A stretch of DNA of 64,000 nucleotides, from positions 94,245-158,244 of the forward strand of contig CAYOLO010000001.1 of NCBI GenBank assembly GCA_964404855.1. Direction: 5' to 3'. The notes below the pieces were generated by a model. The model searched no databases. It had not been told where the DNA came from and worked only from the letters and a program-made list of their open reading frames with translations. This DNA comes from an uncultured Gammaproteobacteria bacterium (GTDB taxonomy: Bacteria; Patescibacteriota; Microgenomatia; CAYQLK01). Below, one piece after another: positions 1-64,000 of the stretch (within the stretch, counting starts at the first letter, position 1; each line of letters opens with the position of its first letter). The translations under genes were made by a program, and so were the position numbers.

Positions 1-102
1 TTTACGTTTCAGAATATCCTCGATTACTGTTCGAGTATTGCGAATTTTTGCCATTTCTGTCGGACTTGGTGCACTTGCCCAAATTTTTAATTGGTCTTCC
101 GA
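1..102 (-). CDS. 5' end of a gene truncated by the window edge; product unknown (hsdR candidate by position only)
   Basis: Minus-strand ATG at 102..100, immediately after the hsdS stop. It reads MISEDQLKIWASAPSPTEMAKIRNTRTVIEDILKRK... and stays open to position 1. Confidence 0.3.
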
Positions 103-104
103 AA

Positions 105-1370
105 TCATACTTTTAACATCCTCCTTCCACTTACGAGTTGTGGTATAAGCAAATCTCTAATTTTTCTTAACTTTTCATTTTTTTCAGATAAATTATCCTT
201 AAGCTCAAGAATGTTAATGCACTTGTTTTCAAATTCATCTAACAAGCCCTTGTCGGGAACAAGAATTTTATATTCTGAAATTGCAGCAGGTTTTAAATGT
301 AATACGTTTGCCCCATTTGCTTTATTTTTTGTGGTTTCAGTAAATCTATAATCTAAAAGCGTGTAATAAGTAAAAGCTGGTGGAATTTCCTGTGGAACAA
401 TTTTCACAACGTCTGCAGAGAATGTAATCTTCTGATTTCTGATATTTGGAATTCTTGCTGGTCTAGAAATAACTGCACGATCTGTAGTCATATCAGTAAC
501 AGCGACAACTATATCTCCTCGCTTTAATAACTGCTCTTCTTTTACTGAACCATTAAAATATTTAACTCCATCAAAGCGAAATCCTCCACCTCTATTAAAA
601 CTCTTAAGATTAACTAAATAATAGTTACCATCTTTATCGTTTATTTCCTCTGAAGAGTACGATGTTCCTCTTACAATTTTTGCAACCTCATCTATTCTTT
701 TCTCAACCCATCCTATAGGAACCTTACCCATAGAAGAGTCAATAAATTTAACAGTTTTATATCCAGGGTACTTAAAATTTACAAACCATTCAACGTAAAG
801 TCTTTGAGCGCTTTCTTCGAGAATCTTTATTCTTTTTGTATTGTTTTCAATTAAACTATCATACCTTTCTAGAATGTCTCCTACAGATTGCTGGGTTTTA
901 AAATCAGGAATCAAAATTTGAAAATTTTCAATGTCTGATTTAGTAAGTGCTTCTCTAGTTCCGCCTGTAGCAGAGTATCCCAGTAGACGTTTTTTGATAA
1001 ATGGATTTACTAAAAAGTATTTTAAGTACTTTCTGCTTAGGTTAATTTCATCTGCTCTAATTATTGAAACATGCTGGTTCACTCTCGCGGGCACTAAATC
1101 TTTGGGAACGCTCGTGATTCTGCCGACTGAAGCACCAGTTATATTAAGTAATACATCACCTTCTTCTACAATTACATTCTCAAGTTTTTTTGCTTGAACT
1201 TCATTTATAAAAGCAAGGTCATCGTAATTAAATTCTAGATCGTAAATATTCAGGCTTCTTATTAATGGTATTCCATTTTTAACATATGAGGATTTTCCGC
1301 CTCTTGGAGTAGCCCCGCTTCCTATCTTTGTTGTTATTTCTCTTAATTTATAACTATTCAATTTGCTCAT
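105..1370 (-). CDS. hsdS: Type I restriction-modification specificity subunit HsdS
   Basis: 421 aa with two target-recognition half-repeats. Conserved HsdS-like linker motifs include LIPQLVSGRR. Overlaps hsdM by 4 nt. Confidence 0.85.
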   Translation of the reverse strand: MSKLNSYKLREITTKIGSGATPRGGKSSYVKNGIPLIRSLNIYDLEFNYDDLAFINEVQAKKLENVIVEEGDVLLNITGASVGRITSVPKDLVPARVNQHVSIIRADEINLSRKYLKYFLVNPFIKKRLLGYSATGGTREALTKSDIENFQILIPDFKTQQSVGDILERYDSLIENNTKRIKILEESAQRLYVEWFVNFKYPGYKTVKFIDSSMGKVPIGWVEKRIDEVAKIVRGTSYSSEEINDKDGNYYLVNLKSFNRGGGFRFDGVKYFNGSVKEEQLLKRGDIVVAVTDMTTDRAVISRPARIPNIRNQKITFSADVVKIVPQEIPPAFTYYTLLDYRFTETTKNKANGANVLHLKPAAISEYKILVPDKGLLDEFENKCINILELKDNLSEKNEKLRKIRDLLIPQLVSGRRMLKV

Positions 1371-2941
1371 GATATTTTGTTTAAGTCATCACTAATTTTT
1401 ATTTCTAGTTCATGTGCTTCTTGAGTTAGTGTTTTAAAATCATTAGAAAGCGTCCTAATACGAGCATCGAATTCCACATCATCAATTTCTTTTTCAAGAA
1501 TATCAACATATCTTCCGGGGTTCAGTGAATATTCGTTTTGCTTTACTTCATTTATTGTTATAGTCTTGCAGCGCCCGGGGATATTCTCATACTTTCCTGC
1601 ACCTTCTTCATTTCTAAACCTTCTGACTATCCCCGCTAGCTCTTGGATTTGTTCATCTGTCCATTTGTTGTGTGCGCGATCAACTTGTGTGTAAACGTCT
1701 TGAGCGTTGATGAAAAGAATCTGATTTTGTCTATTTGTGCCTCTTTTCCCCTTATCCAAAAACCATAGTGTTGAAGAAAGCGGAACATTTAGAAACATAT
1801 TGGAAGGTGTAGTAATAATTACATCGACCAGACCTTGATCAATAAGATTTTTTCTAATTTCTTTTTCTGCGTTACCTGCATCCGTGGCACTGTTTGCCAT
1901 GACAAAACCGGCACGACCTTTCCCCGAGAGAGCGCTTGCAAACATCTGAATCCAAAGATAATTTGCATTACTTATCTCTTTCTTACCAGTTAGCGGAAGT
2001 CCCAAAAAATACCGTGGATCTCCTTGAATTCTTGAAGGGTCAATTACAAGTTGTCCTCTAGAATCTCTTCCTTTTACATTGAAAGGTGGATTAGCTAGTA
2101 CAAAATCAAATTTTCCTACACTTTGATAAACGTCTTCATAAAAAGAGTTGGCTGGAGTAATTTTTCCAGATAATCCATGTATAGCGAGGTTCATTTTGGC
2201 AATCTTTACTGTAGAATCGGTCTTCTCTTGTCCGTAGATTGCAACCTCATCCATGACTTGGGTGTGATTTTTCAAATGAGCTTTGACAAAGTTTGCAGAC
2301 TGAACAAACATACCACCACTTCCACAAGCAGGATCGTAAATTCGTCCGTGATATGGTTCGATAATTTCGACAAGCAGTTTAACTATTGATTGAGCAGTGA
2401 AAAACTCCCCTCCATCTTGGCCTTCTGCTTTTGCAAACTCACCTAAAAAGTATTCGTATATTTCACCAAACGCATCACCCTCAATATCATCTGGGATCTG
2501 ATTGAAATTCTTCAAAAGGGTGACGATAATTCTATTGTTTTCATCTGCTCTTGAAGAAAGAGTGGTATAGTTTTGAGGCAGTACTCCTGCGAGGTCACGA
2601 TTCTCTTCTTCGATAGCAGCCATTGCTTCATTTACTGCTTTTCCAAGATTTTCGTTTTCTGGAAGACTGATTAAATATGAGAAGGTAGCTTTTTCAGGAA
2701 CGAAAAGGACGCCACGAGCCTTATAATCATCCGGGGATACAGGACGTTGTCTGCCAGATTGAGATGCGGTTTTGCTTTTTTCTAATTCACCCTGAGCTTT
2801 TTTAAAACGAACGTCAGCAAATTTAAGAAATATAAGACCCAGAATTGGTTCAGAGATTTCATTTAGTTTAAGGCTGCTATTGGCACGCATGTGTTCTGCC
2901 GCTGCCCATAGTTGTCTTTGTAGTTGTTTCTTATCGCTCAT
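1367..2941 (-). CDS. hsdM: Type I restriction-modification N6-adenine DNA methyltransferase HsdM
   Basis: 524 aa. NPPFN catalytic motif (VLANPPFNVKG), an AdoMet-binding region and the HsdM N-terminal domain. Confidence 0.9.
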   Translation of the reverse strand: MSDKKQLQRQLWAAAEHMRANSSLKLNEISEPILGLIFLKFADVRFKKAQGELEKSKTASQSGRQRPVSPDDYKARGVLFVPEKATFSYLISLPENENLGKAVNEAMAAIEEENRDLAGVLPQNYTTLSSRADENNRIIVTLLKNFNQIPDDIEGDAFGEIYEYFLGEFAKAEGQDGGEFFTAQSIVKLLVEIIEPYHGRIYDPACGSGGMFVQSANFVKAHLKNHTQVMDEVAIYGQEKTDSTVKIAKMNLAIHGLSGKITPANSFYEDVYQSVGKFDFVLANPPFNVKGRDSRGQLVIDPSRIQGDPRYFLGLPLTGKKEISNANYLWIQMFASALSGKGRAGFVMANSATDAGNAEKEIRKNLIDQGLVDVIITTPSNMFLNVPLSSTLWFLDKGKRGTNRQNQILFINAQDVYTQVDRAHNKWTDEQIQELAGIVRRFRNEEGAGKYENIPGRCKTITINEVKQNEYSLNPGRYVDILEKEIDDVEFDARIRTLSNDFKTLTQEAHELEIKISDDLNKIS

Positions 2942-2942
2942 A

Positions 2943-3869
2943 TTATTTTTTCTCTAACTTAAAGCTAATCTTGTAAGTGTAAAAATCAATGTTTGGAGCA
3001 ACAACTAAAGCCCTGTGTATTTTGATGTCGTCTTCGAATGCTATGACAACACCTTTTACTTTTTGATTTTCTTCCGCAAGTTCTTCTTGGACATAACCCA
3101 TATATCTTTGAATCTGTCCAATGACTACATCACTCACGCGTCCTTTTTTTAACTCAACGACTAGAATTTCTTTTTTGTCTTTGCTTATGGCAAGGATATC
3201 AATGGGGCCGGTGTCGCTGGGGTATTGTTGACCGACAATTTCACCGTCTTCTTCATAAATATCATAGTTTTTTCCAAGTTCCGTATGGTGCCAATTCTGT
3301 ACCAGGAAGTCTTCAAGATGCTTTTCAAGCGCGAATATACTTGGATCTTCTATAGTTTCATCTGTAGATATAATTGAGGCCGGATGACTACCGGATATTA
3401 ATCCTTCAATCTCTTCTGCATATTTAGAGATATTGCTTACCGTTCCGATACTTCCTGCGGAGTTTCTTAAGGATTCACCAACTTCATCTCGTGAGATGGT
3501 TCTTGCATACCATCGAACATTTCGTCTGTGAGGTAAGTTTGCGCCTTTGTGATACTCATAGCCACCTGTGACTTCTCCAACCAAGTAACTACCTTGGCCG
3601 TCAGGGCAAAGTATAATATCTCCTACTAGAATCCCTTTTGCGATTGTATGAAGCATTCCACAAGCAAGTCCGGCAGATACTTTAGTCTTTTCTGGATTGT
3701 GTTCTAAGTAAATGGGAATGTATTTTTGATTAAATTCGCGCCAATTATCGGGTAATTCGTTTGTGAGGTCTACTTCGGGGAGCCATCCTGCACCAATATA
3801 GTTACCAACGTGCGCTTCTTTTGCGTAAGCACTCCTTCTGCCTAGCATTATACGATAGTAATTCTTCAT
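2943..3869 (-). CDS. Nuclease with C-terminal NucS/DUF91-like PD-(D/E)XK domain and an uncharacterised N-terminal domain
   Basis: 308 aa. C-terminus GPIDILAISKDKKEILVVELKKGRVSDVVIGQIQRYMGY matches the NucS/EndoMS catalytic-core pattern (D...E.K...Q..RY). Lies 1 nt upstream of hsdM. Confidence 0.5.
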   Translation of the reverse strand: MKNYYRIMLGRRSAYAKEAHVGNYIGAGWLPEVDLTNELPDNWREFNQKYIPIYLEHNPEKTKVSAGLACGMLHTIAKGILVGDIILCPDGQGSYLVGEVTGGYEYHKGANLPHRRNVRWYARTISRDEVGESLRNSAGSIGTVSNISKYAEEIEGLISGSHPASIISTDETIEDPSIFALEKHLEDFLVQNWHHTELGKNYDIYEEDGEIVGQQYPSDTGPIDILAISKDKKEILVVELKKGRVSDVVIGQIQRYMGYVQEELAEENQKVKGVVIAFEDDIKIHRALVVAPNIDFYTYKISFKLEKK

Positions 3870-3870
3870 T

Positions 3871-4602
3871 TTATTTTTCTACTTCCTTCGATTCTATTCT
3901 ATAAATACAGTGTTCACAGGTGGGGTCGGAGTCGGGAAGTGTGTTGGATTCGAGACAGTCACGGGCTTTGAGAAGGGCGTCTTCTACCCAACTAGCATCT
4001 CCAGTGTAAGGGAAAATCTCGACGTCAAATTCTAGTTTGCCATCGAAGGCTTTACGGTCTGTTCTTCCGTTTGCATAAACGAAATATCCAGTATTACTAA
4101 CATCGAATCCGCTGGAACGAAGAAGCCATTGATAGATTTCTATTTGTCTTTTGTAACCATCCTTATATGGACCATCCATGTCGATGCCTTTTTCCGAGGC
4201 GGTGCTTTTGTAATCAACGACATGAAGTTGATTGTCTGGTGTAACCCAGATGTCATCAATTGCTCCAGTGACGATAAAATTGCTGAGTGGATGATGGACT
4301 TGGATGCCTTGAAAGTTCTCACGCCAAATATCCATTTTGGGATGCTGGAATGGAACTGCATTTATTTTGTAATGTTCCATTAATGGATGGGCGGTGCCGT
4401 TGGCGCGGTGGACATCAAATTCTTTTTTGAATAATGTATCGACTGCGGAGTTGAGATTAAAAGAAGGCATCGAAGGTCGACCGACACCGAGACGGCGGTC
4501 GAGATAAAAACATCTTGGACATCTAGTAAAATCTTCAAGTTTGGAACGACTTAGTTTGAATGGGACTTTTGGGTCGGGGTTGAAGATGTTGCGTTGACGC
4601 AT
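3871..4602 (-). CDS. Cas4/RecB-family PD-(D/E)XK nuclease with a 4-Cys cluster
   Basis: 243 aa. N-terminal CPRCFY and C-terminal CEHCIY cysteine pairs flank a VVDYKST...EIYQW core, giving a Cas4-like architecture. No cas genes or CRISPR array nearby. Confidence 0.55.
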   Translation of the reverse strand: MRQRNIFNPDPKVPFKLSRSKLEDFTRCPRCFYLDRRLGVGRPSMPSFNLNSAVDTLFKKEFDVHRANGTAHPLMEHYKINAVPFQHPKMDIWRENFQGIQVHHPLSNFIVTGAIDDIWVTPDNQLHVVDYKSTASEKGIDMDGPYKDGYKRQIEIYQWLLRSSGFDVSNTGYFVYANGRTDRKAFDGKLEFDVEIFPYTGDASWVEDALLKARDCLESNTLPDSDPTCEHCIYRIESKEVEK

Positions 4603-4661
4603 TGGTATATTTTGAATTCGTGTATTTTAGCTTATTGAGGCAAGTAATGGGAGGATTTGTT

Positions 4662-4833
4662 AAATATTATGGATTTTATTAGTTTTTTACATTACATTCT
4701 TTTTTCAATATGTTTTCTTGGCACACCAAAAATCCCAGCGTGATTTTTGTTTTTCACTTTTTCTTCGTTCTTTTGCTTAAAGACAAAAACCATGCCCACT
4801 CAGAAAAAGAGATCCAAGAAAACATATTGAGGG
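4662..4833. repeat. Structured intergenic repeat element, copy A (5' module, hairpin module variant 1 and 3' attgagg module)
   Basis: Shares ttcttggcacaccaaaaatcccagcgtgatttttgtttttcactttttc...ccatgcccac...aaaaagagatccaagaaa...attgaggg with copies B, E and D. Contains nested inverted repeats. Confidence 0.8.
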
Positions 4834-4880
4834 AGTATGAAGTTAAGGGGCTAATAAACAGTTAGAATACGTAGATACTA

Positions 4881-5336
4881 TTAATTTTGTTGAAGTTTTT
4901 TTAATTTTTTATAATCAATTTGTTCTACCTCTCCATGTTCGTTTACAAAAAATAAATATAGATTTAATTTATCGCACACATCGTATGGAATTCGCCTGAT
5001 TGCCATTTCTTTAAAAGAAATGGGGTATCCAACCCCGTACTTGTATCCATATTTATATCCCCTTACTCCAGTTCTTTTCATTCGAGTAATTATTTGACCT
5101 AACGCAAGATTAAAATGAACCTCGCGATGAGATGATGGAAATTTTGCTCTTGTACTAGCATCACCCTTACATTCAATTAAAAAGTACCTTGAGACCTTAT
5201 TGTTTTTTACTTTTATATCAACGCCGTGCTGTTTAAGTGTTTTTGATTGAAGATTTTTGCTCCACCCTGATTTTGATAAAAATTCAATTATCTTTTCTTG
5301 AATAAAGTCCTCGGGTATTAATATTTGTTTATTCAC
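4881..5336 (-). CDS. Hypothetical protein, possible small PD-(D/E)XK-fold protein
   Basis: 151 aa. GVDIKV...YFLIECKGD resembles a D-x(n)-E-x-K nuclease core. Lies 20 nt downstream of dnaJ on the same strand. Confidence 0.4.
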   Translation of the reverse strand: MNKQILIPEDFIQEKIIEFLSKSGWSKNLQSKTLKQHGVDIKVKNNKVSRYFLIECKGDASTRAKFPSSHREVHFNLALGQIITRMKRTGVRGYKYGYKYGVGYPISFKEMAIRRIPYDVCDKLNLYLFFVNEHGEVEQIDYKKLKKLQQN

Positions 5337-5355
5337 GTTTCTATTAACTAAGCTG

Positions 5356-6225
5356 TTAAAACCAACTTTTCTTTTTGCCGGCTTCTTGGAATTGTTTGAG
5401 TAAATCTTTTTGTTTGGAGTTAAGAGTTTTGGGAACTGTGATGGTAATTATGATGTAATGATCCCCTTTGGTTTTGGTGTTAATTTTTGTCACACCTTTG
5501 CCAGCAAGTCTTATTTTGCTATCTGGTTGAGTACCAGCTGGGACTTTGACTTTTACCATTCCATCGATTGTTTCTACTTCGATGACATCACCGAGAGCGG
5601 CTTGAGTAAAATCTATTTTGGCTTCGGTATAAATATCATGACCGCGACGAGCGAATTTGCTAGAAGCAGATACCTGACAAACAATTGCAAAATCTTTAAA
5701 ACGAATCGTAGTGCCGTCGTCAACACCAGCTGGGATTTTGACTTTTTGGCGTTTGCCGTTTATCTCGAACTCTTTGGTGACACCATGAACTGCTTCGTCA
5801 AAAGAAATATGCAGACCGTATTGTGGCATGCGCTGTCTGGAACCAAATGGAGATTGACCGCCGAACATCATGTCAAAAATATCAAAAGCATCTTCAAAAC
5901 CACCAAACCCTTGATTGCCTTGTGTGCTTGACCATTGATAATTAAACCCGCCTGGGTTGCCTGCACCACCTGGTCGGCCGCCACCAAAACCTGCATTTTG
6001 GTCAAAAGCAGAGTGGCCGTACTGATCGTAAGCTGCTCTTTTGTCCTTGTCAGATAAAATTTGATAGGCTTCGTTAACTTCTTTAAAACGACTTTCGGCA
6101 CCTGCGGTTTTGTCGACGTCAGGATGAGATTTGCGGGCTTTGGCCCTGTAAGCTTTTTTTATATCATCATCTGAGGCGTTTTTTGAAACGCCTAGAGTTT
6201 CATATGGATCTTTTTTGGTACTCAT
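5356..6225 (-). CDS. dnaJ: J-domain co-chaperone, DnaJ/CbpA-like, lacking the Cys-rich zinc-finger region
   Basis: 289 aa. J domain with HPD (KSHPDVDK), a Gly/Phe-rich linker and a DnaJ C-terminal substrate-binding region. No CxxCxGxG repeats. Confidence 0.8.
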
Positions 6226-6240
6226 GGTCTTTATTTAATT

Positions 6241-6482
6241 TAATATATTATTTTTCCAATTTACTTTTCTTGCACGTTCAAAATCCCAGCGAGATTTTGC
6301 ACTTTCACTTTTTGCTCGCTCTTTTGCGAACGCAAAATCCGTGCCCGCTTGCAAAAAGAGATCAAGAAAAATAAATCGGCGGGTAGATTTGGAAAAAAAC
6401 AAAAGGCGTCCACAGTAAAATATTGGGCTAGTTAGTTTGCTTATCAGCAAACGGGAGAGATCCACTAAAGAAAATTGAGAGA
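6241..6482. repeat. Structured intergenic repeat element, copy B (variant 1 core plus a partial variant 2 fragment)
   Basis: Core caaaatcccagcgagattttgcactttcactttttgctcgctcttttgcgaacgcaaaatccgtgcccgcttgcaaaaagagatcaagaaa, then caaaaggcgtccacagtaaaatattggg and gagatccactaaagaaaattgagag. Confidence 0.8.
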
Positions 6483-6520
6483 TAGGAGATTGGAATGAGA
6501 AAAATGGGAGATGCATGGGG

Positions 6521-7129
6521 TTATTTTTTGAATTTTTGACTTACACGAGGTTGTTTGTCTTCGCGAAAGTGGCGAGGACTTCTATCAGAAGGATGTTGAT
6601 AATATTGTCCAAAGACTCCAGGAGTTTTTTCTACGATATCGATTTCGCTTGTGTCGGTGAAAAATAATTCTATTGGAAATTCTTCCGGATCTTTGCCATC
6701 AAGATCAACCTCGCCAGATAATTGTCTTGCGATAGTTCTTTTACGTTTATCACCAAAAATTTCTTCCTCAGATCTAACGGCCTCACCCTGCATTTTGGCA
6801 ATTGGCAAAGCAGGAATAGATTTGTCTGGTCTTGGCATGGTAGGTTTGGGTTCGGCGGGCCTGGGTCTTGGGCGGCGGTCGATAACTAAATCTCGAGAAG
6901 ATCCTATTTTGGGTGCTTGTTTTGACTCTTCCCAAAGTTCGATTGCTAAGAAATATGTTTCAACCAGCCAACCACGATAACGACGATTGCCTTCGTCCTT
7001 AGCTTTTTGCGCATCACGCCTTAAAGCTTCTAGTCCTCGATGTGAAGATTGATATTGCTGAGCAACAACTAGTGCGGCTTGGCGTTTGTTTTGTTCTAAT
7101 TCTGATAATTCTGGATTTTCAAGTGACAT
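6521..7129 (-). CDS. Hypothetical protein (Pro/Arg-rich central region) embedded in the heat-shock operon
   Basis: 202-aa ORF between dnaK and dnaJ on the same strand. No recognisable motif. Confidence 0.5.
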   Translation of the reverse strand: MSLENPELSELEQNKRQAALVVAQQYQSSHRGLEALRRDAQKAKDEGNRRYRGWLVETYFLAIELWEESKQAPKIGSSRDLVIDRRPRPRPAEPKPTMPRPDKSIPALPIAKMQGEAVRSEEEIFGDKRKRTIARQLSGEVDLDGKDPEEFPIELFFTDTSEIDIVEKTPGVFGQYYQHPSDRSPRHFREDKQPRVSQKFKK

Positions 7130-7157
7130 TGTTTGATTTAATTAAATATTTTATAGG

Positions 7158-7176
7158 TTTTCTCCATATGGAGAAA
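7158..7176. promoter_or_regulatory. Perfect 16-bp palindrome TTCTCCATATGGAGAA, about 30 bp upstream of the start codon of the 202-aa gene
   Basis: tttctccatatggagaaa is read directly from the sequence. The homologous position in copy F is a hairpin with a different loop (ttctctaacgagaa). Confidence 0.5.
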
Positions 7177-7181
7177 CAGAG

Positions 7182-7319
7182 TTTTTTTAATCACACTTTT
7201 CACTTCAGCTCTTTGGACTGGTGTCGTCGAGCACCTTGTTTTGCCGTCGCAAAACAAAAGGCGTTCAAAGTGTGATTGGAAGTAAAGGAAACAAAATGCG
7301 TTCATAACGAAATTGAGAG
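7182..7319. repeat. Structured intergenic repeat element, copy C (variant 2 hairpin module, no 5' module)
   Basis: A 130-nt stretch nearly identical to 16381..16480. The outer 11-bp inverted repeat is AATCACACTTT...AAAGTGTGATT. The inner hairpin is ttttgccgtcgcaaaa. Confidence 0.85.
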
Positions 7320-7367
7320 TGATGACAAAAATGTCGGAGATAGTTTTTGGAAGAATTTGGCGAGTAA

Positions 7368-7703
7368 CTATTTCCTTTCTTTTTCTTGGTCTTCTGGATG
7401 TTTGGCTCTAATTGCAGCGACGGCCTCTCGTCGCATCCTAAGAATATTGAAGTTAATTATTCGTCCACGCTCGTCTTTGAAAGGAAGATTAGAAGCAGGA
7501 AGCGGAGATTCAGGAACGTTGACACCAGAAAGAGCTTCTTTGTGGTTGAGACGAGTAAGCGCTTCGGATATTTGGCCTTGAGTATAACCATCAGCACTGC
7601 CAGCTGGACTATCATCGGCTTTGTCCCAAAGAGCTTCTAGCTCTTCACGAGTTTTGGATTCTAGCCCAGTTGGTTTGGGTTGTGCTTCTGGCGTAAATGC
7701 CAT
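7368..7703 (-). CDS. Hypothetical protein directly downstream of dnaK
   Basis: 111-aa ORF, 10 nt after the dnaK stop on the same strand. Its GC content is higher than that of its neighbours. Confidence 0.5.
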   Translation of the reverse strand: MAFTPEAQPKPTGLESKTREELEALWDKADDSPAGSADGYTQGQISEALTRLNHKEALSGVNVPESPLPASNLPFKDERGRIINFNILRMRREAVAAIRAKHPEDQEKERK

Positions 7704-7713
7704 TTTTATTTTT

Positions 7714-9621
7714 TTACTTTTTTTCTTCTACGACTTCACCTTCTTGAGTCTCGCCTTCGGCGGTAGGCTCTTCGGATGGTTTTTCTTCTGATTCAGAGGC
7801 TTGGTCATTTGAAGCTTGTGGGCCTTCGGCTTGGTCATACATTGCCTGACCTACTTTTTGAGTCGAGGTACTAAGCTCATCGGTAGCTTTTTTGATGGTA
7901 TCGATATCATCAGCCTCGAGAGCTTCTTTAGCTAGTTTGACCTTTTCTTCAACCTCGGTTTTGACCTCGGCACTAACCTTGTCGCCAGCATCTTTGAGAG
8001 CTTTTTCGCTCTGGTAGATTAAGCTTTCGGCATTGTTGCGAACCTCAATGAGCTCTTTTTTCTTGTCATCTTCGGCCTTGTGAGCTTCGGCTTCTTTCAT
8101 CTTGGTTTCGACTTCTTCTTTACTTAGTGAAGTAGAACCTGTGATGGTAATCTTCTGCTCTTTGCCTGTAGCTTTGTCTTTGGCTGAGACAGCAAGGATT
8201 CCATTAGCGTCAATGTCGAATGTAACTTCGACTTGTGGAACACCGCGAGGTGCGGTTGGAATTCCATCAAGAATAAATCTTCCTAAACTCTTGTTGTCGG
8301 TAGCCATTTCGCGCTCACCTTGTAGGACGTTAATCTCTACAGAGGTTTGGTTGTCGGCCGCAGTTGAGAAAATCTGCGACTTGGAAGTCGGGATCGTACT
8401 GTTGCGGTCGATAAGCGGAGTGCGAACACCACCTAGGGTTTCGAGACCTAGGGTAAGCGGTGTGACATCAAGGAGAAGAATGTCTTTGACGTCTCCAGAT
8501 AGAACAGCTCCTTGGATAGCCGCGCCGATGGCGACAACTTCGTCAGGATTAATACCTTTGTTAGGATCTTTGCCAAAGAATTCTTTGACCTTCTCCTGAA
8601 CTTTTGGCATTCTGGTCATTCCACCTACGAGGATAACTTCGTCGATTGCCGTTGCTTCGACACCAGCATCTTTAAGGGTGTTTTTGACTGGAGTTAGGGT
8701 TTTTTCGATTAAATCTGTAACTAGCTCTTCGAGTTTTGCCCTACTTAGTTTGGTCTGCATGTGCTTAGGTCCAGAGTTGTCGGCCGTAAGATACGGAAGA
8801 CTTATTTCGGACTCTGTTGCACTAGATAGTTCGATTTTGGCTTTTTCGGCTGCGTCGCGAATTCGCTGCATTGCTGCTTTGTCGCCTGAGATATCAACAC
8901 CTTCGGTATTTTTGTACTCAGTTACAAGATGGTCGATGATAACTTGGTCAAAGTCGTCGCCTCCGAGGTGAGTGTCACCGCCGGTTGCTTTAACTTCGAA
9001 AACTCCATCGCCTAGCTCTAGAACAGAGACGTCGAATGTTCCACCACCAAGGTCGTAGACTACGATAGTGTGAGCATTTTTCTTGTCTAGCCCGTAAGCC
9101 AGAGCGGCTGCGGTTGGCTCGTTGATAATACGTTTGACATCAAGACCTGCGATTTCGCCTGCTTGTTTGGTAGCCTGACGCTGTGCATCGTCGAAGTATG
9201 CAGGAACAGTAATAACTGCTTCTTTGACATCTTCGCCTAGATAGCTCTCGGCATCTTTTTTGAGTTTGGCTAAGATCATTGCTGAGATTTCTTGTGGGGT
9301 ATAGGTTTTGCCGTCGACTTTGACGTCAGCAGAACCGTTTTTGCCCTCGACAACTTCGTAAGGAATCCACTTGAGTAGACTCTGAACTTCTTTGTCTTTT
9401 AATTTACGCCCCATTAGACGCTTAACACTGAAAATCGTGTTTTTTGAATTGACGACGATTTGGCGTTTGGCCACATCTCCGACAATGTTTTTGGTTGGAT
9501 CAACAACTGAAGGTACAGTATTACGACCTTCGGCTGAGTGGATAACTTTTGGTTCTCCACCTTCCATTACTGAAACAACCGAGTTGGTTGTACCTAGATC
9601 AATTCCTATTATTTTTGACAT
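7714..9621 (-). CDS. dnaK: Molecular chaperone DnaK (Hsp70)
   Basis: 635 aa. N-terminal [18 protein letters not shown] and the other conserved Hsp70 signatures, plus an acidic C-terminal tail. Confidence 0.97.
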
Positions 9622-9644
9622 ATATTTTGTCTCCTTTTTTTATT

Positions 9645-10118
9645 TTACTTATTTTTTCTATTAACTGTGACTGTTGCGGGACGAATAACCTTGTTGTTAA
9701 GCGTGAAGCCGTTTTTTAGTACTTCGGCAATAGTGCCGTCGGGCTCCCCTGTTACTTCGGTAACCGCCTCGTGGAAGTGCGGATCAAACTCGGTTACACC
9801 AAGTTCGATACTTATTTCCTGCAAACCCTCGTCCTCAAAAACCTTGCGGAACTGAGCGAGCACCATATCAAGCCCTGGGTCTTTGAGATGGTTTTGGGCA
9901 GTTAGCAGGTTATCGAAAACTTCAAGAAATTTGTAGAGAATGACGGAGCCAGAAAATTCTAATATCTGCTCTTTTTCTCTTTCTACTCTTTTTTGAAGAT
10001 TCTGATAATCGGCTAAAGCACGATGATAAGATTCTTTGTAATCAAGATTGGCTTCGACCTCACTAAGGTTTTGATCTATTTCGGGGTCGATTTTGGTTTT
10101 TGGTTTTTTGGTTTTCAT
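9645..10118 (-). CDS. grpE: Nucleotide exchange factor GrpE
   Basis: 157 aa. RALADYQNLQKRVEREKE, FDPHFHEAV and VIRPATVTV are GrpE signatures. Confidence 0.9.
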   Translation of the reverse strand: MKTKKPKTKIDPEIDQNLSEVEANLDYKESYHRALADYQNLQKRVEREKEQILEFSGSVILYKFLEVFDNLLTAQNHLKDPGLDMVLAQFRKVFEDEGLQEISIELGVTEFDPHFHEAVTEVTGEPDGTIAEVLKNGFTLNNKVIRPATVTVNRKNK

Positions 10119-10165
10119 GGTTTTTGTTTGGTGTTTTGACTTAATAACTAATACTGGCTAACTAA

Positions 10166-10897
10166 TTACCAGTTGCGCGAAACCTCATTAAGAAGGGATC
10201 CGAAATAGCGCAAAGTTGGGATGACGGTTTGGTATGGCAAACGACATGGACCAACAACGCCAATATAGCCTTCGCGTCCGTTGCCTGAGGAATATTTGGT
10301 AAAAGCAAATCCACATGGGACGAACTCAGCTAGAGCTAACTCATCACCAAAAACAACATGGACAACTTCGTCGCCATAGGTTCTACCAAAGACGTCGTTT
10401 AGTAATTCGTATCTATCGATAAGTCCCAGAACTGCCTTGGTTAAATCGATGTCGTAGAACTCCGGTTTGTCTAAGATGTTGGACATACCTGCAGCGTAAA
10501 CATCACCCGTTGCACTGGTAGCTAGAGCAAGAGTGTTGGTCTGCTCAGCGAGTGCGCGGGTAGCTTGACGCATTAGTTTGTCGTACTCAAATCTTTGATC
10601 CCAAAGACTTTCTTTGATACTAACCTCGTCGCGAACGGAGAGGTTTTTTTCTTCCATTAACTGGTTAATGTACAACTTGATGGCTTGTGAGGTTGGAATA
10701 CGCCCAGCAGATGTATGAGGCTGAACGAGATAACCCACCTTGGTTAAAGTAGCCATTTCGTTTCGAATAGTTGCGGGCGAAACACCAAGCCCTGCAATTT
10801 TTTCGATTGATTCTGAACCAACTGGTTCAGCTGTATCGATGTAGCGCTCTACGATTGATCGTAGGAGTTTGCGCTGGCGGTCTGTAAGATCCGTCAT
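10166..10897 (-). CDS. hrcA: Heat-inducible transcription repressor HrcA (short form)
   Basis: 243 aa. N-terminal winged-helix region LTDRQRKLLRSIVERYIDTAEPVGSESI, typical of HrcA. It is the first gene of the hrcA-grpE-dnaK operon, with a CIRCE element upstream. Confidence 0.85.
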   Translation of the reverse strand: MTDLTDRQRKLLRSIVERYIDTAEPVGSESIEKIAGLGVSPATIRNEMATLTKVGYLVQPHTSAGRIPTSQAIKLYINQLMEEKNLSVRDEVSIKESLWDQRFEYDKLMRQATRALAEQTNTLALATSATGDVYAAGMSNILDKPEFYDIDLTKAVLGLIDRYELLNDVFGRTYGDEVVHVVFGDELALAEFVPCGFAFTKYSSGNGREGYIGVVGPCRLPYQTVIPTLRYFGSLLNEVSRNW

Positions 10898-10933
10898 AAA
10901 TTGTTAGTAACACAAGTTTCAGTCTGCGAAAAC

Positions 10934-10975
10934 TTGTATTAGCACTAATGTACTACAAGTGCTAAATTGTGTCAA
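10934..10975 (-). promoter_or_regulatory. Putative sigma-70 promoter of the hrcA operon (TTGACA-N17-TACATT) overlapping CIRCE
   Basis: The minus strand reads TTGACAcaatttagcacttgtagTACATT. CIRCE spans the spacer and the -10 element. Confidence 0.6.
10939..10965. promoter_or_regulatory. CIRCE operator (HrcA binding site) TTAGCACTA-N9-AAGTGCTAA
   Basis: ttagcactaatgtactacaagtgctaa is a 9-N9-9 inverted repeat matching the CIRCE consensus TTAGCACTC-N9-GAGTGCTAA. It lies 42 nt upstream of the hrcA start. Confidence 0.85.
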
Positions 10976-11102
10976 TACTTATGTATAAATAGGAAAAATT
11001 TAAGGTTTTTCTTCTAAAGAAACAATGGGTTAATTCTTTTATTAAAAGATAATTTTTTATATTTCCTTCTTCACTTTTTGCTGAGTGGTATAGCTAGGCT
11101 AG

Positions 11103-11265
11103 AAAATATTAATTTAATTACAATTTGCTTTTCAATTCGCTTGCTCGCACACTTGAATCCCCTGCGAGGATTCTGCATTTTCAGTTTTTGTTTACTGTTT
11201 TTACCTAATGGTAAAAAGCCATGCCAGTTAAACAAAAACAGATCTTCGCAAAGCAAATTGAGAGG
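11103..11265. repeat. Structured intergenic repeat element, copy D (diverged variant 1)
   Basis: aatttaattacaatttgcttttcaat...gaatcccctgcgaggattctgcattttcagtttttg...ctttttacctaatggtaaaaag...ccatgccagt...caaattgagagg. The hairpins are kept by compensatory substitutions relative to copies A, B and E. Confidence 0.7.
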
Positions 11266-11293
11266 ATAAGATAAAGGAAAAGATTAAGAAAAA

Positions 11294-11314
11294 GGCCCCG
11301 AGGTTAGTCGGGGC
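11294..11314 (-). terminator. Intrinsic terminator hairpin ggccccga-ggttag-tcggggc
   Basis: GC-rich stem followed by a T-tract on the minus strand (tttttcttaatct), at the 3' end of the GC-rich membrane-protein gene. Confidence 0.55.
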
Positions 11315-11582
11315 GGTCGTTGGTGAGGCTGCCACCTGTGAGAACCGTGTACGCGAAACCCAACAAGATGTGCAGAAGCGAAAAAATTAGCCACATGTAA
11401 GCAGTAGTAAACATGGATAGAATCCAGAATGTTTTCCACTGCCCATATGGTAGTTCGTCGTCGAATGTGTAGATTGCCCCTACCGTTAATCCGACAGCAA
11501 AAGTAGCTGCGGGAATAAGAATAAAGGCGAATCCGTGAAGGTATTTGCGCAGGCAAATGCCTATCAGAATCGGCGCAGACAT
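11304..11582 (-). CDS. Small multi-pass membrane protein (possibly the 3' part of a frameshifted gene)
   Basis: 92 aa with two to three hydrophobic helices in a GC-rich region. The upstream ORF 11564..11728 lies in the +1 frame and encodes another TM helix. Confidence 0.4.
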   Translation of the reverse strand: MSAPILIGICLRKYLHGFAFILIPAATFAVGLTVGAIYTFDDELPYGQWKTFWILSMFTTAYMWLIFSLLHILLGFAYTVLTGGSLTNDRPD

Positions 11583-11728
11583 GGGAGCGAGTGTCCAGAT
11601 GAGTCTGGTGTGAGGTAGTCTTGGTCTGTGTCGAAAGATTTGAGACCAAGATAGAATCCGGCTTCAGCAAAAACTGCAGCGATCAGCGTCAAATAAATGA
11701 CGAACTGGACTAGACATAATCGATTCAT
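11564..11728 (-). pseudogene. Possible 5' fragment of a frameshifted membrane-protein gene (MNRLCLVQFVIYLTLIAAVFAEAGFYLGL...)
   Basis: Overlaps the start of ORF 11304..11582 in a different frame. Joining the two would give a single 3-4 TM protein of about 146 aa. Confidence 0.3.
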
Positions 11729-11803
11729 CTCCGCCTCTTTTTTGTTTTGAAGGAACCTTAAGTGTGGAATTGTAGCTACTTGTGAGTAAATTGGCAAGAA
11801 AAT

Positions 11804-11825
11804 GCCCTCCGTTTGACGGGAGGGC
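11804..11825 (-). terminator. Hairpin gccctccg-tttg-acgggagggc downstream of gene 11859..12230
   Basis: GC stem with a one-base bulge, followed on the minus strand by attttcttgcc. Confidence 0.4.
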
Positions 11826-11858
11826 TTAATAGGATGAACTCTGGCGATGGTGCTTAGC

Positions 11859-12230
11859 TTAGTGCCAGTCAGGGACGATGATGTGGAAGAAGTACTTGCC
11901 TCTCGAGTCAGGATCGTCTACCTGCTCCTCGATTTCTTCCAGCTCCTCGTGGGTCACGAAGGCTTCGCGAGGACTGTCTTCGACCCAGACGCTGGCGGTG
12001 AAGTCGACCTTGCCTGGAACAATGACGTAGACCTTGATGTGAATCTTGTGATTGTCGAGTCCGCCGTAGTACGAGAAGTACCAGTGTGGAGAGTCGCTTG
12101 CGGGTTCGTACCGGATGAGATTGGCCTCGAAAGGCGCTCCAATCCGATGGGCGTCAGCGATCTGGGCGAGTGTCAAAGGGTTCGACACATAGTGGCCAGG
12201 CGCTAAGACGCGGGTTGCGACCGTGGACAA
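11859..12230 (-). CDS. Hypothetical protein (GC-rich island)
   Basis: 123-aa ORF at about 55-60% GC. A terminator hairpin lies downstream on the minus strand. The antisense plus-strand ORF was rejected. Confidence 0.5.
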   Translation of the reverse strand: MSTVATRVLAPGHYVSNPLTLAQIADAHRIGAPFEANLIRYEPASDSPHWYFSYYGGLDNHKIHIKVYVIVPGKVDFTASVWVEDSPREAFVTHEELEEIEEQVDDPDSRGKYFFHIIVPDWH

Positions 12231-12420
12231 GGAAACACCTTACCTTTGTAATGTTCTGACCCTGATTATATCTCTTTTGAGGCTAAATGTCAAATACTAC
12301 AGGATACTTTTGCTTGCAAAAGGATCATGCAGGACGTAGTGAGAATTTATGAAATAACGAGCTTTACCGAAGTTATGAATAAATACGAGCGAGTAACTAT
12401 AGGCACTGGAGGGCGTTGGG

Positions 12421-12576
12421 AAATATATTAATTTTAATTACAATTTTTTTTCAATCCACTTTCTTGGCACAACAAAAATTCCAGCGTGATTTTTGTTTTT
12501 CACTTTTTGCTCGCTCTTTTGTTTACACAAAAACCATGCCCACTTACAAAAAGAGATCCAAGAAAGTAAATTGAGG
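12421..12576. repeat. Structured intergenic repeat element, copy E (5' module plus variant 1), located inside the GC-rich island
   Basis: aaatatattaattttaattacaattttttttcaatccactttcttggcacaacaaaaattccagcgtgatttttgtttttcactttttgctcgctcttttgtttacacaaaaaccatgcccacttacaaaaagagatccaagaaagtaaattgagg. Confidence 0.85.
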
Positions 12577-12577
12577 A

Positions 12578-12620
12578 GATAGAAAAAAGACAAAAAAGGC
12601 CCTCCTTTTTAGGGGAGGGC
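12578..12620 (-). terminator. Intrinsic terminator gccctcc-tttttagg-ggagggc with a U-tract on the minus strand
   Basis: 7-bp GC stem. Its flank aaaaaagacaaaaaag gives a tttttt run for minus-strand transcripts ending after gene 12642..13157. Confidence 0.65.
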
Positions 12621-12641
12621 TTGGAGGGAGGAGAAATCGTT

Positions 12642-13157
12642 TCAAACGATTCTTCCATCGTGACGGTTGGCGAGCATCCTGCGGACTTTCTCATAAGTAG
12701 TAATAAGCTTGTCCTCTTCGACGCCGCCGTTGTGTCGAAGGTTTTGGCGACCAGAGCCGTAGCAGATAGGAAAAATTCCACCTGCCTTGTCGCCAAGGTA
12801 GTTGAGAACCGTGAGCAGTTCCTGGCCTGCAGCTTGGAAGCGCAGGAAGGGATCTTTCATCGCCTCGTAGTACGAGTCGAGTACTGCGACCATTGCCTGG
12901 TCTTCATCGTTTTCCGCTTCCTTCTGTTTAGCTTGCCAAGCATCGAACTCTTCGCGGACGAAGCGCTCTTTAAGTTCGCCGTGGAGCTTGTCCCACTCAG
13001 CCTTGATGGCATCGTGGCGAGGACGGAAATCGATCATGACCTGTTCGATTTTGAGGCCGTAATTCCCCCATGCTTTGACGGCGTCTTCGTAGCCATCGCG
13101 AGCCTCGAGGAATTCGACCAGGACTGAGCCTAGTCGCTCGTAAGGGTTCTGAACCAA
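12642..13157 (-). CDS. Hypothetical protein (GC-rich island)
   Basis: 171-aa ORF at about 55% GC. Supported by the downstream terminator and by co-orientation with its neighbours. Confidence 0.5.
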   Translation of the reverse strand: MVQNPYERLGSVLVEFLEARDGYEDAVKAWGNYGLKIEQVMIDFRPRHDAIKAEWDKLHGELKERFVREEFDAWQAKQKEAENDEDQAMVAVLDSYYEAMKDPFLRFQAAGQELLTVLNYLGDKAGGIFPICYGSGRQNLRHNGGVEEDKLITTYEKVRRMLANRHDGRIV

Positions 13158-13178
13158 GTTGCTGTTACTCCTTTTGAC

Positions 13179-13916
13179 TTACCACCACGTGATCCTAGCA
13201 AAGAGTGCTCTGCCAACGATTTTGCGCGGTGTTGCGGACAAGCCTCTGGTTTGCTGAGCCAGATGCCTGCGAAGGCTAATTGGCGCGTACTCGTTGACGA
13301 TCGAGTGGGTTTTGCCATCTCTTACGGCTCGGAGAAAGTCCCCGGCGGTGTGGCCGTCGAAGTACGTGACGGTTGAGCCGACATGCTCGAGGAAGTGCGC
13401 GTCTGAAGAGCCTATTTCAGGCAGATGCCAGCCTGAGCTGTTGAACTGTCTGACTAGCGGGTCACGAGCACGTCCTGCCGGTGTTGGATTACCAACTTCG
13501 ACTCCATCCAAATAGACCTGTGGATCGGGAGAGTTTTGAATTCTCCTGATTGTTTCGGAACTGAAACTGAGCGGAACTCTGGCCATTGGATGAGCCGGAA
13601 TCGCTAAGCCTCCGTGTTCGTGGATGAACTTGATTGTGTCTTCGGCCGAAGCGAGAAGTGGTGGTTGATCGGTGATGCCAAGAGCAATGAGATGTCCGTG
13701 ACGAGTAGTGATTTCTACACCACAGATGACCTCAAAGCGATAAGCACCCCGCTCTCTTAGTGAGACGGCTTGAATGCCGCCTCTGATGTCGTCGTGTTCA
13801 GTGACGGCAATCACATCCAGCTTGGTGTGCTCTTGAACGTATTCAAAAAGCTCGCCGAGGCTAAATGTTCCGTCGCTGGACTTGGTGTGAATATGCAGAT
13901 CGGCTAGACCCACCAA
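13179..13916 (-). CDS. PHP-domain metal-dependent phosphoesterase (TrpH/YciV-like)
   Basis: 245 aa. N-terminal DLHIHTKSSDG is the PHP motif-I His/Asp signature, and the conserved His residues continue (EHDD, HGH, AHP). Confidence 0.8.
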   Translation of the reverse strand: MVGLADLHIHTKSSDGTFSLGELFEYVQEHTKLDVIAVTEHDDIRGGIQAVSLRERGAYRFEVICGVEITTRHGHLIALGITDQPPLLASAEDTIKFIHEHGGLAIPAHPMARVPLSFSSETIRRIQNSPDPQVYLDGVEVGNPTPAGRARDPLVRQFNSSGWHLPEIGSSDAHFLEHVGSTVTYFDGHTAGDFLRAVRDGKTHSIVNEYAPISLRRHLAQQTRGLSATPRKIVGRALFARITWW

Positions 13917-14341
13917 TCCCCCCTTTTTAGCAGAAAGCGCTCGATTTTTTCTGAGGTGATGTCACTGTCAGAAAAGCCTAAACCTTTGACAATGAAAAGT
14001 CCCTGGGCGCTGGATAGCAGGGTGAGTTGTTGAGCTATGTCGAGTTGACATCTTTCTAGCTCAGCAAGGAATGCAGGAGTGGCGAGCTTTGCAAGCTCAA
14101 GTTCTGTCTTTGAGACGCCACAGTTGTGTCTAACACAAGTAGCGACTGCCCCAAGAATGCCAAGGTGATGTTCGGTATGAGTAAGGCCTTTCCGGCAGCG
14201 TTCCCAGTAGACAGCTTGGCCGAAAAGTGTTGCTTGTCGGTGGATGATGTTGAGGTCGACGGTCGGGGTGAGGAATGAGGGCACATTAGCCATTGCTTGT
14301 TTAGCAATTGCTTCGAACTGGGCAAGAATGTCGTCAGACAC
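13904..14341 (-). CDS. Hypothetical protein co-transcribed with the PHP phosphoesterase (13-nt overlap)
   Basis: 145-aa ORF at about 55% GC with a His-rich segment (LTHTEHHLG). Its stop overlaps the start of the PHP gene. Confidence 0.5.
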   Translation of the reverse strand: MSDDILAQFEAIAKQAMANVPSFLTPTVDLNIIHRQATLFGQAVYWERCRKGLTHTEHHLGILGAVATCVRHNCGVSKTELELAKLATPAFLAELERCQLDIAQQLTLLSSAQGLFIVKGLGFSDSDITSEKIERFLLKRGDWWV

Positions 14342-14417
14342 AAGTTCTCCTTTTAACTTAAAGTGCTAGGAGTTAACTAAGGTCAGGATTTTAGCTTATT
14401 GCAAAGCTGAAAACAAA

Positions 14418-16175
14418 TTATTTACGAAGAAGGGCGGTAAAGACTTCTTGAGAGATTTGAATATTACCGATGCTTTTGAGTCTTTTTTTACCTTTTTTCT
14501 GTTTGTCTAGAAGTTTATTTTTGCGTGTAACGTCTCCACCGTAGAGTTTGGCCGTGACGTCTTTTCTAAAAGCCGGTACTGTTTCTCTGGCGATTATTTT
14601 GCCTCCGACAATAGCCTGAATGGGTAGTGAGAACTGCTGACGCGGGAGGACTTCCTTGAGCTTGAGGGCTGTAGCACGACCGGAACTTTCGGCTCGAGAG
14701 CTGGGTACAATTTGGGCAAGAGCGTCTAGTGGGTCGTTATTTATGTAGATTTCTAGCTTGCTAACTATGACGGATTCGTAGCTAGTGACTTCAAAGTTAA
14801 GCGAGGCGTAACCTTGGGTGCGGCTTTTGAGTTCGTCATAAAAATCGGTAATTATTTCTGAAAGTGGAATTTTGTAGGTAGCTTTTATCTGATCAGCGAG
14901 GTTTTCCACAGCAAGCTGAACTCCCCTTTTGGTGTGGATAAGTTCGCCAATTGGACCAAGATACAGTGAAGGAGCAATTATTTCGACTGTGGCGATTGGC
15001 TCGAGGATTTCCATTGTGGAGGCTGGTAGTTGAGAGGTTTTGGATATTTCGGTGCCATCAAGAAGTTTGTAATTGACTGAGGGTGAGGTTGCAATAAGGT
15101 CGAGATTATATTCACGACTAAGCCTTTCGATGGTTATTTCTGAGTGAAGAAGTCCTAGAAAACCACAACGAAAGCCTTGTCCAAGCGAAGGTGAAGATTC
15201 GGCAGAGTATTCGAGTGCATAGTCATTGAGTTTGAGTTTACCCATTGCTTCTCTTAACGGTAAGAAGTCCGAAGGGTCGATTGGATAAAGTGAAAGATAG
15301 ACAACTGGAAAAGCAGGTTTGTACCCAGGAAGTGCCTCTGGAGATTGGTTTTTGTGGGTAATTGTGTCACCGACACGCGCGTTTTCGATGGTTTTGAGGG
15401 CTGTTACAAAAAAACCTACTTCACCTGAAGAGAGTGTGTCGACTTCTTTGACAAGAGGTGTGAGTTTGTAGATTGAAAGGATTTCTGTATCGGCATTGGT
15501 GGCTAGAAACTTGATTTTGTCGCCTTTTTTGAACTGACCATCGACGACTTTGACGGCTGTAACTACACCTTTGTAAAGATCGTAGAGAGAGTCGAAGACA
15601 AGTGCGCGATTAATATCGGCTTGAGTTGGGGTCGGAGGTGGAACTCTTTTGATTATTTCTTCGATAAGCTCGATGACATTTGTGCCTGTTTTTGCGGAAA
15701 CTTGCAGGATTTCTTTGTCCAAAAATCCTAAACCCTGAAGCTCTCTAATTGTTCTATCTACTTCGGCGCCTGGAGCGTCTATCTTGTTAACGACTGGAAT
15801 AATTGCGAGATTTTCGTCGAGGGCATGATTGAGGTTAGCAATGGTTTGAGCCTGAACACCTTTGGTGGCGTCGACAAGCAAGACTGCCCCTTCGCAGGCA
15901 GATAATGAACGGGAGACTTCGTAGCTAAAATCTACATGCCCTGGGGTGTCGATAAGATTAAGCAAATATTCGGTATTATTAAGCGTGTAATGAAGAGAAA
16001 TAGCTTTGAGTTTGATTGTGATTCCCCGCTCTTTTTCGAGATCCATTGAGTCGAGAAGCTGTTTGTTGTACACACTGGTATTGACCGCGTGAGTGATCTC
16101 AAGAATACGGTCGGCTAGAGTTGATTTGCCGTGGTCAATGTGGGCAATAATGGCAAAGTTGCGAATATTTAACAT
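14418..16175 (-). CDS. lepA: Elongation factor 4 (LepA)
   Basis: 585 aa. IRNFAIIAHIDHGKSTLADRIL G-domain motifs and the LepA C-terminal domain. Confidence 0.95.
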   Translation of the reverse strand: MLNIRNFAIIAHIDHGKSTLADRILEITHAVNTSVYNKQLLDSMDLEKERGITIKLKAISLHYTLNNTEYLLNLIDTPGHVDFSYEVSRSLSACEGAVLLVDATKGVQAQTIANLNHALDENLAIIPVVNKIDAPGAEVDRTIRELQGLGFLDKEILQVSAKTGTNVIELIEEIIKRVPPPTPTQADINRALVFDSLYDLYKGVVTAVKVVDGQFKKGDKIKFLATNADTEILSIYKLTPLVKEVDTLSSGEVGFFVTALKTIENARVGDTITHKNQSPEALPGYKPAFPVVYLSLYPIDPSDFLPLREAMGKLKLNDYALEYSAESSPSLGQGFRCGFLGLLHSEITIERLSREYNLDLIATSPSVNYKLLDGTEISKTSQLPASTMEILEPIATVEIIAPSLYLGPIGELIHTKRGVQLAVENLADQIKATYKIPLSEIITDFYDELKSRTQGYASLNFEVTSYESVIVSKLEIYINNDPLDALAQIVPSSRAESSGRATALKLKEVLPRQQFSLPIQAIVGGKIIARETVPAFRKDVTAKLYGGDVTRKNKLLDKQKKGKKRLKSIGNIQISQEVFTALLRK

Positions 16176-16245
16176 AAAAATTTAAGTTTAGTGGCGCTAT
16201 TCTAGCAGGAAATGAGGGTTTTGTGCGTAATTGGGAGATTTTTAT

Positions 16246-16518
16246 AAATATTTATTTTTAAATTACATTCTTTTTTCAATCTACTTTCTTGGCGCACTGT
16301 AGTTTTCTCTAACGAGAAACAAGGTTTTTAGACTTCCCTTTTGTTGAGAGATTTGGTTTTCTTCTACGAAGAAGCAAAGTTTTTTTAATCACACTTCTCA
16401 CTTCAGCTCTTTGGACTGGTGTCGTCGAGCACCTTGTTTTGCCGTCGCAAAACAAAAGGCGTTCAAAGTGTGATTAGGAATAAAGGAAAAGAAAGAGATC
16501 CACTAAAAGGTATTGAGG
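16246..16518. repeat. Structured intergenic repeat element, copy F (5' module, linker hairpins, variant 2 and a 3' gagatccactaaa..attgagg module)
   Basis: The longest copy. It combines the 5' module seen in A and E with the complete variant 2 module seen in C. Confidence 0.85.
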
Positions 16519-16611
16519 AATATGGGAAAGAAACGGTGGTTTTGATTTGGGGAAGGAGAAGGAAAAGAATCTATTACTTAGACGAAACTAAACTCGGAGG
16601 AGTACGGTACT

Positions 16612-16848
16612 GTGGCTGACAAAAACTTCATCAAATTGTTCAGCAACGGCTCGCCAGAATGCCTGGCGATCATCGAGGAGCTGACGAAACAAGGTCGAGA
16701 GTTTGTTGCCATATCGGCTGTGGCAACTGACGAATGGCCTGTGCCGAGAACGGTACTGTTGTACTTTACGTTCAACGGGTACAACAACATTCGGCGGTAT
16801 CTACTGCCTGAACTTCCACCAAGCTACGAGCTCGTAGCAGTTTCGTAA
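16612..16848 (+). CDS. Small thioredoxin-fold-like protein with an SPEC motif (GC-rich islet); GTG start
   Basis: 78 aa. SD-like GGAGG at 16596..16600, 11 nt before the GTG. An intrinsic terminator follows. IKLFSNGSPECLAIIEELTKQGREF resembles a glutaredoxin/NrdH N-terminus with Ser in place of the first Cys. Confidence 0.5.
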   Translation: MADKNFIKLFSNGSPECLAIIEELTKQGREFVAISAVATDEWPVPRTVLLYFTFNGYNNIRRYLLPELPPSYELVAVS

Positions 16849-16857
16849 TTATCCCTT

Positions 16858-16892
16858 GCGCCACCTTAAAAAGTGGCGCTTTTTCTGTTTTT
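16858..16892 (+). terminator. Intrinsic terminator gcgccac-cttaaaaa-gtggcgc followed by tttttctgttttt
   Basis: Perfect 7-bp GC stem with a U-tract, directly after the stop of 16612..16848. Confidence 0.7.
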
Positions 16893-16907
16893 ATTATTAT
16901 CTGATTC

Positions 16908-18641
16908 TCAGGAAATTTTTTGGTCGGTGGAACCTGGAGTGTCGTCGTCTATTAAGGTTGTAATTATGCCAGTTTGAGGAGTTTCTTTTCTAATGGTTGA
17001 GCGGATTTTTCTGGCAAGTGACCAGAAAAGACGAATTTCTTCGACTCTTAAAACATGCGTTAAAAATAAATAAACTGTAAAACCAGCGGCAGTAGAAATG
17101 CCTGTAAGAATAATTAGATTAACCGTTTTGGTGGTGTCAAAAATAAGTTGATCAAGAAGTTTGATGGGGATGTACAAACTAAGAGCCATAAAAAATCCTG
17201 CGGTAAATATTTTGAATGCCGGAAGAAGCAGTTCATGACGAGAGAATTTGCCAACTTTGCGGTCAAGAAAAATAATTAATAAGGTTAGATTGATAATCGC
17301 TGAAATCGAACCAGACAATCCCAATGCCCAAACGGGGAGGATTAATATTTTGACAAAAATTAGACTTAAAACAATATTTGTTCCGACGGAAATTAAGCCA
17401 ATTTTTAAGGGTGTTACTGTATCGTGAAATGCATAAAAAGCACGAACGATTAGCAATAAAACGCTTTGGGCGGCAATTCCAAACGAAAGAGTGGCAAGCG
17501 TTCTACCTGTTAGTACAGTTGCCGGCCAATCAAACTCGCTGGCACCGAAAATAAGTCTAACTAATGGGATTCTTAAAACGATTAAACAAATTGCAGCCGG
17601 CACGACCAAAAAAAGCATCTGGTGCATGGAGGTCAAAATTGTTTTTTTGAAAGCTTCGATGTTGTTTTTGGCATATTCAAGGGAAAGTGCTGGAAGTGCA
17701 GCTTGGGCAATTGTGGCACCAAAAAGTCCTATTGGAACAACATATAAGTGACTGGCAAAGTTAAATGCGACCACACTTTTGGCGGAAATAATAGAAGCTA
17801 AAGCGATATCGACTGTTTCGTTTATTTGGGAGGCAAACATTCCGACACTACGAGGAAGGCCGAGACGGAGAAGTTTGACAAGGCTTGGCTCTTTGAAATT
17901 GAGAACAAATTGATAATTAAAACCTGAAGCATAGATTGCTGGAACCTGAATCAGAAAATGCATAATTGCACCCAAAACGACACCAATGGCTGGACCATAA
18001 ATACCGAGATTGTTGGAAAGTAGTACTGCGCCTAAAATAATGCCTAAGTTGTAAAAAACCGGCGCTAGAGCGGGTATCAAAAATCTCTGACTTGACTGTA
18101 ATATTCCTGTAAAAAAACTAGAAACAGCCAAAAATATTTGGGAAATAATCATTACCCTTGTCAGATTGACCAGAGTTGCGTGTTGAGCTGGATCGGCAAC
18201 TAACCCTGGAGCGATTAAGGCAACAAGCGGCTCAACAAAGATAAAACAAATCAAAGAAATTGCAACAAAGAATAGAAAAGCGATATTAATAATGTTACTG
18301 ACCGTACTCCAGAGTTTTTTCGCTTCTTGTTTTTGGGAAAGATCGGTAAAAATTGGAATGAACGAAACAGTAATTGTTCCAAATATTAAAACCTGAAAAA
18401 TAAAGTCAGGCAGGCGGAAAGCTGCCAAGTATGCAGCTAGGTCTGGGCCTGAACCAAAATATGCGGCAAGTAATCGGTCTCTGACTAAGCCTAATATTCT
18501 GGAAGCCAGTGAAAGCCCCATAATAAGGAAGGCAGCTGAAAGAATTGTTTTCTGCTTACGAAAAAGAAACTGTTGAGCCGCGCTAAGAGCTTTGGATTGT
18601 GATTGGGCTTTTGGAATCTTGGTTTTATTGGTTTTTGGCAT
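16908..18641 (-). CDS. murJ: Lipid II flippase MurJ (MviN)
   Basis: 577 aa and 14 TM. LASRILGLVRDRLLAAYFGSGPDLAAYLAAFRLPDFIFQ is the MurJ N-terminal signature. Confidence 0.9.
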   Translation of the reverse strand: MPKTNKTKIPKAQSQSKALSAAQQFLFRKQKTILSAAFLIMGLSLASRILGLVRDRLLAAYFGSGPDLAAYLAAFRLPDFIFQVLIFGTITVSFIPIFTDLSQKQEAKKLWSTVSNIINIAFLFFVAISLICFIFVEPLVALIAPGLVADPAQHATLVNLTRVMIISQIFLAVSSFFTGILQSSQRFLIPALAPVFYNLGIILGAVLLSNNLGIYGPAIGVVLGAIMHFLIQVPAIYASGFNYQFVLNFKEPSLVKLLRLGLPRSVGMFASQINETVDIALASIISAKSVVAFNFASHLYVVPIGLFGATIAQAALPALSLEYAKNNIEAFKKTILTSMHQMLFLVVPAAICLIVLRIPLVRLIFGASEFDWPATVLTGRTLATLSFGIAAQSVLLLIVRAFYAFHDTVTPLKIGLISVGTNIVLSLIFVKILILPVWALGLSGSISAIINLTLLIIFLDRKVGKFSRHELLLPAFKIFTAGFFMALSLYIPIKLLDQLIFDTTKTVNLIILTGISTAAGFTVYLFLTHVLRVEEIRLFWSLARKIRSTIRKETPQTGIITTLIDDDTPGSTDQKIS

Positions 18642-18906
18642 TAAAAATGTTTAGGGTGTAATTGTTTAGACGGCAAGATTGTATAGAAGCACTAGAATTA
18701 AGTATATAGCTTGCGTTTTGACAGCCTCAAGTGCTAGAATTGCGCAGCTTCGGAGTTAAAGTTAAAATTCTAAAGCAGTGAGTGCCTCTTAAGAATTACT
18801 CGCTAAAAATAATTTGAAATTCTGCTTCCAGCAAATTTCACTTTAATTTTAGCTATGTCTTCTAATTGGCATTTAATTTTATTTATAAAATTATTTTAAT
18901 TGAATA

Positions 18907-19212
18907 ATGCCAATTATTAAGTCAGCGATTAAAAAAATGCGTCAGGACAAGGTCCGAACCGCACGAAATGCAAAAATAAAATCAAACATTAAAAGAGTTT
19001 TGAAGAATGTCCGCAAGGATGTTGCTAACCCAAAACTTGGATCTGAAGTTTTTTCAACTTTGGACAGAGCAAGTAAAAAGGGATTTATTTCTAAGAGAAA
19101 AGCCTCAAGACTCAAATCTAGAATGGCAAAAGCTGCTTCAAAAGTTAGCACAGCTACAGTTGCCAAATCTCCTGTTAAGACAACCAAAACGGTTGTTAAA
19201 AAATCCAAATAA
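18907..19212 (+). CDS. rpsT: 30S ribosomal protein S20 with a Lys/Ala-rich C-terminal extension
   Basis: MPIIKSAIKKMRQDKVRTARNAKIKSNIKRVLKNV matches bS20. Confidence 0.9.
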   Translation: MPIIKSAIKKMRQDKVRTARNAKIKSNIKRVLKNVRKDVANPKLGSEVFSTLDRASKKGFISKRKASRLKSRMAKAASKVSTATVAKSPVKTTKTVVKKSK

Positions 19213-19272
19213 TTAGCTTAAAATAGTTTTTTAGAGGTTGCCAAAAGTCTCCTGCTTTGGTAAATTTACCCT

Positions 19273-19503
19273 ATGAGAAAGTTAACTGCCTTGCCACTTG
19301 CGGCTGCAACATATTTAACCCAAGTATCTGGCGCATTTGCGGCTGGAACAACTCCAGCTAAGGTAGCTACCCCCTCCTCTTCCACAGCTAGTTCAACTTT
19401 GCCAAACACTGGCGTTTTTGAACCAACCGTATTGGTTTTTGTAGCCGCTGTAGGACTATTGTTTGTTGGGGCGTACTACGTAAATCGCGCTTTTTCGAAA
19501 TAG
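19273..19503 (+). CDS. Minimal LPXTG-type (LPNTG) cell-wall-sorting-signal protein, 76 aa
   Basis: Signal peptide (MRKLTALPLAAATYLTQVSGAFAAG), a Ser/Thr/Ala-rich linker, LPNTG, a hydrophobic segment and a charged tail NRAFSK. Confidence 0.55.
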   Translation: MRKLTALPLAAATYLTQVSGAFAAGTTPAKVATPSSSTASSTLPNTGVFEPTVLVFVAAVGLLFVGAYYVNRAFSK

Positions 19504-19589
19504 ATATTATTTTCCTATTTTTTGGGAACAGAATTGGTGAGTGACTAGAATTTAATAATTTTGGTTGCTTGCTTTTTTTGTGGAAAAAA

Positions 19590-20795
19590 CTAGTTAGACG
19601 GAGTTGGTGTTGGGACTGGATAAAGCGTGTCTTGGATAAACTTGTGAATCTGATCAAGATTACCTGAAGCTGGAGTTAAAACGTATTGGAGACCATAGGT
19701 GTTCGAGATGGGCGGGTTGATAAGAAGCGGATTGTCTCCATCAGTTGAGATAACTGAAGAAGATATTTGTCCTGCTCTGGCCTGTTGGAATAGTTCGAAA
19801 AAGTCTGGGAATTCTGAAGGCGAAATATTAGTGTCGATTGACTGACTAAAGGTATTGTAAAGCGAAAGGATTTTGGTTGGATTAAAAACTCCCTCAAGTG
19901 AGAAGATTTTGTCTTTGACAGCACTAATTACTTTTTCTTGACGCTTAGAACGAGCAAAGTCGGAGTTTTCGTCATTAGTGCCTTTTCTGGAGCGGACATA
20001 TTTAAGTGCTGTTTGACCATCCATGTGAGTAAGCCCTGCCTCAAAATGCAGATGTTCGTACCTGCAAGTAAAAGGGTCCTCGCCTTCTACTATTTGATTG
20101 TTGGAATCAAGAAGTTTAATTCTTCCGACTCCATCTCCATCTGTAACGGTTTCATATTTTAGACCACACATGTTTTTTTCTTCGCCACTAATTGGATACA
20201 TATAATCATCGAAGGTTTGGTCGACAATGATATCGACGCCGCCAAGTTCGTCTATAGCTCTGGTAAAGCCGTTAAAGTCCAGGCGAACGACATAATGGAT
20301 TGGTACACCCAATATCTCACTAACAGCGTCTGAGGCCTGAGCAATGCCCTGAGTTTTGCTTTTTTCGACGCCAAAAGCATAAGCTGTATTAATTTTGGCT
20401 TTTATGGAATCAACCCAAAAATCTCTTGGGATAGAAATCAGGTTGGTGTTTTTGGTGTTCTGATTGTAGGAAGCAAGAATAAGCGTATCGGTAAGGTTGG
20501 GACCATCGTGGCCTTCGCCACCAGTACCAAGAATAAGAATATTGGTTCTACCTCTGTCATTAATTATGTTTGGACCAGAATTGATAATAGGATTGTTGAG
20601 AATATTTTGCGTAGCGTTTCTTAAATAAGGAACAAAAACCGATGTTACAGCTAAAGCGAAAAAAGCAATTAATATAAGTCCAATTATTTTAAGTTTGCGA
20701 GAGGATTTTGCACTAACTTTGTCGGATTTTGTATTCGTACTTGCACTGATAACTTTCCCCTTTTTTTTAACAGGGGTTGAATTAAGGCTTTGCAT
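19590..20795 (-). CDS. LytR-CpsA-Psr (LCP) family cell-envelope phosphotransferase
   Basis: 401 aa. N-terminal TM anchor followed by an LCP domain (RTNILILGTGGEGHDGPNLTDTLILASYN, SIPRDFWV). Confidence 0.85.
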   Translation of the reverse strand: MQSLNSTPVKKKGKVISASTNTKSDKVSAKSSRKLKIIGLILIAFFALAVTSVFVPYLRNATQNILNNPIINSGPNIINDRGRTNILILGTGGEGHDGPNLTDTLILASYNQNTKNTNLISIPRDFWVDSIKAKINTAYAFGVEKSKTQGIAQASDAVSEILGVPIHYVVRLDFNGFTRAIDELGGVDIIVDQTFDDYMYPISGEEKNMCGLKYETVTDGDGVGRIKLLDSNNQIVEGEDPFTCRYEHLHFEAGLTHMDGQTALKYVRSRKGTNDENSDFARSKRQEKVISAVKDKIFSLEGVFNPTKILSLYNTFSQSIDTNISPSEFPDFFELFQQARAGQISSSVISTDGDNPLLINPPISNTYGLQYVLTPASGNLDQIHKFIQDTLYPVPTPTPSN

Positions 20796-21457
20796 TATTT
20801 GCAGAGATTAATTATTTGATTAAATAAATTGATATCAGTTGAAGCTTTGCCAACTAGGGCACCGTCGATATTTTCTGCGTCAAAAAAATCTTTAATATTT
20901 TCGATTGTAACGCTGCCACCATATAACACAGTCTGACAGCCGGTTATATCTTTAATAGATTTAATTTTTTCATCTGCAACTTTGCCAGTTAAAGGCTGAG
21001 CACCTGGGTTGGTTGAAATTGATTCTTCCGGCTCGAAAGCCAAAACTAAATCTGAATAATCTCCTAAACTTTCAGAAGTAAGTTCAGAATAATTACCACA
21101 AACAATCGGATGAATATTTTGTCCTCTTAGATTCTCGACTTTTAGTTGAATATCATCGGCGGTAACACCAAAAAGTCGGCGAGTTTCGGAGTGTCCAACA
21201 AGCGAGTATTTTGCCAAACCTTGGATGATTTCAGCAGGAACTTGTCCGGTAAAGGCGCCAATTGATTTGACTGAAACATCTTGAGCGCCAAAAGAGATAT
21301 TGCCAGAAACCGGCAAATTTGCAATTGCTCCAAGAACAGGGAAACTGGGACAGACAACAATTTCTAGAGAAGAGTCGGAGATATTTGTAAACCAATCACT
21401 TGCCTGATCAACGGTAAGGTTAGCCTTCCAGTTGGCGACAAGCATGAAATTTTTCAT
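20795..21457 (-). CDS. tpiA: Triosephosphate isomerase (short form)
   Basis: 220 aa. ANWKAN, VGHSETRR and AFEPE...TNPG motifs match TIM catalytic signatures. Confidence 0.75.
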   Translation of the reverse strand: MKNFMLVANWKANLTVDQASDWFTNISDSSLEIVVCPSFPVLGAIANLPVSGNISFGAQDVSVKSIGAFTGQVPAEIIQGLAKYSLVGHSETRRLFGVTADDIQLKVENLRGQNIHPIVCGNYSELTSESLGDYSDLVLAFEPEESISTNPGAQPLTGKVADEKIKSIKDITGCQTVLYGGSVTIENIKDFFDAENIDGALVGKASTDINLFNQIINLCK

Positions 21458-21462
21458 AATTT

Positions 21463-21729
21463 TCAGACAAGATTATCTGAAAGAAATTTGTCGAATTTGT
21501 CTGGAGTGGTTGCTCCTAAATGACGAGCAACTTCTACATCATCTTTTAAAATAATGTAGGTTGGGATTGAAGCGACATTATATTTAATGGAGTCATCGGG
21601 GGTTTCGTCGACGTTTATTTCTACGAATTCTATCTTCCCATCGTATTTTTTCTTCATATCTTCAATAATAGGATGCATCAGTTTGCATGGGCCACACCAC
21701 TCTGCCCAGAAATCAAGGAGTTTAATCAT
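21463..21729 (-). CDS. trxA: Thioredoxin
   Basis: 88 aa with the WCGPC active site. Confidence 0.9.
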   Translation of the reverse strand: MIKLLDFWAEWCGPCKLMHPIIEDMKKKYDGKIEFVEINVDETPDDSIKYNVASIPTYIILKDDVEVARHLGATTPDKFDKFLSDNLV

Positions 21730-21757
21730 ATTTTTAAAAAACTTAGAATACTTTTAT

Positions 21758-23539
21758 ATGGATAATAAGGAAATTTTAGCAGGTCTAAATACAGCACAAC
21801 AAGAAGCGGTTGAAAAAACTGATGGTCCAGTGCTGGTTTTGGCGGGAGCTGGGAGCGGAAAAACTAAGGTTTTGACTCAGAAGCTTTGTTATATTTTGGC
21901 CAACCAACTTGCCTATCCTTCAGAAATATTAATGGTGACATTTACCAATAAGGCGGCAGCGGAAATGAAGGAAAGAGTTGTTAAGCTGTTGGGAGAAAAT
22001 TCTGATTTGCCTTTTATGGGAACATTCCATTCTTATGGTGCGAGATTTTTGAGAATTGAGGGTCAACACCTAGGGCTTTCTTCAAATTTTGTGATTTATG
22101 ATGAAAAAGATAGTGTCGATTTAATAGGTACAGTGATGGAAGAGTTGAATATTGGCACCAAAACTACCAAACCTCAGGCGGTCAAATACAACATTAGCAG
22201 TGCAAAAAACGAAATGGTTTCGGCTAAAGAATATTTGGGATATGCCAAAGGTTATTTTCAGGAAACGGTCGCAAAAGTTTATTTGGGATATGAACAAAAA
22301 ATGCAGGAAGTGAATGCGGTTGATTTTGATGATTTACTTAAAAAAGTAGTTGACCTATTAAAAACAAATTCCGAACTAAAAGAAAAATATTCCAACAGAT
22401 ATAAATATGTTTTGGTTGATGAGTATCAAGACGTTAATGCGGCACAATATCAATTAACAAAAATACTATCTAGTAAACATGGAAATATCACTGTTGTTGG
22501 GGATGCATCTCAGGCGATTTATGCTTTTCGGGGAGCTGATTTTCGAAATATCGTTAATTTTGAAAAAGATTTTAAGGATGTAGAAGTTATTAACTTGGAG
22601 GAAAATTATAGATCAACAAACACGATTTTATCTGCAGCTAATACTGTAATTTCGCAAAACAGAAGCCATCCAGTGTTAAAGCTTTGGACAAAAAATGGAC
22701 AAGGAGAATTAATTAGACTTATTCAAGCACCAGACGAACAAGCAGAGGGAAATATTATTGCTTCGGTAATTATTAATTCTGGAAGAGATTTTGATGACTT
22801 TGCAATCCTCTATCGTACAAATGCTCAATCTCGCTCAATTGAAGAGTCATTAATAAAAAGTGGTGTGCCATATAACCTTGTTGGTGGGGTTAGGTTTTAT
22901 GACAGAAAAGAGATAAAAGATGTGTTGGCATACATGCGAATGATTGCCAATGAAAAAGATTTGGTAGCAAGGGAAAGAGTTATGAAATTGGGTAAACGAA
23001 AATATCAGCAATTTATTTTAAGAGTTGGCGAAATAAATAAAGAGCATCCGCCATCAGAAATATTGTCATCAGTACTAGAGATAAGTAATTATCTATCAAG
23101 GTTTGATGAAAAAGACCCTGAAGAAGCAGGGAGAGTTGAAAATATTCGGGAGCTTTCTTCGGTGGCTGAGAAGTTTGATAACTTGGATGAATTTTTGGAA
23201 AATGTTGCGCTTATGGAATCAGGGTCTGACTTAAGAAAGAACGGTGAGCACACTTCTGAAGTGACTTTGATGACGATTCATTCAGCTAAAGGATTGGAAT
23301 TCCCTGTGGTTTTTATGACCGGCATGGAAGAAGGTTTGTTCCCCCATTCTAGGTCTCTTATTGACCCAGCACAGCTCGAGGAAGAAAGAAGACTTTGCTA
23401 TGTTGGAATGACGAGGGCAAAAGAAGTATTGTTTTTGACTTACACCTCTAATCGACTATATTTTGGCGTCAGAGGAAGTAGTATTCCGTCACGATTTTTG
23501 GGTGATTTGCCGGAAGAATTGGTTAAAAATTTGTCGTAG
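21758..23539 (+). CDS. pcrA: ATP-dependent DNA helicase, UvrD/PcrA family
   Basis: Start placed at MDNKEILAGLNTAQQEAV, because the upstream ORF extension overlaps trxA and was rejected. Walker A is AGAGSGKT. The DEYQD and TIHSAKGLEF helicase motifs are present. Confidence 0.9.
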   Translation: MDNKEILAGLNTAQQEAVEKTDGPVLVLAGAGSGKTKVLTQKLCYILANQLAYPSEILMVTFTNKAAAEMKERVVKLLGENSDLPFMGTFHSYGARFLRIEGQHLGLSSNFVIYDEKDSVDLIGTVMEELNIGTKTTKPQAVKYNISSAKNEMVSAKEYLGYAKGYFQETVAKVYLGYEQKMQEVNAVDFDDLLKKVVDLLKTNSELKEKYSNRYKYVLVDEYQDVNAAQYQLTKILSSKHGNITVVGDASQAIYAFRGADFRNIVNFEKDFKDVEVINLEENYRSTNTILSAANTVISQNRSHPVLKLWTKNGQGELIRLIQAPDEQAEGNIIASVIINSGRDFDDFAILYRTNAQSRSIEESLIKSGVPYNLVGGVRFYDRKEIKDVLAYMRMIANEKDLVARERVMKLGKRKYQQFILRVGEINKEHPPSEILSSVLEISNYLSRFDEKDPEEAGRVENIRELSSVAEKFDNLDEFLENVALMESGSDLRKNGEHTSEVTLMTIHSAKGLEFPVVFMTGMEEGLFPHSRSLIDPAQLEEERRLCYVGMTRAKEVLFLTYTSNRLYFGVRGSSIPSRFLGDLPEELVKNLS

Positions 23540-23563
23540 ATAAAAAAAGAATAGAATATAAAA

Positions 23564-24559
23564 ATGATTAGGATTGCAGAGACTAATGATAAAAAGAGAT
23601 TTAGCGAATCAGCAAAGCATATCATGCAGAGCTGGGAGTGGGGTGAATTTCGAGAAAAAACCGGCAACAAGATATTGCGAATAATTGAAGAGAACGATAA
23701 AAATTGGAATGTTTTTTCTTTGACGGTACACAGTGTCCCAAAAACTAAATTTAATATTGGCTATATGCCAAAATCTATTTGGCCGAGTGAACAAGTTTTG
23801 GGATTTTTGGAGGAGTTGGCGAAAAAAGAAAATATTGTTTTTATAAAAATCGAGCCAGACGTAGAAATTGAAAAATTTAAGTTAAAAAAATCAAAAATAA
23901 AAATTATAAAAAGCCAAAAAGATATTTTTGCAAAAAGTACATTTTTGGTTGATTTAACAAAACTTGAAGAAGACCTGTTTAGGAGCCTTAATCAAAAAAC
24001 TCGTTATAACGTACGCGTTGCCCAAAAAAACAATGTGGTGGTTGAAGTTAGTGACAAGGTTGACGATTTTGTAAAACTGCAAAGAGAAACTGCAAAAAGA
24101 AATGGATTTTATTTACACCCTGACTCATACTACAAAACGGTTTTTGAACTATTTGCAGAAAAAAAAATGGCAAAGATAATTAGTGCTAAATATAAAGGAA
24201 AAATTTTGACCTCTTGGATGCTGTTTATCTTTAAGGATGTTTGGTATTACCCGTATGGCGGATCTAGTTCTGAACAGCGTAATTTGATGCACTCGAACTT
24301 AGTTGCATGGGAAGCTATTAAATTAGCCAAACGCGAAGGTGGCAAAATATTTGACATGTGGGGAGCGTTGGGAAAGAATCCAAATGAAAAGGATCCGTGG
24401 TATGGATTTCACCGTTTTAAGTCTGGTTACGGGGGGAAGTTGGTTGAATATCCTGGGGCTTATGATTTGGTTGTAAATCAAAAAATGTATCTACTTATGA
24501 ACACGGTTGATAAAGCTAGATGGGTATTTCTTAGGTTAAAAAAAAGGGTGGCTGTCTAG
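23564..24559 (+). CDS. FemAB-family peptidoglycan interpeptide-bridge aminoacyltransferase
   Basis: 331 aa. FemAB/GNAT-like architecture with a conserved C-terminal WYYPYGGSS...FKSGYGG region. Confidence 0.75.
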   Translation: MIRIAETNDKKRFSESAKHIMQSWEWGEFREKTGNKILRIIEENDKNWNVFSLTVHSVPKTKFNIGYMPKSIWPSEQVLGFLEELAKKENIVFIKIEPDVEIEKFKLKKSKIKIIKSQKDIFAKSTFLVDLTKLEEDLFRSLNQKTRYNVRVAQKNNVVVEVSDKVDDFVKLQRETAKRNGFYLHPDSYYKTVFELFAEKKMAKIISAKYKGKILTSWMLFIFKDVWYYPYGGSSSEQRNLMHSNLVAWEAIKLAKREGGKIFDMWGALGKNPNEKDPWYGFHRFKSGYGGKLVEYPGAYDLVVNQKMYLLMNTVDKARWVFLRLKKRVAV

Positions 24560-24581
24560 TCAAAAAGACTAAACAACCACC
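24545..24581. terminator. Long hairpin gggtggctgtctagtc-aaaaa-gactaaacaaccaccc between convergent genes
   Basis: 16-bp stem with two mismatches, flanked by an A-run on the plus strand and a T-run on the minus strand. It spans the femAB stop and lies 22 nt from the end of the minus-strand gene. Confidence 0.55.
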
Positions 24582-24602
24582 CACTGGCGATTCACAGAAG
24601 AG

Positions 24603-24998
24603 TCATCGCGCCCTTCTTGTCACACGCGGCAATTGTGTTCCTGAAGGTTCTACGCGGTATTTCTGCAGGATTCGGTCGACACCCTCGACGAGTGCGCGTT
24701 TTTGGAGAGGCTGCAAACCAGTGAAACCTGGAGTGACCAGGTGTTGATTTGGTTTGATCTGCTGGGCTTCTTGGTGATAGCCTGGATAATTCTCCAGTTC
24801 GAAAGCGAAGACGCCCTCGATTGCGTGGACAGTATCTTCGACCTTGCTGTCCGTGAGGAGCGCCCGACGATCGTAGGTTGGAATGGGTCGAAGTGTGTCA
24901 ATCCTCCCTTGGTTCATCAGCCTCCAGATGCTCTGGAGCCAAGCGGTAACTTCTTGCACGGCTTTCGCTCGCCGAACTTCGTCTTGTGTAACTTTCAT
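24603..24998 (-). CDS. Hypothetical protein (GC-rich islet)
   Basis: 131-aa ORF at more than 50% GC. Confidence 0.45.
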   Translation of the reverse strand: MKVTQDEVRRAKAVQEVTAWLQSIWRLMNQGRIDTLRPIPTYDRRALLTDSKVEDTVHAIEGVFAFELENYPGYHQEAQQIKPNQHLVTPGFTGLQPLQKRALVEGVDRILQKYRVEPSGTQLPRVTRRAR

Positions 24999-25174
24999 GG
25001 CAAAAGCGGCTCCAGTGTGCGGATAATCTTGTCCTTCTGATCAGGACAAATCCTGTCTGGGCGCATCGGCATGGGTTTTGACGGTGAGAACGGGGTGGTT
25101 GAAGGTGAGGTTCGAGTCGGTGCGGTGGTTGGACTACTGGGCATGTCTAGATGTTCCTCCTTTGAAATATGAAT

Positions 25175-25663
25175 CTAGTCGGTCTCGCTGTCTAACAGCT
25201 TCCAAGTGTCAGGATCGCCGAGATGACGCTTGTCGTGTCTGGTAAAACGTCGATCAAGCGAAGGATCTGCGCTATCAGGAATTCCCAGATCAGGAAACTG
25301 AAATGCGCGGAGGAGGGCGAAGGTTTTTTTGAGCAGGCCGACTCCGATGTTTACGGTGCCGTCCATACTCATGTCTCCGGTTTTGACACAACTCTTGATC
25401 AACCAAAGATCCTCTTCGGTAACGAGAATTTCTTCATAGTTATCCTCGCACCCTTCATAAAAATCGCCGTTTGCAGGAACAAGTTCATCATAAAGATGTC
25501 CCAGTCCTGAAAGAAGCGATCGGTTTGGGTCAACCTCTAAGTATGCTGTTGATCCGCGCTGCTCTGGATGAGGTGACTGTGGAATACCATCGATTGAGTC
25601 CACAAGGTGGACGACTTCGTAGACGTTGAGCTTGAGTCCAAGGACTCTTGCGTTGTCAGACAT
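25175..25663 (-). CDS. Hypothetical protein (GC-rich islet)
   Basis: 162-aa ORF at more than 50% GC. Confidence 0.45.
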   Translation of the reverse strand: MSDNARVLGLKLNVYEVVHLVDSIDGIPQSPHPEQRGSTAYLEVDPNRSLLSGLGHLYDELVPANGDFYEGCEDNYEEILVTEEDLWLIKSCVKTGDMSMDGTVNIGVGLLKKTFALLRAFQFPDLGIPDSADPSLDRRFTRHDKRHLGDPDTWKLLDSETD

Positions 25664-25765
25664 TGATCCTCCTTGAAGACCGAGATGTTTTTCTGCGCTT
25701 TAGGATTAAGGTGCCAGAAAGCGTTAACTTTTCTGTTGGCGGAAATTATATACCTAATGTCTAAT

Positions 25766-28651
25766 TTAGGCTAATGAGGCGGGACAAATCTTATTAAAAG
25801 GACAATTAGTACAACTAAATTTGTCAGGTTTGGGAATGAAATTCTCGGAAACAATTCCTTCTTTTACTTTTGTAATATCACTCATAGCTTTTTGATAAAG
25901 TTTTTCATCAGGTTTGCGCTTGGCATAAATATTATTTTCTACAAAATAAAGTCCGATTTCGTCAGCTGGGTGATGATATTTTTCTTTGTAAGCCAGTGCA
26001 TAAATCTTAAGTTGAATCGAACTATTTACACGTTCTTTGGCTTTTTTCTCATCAACACCTTGTGATGTTTTGAAGTCCATGATGGTTGTTTTGTCTTTGT
26101 CGATGGTAATTAAGTCGAACCTTCCTGTAATCATCACCCCGTCATATACAAGATTGAACTTTTCTTCGACTAACAAATTCTCATATTGAGTGTTTTTTTG
26201 ATTTTGATAAAACTCACTAATTATTTGTTTGCCTTTGTTGAATAACTCTTCCCTGTTTTGGGCATTAAAAAACCCAACATCGGAAAAGTTAGATGTATAA
26301 ACATTAATTAATTCTTCGCTTGTAATTGGGGTATGTGTTTTTTTGGCAAGATAAAAAGCTTCTAGGGATTTGTGAACTGCAGTTCCAAGAACCATTGCTC
26401 CGGTCTGGCTTTTGGGAAGCTTGAGCAGGTAGTTATACCTGTATTGAAGTGGACAAGTTAAATAACTATTAATTGAATCTTGATTAAGTTTGAGCGGAAG
26501 ATTTGGCAATACTTTCTTTTCTTTTTGAACGAGCATTAAAGGGAGCTGTTCGCTTGAAGCAAAGCGGCTGATTTTTTCAATTGCGTTAAGTTTGGTTGGG
26601 ACGACTTCTAAATCTTGTTTACCGAACGACTCTAAAAGAAATTGTGATGGTTTTTTTGATCTTGCCCCACCATAATCTTCTGCCCAGGTAAGAAACAGAT
26701 TTTCTTTTGCTCTGGTAACGGCAACATAAAAAAGTCTTCTCTCCTCTTGAAGATCACTTTGTTTGGAATTATTTGCCGAATCTTCCAGTAACTCGTTAGG
26801 CAAGCTAATTCCTTGAGACTTTGACCTTGATGGAAATCTATCTGAAACCAAATTGATAATAAAAACACTGTCAAACTCCAATCCTTTCGACGAGTGAATC
26901 GTTAATACATTAACCGCTTCAAGTGATTGGTCCAGCGTTGCAGTAGTTGAGGTATCACCAGACTCTTCGAGTAGTACAAAGGTGGTGATGTAGTTAATAA
27001 CGGAAGGGTCGATCGTCGAGCTGATAAATTCCGAGAGTTTTTCAAAAAGTTTAGAAATGTTTTCGATTTTTCTAATATCTTCAGATTTGTTTGATTTTTG
27101 ATAAGTCTGAAAAACTTTGTGATCGAGTAAATATATATATAAAAGTTCAGCAACATTTTTTTGTATTGCTATTGCAGCATATTTTTGTAAATCCGAAACT
27201 AGAGTTTCAATTTTTGTTTTTTCTAAGTCGGGAATTTTTAATTCTTCAAAGTTAGAAATTGTTTCTAGGAGTTCAAATAATTTAATGTGCCTATTCCGCG
27301 TATAAGCGGCCAGCTTAATCATTAGGTCTGGATCAATACTGTAATATTCAGAAACACCTAGGTGATATAGACTCAGATCGTCTTCAAAATTAGTTAAGAC
27401 TTTAAGAAAGAAAATTAGATTTTTAACTTCGGGTGTTTGATATAAAGAAGTCGTTCCAACCGACTGAACAGGAATACCAATATTTTCGAGTGCGCGAATA
27501 AAAGGAATGGCATGACTTGCGGCTCTAGATAATATGGCGATGTTGGAGTATTTTTCCCCTGATTTGTTTAGCTCAATAATTTTTTGCGTTACCAGCTCTA
27601 CCTCGTCACTTAATGTTGTGCCGCGCAAAATTTGCGGCTTGGTTTTGGATGTGTTAACAGCGGCTTCTAATTTTTTATTTATCTTGGCGGCAAACTCTAG
27701 ACGGTCGGGGTTATTATTTTGGATGACTTCATAAGCTAAATCTAGAATTCCTTGATTAGATCTGTAGTTTTTGGTTAAAACAAATTGTTTGGCATTAGGG
27801 TAGTTAGTTTTGAATGAAAGAATATTGGAAATCGATGCGCCACGAAATTTGTAAATTGATTGATCATCGTCCCCAACGACGGTTAAATTGCGATGTTTGT
27901 CGCAAAGCATATTAACCAAATCGTTTTGCGCAAGATTAGTATCTTGGAATTCATCGACAAGAATATATTTGTACCTATTTTGATAGTTTGTAAGAATATT
28001 TGGATGCTCTTTAAAAGCTAGGCGGACCAAATATAGTAAATCCGAAAAATCAACAAAATTACCAAGTCTTTTTAGTTCTTCATACTGGCTAAAACAGTTG
28101 GCAAGCTCTGTAAGTTTGGCTGATTCGGTAGAATCTTCTAGTTTGGAGGCGTGCAAAAGGAGTGATTGGCTGGTAATATTTTCATCTTTTAGGTTGCTGA
28201 AAAATGAGGTCAGGTCACGGAGGAACTTAAGGGGATTATTTACGGGTCTAAAATATTCAAGATTAAGACTATAAAGATGAGACCTTAAAAATAAAATTTG
28301 TTGATTTTGAGTGAGTATTTTGTAGTCTGGAGACAGACCAACATCGTAGGCAATATCCCGTAAAATAGAATCTGCGAATGCGTGGAAGGTAAAAACCGAG
28401 ATTGAAGAAAAAACATCAGGCAATAAATCGTAAACTCGAAAATCCATTTCTTCTGAAGCTTTTTCAGTAAAAGTAAGGGCTAAAATTTCTTCAGGTTTAG
28501 CTAATTTTTGCTCAATTAAATACGCAATCCTTCTGGAAATTACCGCTGTTTTACCGGTGCCGGCTCCGGCAATTATCAATACAGGACCCTCTGTTTCAAT
28601 AACGGCATTTTTTTGCTCAGGATTAAGGTTTTTTAGGATGTCTGGTTTCAT
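25766..28651 (-). CDS. UvrD-family helicase fused to a C-terminal Cas4/RecB-like PD-(D/E)XK nuclease with a Cys cluster (AddA-like)
   Basis: 961 aa. N-terminal GAGTGKT Walker A with DEFQD and VTRAK helicase motifs. C-terminal YLTCPLQYRY...DFKTS...CTNCPFNKICP nuclease domain with an iron-sulfur-type Cys cluster. Confidence 0.85.
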   Translation of the reverse strand: MKPDILKNLNPEQKNAVIETEGPVLIIAGAGTGKTAVISRRIAYLIEQKLAKPEEILALTFTEKASEEMDFRVYDLLPDVFSSISVFTFHAFADSILRDIAYDVGLSPDYKILTQNQQILFLRSHLYSLNLEYFRPVNNPLKFLRDLTSFFSNLKDENITSQSLLLHASKLEDSTESAKLTELANCFSQYEELKRLGNFVDFSDLLYLVRLAFKEHPNILTNYQNRYKYILVDEFQDTNLAQNDLVNMLCDKHRNLTVVGDDDQSIYKFRGASISNILSFKTNYPNAKQFVLTKNYRSNQGILDLAYEVIQNNNPDRLEFAAKINKKLEAAVNTSKTKPQILRGTTLSDEVELVTQKIIELNKSGEKYSNIAILSRAASHAIPFIRALENIGIPVQSVGTTSLYQTPEVKNLIFFLKVLTNFEDDLSLYHLGVSEYYSIDPDLMIKLAAYTRNRHIKLFELLETISNFEELKIPDLEKTKIETLVSDLQKYAAIAIQKNVAELLYIYLLDHKVFQTYQKSNKSEDIRKIENISKLFEKLSEFISSTIDPSVINYITTFVLLEESGDTSTTATLDQSLEAVNVLTIHSSKGLEFDSVFIINLVSDRFPSRSKSQGISLPNELLEDSANNSKQSDLQEERRLFYVAVTRAKENLFLTWAEDYGGARSKKPSQFLLESFGKQDLEVVPTKLNAIEKISRFASSEQLPLMLVQKEKKVLPNLPLKLNQDSINSYLTCPLQYRYNYLLKLPKSQTGAMVLGTAVHKSLEAFYLAKKTHTPITSEELINVYTSNFSDVGFFNAQNREELFNKGKQIISEFYQNQKNTQYENLLVEEKFNLVYDGVMITGRFDLITIDKDKTTIMDFKTSQGVDEKKAKERVNSSIQLKIYALAYKEKYHHPADEIGLYFVENNIYAKRKPDEKLYQKAMSDITKVKEGIVSENFIPKPDKFSCTNCPFNKICPASLA

Positions 28652-28686
28652 GTGCTACAATCATATCACTTGAAAGAAAAACACCA

Positions 28687-29796
28687 ATGTTACCCGAAAG
28701 TTTAATTGTAATTATTTCCAGTTTAGTGTTAATTGTTGCAGTTCTTGCGATGTTTTTTTGGTTGTTTAAAAAATATTTTCAACAGAATTTTGAAGCGATG
28801 AGTGATAGGGCGATGAATAAGAATGTTAAAAATATTATTGAACTGGCGAAAAGCGAACTATCGAGTGAGAAAGATTCGATAAACATAGATCTCAAAAACA
28901 AACAAGATTCGATTGAAAAACTAGTTAAAGGTCTACAGGATGAAATAAATGCTCGACAAAAAGAGATAAAGGAGATGGAACAAAATCGAAATAAGAGCTA
29001 CGGGGAAATTGCGCGCGCAATAACCGATCATCAAAAAATTACAGAAGACCTAAAAATAACAACGCAAAATCTTGGCAGGGTTCTGTCAAATAATCAATCT
29101 CGTGGTCAGTGGGGTGAACATATAATTGAAGGCCTACTTGAGCAGGCTGGATTGATTGAAAATATTCATTTCTTAAGACAGACACCTCTTGGTAACTCTG
29201 ATGTGAAACCAGATATTACTTTGCTTTTGCCCGGGAAAAAAGTAATTGCCGTTGATGTTAAATTCCCTTATCAAGCTATACAACGAATGGTTGATGCCGA
29301 TAATGCTTCTGAAAGAGACTTGGAAAAAAAGATGTTTAAAACTGATGTGGCTGCTAAATTAAAACAAGTTGAAAAATATATTGACACAACCAAAGGAACA
29401 CTTGATTACGCGGTAATGTTTGTACCGAATGAGGCATTATTTAGTTTTATTGCTAAGGAGTTTACTGATGTAATAAATGATGCTTTTAAAAAGAAAATAC
29501 TAATTGTTTCCCCTTTTTCTTTTATACCAATTACGAAAACAGTTTTGGAAATGCATAAGAGTTTCACCATGGAAAACAGTTTAAGAAACTTGATGGTTAT
29601 GTTTGCGGATTTTTCCAAACAGTGGGGAATGTTTAAAGGTGAGTTCGAAAAATTTGATAAATCAATTAAGTCTTTAAGGGTTAACTATGATCAAATTAAC
29701 TCAACGAGGTTTAAGGAAATGGATAGAAGAGTAAAAAAAATAGAAGGTCATAGTGTTGGCCAAATTGAGAAAGACGAACTTAAACTAATTGAGTAA
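28687..29796 (+). CDS. rmuC: DNA recombination protein RmuC
   Basis: 369 aa. N-terminal TM helix and coiled coil, the RGQWGE motif and a RmuC C-terminal nuclease-like domain. Confidence 0.85.
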   Translation: MLPESLIVIISSLVLIVAVLAMFFWLFKKYFQQNFEAMSDRAMNKNVKNIIELAKSELSSEKDSINIDLKNKQDSIEKLVKGLQDEINARQKEIKEMEQNRNKSYGEIARAITDHQKITEDLKITTQNLGRVLSNNQSRGQWGEHIIEGLLEQAGLIENIHFLRQTPLGNSDVKPDITLLLPGKKVIAVDVKFPYQAIQRMVDADNASERDLEKKMFKTDVAAKLKQVEKYIDTTKGTLDYAVMFVPNEALFSFIAKEFTDVINDAFKKKILIVSPFSFIPITKTVLEMHKSFTMENSLRNLMVMFADFSKQWGMFKGEFEKFDKSIKSLRVNYDQINSTRFKEMDRRVKKIEGHSVGQIEKDELKLIE

Positions 29797-29831
29797 TATA
29801 AATATATCTACCGATATAATTATTACCTAAA

Positions 29832-30203
29832 ATGAAAAGACCTATTGTAATTATTTGGTTAATTATCTTGTTCAGCTGGTCTGGAGTGATTTGGGTTGGA
29901 AAATCCGGAAATGTCGAAAAAGAGAAGGATCATTTAATATTATTTTTACTACTACTTCCAGCTTTGACTTTTTTACTCTCTTTCGTGGTTTTTTTGATAA
30001 GAATCTTACTAAGAAAAGGTCAAGATGAACGGATTGTGTTTAAATCCAGTTTTTGGTGGACGTTACTATTTGTTTCTGTTATTTTGACTGGCTGGTTTTT
30101 GAATGCAAGAAAGATGCTGGACTTGGTATATATAGGAATACTTCTAGGAATTATAGTTTGTGGAGGAATGTTTTTGAAACTCGGACTAAAACGGGGCTAC
30201 TAA
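29832..30203 (+). CDS. Small integral membrane protein
   Basis: 123 aa with four predicted hydrophobic helices. Confidence 0.45.
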   Translation: MKRPIVIIWLIILFSWSGVIWVGKSGNVEKEKDHLILFLLLLPALTFLLSFVVFLIRILLRKGQDERIVFKSSFWWTLLFVSVILTGWFLNARKMLDLVYIGILLGIIVCGGMFLKLGLKRGY

Positions 30204-30724
30204 GGTGTCGAAGTTGGAATAATAACTATATCTTCCTGCCAACCATTACTATTTGTATTGAGAATGTTACCATCGTTGTCCGTAACATGAATATCTAATG
30301 TAACCGACTGAACCGGAAGCTTTGAGACATCCCAGTCATAAACATAAGGAGCTGAGTTAAGCGTTGTGAGCTTTTGCCATAAACCTTTTGTTTTGTAAAA
30401 TATTTCTACCGACTTAACACCACTCTGATCGTCGGAGGCTTCAACAGAAATAGTTACTTTATTACCGTAAATTACAGATCCTGTTGTGGGGCTTATTATT
30501 TTACCGATTGGTGAAGTTACATCGCCTGAAAGGCTAATATTGTTCTTGTTTTTGGAGACGGCTTGATAGGTCAAAAAAAGAGCTAAAGAAAAAATAATCA
30601 CCAAGACGATTAGACCTATTTTATTTACGTTTTTTGATTGTTCTTTTTTTACTAAAACCTTATCTTCTAAAAGTGGTTTTGATTTATTGGGTGTCATTTG
30701 AATAATTCTTGTGTATTTTATCAT
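30200..30724 (-). CDS. Membrane-anchored protein with an Ig-like (Big-type) domain
   Basis: 174 aa with a TM helix. The segment KVTISVEASDDQSGVKSVEIFYK is reminiscent of a bacterial Ig-like domain. Confidence 0.45.
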   Translation of the reverse strand: MIKYTRIIQMTPNKSKPLLEDKVLVKKEQSKNVNKIGLIVLVIIFSLALFLTYQAVSKNKNNISLSGDVTSPIGKIISPTTGSVIYGNKVTISVEASDDQSGVKSVEIFYKTKGLWQKLTTLNSAPYVYDWDVSKLPVQSVTLDIHVTDNDGNILNTNSNGWQEDIVIIPTSTP

Positions 30725-30798
30725 TAACTGCTAGAGCTGTAATTAGCCATAATTACGCAGGATGTTTTTGCTATAATTTGACTTCGAAAGAATACTTC

Positions 30799-33036
30799 AT
30801 GCAAAAGGAACTGAAATCCCAAAAAAATAAATTACCTCAACTTAAAAAACACAGGAGGAGTATTCCTGAAAAAGTGGCATGGGGAACACTCTGGTTAATC
30901 TTCCCGCCAAAGGATAGGGTTTTTAGGGGAACACTTTTTAGGGTATCGACTTTTGTTTTTTTAGTTTTGGTTTCAATGTTTTGGTGGATTACTAAGGATT
31001 TGCCGACAAAAAACCTGACAGAACGGGATATAGATTTAACGACAAAAATTTATGACCGTAACGGTAAGCTTCTATATAATATATATGCTGACAAGAACAG
31101 AACCTTACTTCCTTTTGATCAAATCCCCCAAAATATAAAGAGCGCAACAATTGCCATCGAAGATAAGGATTTTTATAAACATAAAGGTTTTGATATTTTG
31201 GGCGTAATACGTGCAGCGACTTCGATTGCTTTTAAACAGGAGCTACAGGGAGGATCAACAATCACACAACAGTTAGTAAAAACCGCTTTTTTGTCACCTG
31301 AACGAAACCTCACTAGAAAAATTAAGGAATTGTATTTGGCTTATCAAGTTGAAAGTAAATTTAGTAAAAATCAAATACTTGAAATGTATCTAAACGAGGT
31401 ACCATATGGGGGTACAGCGTATGGCATTGAAGCAGCGTCACAAACTTATTTTGGTAAAAAAGTTAGCGAATTAACTCTTGGAGAATCTGCTTTGATTGCC
31501 GGCCTACCTCAAAGTCCGACAACTTACTCCCCTTTCGGGAATAATCCAAAATTAGCTAAACAAAGACAAGCGGAAGTATTGAGAAGAATGGTTGAGGACA
31601 AAACAATAACTGCGGAGGAATCTGAAAATGCAATTTCTGAAGTATTGATTTTTTCTCAGCCGAATATTGATATAAAAGCACCACACTTTGTGCTTTTTAT
31701 TAAAGATCAACTGGCACAAAAATATGGCGATAAATTAGTTGAACAGGGAGGATTAAAAGTAACTACTACTTTGGATTTGGACATTCAAGAGACTGCGCAA
31801 GATGCGGTTACCACTGAGGTCGCTAAATTAAAAAACTACAATGTTGGAAACGGGGCTGCTATGGTCACTAATCCAAAAACCGGTGAGATATTAGCAATGG
31901 TGGGTTCGAGAGATTATTTTGATACAGCTAACGACGGCAATGTGAATGTGACAACTTCACTTAGACAACCTGGATCTTCGATTAAACCAATTAATTACGC
32001 AGGCGGACTAATGAACGGGCTAACAGCGGGAACGGTCATTGTTGATGGCCCTGTTACATTTAAGGGAACACCGCCATATACTCCAAAAAACTATGATGGA
32101 AAATTCCACGGAGCTGTAACTTTTAGAAAAGCACTAGCCAACTCATACAATATCCCCGCAGTTAAAGTCTTGGCATATAATACTGTGCCATTTATGTTGG
32201 AGCTAGCTCAGAAAATGGGAATTACTACATTTGGTGACTCTTCAAGACATGGGCTTTCGTTAACCTTAGGTGGCGGCGAGGTAAAGATGATTGAGATGAC
32301 AACAGCTTTTAGCGCCTTTGCGAATAAAGGCATTACACACGAAGCTTACGGAATTATTAAAGTTGAAGACAAAGATGGAAAAATTTTGGAGGAACACTTA
32401 CCCGAGAATGGTAAGCAAGCAATACCAGAAGAGGTTGCGTTTATTATTTCGCATATTTTGGCAGACAATCAAGCTAGAGCAGACGCATTTGGAACAGGAA
32501 GCCAATTAAATATTCCTGGCAAAGTGGTCTCTGTAAAAACAGGAACGACTGATGATATTCGTGATAACTGGACAATTGGATACACGCCTTCTTATTTGAC
32601 CGCAGTTTGGGTCGGCAACAACGATAACAAACCACTAAACAGATCATTAACCTCGGGAGTAACGGGAGCTGCGCCAATTTGGAATAAAATAATGAAAAGT
32701 TTGCTTAAAAACAAAGAGATAGAAAACTTAGTGACACCTGAAAATGTTGTTTCTAGAGCGACTTGCGTGGGCATTGGGGAGAAGAAAGATGATGGAACAA
32801 CAAGTTGTAAATCTCAAATTGAATTTTATGTTAAGGGCACTGAACCAAAAAATGAAGAAAGTAAGTTTGTGAAGGGCGACGTTTGGTTTGATCCAAAAAC
32901 TAGAAAAATTGTACAACCTGGAACAGCCGAAGCGATTGAGAAAAAAGATGCAGTCGTAGTAACAGACTTTTATCAACCTGGTGAAGGATATTGTGTAAAC
33001 TGTGTCGAGGAAGATAAACCAGAAGATCAACAATAA
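30799..33036 (+). CDS. Class A penicillin-binding protein (PBP1A; glycosyltransferase GT51 plus transpeptidase)
   Basis: Start placed at MQKELKS. GT51 motifs EDKDFYKHKGFD and QGGSTITQQLVK are present. The transpeptidase motifs are SSIKP, SYN and KTGTT. Confidence 0.9.
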   Translation: MQKELKSQKNKLPQLKKHRRSIPEKVAWGTLWLIFPPKDRVFRGTLFRVSTFVFLVLVSMFWWITKDLPTKNLTERDIDLTTKIYDRNGKLLYNIYADKNRTLLPFDQIPQNIKSATIAIEDKDFYKHKGFDILGVIRAATSIAFKQELQGGSTITQQLVKTAFLSPERNLTRKIKELYLAYQVESKFSKNQILEMYLNEVPYGGTAYGIEAASQTYFGKKVSELTLGESALIAGLPQSPTTYSPFGNNPKLAKQRQAEVLRRMVEDKTITAEESENAISEVLIFSQPNIDIKAPHFVLFIKDQLAQKYGDKLVEQGGLKVTTTLDLDIQETAQDAVTTEVAKLKNYNVGNGAAMVTNPKTGEILAMVGSRDYFDTANDGNVNVTTSLRQPGSSIKPINYAGGLMNGLTAGTVIVDGPVTFKGTPPYTPKNYDGKFHGAVTFRKALANSYNIPAVKVLAYNTVPFMLELAQKMGITTFGDSSRHGLSLTLGGGEVKMIEMTTAFSAFANKGITHEAYGIIKVEDKDGKILEEHLPENGKQAIPEEVAFIISHILADNQARADAFGTGSQLNIPGKVVSVKTGTTDDIRDNWTIGYTPSYLTAVWVGNNDNKPLNRSLTSGVTGAAPIWNKIMKSLLKNKEIENLVTPENVVSRATCVGIGEKKDDGTTSCKSQIEFYVKGTEPKNEESKFVKGDVWFDPKTRKIVQPGTAEAIEKKDAVVVTDFYQPGEGYCVNCVEEDKPEDQQ

Positions 33037-33038
33037 TA

Positions 33039-34445
33039 ATGAAAAATAATTATTTTTTAACTACCGCAATTTCATATGCCAACGGGTCGCCGCATATTGG
33101 ACATATTACTGAAGCAGTGATTGCTGATGTAATTGCCAGATTTCGAACTAAGTTTCTGAATGAAAAAGTATTTTTTTTAACGGGAACAGATGAACATGGA
33201 GTAAAAATTAAAGAGGCGGCAGAAAAATCAGGTGAGGATATTCAAAGTTTTGTTGACAAGATTTCAGATGAATTTAAGGCAGCGTGGAACGAAATGGATA
33301 TTGAATATTCGAGATTTATCAGAACTACTGATAAAGACCACGAAGAGAAAGTTGTAGAGTTTTATAAAAAACTGTATGAGAACGGATATATCGACAAACG
33401 ATTATATGAAGGACTTTATTGTGTGGGATGTGAAAAATTTTACTCCAAGGAAGAGTTGGTCGAAGGGTTGTGTCCAGACCATCAAAAACCACCAATAAAT
33501 TATAAGGAGGAAAATTACTTCTTTAAACTTAGTAATTTTGAGGAACGATTAATTAAGGAAATAGAAGATGAAAGTATTAAAATCCTACCTGATACTAAGA
33601 AAAATGAAACTTTGGGCAAACTTAAAAAAGGTCTTGAAGATATTTCTGTCTCTAGAAAATTAGATTGGGGAATAAAACTTCCATTTGACGATAGTCAGGT
33701 TGCTTATGTTTGGGTGGATGCGTTAATAAACTATTTAACTTATGGAGAGAGTGAAAATATTTGGCCTGCCGATTTACACATAATAGGTAAAGATATTTTG
33801 TGGTTTCACACAGTTATTTGGCCAGCTTTGCTTTGGGCAGCGGGATATGATGCTCCGAAGGCCGTGTATGCACACGGGTTTTTTACCATTGAAGGTAAGA
33901 AAATTTCAAAATCACTTGGTAATGTCATTACCCCATCTGAAATGATTACCAAACTTGGATCCAGTGATGCCGCGAGATTTATTTTGTTGTCTTCTTTTAG
34001 TTTGAGAAACGACGGTGATTTTTCTTGGGAGAAAATTTTTGAAAAATATAATAACGTTTTGGCAAATAGTTTGGGAAATTTTGCATCACGATTAGCTAAA
34101 CTTTCAAACGATTCTCAAATAGTAAATATTGAACTACCAGAAGTAGACAAGTTGGAAATTAATCGATTAAAAAAATATATAGAAACTCAAGATATATTTG
34201 CGTATTGTGAATATTTAGAAACTGCAATGTCTGAGCTTAATTTGGAGTTTGACCAACAAGCACCATGGAAAAAAGATGGTGAGGAGAAAAAACAAATATT
34301 AGTGCAACTTATTACAAAATATCTAAAAATTGTAATTCTATTTGAACCGATTATGCCTAACAAATCCAAGGAAATAATTAATGTATTTGTAAATACGCAA
34401 ATAAAACCTGTATCTAATCCGATTTTTTTAAGAATTAACAACTAA
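33039..34445 (+). CDS. metG: Methionyl-tRNA synthetase (compact form)
   Basis: 468 aa. HIGH-type motif (SPHIGHITEAV), a zinc knuckle CVGCEKF...CPDH and a KISKS (KMSKS) motif. Confidence 0.9.
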   Translation: MKNNYFLTTAISYANGSPHIGHITEAVIADVIARFRTKFLNEKVFFLTGTDEHGVKIKEAAEKSGEDIQSFVDKISDEFKAAWNEMDIEYSRFIRTTDKDHEEKVVEFYKKLYENGYIDKRLYEGLYCVGCEKFYSKEELVEGLCPDHQKPPINYKEENYFFKLSNFEERLIKEIEDESIKILPDTKKNETLGKLKKGLEDISVSRKLDWGIKLPFDDSQVAYVWVDALINYLTYGESENIWPADLHIIGKDILWFHTVIWPALLWAAGYDAPKAVYAHGFFTIEGKKISKSLGNVITPSEMITKLGSSDAARFILLSSFSLRNDGDFSWEKIFEKYNNVLANSLGNFASRLAKLSNDSQIVNIELPEVDKLEINRLKKYIETQDIFAYCEYLETAMSELNLEFDQQAPWKKDGEEKKQILVQLITKYLKIVILFEPIMPNKSKEIINVFVNTQIKPVSNPIFLRINN

Positions 34446-34448
34446 AAG

Positions 34449-35240
34449 GTGTTAATCGATACTCACGCTCACCCAGAACAAGCCGAGTTTGATTACGACA
34501 GAAATAAGATAATATCTGACTCGTTCAGTTCAGGCATTGAAGCAATTATTGCTGTTGGAACAAGTATTGAAAATACGAAAAAAGTAATTGAACTTTCTGA
34601 AAAATATAAAAATATTTTTTCAACAGCTGGAATACACCCAACTGATGGCGGAGCTGAAACGAAAAATGAATATAGAGAAGAGTTTGAAAAAATTGTAGAT
34701 ACTTATAAAAAAAAGATTGTCGCAATTGGCGAGTGTGGGCTTGATATATATATTGAAGGAGAAAGGCCAACCTCAAAAGAAGAGTTATTAAAACAAATAG
34801 AATTATTTGATTTTCAGCTACAAATTGCAAAAAAATATAATCTACCTGTAGTTATTCACTGTCGGAATGGATGGGATAAGGTGTTTGAAATTATTGACAA
34901 AAATAATGTTACTAATGGAGTTTTTCATTGCTGGACCGGCAATTTGGATCAATTAAAACAGGCAGAAATTAGAGGATTTTATGTGGCTTTTGGTGGAATA
35001 TTAACTTTTAAAAATGCTGGTGAAATAGTAAATTCTGCAAAAAAAATTAACATAAATAAATTAGTATTAGAAACAGATAGTCCTTTCTTGGCGCCTGAGG
35101 GCTTAAGAGGAAAAAGAAATGAACCTAAAAATGTTAGAATAGTCGCCGAGTTCATAGCACAGCTAAGAGGAGTAGAATTAGGCTATATTGAAGAAGTTAC
35201 TACGGCAAATGCTAAAAGGCTTTTTAATTTGAAAATATGA
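34449..35240 (+). CDS. tatD: TatD-family metal-dependent hydrolase (DNase)
   Basis: 263 aa. IDTHAHP, GECGLD and HCR motifs. Confidence 0.9.
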   Translation: MLIDTHAHPEQAEFDYDRNKIISDSFSSGIEAIIAVGTSIENTKKVIELSEKYKNIFSTAGIHPTDGGAETKNEYREEFEKIVDTYKKKIVAIGECGLDIYIEGERPTSKEELLKQIELFDFQLQIAKKYNLPVVIHCRNGWDKVFEIIDKNNVTNGVFHCWTGNLDQLKQAEIRGFYVAFGGILTFKNAGEIVNSAKKININKLVLETDSPFLAPEGLRGKRNEPKNVRIVAEFIAQLRGVELGYIEEVTTANAKRLFNLKI

Positions 35241-36736
35241 TTGGTGAATGGATAGCAAAATTTGTAAATAATCATGACAAGTCAGTGCATCGTGCGTTGG
35301 AAATTTTGCCTGGCGCATTTAGTTGGACTTTGATTCTCTTCCCTTTGTGGGGATCATTTTGGGTCCCTCATTATGTGGCCTACTTTGTAATTTTGTTTGA
35401 TATTTTTTGGTTTTATAAATCTGGCACTTTGGCAGTAACAGTTGTACTGTCGCATATTAAAATTAGAGCAGCCGAAAGATACTCATGGATGAACGATCTC
35501 AAGAAACTTCCTGATTGGAAAAAAATTCATCATGTAGTAATAATTCCAACTTATAAAGAGCCAGAATTAACATTGATTAGAGGAATTGACTCGATCGCGC
35601 AACAAGATTTAGGCCCTAAACAAATAACTGTGGTACTCGCAATGGAAGATCGTGAAGCAGGAGCATTGCAAAAAGGTAATGCGCTTAAGAAAAAATATGA
35701 TGGGGTTTTTGGCAACTTTTTTATTACTATTCACCCTGATATAGAAGGTGAAGTTAAAGGCAAATCGTCAAATGAGGCGTGGGCTGGAAGATGGGTAAAA
35801 AAAGAGCTTATTGATAGGCAAAAAATGGATATTGAATATATGACTGTTACTAGTAAAGATGCTGATTCAATAATGCATAAAAAATATTACTCTTGCCTTA
35901 GTTATAAGTTTTTGACTAACCCAGATAGACACTTTAGATTTTGGCAGGCCGCAATCATGTTCTATTCAAATATTTGGAGGATTCCTGCACCAATTAGGGT
36001 GGTTAATACTTTTTGTACTTTGTGGCAGACTGCGCAACTGATGAGAAAAGATCGAATCATTAACTATTCGACCTATTCATTGTCAATGAAAATGCTTCAT
36101 GAAGTTGATTATTGGGATGTTGATGTAATACCTGAGGATTACAGACTATTTTTTAAGTCATATTTTAAGCTTGATGGCAAGGTTGAGGTTGAACCGGTGT
36201 ATTTGAGCGTTCATGCAGATGCGGCCGAAGCTAACGGTTATGTCAACACAATGATAAACCAGTACGAACAGATGAAAAGATGGGCGTGGGGAGCATCAGA
36301 TGATGCATATATTATTAAAAATTGGATGACAAACCATCAAATTCCATTTTGGACACGAACGATGAGAGTGGTAAAAGTACTAGAAGACCACTTTTTGTGG
36401 CCCGTTAATTGGTTTGTGATTACACTTGGTGCCAATATTCCACTGGTATTAAACCCGGAATTTTCTCAGACTGTACTTGGAACAAACTTACCAAAAATTA
36501 CTTTTGGACTAATGACATTGGCGTGGGTATTTTTGATAGTTATGATTATTGTAGATTTAAGACAAAGACCTAAGTCTGATGTGCCTTTATCGCCAATCAA
36601 GAGAATGCTTATGCCTTTTGAATTCATTCTTATGCCTGTGACAGGATTATTCTTCTCAGCTCTCCCTGGACTGGATGCGCACACGCGTTTAATGCTTGGT
36701 AAATATATCGAATATCGAGTTACAGAAAAAGTTTAG
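35237..36736 (+). CDS. Membrane-bound family 2 glycosyltransferase (processive type with QxxRW)
   Basis: 499 aa. GT-A core (IIPTYKEPE, DAD) and QMKRWAWG (QxxRW), with flanking TM helices. Confidence 0.75.
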   Translation: MIGEWIAKFVNNHDKSVHRALEILPGAFSWTLILFPLWGSFWVPHYVAYFVILFDIFWFYKSGTLAVTVVLSHIKIRAAERYSWMNDLKKLPDWKKIHHVVIIPTYKEPELTLIRGIDSIAQQDLGPKQITVVLAMEDREAGALQKGNALKKKYDGVFGNFFITIHPDIEGEVKGKSSNEAWAGRWVKKELIDRQKMDIEYMTVTSKDADSIMHKKYYSCLSYKFLTNPDRHFRFWQAAIMFYSNIWRIPAPIRVVNTFCTLWQTAQLMRKDRIINYSTYSLSMKMLHEVDYWDVDVIPEDYRLFFKSYFKLDGKVEVEPVYLSVHADAAEANGYVNTMINQYEQMKRWAWGASDDAYIIKNWMTNHQIPFWTRTMRVVKVLEDHFLWPVNWFVITLGANIPLVLNPEFSQTVLGTNLPKITFGLMTLAWVFLIVMIIVDLRQRPKSDVPLSPIKRMLMPFEFILMPVTGLFFSALPGLDAHTRLMLGKYIEYRVTEKV

Positions 36737-36784
36737 TGAAAGAGTGATATATTTGAGTAAGGACTCAATATTCTGCCTAGTTAA

Positions 36785-38272
36785 ATGACAAAACCAAAAA
36801 GTCTAACGCTAAAAATAGAAATCTTACTAGTTGCTGCGTTAGCATTCGTTTTCATATTAAGAATTCCATCGCTTTTTGAACCGTTTTGGTACGGGGATGA
36901 AGGTATTTTTGCGGCCGTTGGCCACGGACTAAACAAGGGACATATGCTCTACCTACAGACTTGGGACAATAAACCTCCGATGATTTACCTCTATTACTCT
37001 GCAATTTTTAGAATTTTTGGCGAGTCAATGTTTTGGTTAAGAATGGTTACTGCTATTTGGGTAACACTTACTGCTTTGGTGGTGTTTGACATTGTTAGAA
37101 GAATTTTAAGCGATAAAAGAGCATTGGTTGCTATAGTTCTATTTGGATTACTTACTTCCCTACCTGTAATTGAGGGTAATTTGGCTTTAACAGAAATATT
37201 AATGCTACTTCCAACTGCTTTAGGGTTTTGGTTAATTTTATTGAAGAATAAGGGGCTATTTAAAAATTTTGATGATGTGTTTGTGTATTTAATTGCGGGC
37301 GCATGTTTTTGTATTGCATTTTTGTTTAAACAGATGGCTGTATTTGACGCAATTGCGGCAGGGATCATAATCTTGACGATGCAGGAAAAACCAATTAAAA
37401 GAGCTGCTAGTTTGACTATTGGTTTTTTGGCTGTTTTTGGGATCGTATCTTTATACTTTTTACTACGAGGAACATTAGGTGACTTTATTTTTGCTGCTTA
37501 CACTTATTACTTTATCTATTTATCAGAAGGTCCAGGTTTACCAAAATATTTTGTAGTTTTTAAAGTATTACCCGCAGCAATTGCTACACTTTTTCTTTTT
37601 TACAAATTATTTAGTGGTAAAAAAGTTACATTTACGAATGTTTTTTTGATGTGGGTATGTTTTGCATTGATGGGAAGTATTTTTTCAGGTAGGCCTTATG
37701 GACATTATTTAATTCAAATAATATTACCTTTAACAATATTATTAGTTGGACTTAACTTTAGAAAAATTAAACTTTTGGATGTTGCTGTATCGGCTGTAAT
37801 TTTAGTGATTGCAATTTTTGTTTTGAACAAGGCGTTTGGACTTAGTAATTTTCAGGGAGATGTATTACGAACGGGTTATTACAAAAATTTTGTTGATTTT
37901 GCCAAAGGAAACAAAACATACAGACAGTACAGCGATAGCTTTGATGGAAATGCCTACAAACTTAGAAGTGTATCTGAATACTTAATAACAAAAGGCTCAT
38001 CGAATAAATATGTTTATATATGGGGAGACTATTCTTGGGCGTATGTTTTGGCTGATGCTAAGGAATCAAGCAGATATGTTACCTCCTTTCATGTTCGCGG
38101 GCTTCCAAATGGAGACAAGGAAGTTATTGAAAGCCTTGAGAGAAATAGGCCAAAGTTTATTGTCAAAACTCCTAATGCAATCGGAGGCTTTGAAGAACTT
38201 GATGAATTCATTTTGAAATACAGATATAAACTTATTAACACGATTGAAGGTTCGGAGATATTTGCTATTTAG
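36785..38272 (+). CDS. GT-C fold glycosyltransferase (ArnT/PMT-like, polyprenyl-phosphate-sugar dependent)
   Basis: 495 aa with more than 10 TM. N-terminal FEPFWYGDEGIFA loop motif typical of GT39/GT83-like enzymes. Confidence 0.6.
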   Translation: MTKPKSLTLKIEILLVAALAFVFILRIPSLFEPFWYGDEGIFAAVGHGLNKGHMLYLQTWDNKPPMIYLYYSAIFRIFGESMFWLRMVTAIWVTLTALVVFDIVRRILSDKRALVAIVLFGLLTSLPVIEGNLALTEILMLLPTALGFWLILLKNKGLFKNFDDVFVYLIAGACFCIAFLFKQMAVFDAIAAGIIILTMQEKPIKRAASLTIGFLAVFGIVSLYFLLRGTLGDFIFAAYTYYFIYLSEGPGLPKYFVVFKVLPAAIATLFLFYKLFSGKKVTFTNVFLMWVCFALMGSIFSGRPYGHYLIQIILPLTILLVGLNFRKIKLLDVAVSAVILVIAIFVLNKAFGLSNFQGDVLRTGYYKNFVDFAKGNKTYRQYSDSFDGNAYKLRSVSEYLITKGSSNKYVYIWGDYSWAYVLADAKESSRYVTSFHVRGLPNGDKEVIESLERNRPKFIVKTPNAIGGFEELDEFILKYRYKLINTIEGSEIFAI

Positions 38273-38307
38273 AGTTTTTAATTTACAATCTATAGCATCA
38301 AAATAGG

Positions 38308-38715
38308 ATGAAAACAAAAGTAAGACCATCGGTCAAAGTTACACATTTCCGACTAAAGGACGTTAGGCAGGAATGGGACGAAGTTGACGCGGATAAAATA
38401 ACTAAAATAGTTTTTTTGATTTCTGCGGCTATATATTTACTTACCTTGGGTTTTTTTCTTTATAATCGCAAACTACTTCCACCTGAACTGCCTATTTTTT
38501 ACTCAAAACCTTGGGGTCAAGAACGACTGGCACCGTCTGATGCAATATGGATACCTGTCTTGATTGGTATGGTGTTACTAATAATTAATGGATTTTTATC
38601 GTTAAAAATATATTCGAAAGAAAAGTTTTTACAAAAAGTTATTGCATGGACTAATTTGGCTACGACAACTTTAATATCCGTGACCTTGGTTAAAATCATG
38701 AGATTATTCGTTTAA
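38308..38715 (+). CDS. Small membrane protein
   Basis: 135 aa with three to four TM helices. Lies inside the glycosyltransferase cluster. Confidence 0.45.
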   Translation: MKTKVRPSVKVTHFRLKDVRQEWDEVDADKITKIVFLISAAIYLLTLGFFLYNRKLLPPELPIFYSKPWGQERLAPSDAIWIPVLIGMVLLIINGFLSLKIYSKEKFLQKVIAWTNLATTTLISVTLVKIMRLFV

Positions 38716-38723
38716 TTATCTAA

Positions 38724-39803
38724 GTGATAGAAATTTTGTCTAATCAATTATTTTTAGGTTTTTTATTTTCTCTTTCAGTAACTTTGTGTGTAACACCTAT
38801 TGTTATAAAGCTTGCGACAAAATATGGTTATGTGGATGATCCGGCAAAACACAAACATCCAGCAATATTGCACAAAAAAATCATTCCGCGTGCAGGAGGA
38901 CTGGCGATAGGGGTTGGAATAATTTTGGCTATTTTATTTTTTATCCCAATTAATAAACAAATTGTAGGTATTATCGCGGGTTCGGTTATTGCGATTGTTA
39001 TTGGTGTACTTGATGACAAATATGACCTCAATCCTTATTTAAGATTTTTTAGTAATTTTTTAATTGCTGCTGTTGTTGTGCTGTCGGGAATTGGAATATC
39101 TTTTATTACAAATCCTTTTGGAGGAGTATTTCGACTTGATGAGTTAATAATTAGATTTGATTTGTTCGGACCTCACTCGATAATTGTTTTGGCAGATTTA
39201 TTTGCAATTCTTTGGATTGTTTGGGTGATGAATATGCTTAATTGGTCAAAAGGCGTGGATGGCCAACTTGCAGGAATTGCGGCAGTGGGTTTTATTGTGC
39301 TTGGCATTACAAGTTTAAGATTTGCAGAAAATGACCCTTCACAAACAATTGTGGCACTTTTGGCTTTTATTGCGGCGGGTGCTTCATTAGGTTTTTTGCC
39401 GTTTAACTGGCATCCGGCTAAAATATTTCCAGGATATTCCTCAACAATTTTAGGTTTTCTGATTGCGGTTTTATCAATAATGTCTGGAGCAAAGGTAGCA
39501 ATCGCAATTTTGGCTATGGCTGTTCCGTTACTGGATGGCCTTTTTACGATCGTGCGCAGGTTGCTTATGAAAAAGTCTCCATTCTGGGGAGACAAACGAC
39601 ATTTACATCATCATTTGATGCGATTAGGATGGGGTCATAGAAAAATTTCTTTATTTTATTGGACAGTCTGTGCTATTTTAGGATTAATAGCATTAACCAC
39701 AAGTGGTATCGAAAAGCTGTTTGCGGGACTGTTAGTGTTTAGTATCATTATCGCAGCCATCCTTTGGATAAACTTAATTATTTGGTCAAAGGAAGATTTA
39801 TAG
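38724..39803 (+). CDS. Polyprenyl-phosphate N-acetylhexosamine-1-phosphate transferase (WecA/MraY family, GT4)
   Basis: 359 aa with 10-11 TM. Conserved DD (VLDDKYDL) and the NMLNWSKGVDG motif. Confidence 0.8.
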   Translation: MIEILSNQLFLGFLFSLSVTLCVTPIVIKLATKYGYVDDPAKHKHPAILHKKIIPRAGGLAIGVGIILAILFFIPINKQIVGIIAGSVIAIVIGVLDDKYDLNPYLRFFSNFLIAAVVVLSGIGISFITNPFGGVFRLDELIIRFDLFGPHSIIVLADLFAILWIVWVMNMLNWSKGVDGQLAGIAAVGFIVLGITSLRFAENDPSQTIVALLAFIAAGASLGFLPFNWHPAKIFPGYSSTILGFLIAVLSIMSGAKVAIAILAMAVPLLDGLFTIVRRLLMKKSPFWGDKRHLHHHLMRLGWGHRKISLFYWTVCAILGLIALTTSGIEKLFAGLLVFSIIIAAILWINLIIWSKEDL

Positions 39804-39807
39804 ACTT

Positions 39808-40740
39808 ATGTTAATTGCAATTATTAAATCGGTTCGCCCAAGACAGTGGTTAAAGAACTTTTCACTTTTTGCACCAATTGTGTTTGAGGGAACTTTGTTT
39901 TCAGAAGGAAACATCTTAAGGCTGATTTATGGCTTTTTTGTATTTTGTATTTTGGCTTCATCAATATATTTACTTAATGATGTTGTAGACATTGAGCTTG
40001 ATAGGCAGCATCCATTTAAGAAATTCCGCCCGATAGCTAAGGGAAGTTTGCCTGTTCCAATTGCACTACTACTATCAATTACTGGAATAGGATTGGTTTT
40101 TGTTTTTGGGTATATTTTGTCTCCATATTTTTTAGCTGCTTGTTTACTTTATCTTGGACTTCAACTTGCTTATACCTTCTATTTAAAAAATCAAATTTTA
40201 TTAGATGTAATGGTTATTGCGTCAGGATTTTTAATTAGAGTTTACGCAGGGGCCTTAATTGTTGAAGCTCATGTAACTGTTTGGTTTTTACTGGCTGTCC
40301 TTTGTTTATCTTTATTCTTAGCTATTGGAAAAAGACGATCAGAACGAACTTTGTTATCAGGAGCAACCAAAATTGACGACGTGAGAAAAACACTAAAAGG
40401 TTATCCAAATAGTTTGCTTGATAGTTTAACGATTATGTTTGCAACAGCGACTTGGCTTTCGTACGCAATGTTTACTTTTTTACAACCGCCAGTGTCAGCT
40501 GATATAAAACAGTCCTTAACTTTTTTAAGCACATATTTACCAGACACGCTGACTAATACCTCAAAATGGTTAATGATTACCATACCTTTTGTTATTTATG
40601 GGGTAATGAGATATCTGTATATTATTTATGAAAAACGCGAAGGAGAATCGCCAGAGAGAGTTATGCTTTCTGATAAGCCGATATTGATTACAATAATTTT
40701 GTGGAGCATTACGGTTATGACAATAATTTACGCAATCTAA
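39808..40740 (+). CDS. UbiA-family prenyltransferase resembling decaprenyl-phosphate 5-phosphoribosyltransferase (DPPR synthase)
   Basis: 310 aa. N-terminal RPRQWLKN and an NDxxDxxxD motif (LLNDVVDIELD), with 8-9 TM helices. Confidence 0.7.
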   Translation: MLIAIIKSVRPRQWLKNFSLFAPIVFEGTLFSEGNILRLIYGFFVFCILASSIYLLNDVVDIELDRQHPFKKFRPIAKGSLPVPIALLLSITGIGLVFVFGYILSPYFLAACLLYLGLQLAYTFYLKNQILLDVMVIASGFLIRVYAGALIVEAHVTVWFLLAVLCLSLFLAIGKRRSERTLLSGATKIDDVRKTLKGYPNSLLDSLTIMFATATWLSYAMFTFLQPPVSADIKQSLTFLSTYLPDTLTNTSKWLMITIPFVIYGVMRYLYIIYEKREGESPERVMLSDKPILITIILWSITVMTIIYAI

Positions 40741-41495
40741 AGATTTTGGATATATTCACTTGATACCCAGCCAGTTGTTAGTTCATCAATTTTAATCTGG
40801 GCAAAATTATTATTTAGTTCTAAAACTTCAAATTCTTGACCTGGTTGGACCTGAGTAATTTCTGCGGAATTAATATCTGGATTTTCTCTGACTCTTAAAA
40901 AACCGGTCGGACTTTCCTTAATTACAATTTTTGGTAAAGGATTAGTTTTGGGACTATCAATTGTAGCCAGCTGAGAATTAACAATTACTGAATAGTTTGA
41001 CTGAATATGAACACGAACAGACCTCTCAACAAAACCTTCTTTTTTGACCGTAATCCTGTGATCTCCAAGGCTAAGATTGTCAATATTTATTGGTGTATTT
41101 CCTTTAAATTCGCCATCAATAAATACGTGAGAGGCCAAAGGAAAAGAGATTACTTTAAGGCCATTTGTGCCTTTTGCAAGACTAACCGTCTCACCTTGTG
41201 ATTTCTGGTCTTCGAGAGATAATTGCCTGTTAATGATACTGAGCGTGTTAGGCAATAGCCTTAACTCTTCGACGTGACCACCAGAATTAGTCTGAATGTT
41301 AATCTGATAGGTCTGATTGGCCGACAGTTGATCTGAAAAAAATGGTGTTTGTCCAAAATCTGTTCCATTAATAATAATTTTGGCTTGTGGGTCGGAAGTT
41401 ATTTGAAGCGAGGCTTTTGCGCCTGAAATTGAACCGCAGCCAAATATAGGTATAACAAATAAAAATAAAGAAATTAACTTGAAATATTTTGCCAT
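40737..41495 (-). CDS. Lipoprotein with tandem PEGA domains and a C-terminal SH3b-like domain
   Basis: Signal peptide with a lipobox (IFGCGS), PEGA-like repeats (IIINGTDFGQTP and VFIDGEFKGNTP) and a C-terminal ENPDINSAEITQVQPGQEFEVLE...WVSSEYI. Confidence 0.6.
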   Translation of the reverse strand: MAKYFKLISLFLFVIPIFGCGSISGAKASLQITSDPQAKIIINGTDFGQTPFFSDQLSANQTYQINIQTNSGGHVEELRLLPNTLSIINRQLSLEDQKSQGETVSLAKGTNGLKVISFPLASHVFIDGEFKGNTPINIDNLSLGDHRITVKKEGFVERSVRVHIQSNYSVIVNSQLATIDSPKTNPLPKIVIKESPTGFLRVRENPDINSAEITQVQPGQEFEVLELNNNFAQIKIDELTTGWVSSEYIQNL

Positions 41496-41609
41496 AAACG
41501 TAGACAGATTTTACATAAAATGTGCATTGATTGACATCTACAGATTTGACTTTTTCCCCTTTTTCTGATATTATAGGTCGTTCATATCTCCATTTTTGGA
41601 GGTTAAATT

Positions 41610-42368
41610 ATGAAAAAAACAACAAATAAGAGACCGAAAAAGCCTCATTTATCTTTGCCTTGCGCGAGCTGGATAGCTTCGCAGGGCTTAAAATCACTCC
41701 CCTTCACTAGAGAAACAGCTAGCTTAATAGTCGAGAAAACTGTAAGTTTATTAATGTTAATTATTATAGGTTTTCTTAAACTTGTAATAAAAAACTATAG
41801 AAAAATAGTTGCGTTTCCTCATAAAAGAATCAGTATTAAATATGGTTTAATGCTGTCAATTTTTGTGGTTATTTTTGGACTTATTTCGATTGATCAAAGC
41901 CAAAATAAAAAACAAGAACAAATTGAAATTGTTATAGCAGCAAGTGAAGAAAAAAACGAATTTGGACAGGTATCTAACACAATTGGATGGGAAGCATGGG
42001 ATGAGGACTTTATTATTCCTGTTGGTGGATACAAGAGCCAAGGATATCGCCGCGGACATAGTGGTATAGATTATGCAGCAGAAATTTATAGCCCTGTTCA
42101 CCCTATTACAGCTGGTAAGGTTGTACATACAGGATGGGAAGCTGGTGGTTATGGAATAACTGTTATTGTTGACCACGGCCACGAACTAATTGCTAGATAT
42201 GCACACCTTGCGAATACTAGCGTAAAAATTGGCCAAGAAGTGAGAACTGAAGACACACTAGGAGAAGTGGGTTTAACCGGACGAACTACTGGTCCTCATG
42301 TACACGTAGAAATCTACGACCAAAACCAAAATATTAACCCTGAAAATTTTATTCCCCTCGTAAACTAA
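41610..42368 (+). CDS. M23-family metallopeptidase (LytM-like)
   Basis: HSGIDY, DHGHE and GPHVHVEI motifs, preceded by an N-terminal TM anchor. Confidence 0.85.
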   Translation: MKKTTNKRPKKPHLSLPCASWIASQGLKSLPFTRETASLIVEKTVSLLMLIIIGFLKLVIKNYRKIVAFPHKRISIKYGLMLSIFVVIFGLISIDQSQNKKQEQIEIVIAASEEKNEFGQVSNTIGWEAWDEDFIIPVGGYKSQGYRRGHSGIDYAAEIYSPVHPITAGKVVHTGWEAGGYGITVIVDHGHELIARYAHLANTSVKIGQEVRTEDTLGEVGLTGRTTGPHVHVEIYDQNQNINPENFIPLVN

Positions 42369-42374
42369 AATACC

Positions 42375-42908
42375 TTATCGAGGTCTGAGTTTGCGTATTT
42401 TAGGTGTAAACTCGTAGTTTTCTTTGCTTTGTTTGTGCAATTTTTTGGATAATTCCATATCTGACAGTTCTTCAAATAAAACTTTAAGTTTTATAGGATT
42501 GGCGACTTTTTCCATAACAATTGCATGCTTATCGTAACCTGCGGTAACAATATCAAGATCGCCAGAGTTATATAAAAACCTCTCAAAAAAAGATTGTTCA
42601 ACTGTGACATGAGTAACCCGATTAATTGGAGCGGAGGTTATTTTTTTGGAAAAAATACCTTCGATAATAATAAATCGACGATTTGTAATTGCATAACTGA
42701 TTTCACGATTTTTTCTTAAAACACCAAGTAGTTTGGGGAGTCCGAGTAAAACAAAGGCAGGAGGAAGCCATAAAATTATTTGAATAATGTAATATCTTTG
42801 GCTGATACCACTAAAGTATAAAACCTCCTCATTTTTAATTAGGTATTTTTTAAGCTTTTTTAACGACTTTGGTTTTGGTTTTTTGAAACCGAACTTAGAG
42901 ATGTCCAT
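42375..42908 (-). CDS. Membrane protein with a bacterial PH domain (YdbT/bPH_2-like)
   Basis: 177 aa. Two TM helices followed by a C-terminal PH-like fold. Confidence 0.5.
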   Translation of the reverse strand: MDISKFGFKKPKPKSLKKLKKYLIKNEEVLYFSGISQRYYIIQIILWLPPAFVLLGLPKLLGVLRKNREISYAITNRRFIIIEGIFSKKITSAPINRVTHVTVEQSFFERFLYNSGDLDIVTAGYDKHAIVMEKVANPIKLKVLFEELSDMELSKKLHKQSKENYEFTPKIRKLRPR

Positions 42909-42970
42909 TATTCTTATTATAGTAGAGGTTTTACTCTACAGGTTAGAAATATAAAGCATTCAAAAAGTAA

Positions 42971-43594
42971 TTAGTCGGAAAAGTCAGCGTTTAGAATAAC
43001 TGGTCCTGGCCTAGGATCGCTTTCGGCAAGATTTGAATCAAATGATTCAAGTGTAACAATTAGGGAATCATAACTAACAAAGTTGGCGTTAGGCAGAGTA
43101 AATGTGAGTGTGTAAAATTCCCCTTCTTTTTTGAGTGTGCCTAATGGTTGAACAAAAGGAGCAAGATCAATATTCCTTTTGTAAGACAAATTATTAAAAA
43201 ATGTTCCGTATTTTTCGTCTAAGTCTGAACTATTAGTCTTACCCGGCCCACCGTTTAGGCCTGCGTCCACTAAATAAGCGTTTAGGGTTGTTTTCTCGGG
43301 TAAAATCAGATTTTTGAGATCGATATTAATTTTTAGCTGACCGTTTTCAAAATCAATTACAGCATTACCGCTAATACCATCAAGATTGGCGACTTGGGCT
43401 AAGGCAGTTTGGTTAAGTTTAAAATCTTTACCATTAATGGCATTTTTGATCGTAATATTTTCTTCAACTGAAATGTCGGGAACTCGGGTCTGGGAAAATA
43501 TATAGCCAAGAATGATACCTATAAAAATTAGGGCAAAATAAACTACAAACGAAAACCGATTAATTGTCGCTCTTTTGCCTTTTTTCTTAGCCAT
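42971..43594 (-). CDS. Membrane-anchored hypothetical protein
   Basis: 207 aa with a single N-terminal TM helix. Confidence 0.45.
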   Translation of the reverse strand: MAKKKGKRATINRFSFVVYFALIFIGIILGYIFSQTRVPDISVEENITIKNAINGKDFKLNQTALAQVANLDGISGNAVIDFENGQLKINIDLKNLILPEKTTLNAYLVDAGLNGGPGKTNSSDLDEKYGTFFNNLSYKRNIDLAPFVQPLGTLKKEGEFYTLTFTLPNANFVSYDSLIVTLESFDSNLAESDPRPGPVILNADFSD

Positions 43595-43691
43595 GAATTG
43601 AATGTTTTGAAGGCAGATTTATTTTTTAAAGCAAAATAATTAGCCAAGTGGCAGTAAATATTTAATTTCTTGGTTTGTAGAATAACACAAA

Positions 43692-45317
43692 CTACATTCC
43701 CATATCGCCCATGCCACCCATGCCGGACATTGGGTTTTTGTTTTCATCAGCTTTTTCTGCAACAAGCGCCTCGGTAGTGATCACCATAATTGCGACCGAA
43801 GTTGCGTTTTCAACTGCTGATCTCGTAACTTTTGCGGGGTCAACAATACCAGAGGTAAGCATTGATTCAAACTCATTAGTCATGACGTTAAATCCTGTGT
43901 CGTCATCCTTAGACTCGATTTCTTTAATGACCCACCCTGCTTCGACGCCTGCATTGAGAGCGATCCAGCGCAACGGCTCAACAAGTGCGCTTTTTATAAT
44001 ATTAATCCCAACAGCCTCATCACTATTTATAGCTTTTAACTTAGAGAGCGCTTTGGCGGCACGAACGAGAGTAACTCCTCCACCAGGTACAATTCCCTCT
44101 TCTAGAGCGGCCTTGGTAGCTTCGACAGCGTCCTTGACTCTCTCTAGACGTTCTTTCATTTCGACTTCGGTTGCCGCTCCAACATTAATAACAGCTACGC
44201 CGCCGCCTAGTTTAGCAAGACGTTCCTGTAGTTTTTCTTTGTCAAAATCATTAGTTGCTGATTCTAATTCCTTTTGGATTGCACTAATACGTGCTTTAAC
44301 GGCGGATTTGGTTTGGTCAGCAACAATTATCGTCGACTCTTTGTCTGATTGGACTTTTTTGGCAAAACCTAAATCTTCAGTTGTAGCAGAATCGAGTTTT
44401 CTACCTAATTCTTCAGAAATAACTGTGCCACCTGTTAGAACAGCAATATCCTCAAGCATGGCTTTGCGCCTATCTCCAAAACCTGGAGCTTTGACGGCAA
44501 GCACATTAAATGTGCCACGAAGCTTGTTGACCACCAGAGTTGCTAATGCCTCACCTTCTATTTCGTCAGCAATAATGACAAGATTCTTGGTAGTTTTAAT
44601 GAGATTCTCGAGCATTGGAAGAAGATCATTAATTGAAGAAATTTTGTAGTCCGTAATAAGAACAGCGGCGTCATTAATATCGGCGACCATTCTTTCTTGG
44701 TCGGTGACAAAATATGTAGACGCATAACCCTTATCAAATTCCATACCCTCTTTGTACTCAATACCAGTTTCTAGGCCTTTACTCTCTTCAACAGTTACTA
44801 CCCCATTACTACCGACTTTTTCTAAAGCCTCAGCGACTATTTCGCCAATTGTGGCGTCAGCTGCTGACACTGTGGCAACTTGAGCAATGCCTTCCCTGCC
44901 AGAAACAGGCTTAGCCATCGATTTGATTTCTTTAATAACAGCATCGCGGGCTTTTTCTAGTCCTGATCTAATTGACATCGGATTAGCACCAGCGGTGACA
45001 ACTTTTAATCCTTCTTTGATAATGGCTTCAGCTAAAACAGTAGCGGTAGTTGTACCATCACCAGCAACATCATTAGTACGACTTGCGGCTTCTTTAATAA
45101 GCTGAGCCCCCATGTTTTCAAAAGGATCAGAAAGTTCGATTTCTTTGGCGACACTTACTCCATCATGGATAACCGAAGGGCCACCCCATTTTTTGTCGAG
45201 GGCGACATTTCTACCTTTTGGTCCGAGTGTGGTTTTAACTGCTTTTGCGAGAATTTCGGCTCCTTTTAGGAGTTTTTCGCGAGCCTCTGCGCCAAAAATT
45301 ATTTCTTTTGCTGCCAT
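43692..45317 (-). CDS. groL: Chaperonin GroEL
   Basis: 541 aa. Canonical GroEL sequence with a C-terminal GGM repeat tail. Confidence 0.97.
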
Positions 45318-45326
45318 AATGTTTTT

Positions 45327-45626
45327 TTATTTATTTATTTTTGCCATTAAATCCTCGAATTTAAGTAGAGAATACTCTACCCCATCGATTTTTATTTCAT
45401 TGCCTGCCCATTTTTTGTAGAGAACTTTTTCTCCAACTTTGACGGGAGATTTTTTTTCTTGACCGTCTTCAAAAACAGATTCACCAATTGCCAAAACTTC
45501 GCCTTCTGAAGGTTTTTCAACATTGGCACTGTCAGGCAAAATAATACCTGAAGAGGTTTTAGTTTCGGAATCTTTTGGTTTAATGAGTATGTATCCTGCA
45601 AGAGGATTAATTTTGGTTATATCCAT
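45327..45626 (-). CDS. groS: Co-chaperonin GroES
   Basis: 99 aa. Lies 9 nt upstream of groEL on the same strand. Confidence 0.95.
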   Translation of the reverse strand: MDITKINPLAGYILIKPKDSETKTSSGIILPDSANVEKPSEGEVLAIGESVFEDGQEKKSPVKVGEKVLYKKWAGNEIKIDGVEYSLLKFEDLMAKINK

Positions 45627-45637
45627 AAGGTTTTTTG

Positions 45638-45683
45638 AAAAATTAGCATTGGTATTGTATAAGTGCTAATTTTTTTTGTCAAG
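45638..45683 (-). promoter_or_regulatory. Putative groESL promoter TTGACA-N17-TACAAT overlapping CIRCE
   Basis: The minus strand reads TTGACAaaaaaaattagcacttaTACAAT. This is the same layout as the hrcA promoter. Confidence 0.6.
45643..45669. promoter_or_regulatory. CIRCE operator TTAGCATTG-N9-TAAGTGCTAA upstream of groES
   Basis: ttagcattggtattgtataagtgctaa is a 9-N9-9 inverted repeat. It sits 17 nt upstream of the groES ATG and overlaps the stop of the upstream nucleotidyltransferase gene. Confidence 0.8.
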
Positions 45684-46571
45684 ACTATTGCCAAAGATTA
45701 ATTTATGCTCTTTTTCTTGCAACTTCGATTTTGTTTGACTAATTATTGACTGATATTTTTTAAGAATAATAGATTGATAGTCAATTGGATGAAAACGTAT
45801 CTCGTTAGATTTAACTGTTTCGTTGGTGATATGGCTACGCATATATTGGAATTGAAGCCAAAATAATGGTTTTGAGAATAATTTGGCAAAATTATTTGTT
45901 TTTGGGAAAGCTTGGTTTTGTGGTTTGGAAGGAAAAATAAAATTGGGAAAAATATTAGAGCTCCAAATATTGGTGTGAAGAAATTTTTCATATGTCTGTT
46001 CTCTATTGAGAATAGGAATGATTTGCAATATTTCGCGAGCGGTATATATATTTTTGTTTTCGATACGAAGCTTGTTGGTATCCAAAAACATATTAAGACA
46101 GACCGAGTTTTTGACATGCAAATTATTACGATTTACTCTTTTTCTGTGCAAATGAAAAAGACGCAAAACTAGAACCGAAAAAAGTCTACTTATCCAAACA
46201 GAATCAGGAGAACAAACAATAAACAGGTCAATATCAGAATTTTTTTGCGGTTTTCCGGCTGCTAGCGAGCCAGATATGGCGATTAATTTGATGGTTGGAA
46301 TTATTTTAAGTAAGTTGGCGGCTTTTTGGGCAATTTGCAGTTTTTGGTTATAAATTTTTGCGTGACTAGAAAAATCTGCCTTTATTTTGAGACCAAATTG
46401 ATTATTTTTGTAGGTAATTATTTTCTTCTCTTTTAGTTTTTTTAAAGTCTGATTTAGTTTTTGAGGAGTGGTTTTTTGGATAATTAACCATTTGAGCAGT
46501 TCTTTTTCTGAATATGTCGAATTAAATATTTGACTATAACAAAGCGACAAAATAGCAAAACGTTCTAACAT
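45666..46571 (-). CDS. Nucleotidyltransferase-domain protein (Pol-beta superfamily)
   Basis: GSLAAGKPQKNSDIDLFIV is a GS...D.D nucleotidyltransferase motif. Confidence 0.6.
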   Translation of the reverse strand: MLERFAILSLCYSQIFNSTYSEKELLKWLIIQKTTPQKLNQTLKKLKEKKIITYKNNQFGLKIKADFSSHAKIYNQKLQIAQKAANLLKIIPTIKLIAISGSLAAGKPQKNSDIDLFIVCSPDSVWISRLFSVLVLRLFHLHRKRVNRNNLHVKNSVCLNMFLDTNKLRIENKNIYTAREILQIIPILNREQTYEKFLHTNIWSSNIFPNFIFPSKPQNQAFPKTNNFAKLFSKPLFWLQFQYMRSHITNETVKSNEIRFHPIDYQSIILKKYQSIISQTKSKLQEKEHKLIFGNSLDKKN

Positions 46572-46619
46572 AAAAATATTCTAATTGTTTTTGAAAAATT
46601 GAGTGGCTAGAAAAAAGCT

Positions 46620-47978
46620 TTAGTTACCACTGAATTGGTCAGAGACCTGTTTCCAGCCTTTGGCAAGAGTAATAATTGCCTTATCGATTGCGGACCTAGA
46701 AAGATTGGTGGTATTAGCCTCATCAACGACTTGAGCAAGATAATTAATATTGAGGTCGTTAATTCCATTGTCAAAAGTATTGGATGCGATTGGATAAGAT
46801 GTGGCCTTGACCATATCTTGAAGAACCGCACCAACGACCGGATTAGATATTACAGATTGTGCCAAATCAACTCGAGAGTACGGCTCCCCAAAGTCCCTTG
46901 TTTCTGCTTGATATGAATACATCTTTTGCTGACTTTCCGCTGAGGAAATAAATTTAAGAAATTTCCATGCTGCAGCTTGTTTATCCTCTGAAATTGCAGA
47001 ACTTACACCTTCAGACCAATAAGAGGCCCAGGCGACTTTGCGCCTGGTATCGGTAGTGAGCTGTGGAACAGTAGTGGCTCGAAAATTAAGATTCGGATTA
47101 GCGGCTTTTATTTCAAAATATTTCCATGAAGGAGCAAAATAAAATGCCAAACTCCCCTGCGAAAACATAACGGTTGATTTGGGCAATGTTTCGTCCCAAA
47201 TTTTTGATTGACGGAAGCTTGAATAAAAAATTACAGCATCTGTGGCTAAATTCTTACCGTCTGTAGAAATGCTTTTTTCCAAATCATTAAATTTGACTTG
47301 GTTTTGTGCCATAAGCAAACCTAAAATGTCTGAGAAGTGGTCGACATTACCGCTTGCGCCAAGCGCAACACCAGATGTTTTGATTCTAGCCTGATCATCA
47401 ATTACGGTAATTTGATTGGCCATAGTCCTTAGCTCTTCCCACGTTTGTGGTGGGGCAGAAAAACCAGCAGCTTTAAGCAGATCCTCATTGTAAAAAAGCG
47501 TAAGCCCATCAACCTCTAATGGGACACCAACGATACGATTACCAACAGTCAAGTCCTTAGAAGTAATTGGATAAAAAGTCTGCTGAAATTCTTTTGGAGT
47601 GTAAATTGTTTCTGGAACGGAAGCTAATTTTTGATTAAACATCGGCACCCAAGTATTGTGGAATCGAAATAAATCTGGTCCGGCCTCTGTACCAATAGAC
47701 GAAGACAGTCTTTCTCGGTAATTAGTTATGTTTTGCCTTGCGTAGTTAATAGTAATGTTGGGATTAATAGCGGTGAATTCATCAATAAGTGGCTGAATGA
47801 CTTGTTGATCTTCCCAAAGCCCCCAATAAGTGAGAGTAACTGGTCCGTCTTTTGTGTCAGAGCTACCAATAAACGGCAGTTTTGAACAAGCAGACAAAAA
47901 TATTGAAATAAAAAGTAAAAGGGACAGTTTTTTTATAGGCAGCATAAATAATCGATTAGTTAGCTTTAATGTTAGCAT
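46620..47978 (-). CDS. ABC transporter extracellular solute-binding protein (family 1, sugar-type); orphan
   Basis: 452 aa with a signal peptide or lipobox region. The SBP_bac_1-like layout begins LTYWGLWED. No permease or ATPase gene is adjacent. Confidence 0.75.
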   Translation of the reverse strand: MLTLKLTNRLFMLPIKKLSLLLFISIFLSACSKLPFIGSSDTKDGPVTLTYWGLWEDQQVIQPLIDEFTAINPNITINYARQNITNYRERLSSSIGTEAGPDLFRFHNTWVPMFNQKLASVPETIYTPKEFQQTFYPITSKDLTVGNRIVGVPLEVDGLTLFYNEDLLKAAGFSAPPQTWEELRTMANQITVIDDQARIKTSGVALGASGNVDHFSDILGLLMAQNQVKFNDLEKSISTDGKNLATDAVIFYSSFRQSKIWDETLPKSTVMFSQGSLAFYFAPSWKYFEIKAANPNLNFRATTVPQLTTDTRRKVAWASYWSEGVSSAISEDKQAAAWKFLKFISSAESQQKMYSYQAETRDFGEPYSRVDLAQSVISNPVVGAVLQDMVKATSYPIASNTFDNGINDLNINYLAQVVDEANTTNLSRSAIDKAIITLAKGWKQVSDQFSGN

Positions 47979-48056
47979 AATTTTCCTTAAATATGATGCA
48001 AAATTTGTGTAGTTGTTTTAGGCTACAATTATAGTTACTTGTTATGAACTGTTAAG

Positions 48057-49832
48057 GTGAAAAAAACGAAAGAAAAATCAAAAAAACCCTCCAATACTAA
48101 TCATTGGAAATTGTACTTTCTTGTGGTTTTTGTGGTGCTATTTTTATTTTTACCGATAATTGGCTACTGGTGGTATTTTTCTGACAAGGTTTATTTTGGC
48201 ATTACTTTTTTGGGTGAAAACTTAGGAGGTAAAACTTTTACTGAAGCTAAAATGATAGTCGATCAAAAATCGATTACAACGGTTAGTGAGAAAATTGAGA
48301 TTGTTTCTGACAAAAAATATAATTTGGCCTTAGCCGAAACTGGACTAACAATTGATACAAAGGCATCTACAGAAGCTGTAACGAGTGTTTTTCGAACGCG
48401 AAATATTTTGGCAAATATTACAGGGATGCTATCTGTGTTAAGAGATGAGGTTGAAGTTTTGCCGATAGTTGTCTGGAAAGATGATAATTTTAACCAGATT
48501 ATCAAAACAATTAATAATGAGAGTAGTTTTACTAAGGCCAAGTCGGCAGAATACCAAATTAATAGCGGAGAGGTAAATATTATTCCCAGTGTGAGTGGAT
48601 ATGTGATTGATGAAGATTTATTGAAGAACGAATTAGTCAACACAATTAAAGATAAAGAGTCGATAAAAGTTCCTCTTACTTTGGTTGAACCAGCTTACCG
48701 AACTATAAATGCCGAAGAATCTCTCGAGAAAGCAAAAGCTTTGGTCAATGTAGATATTTTATTAAAATATGACCTTACTACTTATAAGATTGATGGTGAA
48801 GATTTTGTGACTTGGGTAGTAATTTATAAAAATTCGGACAGTTATAAAATTGAACTAAACGGGGATAAATACTTAACTTTTTTTGAAAAAATAAGTAAAG
48901 GTATTGATCGCGAGGTTAAAAATCCGGTATTAAAAATTGAGGGAGATAGAGTTACGGAATTTGTCCCCCCAATGGATGGAAGAAAATTAGATAGCGTTGA
49001 AACCTTGGCCAAAATTACTCAGTCTATAAACAATTTAAAAAAGGATGAAAAATCAGTAAGCCTAGACTTGGTTGTAAGAGTGACGAAACCTGAAGATTTT
49101 GAAAATAATCAATATGGAATTAGAGAATTTTTGGCACGCGGAGTGTCGGATTTTAGTGGTTCATCATCAGGAAGAATCCATAATATTAAATTAGCCTCAT
49201 CGAGAATTAATGGATCTCTTGTGGCTCCTGGCGAAGAATTTTCTTTTAATAAAAGACTCGGTGATATTTCTCAAGCGACCGGATATCAAAGCGCTTATGT
49301 GATTGAGAACGGAAAGACGGTGCTTGGCGACGGGGGAGGAGTATGCCAAGTATCAACAACGGCTTTTAGAGCAGCACTAAATGCTGGACTAGAGATTACA
49401 GCCAGATCGCCTCATGCGTACAGAGTCAGTTACTACGAAAAACTAGGTTTTAAGCCCGGACTGGACGCAGCGATTTATTATCCAAATTTGGATTTTCGCT
49501 TTAAAAACAACACTCCAAAACATATTCTAATTAGCGCTTATGTGGTGGGTACGAGATTAACTTTTGATATTTATGGAACATCGGATGAGAGACAAGTTAC
49601 TATTTCTGAACCAGTTGTAACCAATATAAAACCAGCTCCCGAGCCAAGATATCAAGATGACCCTTCCTTACCACGAGGAACAACAAAACAGGTTGATTTT
49701 GCCGCAAGTGGGGCTACAAGTAAGTTTAATCAAACAGTCGTAAGAGATGGTGAAACTATTATTAATAAACAGTTTACGTCTGTATTCCGACCTTGGCAGG
49801 CGGTATTTTTAGTTGGCACTAAAGATAATTAA
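48057..49832 (+). CDS. VanW-family protein
   Basis: 591 aa. N-terminal TM helix and a C-terminal VanW domain (GGGVCQVSTTAFRAA). Confidence 0.8.
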   Translation: MKKTKEKSKKPSNTNHWKLYFLVVFVVLFLFLPIIGYWWYFSDKVYFGITFLGENLGGKTFTEAKMIVDQKSITTVSEKIEIVSDKKYNLALAETGLTIDTKASTEAVTSVFRTRNILANITGMLSVLRDEVEVLPIVVWKDDNFNQIIKTINNESSFTKAKSAEYQINSGEVNIIPSVSGYVIDEDLLKNELVNTIKDKESIKVPLTLVEPAYRTINAEESLEKAKALVNVDILLKYDLTTYKIDGEDFVTWVVIYKNSDSYKIELNGDKYLTFFEKISKGIDREVKNPVLKIEGDRVTEFVPPMDGRKLDSVETLAKITQSINNLKKDEKSVSLDLVVRVTKPEDFENNQYGIREFLARGVSDFSGSSSGRIHNIKLASSRINGSLVAPGEEFSFNKRLGDISQATGYQSAYVIENGKTVLGDGGGVCQVSTTAFRAALNAGLEITARSPHAYRVSYYEKLGFKPGLDAAIYYPNLDFRFKNNTPKHILISAYVVGTRLTFDIYGTSDERQVTISEPVVTNIKPAPEPRYQDDPSLPRGTTKQVDFAASGATSKFNQTVVRDGETIINKQFTSVFRPWQAVFLVGTKDN

Positions 49833-49883
49833 TTACTAAGTTTTAAATACTTTTTTGACTGTTAGGATTATAATTCTAGGCAA

Positions 49884-50435
49884 ATGAAAAAAGATTTAAG
49901 TATATTGTTTGGACTATTTGCGATTGTTGCAGCGGTGATTATTTATCAAGGAGCGTCAGGTGGAGCCTTTTTGCCTAACTCAAAAATAACAACATCAGAC
50001 GAAGCAAATGTGACACCTGTTAATAATCAAACTAAAATTACAACTAATACAAATAGTAATTTGCAGTCGACTCAAGTAAAAATTCTGAGGTTAAAAGTGA
50101 ATGCTGAGGTGGCGAGTGATGCTAATAGTCGAGCAATAGGACTAGGAGGAAGAGAAAGCTTGGTAAAAGACGCAGGAATGCTTTTTGTGTTTGATTCTGA
50201 GGCTAAACATAGTTTTTGGATGAAGAATGTTAAGTTCCCGTTAGATATTATTTGGCTGGATAAAAACAAAAAGGTTGTTCATTTTGTAAAAAATGCTCAG
50301 CCAGACACTGGTAGCGCATTGGAGATATATACCCCACCAAAAAAAGCTTATTATGTTTTGGAAGTAAATGGCGGAATGATTGACGAGTTTGGACTGGCTC
50401 TTGGCAATAAAGCGACTTTTGAGATTAAAAAATAG
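49884..50435 (+). CDS. DUF192 (COG1430) family protein
   Basis: 183 aa. Signal-peptide/TM segment, then RAIGLGGRESL...GMLFVF...MKNVKFPLDIIWLD, typical of DUF192. Confidence 0.7.
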   Translation: MKKDLSILFGLFAIVAAVIIYQGASGGAFLPNSKITTSDEANVTPVNNQTKITTNTNSNLQSTQVKILRLKVNAEVASDANSRAIGLGGRESLVKDAGMLFVFDSEAKHSFWMKNVKFPLDIIWLDKNKKVVHFVKNAQPDTGSALEIYTPPKKAYYVLEVNGGMIDEFGLALGNKATFEIKK

Positions 50436-50481
50436 TTTTTAAGACTTGGAAAGTTAACCTTAAGCTGATACCTTACATACA

Positions 50482-51468
50482 ATGAAAATCCTAGGCATAG
50501 AAACTAGTTGCGATGAAACAAGTGCTGCTGTTGTAGAGAATGGAGTAAAAGTATTGTCACTCACAACACTGTCATCATTAAAAAAGCAAATTAAATGGGG
50601 TGGGATTGTTCCAGAAGTTGCAGCCAGAGAACAAGTTGAAGCAATTATTCCGGTTATTGAACTTAGTTTGAGTCAAGCAAATCTCAAAATTGAAGACATT
50701 GATGGAATTGCAGTTACTAATGGTCCAGGACTATTGGGGTCATTGTTGGTCGGCGTTGAGTCAGCCAAGACCATTGCGATGGTAAATAATTTGCCTATTA
50801 TGGGTGTCGATCATATGAAAGGCCACACATATGCATCTTTTTTGGAAACCGAAAGACCTCCAGTCTTCCCTTTTGTGGCACTACTGGTTTCTGGGGGGCA
50901 CACTCAAATTGTGAGCTGCAGAAAACATGACGACATAAAAATTATTGGCGAGACAAGAGATGATTCTATTGGTGAAGCATTTGATAAGGTTGCAAGACTA
51001 ATTGGATTACCCTACCCAGGCGGGCCAGAAATATCAAAACTAGCTAAAACAGTCACAAAAACTAACTTAAAACTTTCAAGACCAATGTTAAATAGTGGTG
51101 ATTTTGACTTTTCTTTTTCAGGAATAAAAACCGAGGTGGCGCGCATTGTTGAGGAAGGAAACTTTTCAAAAGCTGAAATTGCGTATGAATTTGAAGAGGC
51201 TGTAACTGATGTTGTCGTAAAAAAACTAAAAAAAGCGAGCGATAAATATAAAATTTCAAATATTGTGACTGGCGGTGGCGTGGCTGCCAATGAAAAACTA
51301 AGAGAAAAAGTCAAAAGTGTTTTTTCAAATGTTTATGAGACTGAACCAAAATATTGTACCGATAACGGGGCGATGATTGCTGCTTATGCCTATTTTAATT
51401 GGAAACCTGTTAACTACCTAGATATCAAGGCTGATCCAAGCCTTAATTTGGAATATGAGAATGTATAG
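50482..51468 (+). CDS. tsaD: tRNA N6-adenosine threonylcarbamoyltransferase TsaD
   Basis: MKILGIETSCDETSAAVV, the HMxGH metal-binding motif (DHMKGH) and GGVAAN. Confidence 0.9.
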   Translation: MKILGIETSCDETSAAVVENGVKVLSLTTLSSLKKQIKWGGIVPEVAAREQVEAIIPVIELSLSQANLKIEDIDGIAVTNGPGLLGSLLVGVESAKTIAMVNNLPIMGVDHMKGHTYASFLETERPPVFPFVALLVSGGHTQIVSCRKHDDIKIIGETRDDSIGEAFDKVARLIGLPYPGGPEISKLAKTVTKTNLKLSRPMLNSGDFDFSFSGIKTEVARIVEEGNFSKAEIAYEFEEAVTDVVVKKLKKASDKYKISNIVTGGGVAANEKLREKVKSVFSNVYETEPKYCTDNGAMIAAYAYFNWKPVNYLDIKADPSLNLEYENV

Positions 51469-51544
51469 AGTTTTTATGCTATTTAAAGCAAATTAATGTA
51501 AAATTCGGAATAAATTATAAATGGTTTAAGGATGAATTTTAAAA

Positions 51545-53692
51545 ATGGAAAAAATCTACGAACATAAGGAAATTGAATCAAAAATATATAAAGATTGGGA
51601 AGAGTCTGGATATTTTAAGCCCGAGACAAATAAAGGTGAGCCTTTTACGATTATCATGCCACCGCCTAATGCCAATGGTTTTATTCATATTGGCCATGCT
51701 CGCGGTAATGTAATTCAAGATATTATGGTGCGCTTTGAAAGAATGCGTGGTAAACGAGCTTTTATATTGCCTGGAGCTGACCATGCAGGAATTCAAACTC
51801 AAGTTGTTTATGAAAGAGAACTAGCTAAAAAAGATTTAAGTAGACACAAGCTGGGCAGAGAGGAATTTTTTAAACAGGTATATGAATTTAGTATCAATAA
51901 TCGTGACAACATGGAAAACCAGATTAGACACTTGGGTATTAGTTGTGACTGGAGCCGTAAAAAGTTTACCTTGGAGCCCGATGTAACAAAAACAGTTTAT
52001 GAGACATTCGTTGAGATGTATGAAGATGGCCTTATTTACCGGGGAGAAAGATTAATTAATTGGTGTTTTAGGTGCGCAACCGCATTGTCGGATTTGGAGG
52101 TTGAACACGAGGAAAAAGTAGACAATCTTTATTACATTAAGTACGAAGTGGTTGACCCTAAAGAAGATGAGCCAAAATATCTAATAGTGGCAACTGTTAG
52201 ACCCGAACCAATAATGATTGATACACATCTGGCGGTAAATCCAAAGGATAAACTGAGGAAAAAATGGATTGGACGAAAAGTTAAAAATCCCATTACGGGC
52301 ATGGAAATGGAAATAATTGGAGATAGCTTTGTTGACTTAAAATTTGGTACAGGAATTGTAAAACTAACACCTGGGCACGACAAAAATGACTATGAGGTCG
52401 CTCAGAAAAATAATTTACCGATTGTAAGCGCTATTGGTCAGGACGGAAAAATGAATAAAAATGCCGGCAAATACGCAGGCATGAAACTTTTGGAGGCAAG
52501 AAGCGAAATGGTAACCGACCTAGTTAGGCTTGGTTTGATTGAAAAAATTGATGAAAAATATACTCACAGTGTTGGTGTTTGTGAACGATGTAAATCAGTA
52601 GTGGAACAATTAATTTCCACGCAGTGGTTCGTGGCGGTCAATAAAAAAGGCGAAAAGTCTGGCAAGGTATTTGCAAAAGATGCTTTAGAAGCGGTTAATA
52701 AGGGTGAAATTAAGTTCATTCAAGCTAGGCAAGAAAAAATATTTAAACACTGGATGAATAATATTCATGACTGGTGTATTAGCAGACAAATATGGTGGGG
52801 CCACCAAATACCAGTATGGTATTGCCAAAAATGTAAAAATGATTCCCCTATCGTTTCTGCAAGTGCGCCTGAAGTGTGCCCAGTCTGCCACGGAAAAGAC
52901 TTAATACAAGACTCAGACACACTTGATACTTGGTTCTCTTCTGGCCAATGGCCTTACTCTACTTTGGGTTTCCCAAAATCTAGTGATTATAACCAGTTTT
53001 ATCCAACTGCTGTTATGGAAACGGCGTACGATATTATCTTCTTTTGGGTGGCAAGAATGATTATGTTTGGTGTCTACAGAACAAACAAAGCACCTTTTAA
53101 AGAAGTTTATTTTCATGGAATAGTAAGAGACGATAAGGGACAAAAAATGAGTAAATCAAAAGGTAATGTGATTAGTCCAATTGATGTCGCTGAACTGTAT
53201 GGAGCCGACGCGGTGCGACTATCATTAATCTATGGATCTAATGCTGATAATGATCTAAACCTAGGTATGGATAAAATCAGAGGCATGAGGAACTTTACAA
53301 ACAAAATATGGAACGCTTCAAGGTTCGTATTAGATTTTTACGAAGGCAGTAATCATTCAAACGGCAAGGTGCCTAAAAAAGAAGAATTTAATCAGGAAAT
53401 TTTAGACAAACTAGACGAGCTAGTTATGAGTACGACAAATAATTACGAAAAACGTAATTTTACAGCTGCAATAAACGATTTGTATGAGTTTTTTTGGCAC
53501 TATTTCTGCGATAAATACCTAGAATTAGCAAAACCTGAACGAGAAAAATTTCAACCAACTCTGGAGTATGTTTTAGGTGCTCAGCTAAAATTATTACACC
53601 CAATTACTCCTTTTATAACGGAAGAAATTTGGAGTAAACTCCCCTACTCTTCAACTAAAATTATTATTACACCATGGCAAAACGAAAAATAA
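51545..53692 (+). CDS. valS: Valyl-tRNA synthetase (compact, lacking the C-terminal coiled coil)
   Basis: 715 aa. PPPNANGFIHIGHA is a HIGH motif. KMSKSKGN is present. An editing-domain insert and WCFRCATALSDLEVE are typical of ValRS. Confidence 0.75.
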   Translation: MEKIYEHKEIESKIYKDWEESGYFKPETNKGEPFTIIMPPPNANGFIHIGHARGNVIQDIMVRFERMRGKRAFILPGADHAGIQTQVVYERELAKKDLSRHKLGREEFFKQVYEFSINNRDNMENQIRHLGISCDWSRKKFTLEPDVTKTVYETFVEMYEDGLIYRGERLINWCFRCATALSDLEVEHEEKVDNLYYIKYEVVDPKEDEPKYLIVATVRPEPIMIDTHLAVNPKDKLRKKWIGRKVKNPITGMEMEIIGDSFVDLKFGTGIVKLTPGHDKNDYEVAQKNNLPIVSAIGQDGKMNKNAGKYAGMKLLEARSEMVTDLVRLGLIEKIDEKYTHSVGVCERCKSVVEQLISTQWFVAVNKKGEKSGKVFAKDALEAVNKGEIKFIQARQEKIFKHWMNNIHDWCISRQIWWGHQIPVWYCQKCKNDSPIVSASAPEVCPVCHGKDLIQDSDTLDTWFSSGQWPYSTLGFPKSSDYNQFYPTAVMETAYDIIFFWVARMIMFGVYRTNKAPFKEVYFHGIVRDDKGQKMSKSKGNVISPIDVAELYGADAVRLSLIYGSNADNDLNLGMDKIRGMRNFTNKIWNASRFVLDFYEGSNHSNGKVPKKEEFNQEILDKLDELVMSTTNNYEKRNFTAAINDLYEFFWHYFCDKYLELAKPEREKFQPTLEYVLGAQLKLLHPITPFITEEIWSKLPYSSTKIIITPWQNEK

Positions 53693-54222
53693 AAAAATCC
53701 CCGCATTATTTACCTCATATTCCCCGCATTTATTCCCGCATAATTATTCTGCTTATTTTTTTGTTTTTAGCTTCGCTTTTGATTGAAAAAGGCAAAACCT
53801 ACAGTTCAGTTAGTAATGAAAATATTGCAGATATTTATGAAAAAATTAAAGAAAGACCTAATTCTGAAATATTACACTATAAGCTAGCAAAAGCACTTCA
53901 AAAGAATGGTAACTTTGAGGAATCAGTTCGTGAATTTTTAATCGCGAAAGAGTTAGGCGTACCCACAAGTTTGATTAACGACGCCTTGATTCAAATTCAA
54001 GATTCAAAAGTTTCGTACGTGAAAATTACAAGCGATTTGGAGAGATGGAAAAAAATTGTGGAGGATAAACCAGACTATCGGGATGGCTGGTATCAAATTG
54101 CACTACTTCAATGGAGACTTTCAGATAGTATTGCTGCAAAAAATTCACTAATAAAAGCACTTGAACTTGACCCAAATTATAAACCAGCTAAGGATTTTTA
54201 CAGCTTTTTGGCTAGTTCTTAA
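53674..54222 (+). CDS. Membrane-anchored TPR-repeat protein
   Basis: 182 aa. One TM helix followed by TPR-like helices. Overlaps the end of valS by 19 nt. Confidence 0.55.
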   Translation: MAKRKIKKSPHYLPHIPRIYSRIIILLIFLFLASLLIEKGKTYSSVSNENIADIYEKIKERPNSEILHYKLAKALQKNGNFEESVREFLIAKELGVPTSLINDALIQIQDSKVSYVKITSDLERWKKIVEDKPDYRDGWYQIALLQWRLSDSIAAKNSLIKALELDPNYKPAKDFYSFLASS

Positions 54223-54232
54223 AATAAAGAAC

Positions 54233-54919
54233 TTAGTTTTCTTGTGAGGAGTCTGAGCCTTCTTCTGTGGCTGGTGCCTCTTCTTCTGCCTGTGCACCCT
54301 CCTGAGACTCATTAGCTGCTTCAGATTCGGCTTCGGCTTCGGCTTCCGCGGCTTCCATTTCTTTGGTCACAAACTCACCAATTGAAGCAACAACAAGCTC
54401 TGCATCAGATAATATCTCAATCTTGTCAGAGAGTTTAATGTCACCAATTGTGATGGTATCCCCTACTGCTTTTAGATTTTCTATATTAACTTCGATTTTT
54501 TCTGGAAGGTCAGCTGGAAGGGCTTCGACTTCTACCTCTGAAACAGGGGTTAGAAGAAGTCCGACTTTTGTTTCAACAGCTTCTGATTCGCCGATTATTT
54601 CAACAGGTACTTGAACTTTAACTTTTTCAGAAAGATTAACCTTGTAAAAATCAACATGAAGAATCTTTAAGGTAACTGGGTCAAGATGCAGACCTTTGAC
54701 TAATACAGGATATTCCTTACTGCCAACTTTTAAGGAAATAACCGAGGTTTCACCAGCTTTGTGAAATATAGATTTAAATTCTTTTTCGTCAACTGAAATA
54801 TTCTCTGATTTGATTTCGTGTCCAAAGACGTGCGCAGGCACAATGCCTTTTGCTCTAAGGGTTTTAACCTTACGGCCAGTTATTTCTCTAGCTTGTGACT
54901 CAAGTGTTATTTTGTCCAT
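54233..54919 (-). CDS. rplY: 50S ribosomal protein L25 / general stress protein Ctc with an acidic C-terminal tail
   Basis: 228 aa. RKVKTLRAKGIVPAHVFGH is the bL25 N-terminus, and the tail is Glu/Ala-rich. Confidence 0.85.
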   Translation of the reverse strand: MDKITLESQAREITGRKVKTLRAKGIVPAHVFGHEIKSENISVDEKEFKSIFHKAGETSVISLKVGSKEYPVLVKGLHLDPVTLKILHVDFYKVNLSEKVKVQVPVEIIGESEAVETKVGLLLTPVSEVEVEALPADLPEKIEVNIENLKAVGDTITIGDIKLSDKIEILSDAELVVASIGEFVTKEMEAAEAEAEAESEAANESQEGAQAEEEAPATEEGSDSSQEN

Positions 54920-55011
54920 AGTAATTAATTATAATCGTAATTTACTCTAATGAATAAATTATAATCGACGCAGAAGTATAATGTTAAAGAAGTTTTATTG
55001 TCAAGATAATT

Positions 55012-57762
55012 TTACCTTCGGGTTTGAAACTCTAAGGAAAGAGACGTGTCTGTAGTCGTTGAAAAAATAGCTTTTTGATCTGAATAGACTAAGTTATTAG
55101 TTGTCGCACTAAGACTAATAAAGTCTGGGTGGTTAAATTCGTAATTAAATTCAATACCGTAAGTACCAGCTTGTTTTTGGTAGTAGAAAAAGTAATCTGA
55201 AGCTTTTTCTGAGAGATTAATACCTTTTGGCTGAGTGTACTCAAACTCAATTGTTTTAGAGCTGCTAAATGGCACATCAAGGTTGCCTGCAAAAAAGGTT
55301 AACTTACCATCATCAAAAGATCCAAATTGACTTGTATAGTTAGCACCATCAATTGAAACCTTTTCTAGCTTCGAACCCCTAGGAACAAAAACCCTAAGAT
55401 AGTTTTTGTAGTCCCCTGCTGGCCAACTATTATTTGGAGATGAATTTTTATAGACAATATTTACACGTGAAAGAAGATTGCCGTTTTTATCTAAATTGAG
55501 AGAATAATTGATTTTTTTGCCTAGAAAAGCGTTTGATTTGTTAGCACCCAGATTGGCATCAACGACCATTAGATAATCATTTATTTTGCCTGTTTTTTCG
55601 GAATAATTACGGCCCGGAACCTCGCCAGTTAACCCAAGGATATCCAGAGCGTTTTGGATGGATTGATCTTCAAAAACGACTTGCATACTTTGTTTGGTCA
55701 ACGACTGATCAATTGCTAAAAGAAACTGAGGTTCGAGATATTTTTTTTCTGTGATGATTTCACTAATTAATTCCCTAGAAAGCGCTGAGAAGAAGTTTTT
55801 TTTCTGCCTAGAACCAGGGAAAAAGTTTACCTCAGAGTATTTTTGGCCAAGTTCGGCAATGTTTTCTGAGGAAACTGTCTCGTTGTAATCTTTTAATTCA
55901 ACTGGTCCTGTAAAATTTAAAACGGCTTTTATAAACTCCAAATCTACAGCGATTACCCCATCGATTTTTTCACCTGTTTCTTTAAAATAAAATTCTTTTA
56001 TGACTGGATAATTGTTTTTGAAATCCGGATCCCAGTTTGCGTCCCTAAGATACCAACTATCGACACCGAGAGCGTCAACAAATGGTGCAGGAGCAGGAAT
56101 TTTTTGCTTGAGCTGCCCATCAATATCGTAAATATCGCCGACTTTTAAGGAAGAAAATTTTCCGCTTATAAAATCAACAGTTGAATAAGAACCAATAAAT
56201 CCCCCACCGGGCCTAAGCTCGTTATTGTTTAAATTAAGAATTAAATATTTCTTATCATCATCTGTGCCGATAAGCTGAGGAATAAGTGGTGCGATAAAAG
56301 TGGCTCTTTGAGATATTTGATAAAGATTTTTGATTTTTTCTTGATAACTAATAATTTTGTCTGCCCCAAATATATGACTTAGTTTTTGAGACTCTAGGTA
56401 TGACAATTGGAGATTATTAGAAATATCAGCAATTTTGACTGAAATATTATTGATTTCTGATTTGAAGATATTACTTTCCTTGCCTTCAAGGGTAATTTGT
56501 AGTTCAGAGGACAACTTGGCAACATATATACCAGACTCAAAAGCCTGAGTTAAATACAAACCACTATTACTAAAGTGGTTAATGTCCCCCATCAATGGAA
56601 TTGTGTCTGAAACACCAGGAAGAATATTAATTATGCCGTAGACGGTTAAATTACGATTGAATTTGGTTTGAGAAAATTTAACTCTTTGTAAGGCCTCATC
56701 ATATTTTGAATCTTGAACTTTGGACCTTGCAATCTCTAGATCGTAAATTGCGGAAAGCGAATTAAGAATAATAAATAAAATAGGGGTCAAAATTATAGAA
56801 ATCAAACCTATAGTTAAGTAAATATAATACTTTTTAAATTTTGTTTTTTTTACTTTTTTATATTTTTTATCATGCTTTAAGGAGGAAACAGATAGATTGG
56901 AAATCGTTTGAATAAAAGAGCTTTTTGGTGACCAATTTATTTTGTCTGAACTTTTTTCAATATCACGAGTGTTGTTTTTTATGGTTGGCACAACCTCTGT
57001 GCTGTTAATGCCTATTTTAAGGTTAATTAAAAATGACTTACGAAATTCATCTTTTATTGTTTTGGCAAGGGAACTAATTGAGATTTGGGTTGGATTTAAT
57101 ATTGTTAAGGTTCGGCCGTTTTTAAAGCTCATTATTGATCTGATAATGCCAAAACTAACATCGTCAATGTGTGTAGGGTGAATATATTCAACGTGATTAC
57201 TTGGCAATAAAATTGATTTTTTTTCTACGGCTTGCCCAACAAAATAATCAATAAGGCTTTTTTGGTTTTGATAATTTTCAGAATAAATTTGGCTAATTTT
57301 AATTACTGAACCTTTGATTTTTTTGTCTTTAATAAGTCGTGTTGTTTTTTCGATTGGATAGACAGAATCATAATTAGTTGAGGTTAAATATTTATATTTT
57401 TTGGGAAAAATTACGGAATTTCCGCGTTTTTCTAATTCGAGAAATGGATCAATGTTTACGACAAGGGATAGTGGTTTACGAATTATTTGAGCAAGATCTA
57501 AAAACTCATCAAATAAACGCTTATTATCTTCGCCATTTTTTATTTTGTTATCGAAATTGTAGATAAACAATAAATGAAAAGGGTGGAACATTGCACGTGG
57601 TTGGGTATTTTGAAAATCTACAACATCATAACCAGTGTCTAATAATTTGTTGAAGACCTTTTCTTTTAATTCAGATTCAGGACCTGCAATTAAAATTTTG
57701 TTTTGGTTGTGAATATTTGAATTAGGCATTGAGGGCAAGTTTAAAAGAATCTTCTCTAACAA
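55012..57762 (-). CDS. Large membrane-anchored protein: degenerate Rossmann-like N-terminus, one TM helix and a large extracytoplasmic domain (DUF4012-like)
   Basis: 916 aa. N-terminal ILIAGPESELKEKVFNKLLDTGYDVVDF, a TM helix at about residue 330, then a roughly 580-aa extracellular region. Confidence 0.5.
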   Translation of the reverse strand: MLEKILLNLPSMPNSNIHNQNKILIAGPESELKEKVFNKLLDTGYDVVDFQNTQPRAMFHPFHLLFIYNFDNKIKNGEDNKRLFDEFLDLAQIIRKPLSLVVNIDPFLELEKRGNSVIFPKKYKYLTSTNYDSVYPIEKTTRLIKDKKIKGSVIKISQIYSENYQNQKSLIDYFVGQAVEKKSILLPSNHVEYIHPTHIDDVSFGIIRSIMSFKNGRTLTILNPTQISISSLAKTIKDEFRKSFLINLKIGINSTEVVPTIKNNTRDIEKSSDKINWSPKSSFIQTISNLSVSSLKHDKKYKKVKKTKFKKYYIYLTIGLISIILTPILFIILNSLSAIYDLEIARSKVQDSKYDEALQRVKFSQTKFNRNLTVYGIINILPGVSDTIPLMGDINHFSNSGLYLTQAFESGIYVAKLSSELQITLEGKESNIFKSEINNISVKIADISNNLQLSYLESQKLSHIFGADKIISYQEKIKNLYQISQRATFIAPLIPQLIGTDDDKKYLILNLNNNELRPGGGFIGSYSTVDFISGKFSSLKVGDIYDIDGQLKQKIPAPAPFVDALGVDSWYLRDANWDPDFKNNYPVIKEFYFKETGEKIDGVIAVDLEFIKAVLNFTGPVELKDYNETVSSENIAELGQKYSEVNFFPGSRQKKNFFSALSRELISEIITEKKYLEPQFLLAIDQSLTKQSMQVVFEDQSIQNALDILGLTGEVPGRNYSEKTGKINDYLMVVDANLGANKSNAFLGKKINYSLNLDKNGNLLSRVNIVYKNSSPNNSWPAGDYKNYLRVFVPRGSKLEKVSIDGANYTSQFGSFDDGKLTFFAGNLDVPFSSSKTIEFEYTQPKGINLSEKASDYFFYYQKQAGTYGIEFNYEFNHPDFISLSATTNNLVYSDQKAIFSTTTDTSLSLEFQTRR

Positions 57763-57873
57763 TCAATTTGGAAGTTATCAACAGAAGTAGATTTTGAACT
57801 ATAACGATGTGAAAACTTAGCTATAAGATCAAGCCGTGTTTATGTCACAAATTATTTTGATAAGTAGAGGAGA

Positions 57874-58365
57874 TTACCGAATGTATTTTCCTGAAATTAC
57901 AACAAAAAAACTTAGGATTACTGCTGCAATTAAGGACGCGCCAATTATTTTTAGGTAGTTAACTTGGACAGCTTGTGTAACAGGTGAAAAGGAAGTGGAA
58001 ATAAGATTAATTTGCTGATTTATGGATTTTAGCTGACTAATAATTATTGGTTCATATTTTTGAAAATTAGCAATTGACTGGTCTTTATTTTTTGCACTGG
58101 TTTTTAGCTCAATAACATTAGCAGTCTTATCAGCCGCAATAACCACTGGTTTAGTTAAACCCATTTGGCTATTAAAATCTGGAGAATTGATAATAACTGT
58201 TACAGATTTTTCAATACTGGTAGCTTGAGTTTTTTCATGTGAAACATAGTATGTTTGACTAGTTAAAAACATTTTGGGATTTTGCCACAAATACAAACAT
58301 GTAAGAACAAAAACCAATGTGAAAATTATTAAAATAAATATTTTTTCTGTTTGAATTAATTTCAC
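57874..58365 (-). CDS. Membrane-anchored hypothetical protein
   Basis: 163 aa with TM helices at both the N- and C-terminus. Confidence 0.45.
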   Translation of the reverse strand: MKLIQTEKIFILIIFTLVFVLTCLYLWQNPKMFLTSQTYYVSHEKTQATSIEKSVTVIINSPDFNSQMGLTKPVVIAADKTANVIELKTSAKNKDQSIANFQKYEPIIISQLKSINQQINLISTSFSPVTQAVQVNYLKIIGASLIAAVILSFFVVISGKYIR

Positions 58366-58369
58366 GGCG

Positions 58370-58777
58370 TTATTTATCTAATACTAAATTGGCTTGTGCG
58401 TCAGCCTCTTGGTTTTGTTCGCGAGGAACATGTGTGTATGTCACCTTAAGAAAAGACGATTCGAGGGCTTTGACTTTTGAATTAAGTATTTTGAGATTTG
58501 GGTGTTTAATTTTGTACCTTCCACTTAGTTGCTCGACGGCTAACTTAGAGTCTAGTCTAAAATTAATGTTCGTTTCTAGGGTGTTTGTGGTTAATTCTTG
58601 AGCTTTCTGAAATGCCTCAATAATTGCTGTGTATTCTGCAATATTGTTTGTAGCCACACCCAAAAAACTTCCACCAGCAAAAATTGTTTCGCCGTCTTTT
58701 TTGATTACAAATCCTGTGGAGGAAAGACCTGGATTACCCCTACTTGCACCGTCAGTAAAAATTGTGAACTCAGTCAT
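58370..58777 (-). CDS. rnhA: Ribonuclease HI
   Basis: TDGASRGNPG, AEYTAIIEA and HVPREQNQEADAQAN are RNase H catalytic signatures. Confidence 0.9.
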   Translation of the reverse strand: MTEFTIFTDGASRGNPGLSSTGFVIKKDGETIFAGGSFLGVATNNIAEYTAIIEAFQKAQELTTNTLETNINFRLDSKLAVEQLSGRYKIKHPNLKILNSKVKALESSFLKVTYTHVPREQNQEADAQANLVLDK

Positions 58778-60017
58778 TTTTTAGTTTGTGTATGAGTATA
58801 ATCGAACCGCCTACTAATATCAGTATTTCACTAATAACTGTAATATACGCTGAAGCGTAAGCGCCGTACTGCGGAATGAAATACAAGTTAGCAACACAGT
58901 TAGCCGTACCCACAATTAAATATAAAATGCTTAATATTTTTTGCTTATTAAAAGTGATTAGTAGCCACATAACTATCGCCGAAAGAAAAAAGAACGGATA
59001 GCCTAGTGACAGAATTCTTAATATATTTGCAGAGTATGAAAAGCTTGGTCCAGAAATTAAATTAATGATCAGGTCAGCAGCAAGAAAAAACAGAATAGAC
59101 AGGGACACAGAAATAACACCAAGTAGTAATACTGACTTTTTAAAAATTCTAATTAAAACTTTTCTATCGTTTAAATGATTTAAAAATACAGGAAAAAGTG
59201 CATTGGAAAAAAAGATTGGAACAACTAATACAGTTTCAAAAATTCTGTATGCAAGCCCGTAAAAGCCCACTTCTTCTGGTGACCTAATAAATCCAAGAAT
59301 GATTGTGTCGATTCTGAAATAAATCAAATTAATAACAAGCGCAACGCCTAAAGATATGGAGCTTAAGGAGAGTGATTTGCTGTATGTTTTGTCGAAAACA
59401 AATTTTGGCTTATAGGTAAGTTTACCTAGGAGTTTGTATGAAACTAAAAATAGAACAGTATTAGCAAATGTGTAGCTAAGAACAAGTAAGTATATGTTTT
59501 TGAATGGAATTACGATGATTACTAAAATTAGGGTTGCAACGCTCGAAATGATTGTCGCAAGAGAGGATAGGTCGTATCTGAGGTTTTTTTGAAAAATAGC
59601 GTTTAAGGCATTGTACAAACCCTGAAAAAGAATTGTAAATGAGGCTAAAAATATGCCGAATTTGACACTATTACTAAACCCAGTACCACTGGATGCATTG
59701 TGTGGAAGTGAAAGGGCAATAAGAATACAAAACAAGGTTAGTAAGGAAGATGTAATAAAGCGCAAGGCAAAAAATTTATTAAAATCGACTTTTATTTTGT
59801 CTGGTGGAGTTAATTTAAGAAATGTTGCATTAAACCCAAAATCTGCAATTAAATAAAATATTGAAACAAACGACATTATTTTGACAAATTCTCCGTAGTC
59901 AGAAACGGTAAGTTGTCTGGTAATAAGTGCAGTAATAAAAAGTGAGACAGAGACGGTCGCGCTTTTGGCGATCATTTGAAAAATCGTATTTTTGGATACT
60001 TCTTTAAGATTTGACAT
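58770..60017 (-). CDS. Polysaccharide/oligosaccharide flippase (MOP superfamily, Wzx-like)
   Basis: 415 aa with about 12 TM. Polysacc_synt-like N-terminus. Confidence 0.6.
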   Translation of the reverse strand: MSNLKEVSKNTIFQMIAKSATVSVSLFITALITRQLTVSDYGEFVKIMSFVSIFYLIADFGFNATFLKLTPPDKIKVDFNKFFALRFITSSLLTLFCILIALSLPHNASSGTGFSNSVKFGIFLASFTILFQGLYNALNAIFQKNLRYDLSSLATIISSVATLILVIIVIPFKNIYLLVLSYTFANTVLFLVSYKLLGKLTYKPKFVFDKTYSKSLSLSSISLGVALVINLIYFRIDTIILGFIRSPEEVGFYGLAYRIFETVLVVPIFFSNALFPVFLNHLNDRKVLIRIFKKSVLLLGVISVSLSILFFLAADLIINLISGPSFSYSANILRILSLGYPFFFLSAIVMWLLITFNKQKILSILYLIVGTANCVANLYFIPQYGAYASAYITVISEILILVGGSIILIHKLKND

Positions 60018-61351
60018 TATTTCAAGTCTAGCATTTTGTTTGACGCCAAAATCAAACCAACTAACAAAGCAAAAATGTAGCTTGTTTGAAATTGTGTCAA
60101 AAAATAATGATCAAATATCATTCCAAAACCGTAGGCTCCGGCTAGTGGCAATAAAAGTTGTGATTTGATTCGTGATTGAGACTTAACAAACTTGCTTACA
60201 GCTTGTTTAAAAAATAAGAGAACTAGTATGAATCCGATGAGTCCATGTTCAGCTAGAAATAAGATTAGGAAATTGTGCGGAGGTTGAAATAGTCTTAAAT
60301 TAAAGTTTTGAAAAAAATAATTTTGCGCAACAATTAAATAATTATTTGGACCAACACCAATAATAAAGTTGTCAAAAAAAACTTTTAACCCAATTAGATT
60401 TAATTCTAATCTTTCTGAGACAGTTTTGGACCCAAAACTAATTCCTGAAACATAAAAGAGTAAAAATAAAATAACGCTTGGTATGAAAAGAATAATAAAT
60501 TTGTGATTAATCGGTAATTTGTTTTTGTATCTTAATAAAATAAATATTGTTGCCATTATTATTCCTGTTCTTGAGAAAGAAATAACAAGACCTATGGTAA
60601 AAATGCCAACAAGTAGACTGCATAAGAATTTTAGATATTTTGTTTTTGACGAATTAATTATGAATATTGAGTAAGCTAAAGCGCTGACAAGAAGTGCGGC
60701 GAGAATGTTAGGGTGGGGAGTGGTTCCATAAGCCCTTAGAAATGAGTAATCAAAAATTAAACCGGATGCAATATTGGGGGTTGTAGAAAAAAACCGATAT
60801 GAACCAATAATTGGAATATTAGGGGATATGCCGGATGAAAATTGAATTAGGCCGATAAAAGTTGAAATAACAGCACCAGATATTAAGCCGATGGAGAAAA
60901 TTTTAATAAAAAGAAATAAAGTTTTGGGTTTTGTTGCGAGATTAAAAATACTAAAAATTAAAAGTGAAATTAATATTAATTTGATTAACCCAAAAACTAA
61001 TAATGTTTTGTTGGCAGAAAAAATAAACCATAAAGCTGTAAGGACAATTAAAAATAATACATAGATAAATTTGGGTGATTTGAGGGGTTTTTCGAAATTA
61101 AGGTTAATACATGAAAATATGGCCAGCAAAATAATTAAAATATCTGAAGGGTGTATTGAGAGAATAAAATAATCACTTAAAAAGCCAAAATAATAGGCTT
61201 GAGAAGTATTTAACTTAATGCCTGCTTGAAAATTGAGACTCAGCCCAAAACAAAAAACGATTAAGGTTAAAAGAAGCTGTGGAGATTTAAGCTTTTGGAG
61301 AGACGATAAGTTTACGGAAGCGACCTTCGCCCTCAGATCTTGTTTCGACAT
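60017..61351 (-). CDS. O-antigen ligase/polymerase-like (Wzy_C family) membrane protein
   Basis: 444 aa with about 12 TM and a periplasmic loop in the C-terminal half. The annotated N-terminus overlaps jag by 65 nt, so the true start may be later or non-ATG. Confidence 0.45.
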   Translation of the reverse strand: MSKQDLRAKVASVNLSSLQKLKSPQLLLTLIVFCFGLSLNFQAGIKLNTSQAYYFGFLSDYFILSIHPSDILIILLAIFSCINLNFEKPLKSPKFIYVLFLIVLTALWFIFSANKTLLVFGLIKLILISLLIFSIFNLATKPKTLFLFIKIFSIGLISGAVISTFIGLIQFSSGISPNIPIIGSYRFFSTTPNIASGLIFDYSFLRAYGTTPHPNILAALLVSALAYSIFIINSSKTKYLKFLCSLLVGIFTIGLVISFSRTGIIMATIFILLRYKNKLPINHKFIILFIPSVILFLLFYVSGISFGSKTVSERLELNLIGLKVFFDNFIIGVGPNNYLIVAQNYFFQNFNLRLFQPPHNFLILFLAEHGLIGFILVLLFFKQAVSKFVKSQSRIKSQLLLPLAGAYGFGMIFDHYFLTQFQTSYIFALLVGLILASNKMLDLK

Positions 61352-61757
61352 CTGGATTGTTTTCTAGAGTGAGGTGAACTATACGCCTTTCGAAAGGTTT
61401 AAGATTAGATAAGCTTTGAGGCTTGTTTGAAAATTTGACCTTTTGTACAACTTTTGCGGCCAAATCTTTGAGTTCGGCTTCTCTATTGGTTTTCCAACTA
61501 TCGACATCTACGACTACATCAGGAAGCTCTTCGGCGGTAAATAATTTGTAAAGCATTGCGTGAAGGATTGTTTGGAGAGAGTCTAAATTTTCTCCATGCC
61601 TGCCAATTAAAATACTAGAGTCGGCGCTTTCGATATTAAATCTTAATGAACCATCCTCTTGGGAGGTGGCGGTTATTTCTGCATTTACATTAAGTCTGGA
61701 AAGTATTTTTTCCAGTTGGTCGAGGATTTTGTCTTCGAGATTATTATTTTTTGCCAT
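61287..61757 (-). CDS. jag: RNA-binding protein Jag/KhpB (KH plus R3H domains)
   Basis: 156 aa. SILIGRHGENLDSLQ (KH) and IVHLTL (R3H). Conserved position downstream of yidC. Confidence 0.8.
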   Translation of the reverse strand: MAKNNNLEDKILDQLEKILSRLNVNAEITATSQEDGSLRFNIESADSSILIGRHGENLDSLQTILHAMLYKLFTAEELPDVVVDVDSWKTNREAELKDLAAKVVQKVKFSNKPQSLSNLKPFERRIVHLTLENNPDVETRSEGEGRFRKLIVSPKA

Positions 61758-62577
61758 TGTTGTTATTTTTTAAGAATGGGAGCCAGTCTACCAAAGATCC
61801 CCAACCCATCACAAGATACTGCTGAATAATACCAAGAACCGAGAAGGTGTTCCAATAGAGAGAAAGACCAATTGGAAGAGTGTATGAAAAATATCCAATT
61901 AAGAGTGGAAGGATAAAAATCATCTGACTTTGCGTCTGCATTAGAGTGTCAGCAAAATCTTCCTTTTCATTTTTGCCTTTTTTGGTCTTAGGTGCATATT
62001 TTGGAAGAGCCATTTTGGACTGAACCATTTGAAATAGTGCAGTAATTACTGGAATAGCGAGTAAGAGTATGCCCGCAGACTGCCAGTCGGAGGGTTTGGT
62101 ATAGAGGTGTATTCCAAGAAATGAAGCGTCAAGAGGTTGGTTAAGATGAAGGAAGTCAAAATATAAAATACTATTAAGCTTGGTAAGCGCTTCGCCTGTG
62201 CCATCGGAGGACACTAACTGGTTAAGTACTTGATACAGAGAGAAAAAGATTGGGATTTGGATTAACAAGGTGACACAGCCTGTTGCAGGATTAACACCAT
62301 GTGTCTTGTAAAGCTCGGACTGTTTTTGAGCGTGGAGAGTTTTGTCTTTGCCGTGTTTTTTCTTAAGATCATCTAGGTGGGGTTTAAGCTCGGCCATTTT
62401 TCTTGTCTGATGAAGCTGTTTGCCAGTTAGGGGCCAAACGATTAAGCGAATTAAAATCGTAAGTGCTAGAACCGCGAAAGCGAGGGGGTAGGGGAAGTTG
62501 GCTGCTTCAAAAAGTTTATAGAAAAAAACTGCGACATTTAAAATCGGGTGAACAAGTATTTGGTTAATGAGGTCCAT
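61744..62577 (-). CDS. yidC: Membrane protein insertase YidC (short Gram-positive type)
   Basis: 277 aa with five TM helices and the conserved LIRLIVWPLT... region. Confidence 0.9.
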   Translation of the reverse strand: MDLINQILVHPILNVAVFFYKLFEAANFPYPLAFAVLALTILIRLIVWPLTGKQLHQTRKMAELKPHLDDLKKKHGKDKTLHAQKQSELYKTHGVNPATGCVTLLIQIPIFFSLYQVLNQLVSSDGTGEALTKLNSILYFDFLHLNQPLDASFLGIHLYTKPSDWQSAGILLLAIPVITALFQMVQSKMALPKYAPKTKKGKNEKEDFADTLMQTQSQMIFILPLLIGYFSYTLPIGLSLYWNTFSVLGIIQQYLVMGWGSLVDWLPFLKNNNNGKK

Positions 62578-62583
62578 TTTTAA

Positions 62584-62877
62584 TTATTTTCTAGTTATAT
62601 ATGGCGAATATGATATCTTATGTTCCTTTTTTTTGCTTGTAGTAGCAACTGGATGGTATCCACCAGCAGAGAACGGATTACAAGATAACACACGATAAAT
62701 AATTTGCGGTAGTGCTTTTAAACCAAAGACTTCTAATGATTGGCTTGCAAATTCTGAACATGTCGGCGTATATCTGCAGACAGGCTTAGAAAAAAATACC
62801 TTTATTAGTCCGTGGTCGGGTGAGAGGGTTTTTTGATAGAGGTGAATAGTTTTAATTAATAGATACGAAATAATCAT
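62584..62877 (-). CDS. yidD: Membrane protein insertion efficiency factor YidD
   Basis: CRYTPTCSEFA and ALPQIIYRVLSCNPFSAGGYHPV motifs. Confidence 0.9.
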   Translation of the reverse strand: MIISYLLIKTIHLYQKTLSPDHGLIKVFFSKPVCRYTPTCSEFASQSLEVFGLKALPQIIYRVLSCNPFSAGGYHPVATTSKKKEHKISYSPYITRK

Positions 62878-62883
62878 AGTTTT

Positions 62884-63183
62884 TTATAATAATTTTTCTA
62901 GTTCAGTTTTAACCTCAAGGGAGTTTTTTTTGGATATATCTTTGCGAACCAATATAGAGATTTCTTTTTTTTGGGCAAAAGAGGGTGAAATTTCTAAAAA
63001 TGCGGCCACGACTATCCTGCGAACCCTATTGCGATCAACCGCTAAGGGACAGGTTTTTTTGGGAACAGTCACAATTAACTTGTTTGTGTCAGCGGGCCTG
63101 GAATTAACAATATAGTAAGGCGACGAAACGGTGTTGGAAAAATTGCGGGAAAATTTTTTGAGGCTCTGAGAGCGCGGGAGCAT
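62884..63183 (-). CDS. rnpA: Ribonuclease P protein component
   Basis: 99 aa, basic. RNR motif region (VDRNRVRRIVVAAF). Its start overlaps the rpmH stop (TAATG). Confidence 0.85.
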   Translation of the reverse strand: MLPRSQSLKKFSRNFSNTVSSPYYIVNSRPADTNKLIVTVPKKTCPLAVDRNRVRRIVVAAFLEISPSFAQKKEISILVRKDISKKNSLEVKTELEKLL

Positions 63184-63341
63184 TACTTATGATTAATAAC
63201 GCTAACGGTTAATGATTTACGGCCTTTTCTTCGACGCGCAGAAAGTACAGCTCGACCAGCTCTGGTTAGTGATCTTTTAAAGAAGCCGTGTTTGCGGGCT
63301 CTTTTTTTCTTTTTTGGTTGATATGTTCTTTTGGTTGCCAT
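63183..63341 (-). CDS. rpmH: 50S ribosomal protein L34 (not in the supplied ORF track; below 60 aa)
   Basis: Translating the minus strand by hand gives [52 protein letters not shown]. This matches the bL34 consensus (KRTYQP..K.R...HGF..R..T..GR.VL..RR.KGR..L). Confidence 0.85.
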
Positions 63342-63399
63342 AATTTGCGTGGGGAATTATATGCCTAATGATTGAGTAAATGCAAGCGCAAAAAATACC

Positions 63400-63439
63400 T
63401 TTTCCACAATTAGACAAATGCTTGACGATATGTGGATAA
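63400..63439. promoter_or_regulatory. DnaA boxes in the rpmH-dnaA spacer (candidate oriC/dnaA promoter region)
   Basis: TGTGGATAA at 63431..63439 is a perfect reverse complement of TTATCCACA. TTTTCCACA at 63400..63408 has one mismatch. The spacer is AT-rich. Confidence 0.7.
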
Positions 63440-63564
63440 ATGCAATATAGTCATAAGAACTTTTCGGGTCGCCAGTGACTGTTTGCCCAGTCTTACCTAA
63501 AAAAGAAAACACCTCCAAAAAAACCTAAATATTGACTTAATTCAGTCAAAAATAAACACGACCT

Positions 63565-64000
63565 ATGGAAGTTGATTCTAAAAAACTTTGGAGTGAAATA
63601 TTAAAAGACATAAAGTCTGATCTTTCTCCTGCGAATTTTCGTACGTGGTTTAGTGCAACAAAACTTGAAAACAACCATGACAATGAAAAAATAATGTTTA
63701 AGGTTGTTGTTTTAAATAATTTTGTTCGAGAGCAGATTCAAGCTAGGTATCTTGATCAAATTAAAGACAGGATAAGCCAGAAATACGATGAGGAAGAATT
63801 TGATCTTACGGTTGAGGTTGGAAAGGTAGAAATACTAAATATTGAGGACGAGCCAAAAATAAATGACGTTTTCAAAGAACAGACAAGTACGAGCGAGATA
63901 AAGGTTGGGTGGAGTAGTGTAAATAATTTGAATCCAAATTTTACCTTTGATAAGTTCGTTGTGGGAAACTCCAATAATCTGGCATTTGCCGCTGCGCAGG
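63565..64000 (+). CDS. dnaA: Chromosomal replication initiator DnaA (N-terminal part, truncated by the window end)
   Basis: Hand translation gives MEVDSKKLWSEILKDIKSDLSPANFRTWFSATKLE...LNPNFTFDKFVVGNSNNLAFAAAQ. The final motif is the classic start of DnaA domain III. Confidence 0.9.
   Translation, partial: MEVDSKKLWSEILKDIKSDLSPANFRTWFSATKLENNHDNEKIMFKVVVLNNFVREQIQARYLDQIKDRISQKYDEEEFDLTVEVGKVEILNIEDEPKINDVFKEQTSTSEIKVGWSSVNNLNPNFTFDKFVVGNSNNLAFAAAQ

Follow-up and report, generated by a model that had tools for sequence, protein, structure and literature searches.

The repeats that separate stress and housekeeping genes in the DNA analyzed here (a stretch of 64,000 nucleotides, referred to as the window) are best read as members of a previously undescribed repeat family, intergenic, interspersed, and structured, that occurs in candidate-phyla-radiation (CPR) bacteria of the Microgenomates group and has bcr1 of Bacillus and ERIC as its nearest counterparts. 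Our data support the conclusion that selection acts on the single-stranded fold of these repeats, since their stems covary over 18 copies from several genomes, their folding energies are unusually low, and their loops stay constant while the stems vary; the original prediction, that selection acts on a structure in RNA or single-stranded DNA (ssDNA), was upheld by the same evidence. The window, from an uncultured CPR bacterium, carries four full type-1 copies of ~135 bases (A, B, D, and E), all on the minus strand, with pairwise identities of 70 to 86%. Together with their fragments they are confined to 4.7 to 16.5 kb, and none lies in the remaining ~47 kb. The copies and their helices are as follows, with the covariance-model score and the z score of the minimum free energy (MFE) of the full-length minus strand.

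4702..4835, minus strand: copy A, full type-1 element; 145.7 bits; z = -4.47
Helices of A, minus strand: P1 4814-4830/4705-4721; P3 4802-4811/4755-4764; P4 4784-4788/4771-4775; P2 4742-4748/4728-4734
6253..6384, minus strand: copy B, type-1 element; 137.3 bits; z = -3.85 (plus strand, -0.90)
Helices of B, minus strand: P1 6363-6379/6256-6272; P3 6351-6360/6306-6315; P4 6333-6337/6322-6326; P2 6293-6299/6279-6285
11129..11266, minus strand: copy D, type-1 element; 104.7 bits; z = -4.22
Helices of D, minus strand: P1 11245-11261/11132-11147; P3 11232-11241/11182-11192; P4 11213-11217/11199-11203; P2 11168-11174/11154-11160
12448..12579, minus strand: copy E, type-1 element; 137.8 bits; z = -3.96; an orthologous copy is present in the close strain L158
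Helices of E, minus strand: P1 12558-12574/12451-12467; P3 12546-12555/12501-12510; P4 12528-12532/12517-12521; P2 12488-12494/12474-12480
12533-12545, 12511-12516, 12481-12487, and 12468-12473, minus strand: unpaired conserved blocks of E

All four copies share one architecture, a three-way junction built from a closing stem of 16 to 17 bp (P1), a P3-P4 arm, in which the P3 clamp holds the inner hairpin P4, and a P2 hairpin with the conserved loop ACGCNGG. The core spans ~135 nt, or ~170 nt with its polypyrimidine leader and its trailer, and the GC fraction of the unit is 0.34 to 0.51. In the P3-P4 arm, the internal loop is G-rich and conserved, with AGCGGGCAYGG facing GAGCGAG; these two motifs, ACGCNGG, and GYGUGC form a near-invariant core around the junction. 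In copy A, all 38 model pairs are Watson-Crick pairs and P1 (4814-4830 with 4705-4721) is perfect; copy B has 36 Watson-Crick and 2 G.U pairs. The internal loop (GGCAYG) may form a pseudoknot with junction strand J2/1 (YGUGCC), with four to six pairs possible; both segments are almost invariant, and covariation therefore cannot test it.

The hairpins that had been described earlier are present on the plus strand, the inner hairpin at 12517-12532 (E), 6321-6336 (B), 11199-11220 (D), and 4771-4788 (A) and the 5' hairpin at 12474-12494 (E), 6279-6299 (B), and 11154-11174 (D). The pairing of the 5' hairpin in B and D was correct, but its loop had been quoted with one g too many: the stems caaaatc/gattttg (B) and gaatcc/ggattc (D) each enclose a 7-nt loop. 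Likewise, the outer clamp ctttttgc...gcaaaaag, said to be conserved in A, B, and E, holds for B and, with its last c unpaired, for E, but not for A, which reads ctttttc...gaaaaag; this difference is itself a compensated G:C to C:G change. The largest helix, P1, was absent from that description.

Covariance-model searches recovered at least 14 further copies in related genomes and metagenomes, giving 18 with the four in the window. In the 18-copy alignment, 90.0% of pair cells are paired (66.7% after shuffling), and 31 of the 38 pairs have changed on both sides, which bears out the claim that compensatory changes preserve the hairpins. The covariation score was 0.565, compared to 0.18 in shuffled alignments and ~0.1 with the partners slid, so that the addition of further copies did not refute covariation. 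A structure-blind MAFFT alignment of all copies recovered the covariation of P2 only, because the 5' parts fell out of register; an alignment-free arm test was therefore added, in which P1 arms matched their own partners at 10.9 and the arms of other copies at 5.3 (standard deviation, 1.45). The folding energies of A, B, D, and E agree with this result, as none of 200 shuffles folded as well. Degenerate copies also exist (L051 and L060).

The fold is asymmetric between the strands. The modeled strand folds better in 17 of the 18 copies, as copy B illustrates (z of -3.85 sense and -0.90 antisense), and carries 23 G.U pairs versus 11 A.C mismatches, a count to be read with the G.U share of pairs at only 3.5% and with a model alignment that favors its own strand. 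In the L158 orthologue of E, three one-sided transitions in P1 all pass via G.U on the modeled strand, and P3 has a compensated G:C to C:G change. The replication strand comes out differently from gene order and from GC skew; therefore, no argument was built on it.

The surroundings of the copies were mapped, and the following features were found.

12580..12597, minus strand: polypyrimidine leader before P1 of E (flank listing and locus views)
12422..12447, minus strand: AT-rich 3' trailer of E, promoter-like on both strands, where the similarity between copies extends past P1
11103-11128 and 4685-4701, minus strand: similar AT-rich trailers after D and A, respectively
12599..12620, minus strand: 22 nt ahead of E, the intrinsic terminator of the gene upstream (terminator scan)
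11295-11314: analogous terminator before D (terminator scan)
12265..12293, minus strand: consensus promoter TTGACA-N17-TATAAT of a gene for a 123-amino-acid (123-aa) protein, 12 of 12 matches (promoter scan), ~155 nt downstream of E
6456..6484, minus strand: orphan type-1 fragment (5' part), upstream of B (direct repeat D15 and pattern matches)
16276..16297, minus strand: type-1 fragment (3' part) belonging to composite F
7166..7296, minus strand: copy C of a type-2 structured repeat (nhmmer), with a second copy in F at 16365-16498

Copies D and E lie 22 to 28 nt past strong intrinsic terminators (7-bp stems with six G:C pairs, followed by a T run) and ~150 nt upstream of the next promoter; for D, this is the CIRCE/hrcA promoter at 10947-10975. 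Between A or B and the respective upstream gene there is no terminator-like site, and B ends 28 nt before the start codon of a dnaJ-like gene at 6225. The C/T-rich leader, which ends in CCTC, is similar in every copy and fragment. Promoter-like pairs were seen in the trailers on the minus strand (TTGAAA-N18-TAATAT at 12454..12425 and 11135..11106) and on the plus strand (TTGGGA-N17-TACAAT at 12416-12444). After the orphan fragment upstream of B come a small hairpin (6435-6452) and then the 5' fragment of a type-2 element (6394-6425), an arrangement that is intact in another genome (L002, 8480-8660). Composite F has a type-1 5' fragment at 16494-16517; a complete type-2 element, along with two small hairpins, separates it from the 3' fragment. 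The type-1 arms of F do not pair with each other, and F is therefore a broken or recombinant copy. The type-2 repeat has a different core and an 11-bp closing stem within type-1-like flanks, and RNAalifold on six type-2 copies gave 30 pairs, 11 of them with compensatory changes.

Beyond the window, the loop core hardly varies, even in an organism with a YidC of just 27% identity. Genomes L004 and L138 have two copies each, compared to four full copies plus fragments here. Copies of subgroup 1 precede promoters that point the same way; those of the AT-rich subgroup 2 (L045, L089, and L138) are antisense to both neighbors, 10 to 16 nt from a stop codon. The seed pattern had no match in 646 kb of unrelated DNA, and a second model detected no copy around hrcA at more distant loci or next to dnaA/rnpA. 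A known RNA family was rejected, as Rfam 15 had no match over the copies. An RNA thermometer or heat shock leader was also rejected: the element does not cover a ribosome-binding site, it lies upstream of the promoters of hrcA, lepA, and the 123-aa gene, and it also occurs beside unrelated genes. A lone pattern match in viral contigs was not an element, and a phage origin was dismissed.

Individual copies turn over. They are present or absent between close relatives, cut to fragments, or nested; for example, L002 lacks the hrcA- and lepA-linked copies, and L121 has a different subtype at lepA. The L158 orthologue of E carries an A-like core, so that gene conversion is seen directly, and part of the compensation between copies is gene conversion from other copies rather than independent double mutation. 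Strain variants at A, B, and D were either not found or identical in sequence, which left E as the only informative copy. Metagenomic assemblies break at the element: among the matches listed, eight of eight contigs with this HrcA end 96 to 216 nt upstream of hrcA. A classical MITE was rejected on two grounds. There is no target site duplication (the longest common substring of a copy's own flanks was 5.6, compared to 5.7 in mismatched controls), and the terminal repeats are not conserved in sequence, as the P1 arms differ between copies and covary and the element ends vary (TCAAT/ATTGA, TCAAC/GTTGA, TTTA/TAAA, CCTA/TAGG, and TCTG/CAGA). No transposase, integrase, reverse transcriptase, tyrosine recombinase, or Y1/HUH gene is present among the ~58 proteins of the window.

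We tentatively favor, at a little under an even chance, the interpretation that this new family acts in cis as a folded RNA module of same-strand transcripts and is spread by recombination. The strand that is gene-sense in the window folds into the three-way junction, its stems drift so long as pairing is kept, and the constant loops are probably where a partner acting in trans, most likely a protein, makes contact. Presumably with neither a promoter nor a terminator of its own, the element would be transcribed passively as an intercistronic, untranslated-region (UTR), or read-through part of same-strand units, and the folded RNA may mark or protect transcript boundaries through processing or stability, a role that REP, ERIC, and bcr-type repeats play elsewhere. 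New copies would arise and be homogenized by intergenic recombination and gene conversion, not by cut-and-paste transposition. Against this interpretation, sense transcription of D and E would need read-through, yet both are paired as well as the other copies, and subgroup 2 is antisense to both neighbors. It can also be envisioned, although we think it improbable, that the element, rather than being a passive repeat, is a new class of functional RNA or structure-specific DNA site common to very distant CPR lineages, whose invariant G-rich core binds a dedicated protein or small ligand and controls or insulates its neighbors (the chaperone operon, dnaJ, lepA, and others).

The same observations can be accommodated in other ways. 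One explanation, which we consider unlikely, is that the fold arises in ssDNA, as the DNA is replicated or once it has been taken up, and that a structure-specific recombinase or HUH nuclease uses it as substrate to copy or move the element, in the manner of attC or IS200/IS605 and REP hairpins, so that covariation reflects competence for mobilization. Presence/absence polymorphism, differing subtypes at orthologous sites, fragment pile-ups, and both orientations relative to neighbors would all fit such a site, as would pairs that are almost all Watson-Crick, the one-strand asymmetry, the position of D and E in poorly transcribed gaps, and the lack of target site duplication, which attC and IS200/IS605 share; however, the window encodes no integrase, HUH nuclease, or transposase, the unconserved ends hold no R-box-like or cleavage motif, the 70 to 86% identity within one genome speaks against a recent burst, and the replication strand is not assignable. 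It is less probable still that each copy is an independent small-RNA gene, multicopy and either trans-acting or protein sequestering, with its 5' and 3' ends joined by P1. Small RNAs that bind proteins typically combine covarying stems with conserved loops, the core is kept across very distant hosts, subgroup 2 would need its own transcription, and a -10-like TACAAT/TACATT precedes the first P1 base by 6 to 8 nt on the plus strand in A, D, E, F, and L121. That promoter-like trailer, however, serves the worse-folding strand, the one with the A.C mismatches, and is absent from subgroup 2 and from copies with a small-hairpin trailer; no promoter on the better-folding strand is conserved across copies, at D and E the terminator and P1 lie too close together for a sense promoter to fit, and no terminator follows P1 on either strand.

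The two remaining explanations dispense with selection on a single-stranded fold. In one, which we regard as very improbable, the element regulates the next gene as double-stranded DNA, being an outward promoter, an operator bound by a protein, or both, and the hairpins are a by-product. Consistent with it, subgroup-1 copies lie upstream of same-orientation promoters, the 3' end of P1 in D and E supplies TTGAAA with TAATAT 17 to 18 nt on, and the conserved blocks contain, by inspection, four occurrences of an AGCG(N)GC-like motif. Yet varying stems with conserved loops are the opposite of what is expected for an operator or promoter read as sequence: stem sequence varies while pairing stays, a requirement foreign to a sequence-reading protein, the strands are asymmetric, and L004 and subgroup 2 lack the promoter-like hexamers. 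The original prediction that the repeats are not mere promoter or operator copies thus stands insofar as a promoter leaves the stems unexplained, but promoter-like hexamers do occur in some 3' trailers and may contribute. Least probable of all is that structure is under no selection and that template switching in quasi-palindromes, together with gene conversion between copies, keeps the palindromes perfect. The conversion seen directly in L158 and the almost exclusively Watson-Crick pairs agree with such a process, but the P1 arms are ~100 nt apart, one-sided changes go via G.U on one strand, loop conservation extends to hosts with a YidC identity of 27%, and the degenerate L051 and L060 copies show decay once constraint is lost.

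CPR (Patescibacteria) genomes are small and come from uncultured organisms, and their regulation is poorly understood; to our knowledge, very few noncoding elements have been defined in them. Here, a covariation-backed junction and an almost invariant loop core persist as far as the host with the divergent YidC while single copies turn over. If the RNA module is real, it would show how transcript boundaries around chaperone and translation factor genes are marked or stabilized in CPR bacteria; if the element is a site at the DNA level, a recombination system not yet known would be implied. In practical terms, the element fragments metagenomic assemblies at the same places.

Among known systems, attC sites resemble the type-1 repeat in conserving structure over sequence, in favoring one strand, and in lying between same-strand genes. 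An integron attC site was nevertheless rejected: the type-1 ends lack R'' (RYYYAAC) and R' (GTTRRRY) boxes, the window has no integrase, and the flanking housekeeping genes are syntenic and have promoters of their own, unlike promoterless cassettes. Riboswitches and other cis-regulatory leaders share the three-way junction, invariant core, covarying stems, and several copies per genome, but the type-1 repeat is not in 5' UTRs, has no expression platform or Rfam match, varies in orientation, and marks no coherent gene set, and D, E, and the lepA-linked copies lie upstream of promoters. As in REP/BIME regions, the intergenic regions here are built from shuffled modules (type-1 and type-2 repeats, small hairpins, and blocks holding a terminator or a promoter); however, REP units are G+C-rich simple hairpins of ~35 nt linked to RAYT genes, whereas the type-1 unit is A+T-rich, branched, and ~135 nt long, and the window has no Y1/HUH gene. 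ERIC is an imperfect palindrome of ~127 bp that is intergenic, often transcribed, and in some cases affects mRNA stability (PMC3184786); it forms one long hairpin with conserved terminal repeats and a TA flank, in contrast to the three-way junction of the type-1 repeat, with its variable ends and no duplication. The bcr1 element of the Bacillus cereus group is a multicopy intergenic repeat of ~155 bp with a closing stem and two stem-loops in a cruciform-like arrangement, its fold is kept by compensatory changes at the RNA level, and its distribution is not conserved between close strains (PMC3184786); bcr repeats are found in UTRs and operon spacers (PMC3446304). Unlike the type-1 repeat, bcr1 is flanked by 5-bp direct repeats; the two share no sequence similarity and belong to different phyla, and the type-1 repeat, known from sequence rather than transcripts, has a loop core conserved across very distant hosts. 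In size, intergenic multicopy occurrence, a closing stem with two hairpins, compensation, and an unstable distribution, the type-1 repeat is like bcr1.

Exactly four full copies of the type-1 element, a structured intergenic repeat of about 135 nt, were located in the 64 kb of the window, with fragments upstream of copy B and in composite region F (16.27-16.52 kb).

Full type-1 copies, each found by BLAST and covariance model
4702-4835, minus strand: copy A
6253-6384, minus strand: copy B
11129-11266, minus strand: copy D
12448-12579, minus strand: copy E

The two ends of every copy are joined by the closing stem P1 (16-17 bp), the largest helix, which was absent from the original prediction. 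In A, 4814-4830 pairs perfectly with 4705-4721; in E, 12558-12574 pairs with 12451-12467. Along the minus strand, a polypyrimidine leader, the P1 5' arm, the 5' arm of clamp P3, the conserved loop AGYGGGCAYGG, and inner hairpin P4 make up the 5' half, followed by conserved GAGCGAG, the P3 3' arm, hairpin P2 (loop ACGCNGG), GYGUGC, the P1 3' arm, and an A-run. The hairpins quoted originally were all found in place, the 5' hairpin (P2) loops of B and D being one g shorter; the outer clamp, said to be conserved in A, B, and E, is not conserved in A, where a compensated change gives ctttttc...gaaaaag.

The window comes from the chromosome of an uncultured member of the CPR (Patescibacteria), within the Microgenomates group; by HrcA, it matches four MAG contigs (L001-L004) at 95-99% identity, and Daviesbacteria and Gottesmanbacteria at about 50%. 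L001-L004 and other HrcA-matched loci carry the titles "uncultured Gammaproteobacteria" or "Pseudomonadales," but their HrcA and synteny are Microgenomates-typical, and the titles look mislabelled. All genes at 3.9-16.2 kb are on the minus strand (lepA, several small genes, hrcA-grpE-dnaK, 111-aa and 202-aa genes, a dnaJ-like gene, a 151-aa gene, and a PD-(D/E)XK nuclease gene), and the repeats occupy the spacers between them. A CIRCE operator (10940-10975, minus strand) overlaps a TTGACA-N17-TACATT promoter ahead of hrcA-grpE-dnaK, an arrangement that is usual for HrcA control and distinct from the repeat. Copy B ends 28 nt before the start of the dnaJ-like gene (6226-6256, minus strand), which has no Shine-Dalgarno sequence; a leaderless mRNA is one possibility, translation from a B-containing transcript another. 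Two overlapping minus-strand ORFs of 128 and 77 aa (11284-11797), possibly a frameshift or pseudogene, correspond to a single 140-aa gene in a close strain (L158:860-1282). Copy A is located within a minus-strand block (105-5336) immediately downstream of the chaperone genes, comprising a type I restriction-modification set (HsdS, HsdM), two PD-(D/E)XK/NucS-like nucleases, and a NOV_C-like protein.

On the minus strand, the full-length copies folded with z-scores of -4.47 (A), -3.85 (B), -4.22 (D), and -3.96 (E), and 0 of 200 dinucleotide shuffles was as stable; their unconstrained folds have P1, P2, and P3 in common. Shorter segments without P1 gave weak z-scores, so the hairpins alone look unimpressive. 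Elsewhere, L004 carries two copies, one upstream of hrcA and one upstream of lepA, and at least 12 more, model-confirmed, came from a metagenome scan whose pattern was built from the conserved loops only, its matches then being tested with the covariance model. Among the matches listed, none of the other ~110 (646 kb) matched the model, which makes them a control for its specificity.

Across 18 copies, standard pairs filled 90.0% of cells (66.7% when shuffled), 31 of 38 pairs had changed on both sides, and covariation scored 0.565; shuffling lowered this to 0.18, and sliding the partners by 1-3 columns to about 0.1. Around the same loop, P2 occurs with at least five distinct stems (CAAAAAU/AUUUUUG, CAAAAUC/GAUUUUG, GAAUCC/GGAUUC, CAAGCC/GGCUUG, and GAAAUAU/AUAUUUC). 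Because this alignment was fitted to the model, two further checks were made. A structure-blind MAFFT alignment still recovered P2, with covariation, and in an alignment-free test the complementarity of a copy's own arms was 10.9 for P1, compared with 5.3 ± 1.45 with other copies' arms (P2, 5.9 and 3.3). The original observation is genuine, and these results support its interpretation as selection on secondary structure.

Four lines of evidence moderately favor the minus strand as the folding strand. On it, G.U outnumbers A.C by 23 to 11, and in 17 of 18 copies it gives the better fold, some of these being antisense to the genes beside them; for B, the plus-strand z-score was only -0.90. In L158, from a strain whose 123-aa protein is identical and whose flanks nearly match, the orthologous E copy has nonetheless changed at about 10% of its positions. 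P1 shows three one-sided transitions, each going via G.U on the minus strand, while both sides of a P3 pair have changed to turn G:C into C:G. This evidence is not conclusive, since G.U makes up only 3.5% of pairs.

The copies turn over. Both the hrcA-linked and lepA-linked copies are absent from L002 (HrcA 98% identical), where the lepA spacer is only ~39 nt; L121 (lepA DNA 89% identical) has a D-like copy upstream of lepA, and the window has at that site a broken E-like copy enclosing a type-2 element, a second structured repeat. That spacer (16176-16540) is a composite: it contains a type-1 5' fragment, a complete type-2 element, a pair of small hairpins, a further type-1 start, and a 3' fragment of type 1 with an arm that does not match the 5' fragment. 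In L004, 5' fragments are stacked ahead of full copies, and contigs with identical HrcA (eight shown) break off at D or just before reaching it, 96-216 nt upstream of hrcA. The L158 E copy has an A-like core, which indicates that copies convert one another and that part of the between-copy compensation was imported in one step; conversion does not account for the origin of variants that stayed paired. Contigs of an organism with just 27% YidC identity still carry an almost unchanged loop core.

Other repeated modules
7166-7296 and 16365-16498, minus strand: type-2 structured repeat, unrelated to type 1
L001:3686-3813, L002:8548-8650, L003:4601-4724 and 7515-7635: type-2 copies in relatives
7157-7178, 16302-16321, and 16355-16379, minus strand (also, e.g., L004:9698-9725): small hairpin CTGTTTCTCC-N4-GGAGAAAACC
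7318-7381 and 12329-12410, plus strand (also L004:4145-4209 and 9374-9438): module ending GCGAGTAACTAT

Type 2 folds into an 11-bp closing stem with two inner arms, covaries at 11 of 30 pairs (6 copies), and has leader and trailer flanks in common with type 1. The small hairpin, whose stem varies with compensation, comes after the A-run behind many copies of both types; read on the opposite strand, it resembles a weak terminator placed immediately ahead of the element. Relative to the structured repeats, the GCGAGTAACTAT module can point either way. In L051 and L060 it is joined to type-1 cores, and some copies contain a conserved short ORF (MTKMSEIVFGR..., MAKMSESVFGRILPSNYLLY*). Terminators (11799-11827 and 12594-12622, 86% identical) and a TTGACA-N17-TATAAT promoter block (12266-12319) are repeated modules too, recurring in L071 and L062 at 87% identity.

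We tentatively favor the possibility that type-1 elements are interspersed repeats encoding a putative folded RNA module inside same-strand transcripts; the conserved loops would form a putative protein-binding surface, the module would likely affect transcript processing or stability at unit boundaries, and the repeats would have spread and been homogenized through recombination. Two of the main weaknesses of this RNA reading, which keep its rivals alive, are positional: D and E lie 22-28 nt past strong terminators and ~150 nt upstream of good promoters, and three copies of the AT-rich subgroup (L045, L089, and L138) are antisense to both neighbors. A 5' leader was rejected on these positions and on that of the lepA-linked copies, upstream of a conserved TGCTAGAAT promoter. 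An independent small RNA is improbable in our estimate. Lower still we place a double-stranded-DNA promoter or operator module, or purely mutational palindrome maintenance.

A single-stranded-DNA recombination or mobilization site is unlikely, if somewhat less so than a small RNA. The replication strand does not help in telling RNA from single-stranded DNA: the order of dnaA and rnpA past the right end implies one direction, the GC skew the other. That end (62884-63183 and beyond, in L154) adjoins rnpA/dnaA-dnaN, the usual origin neighborhood, and plus-strand skew is positive across nearly the whole window (+0.10 overall), the opposite of the prediction from an origin at dnaA. No transposase, integrase, or reverse transcriptase occurs among the ~58 window proteins, and the element was not found in phage contigs. 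A classical MITE was rejected (no target-site duplications, variable terminal repeats, and no transposase among the window proteins), as was an attC site (no R boxes, no integrase among those proteins, and neighbors that are syntenic housekeeping genes).

No Rfam 15 family matches the type-1 element and literature searches found no description of it; the family thus appears to be undescribed. It adds a new member to a known class of elements, the interspersed structured intergenic repeats; its nearest precedent is the Bacillus cereus group repeat bcr1 (PMC3184786; PMC3446304), with ERIC as a further analogue.
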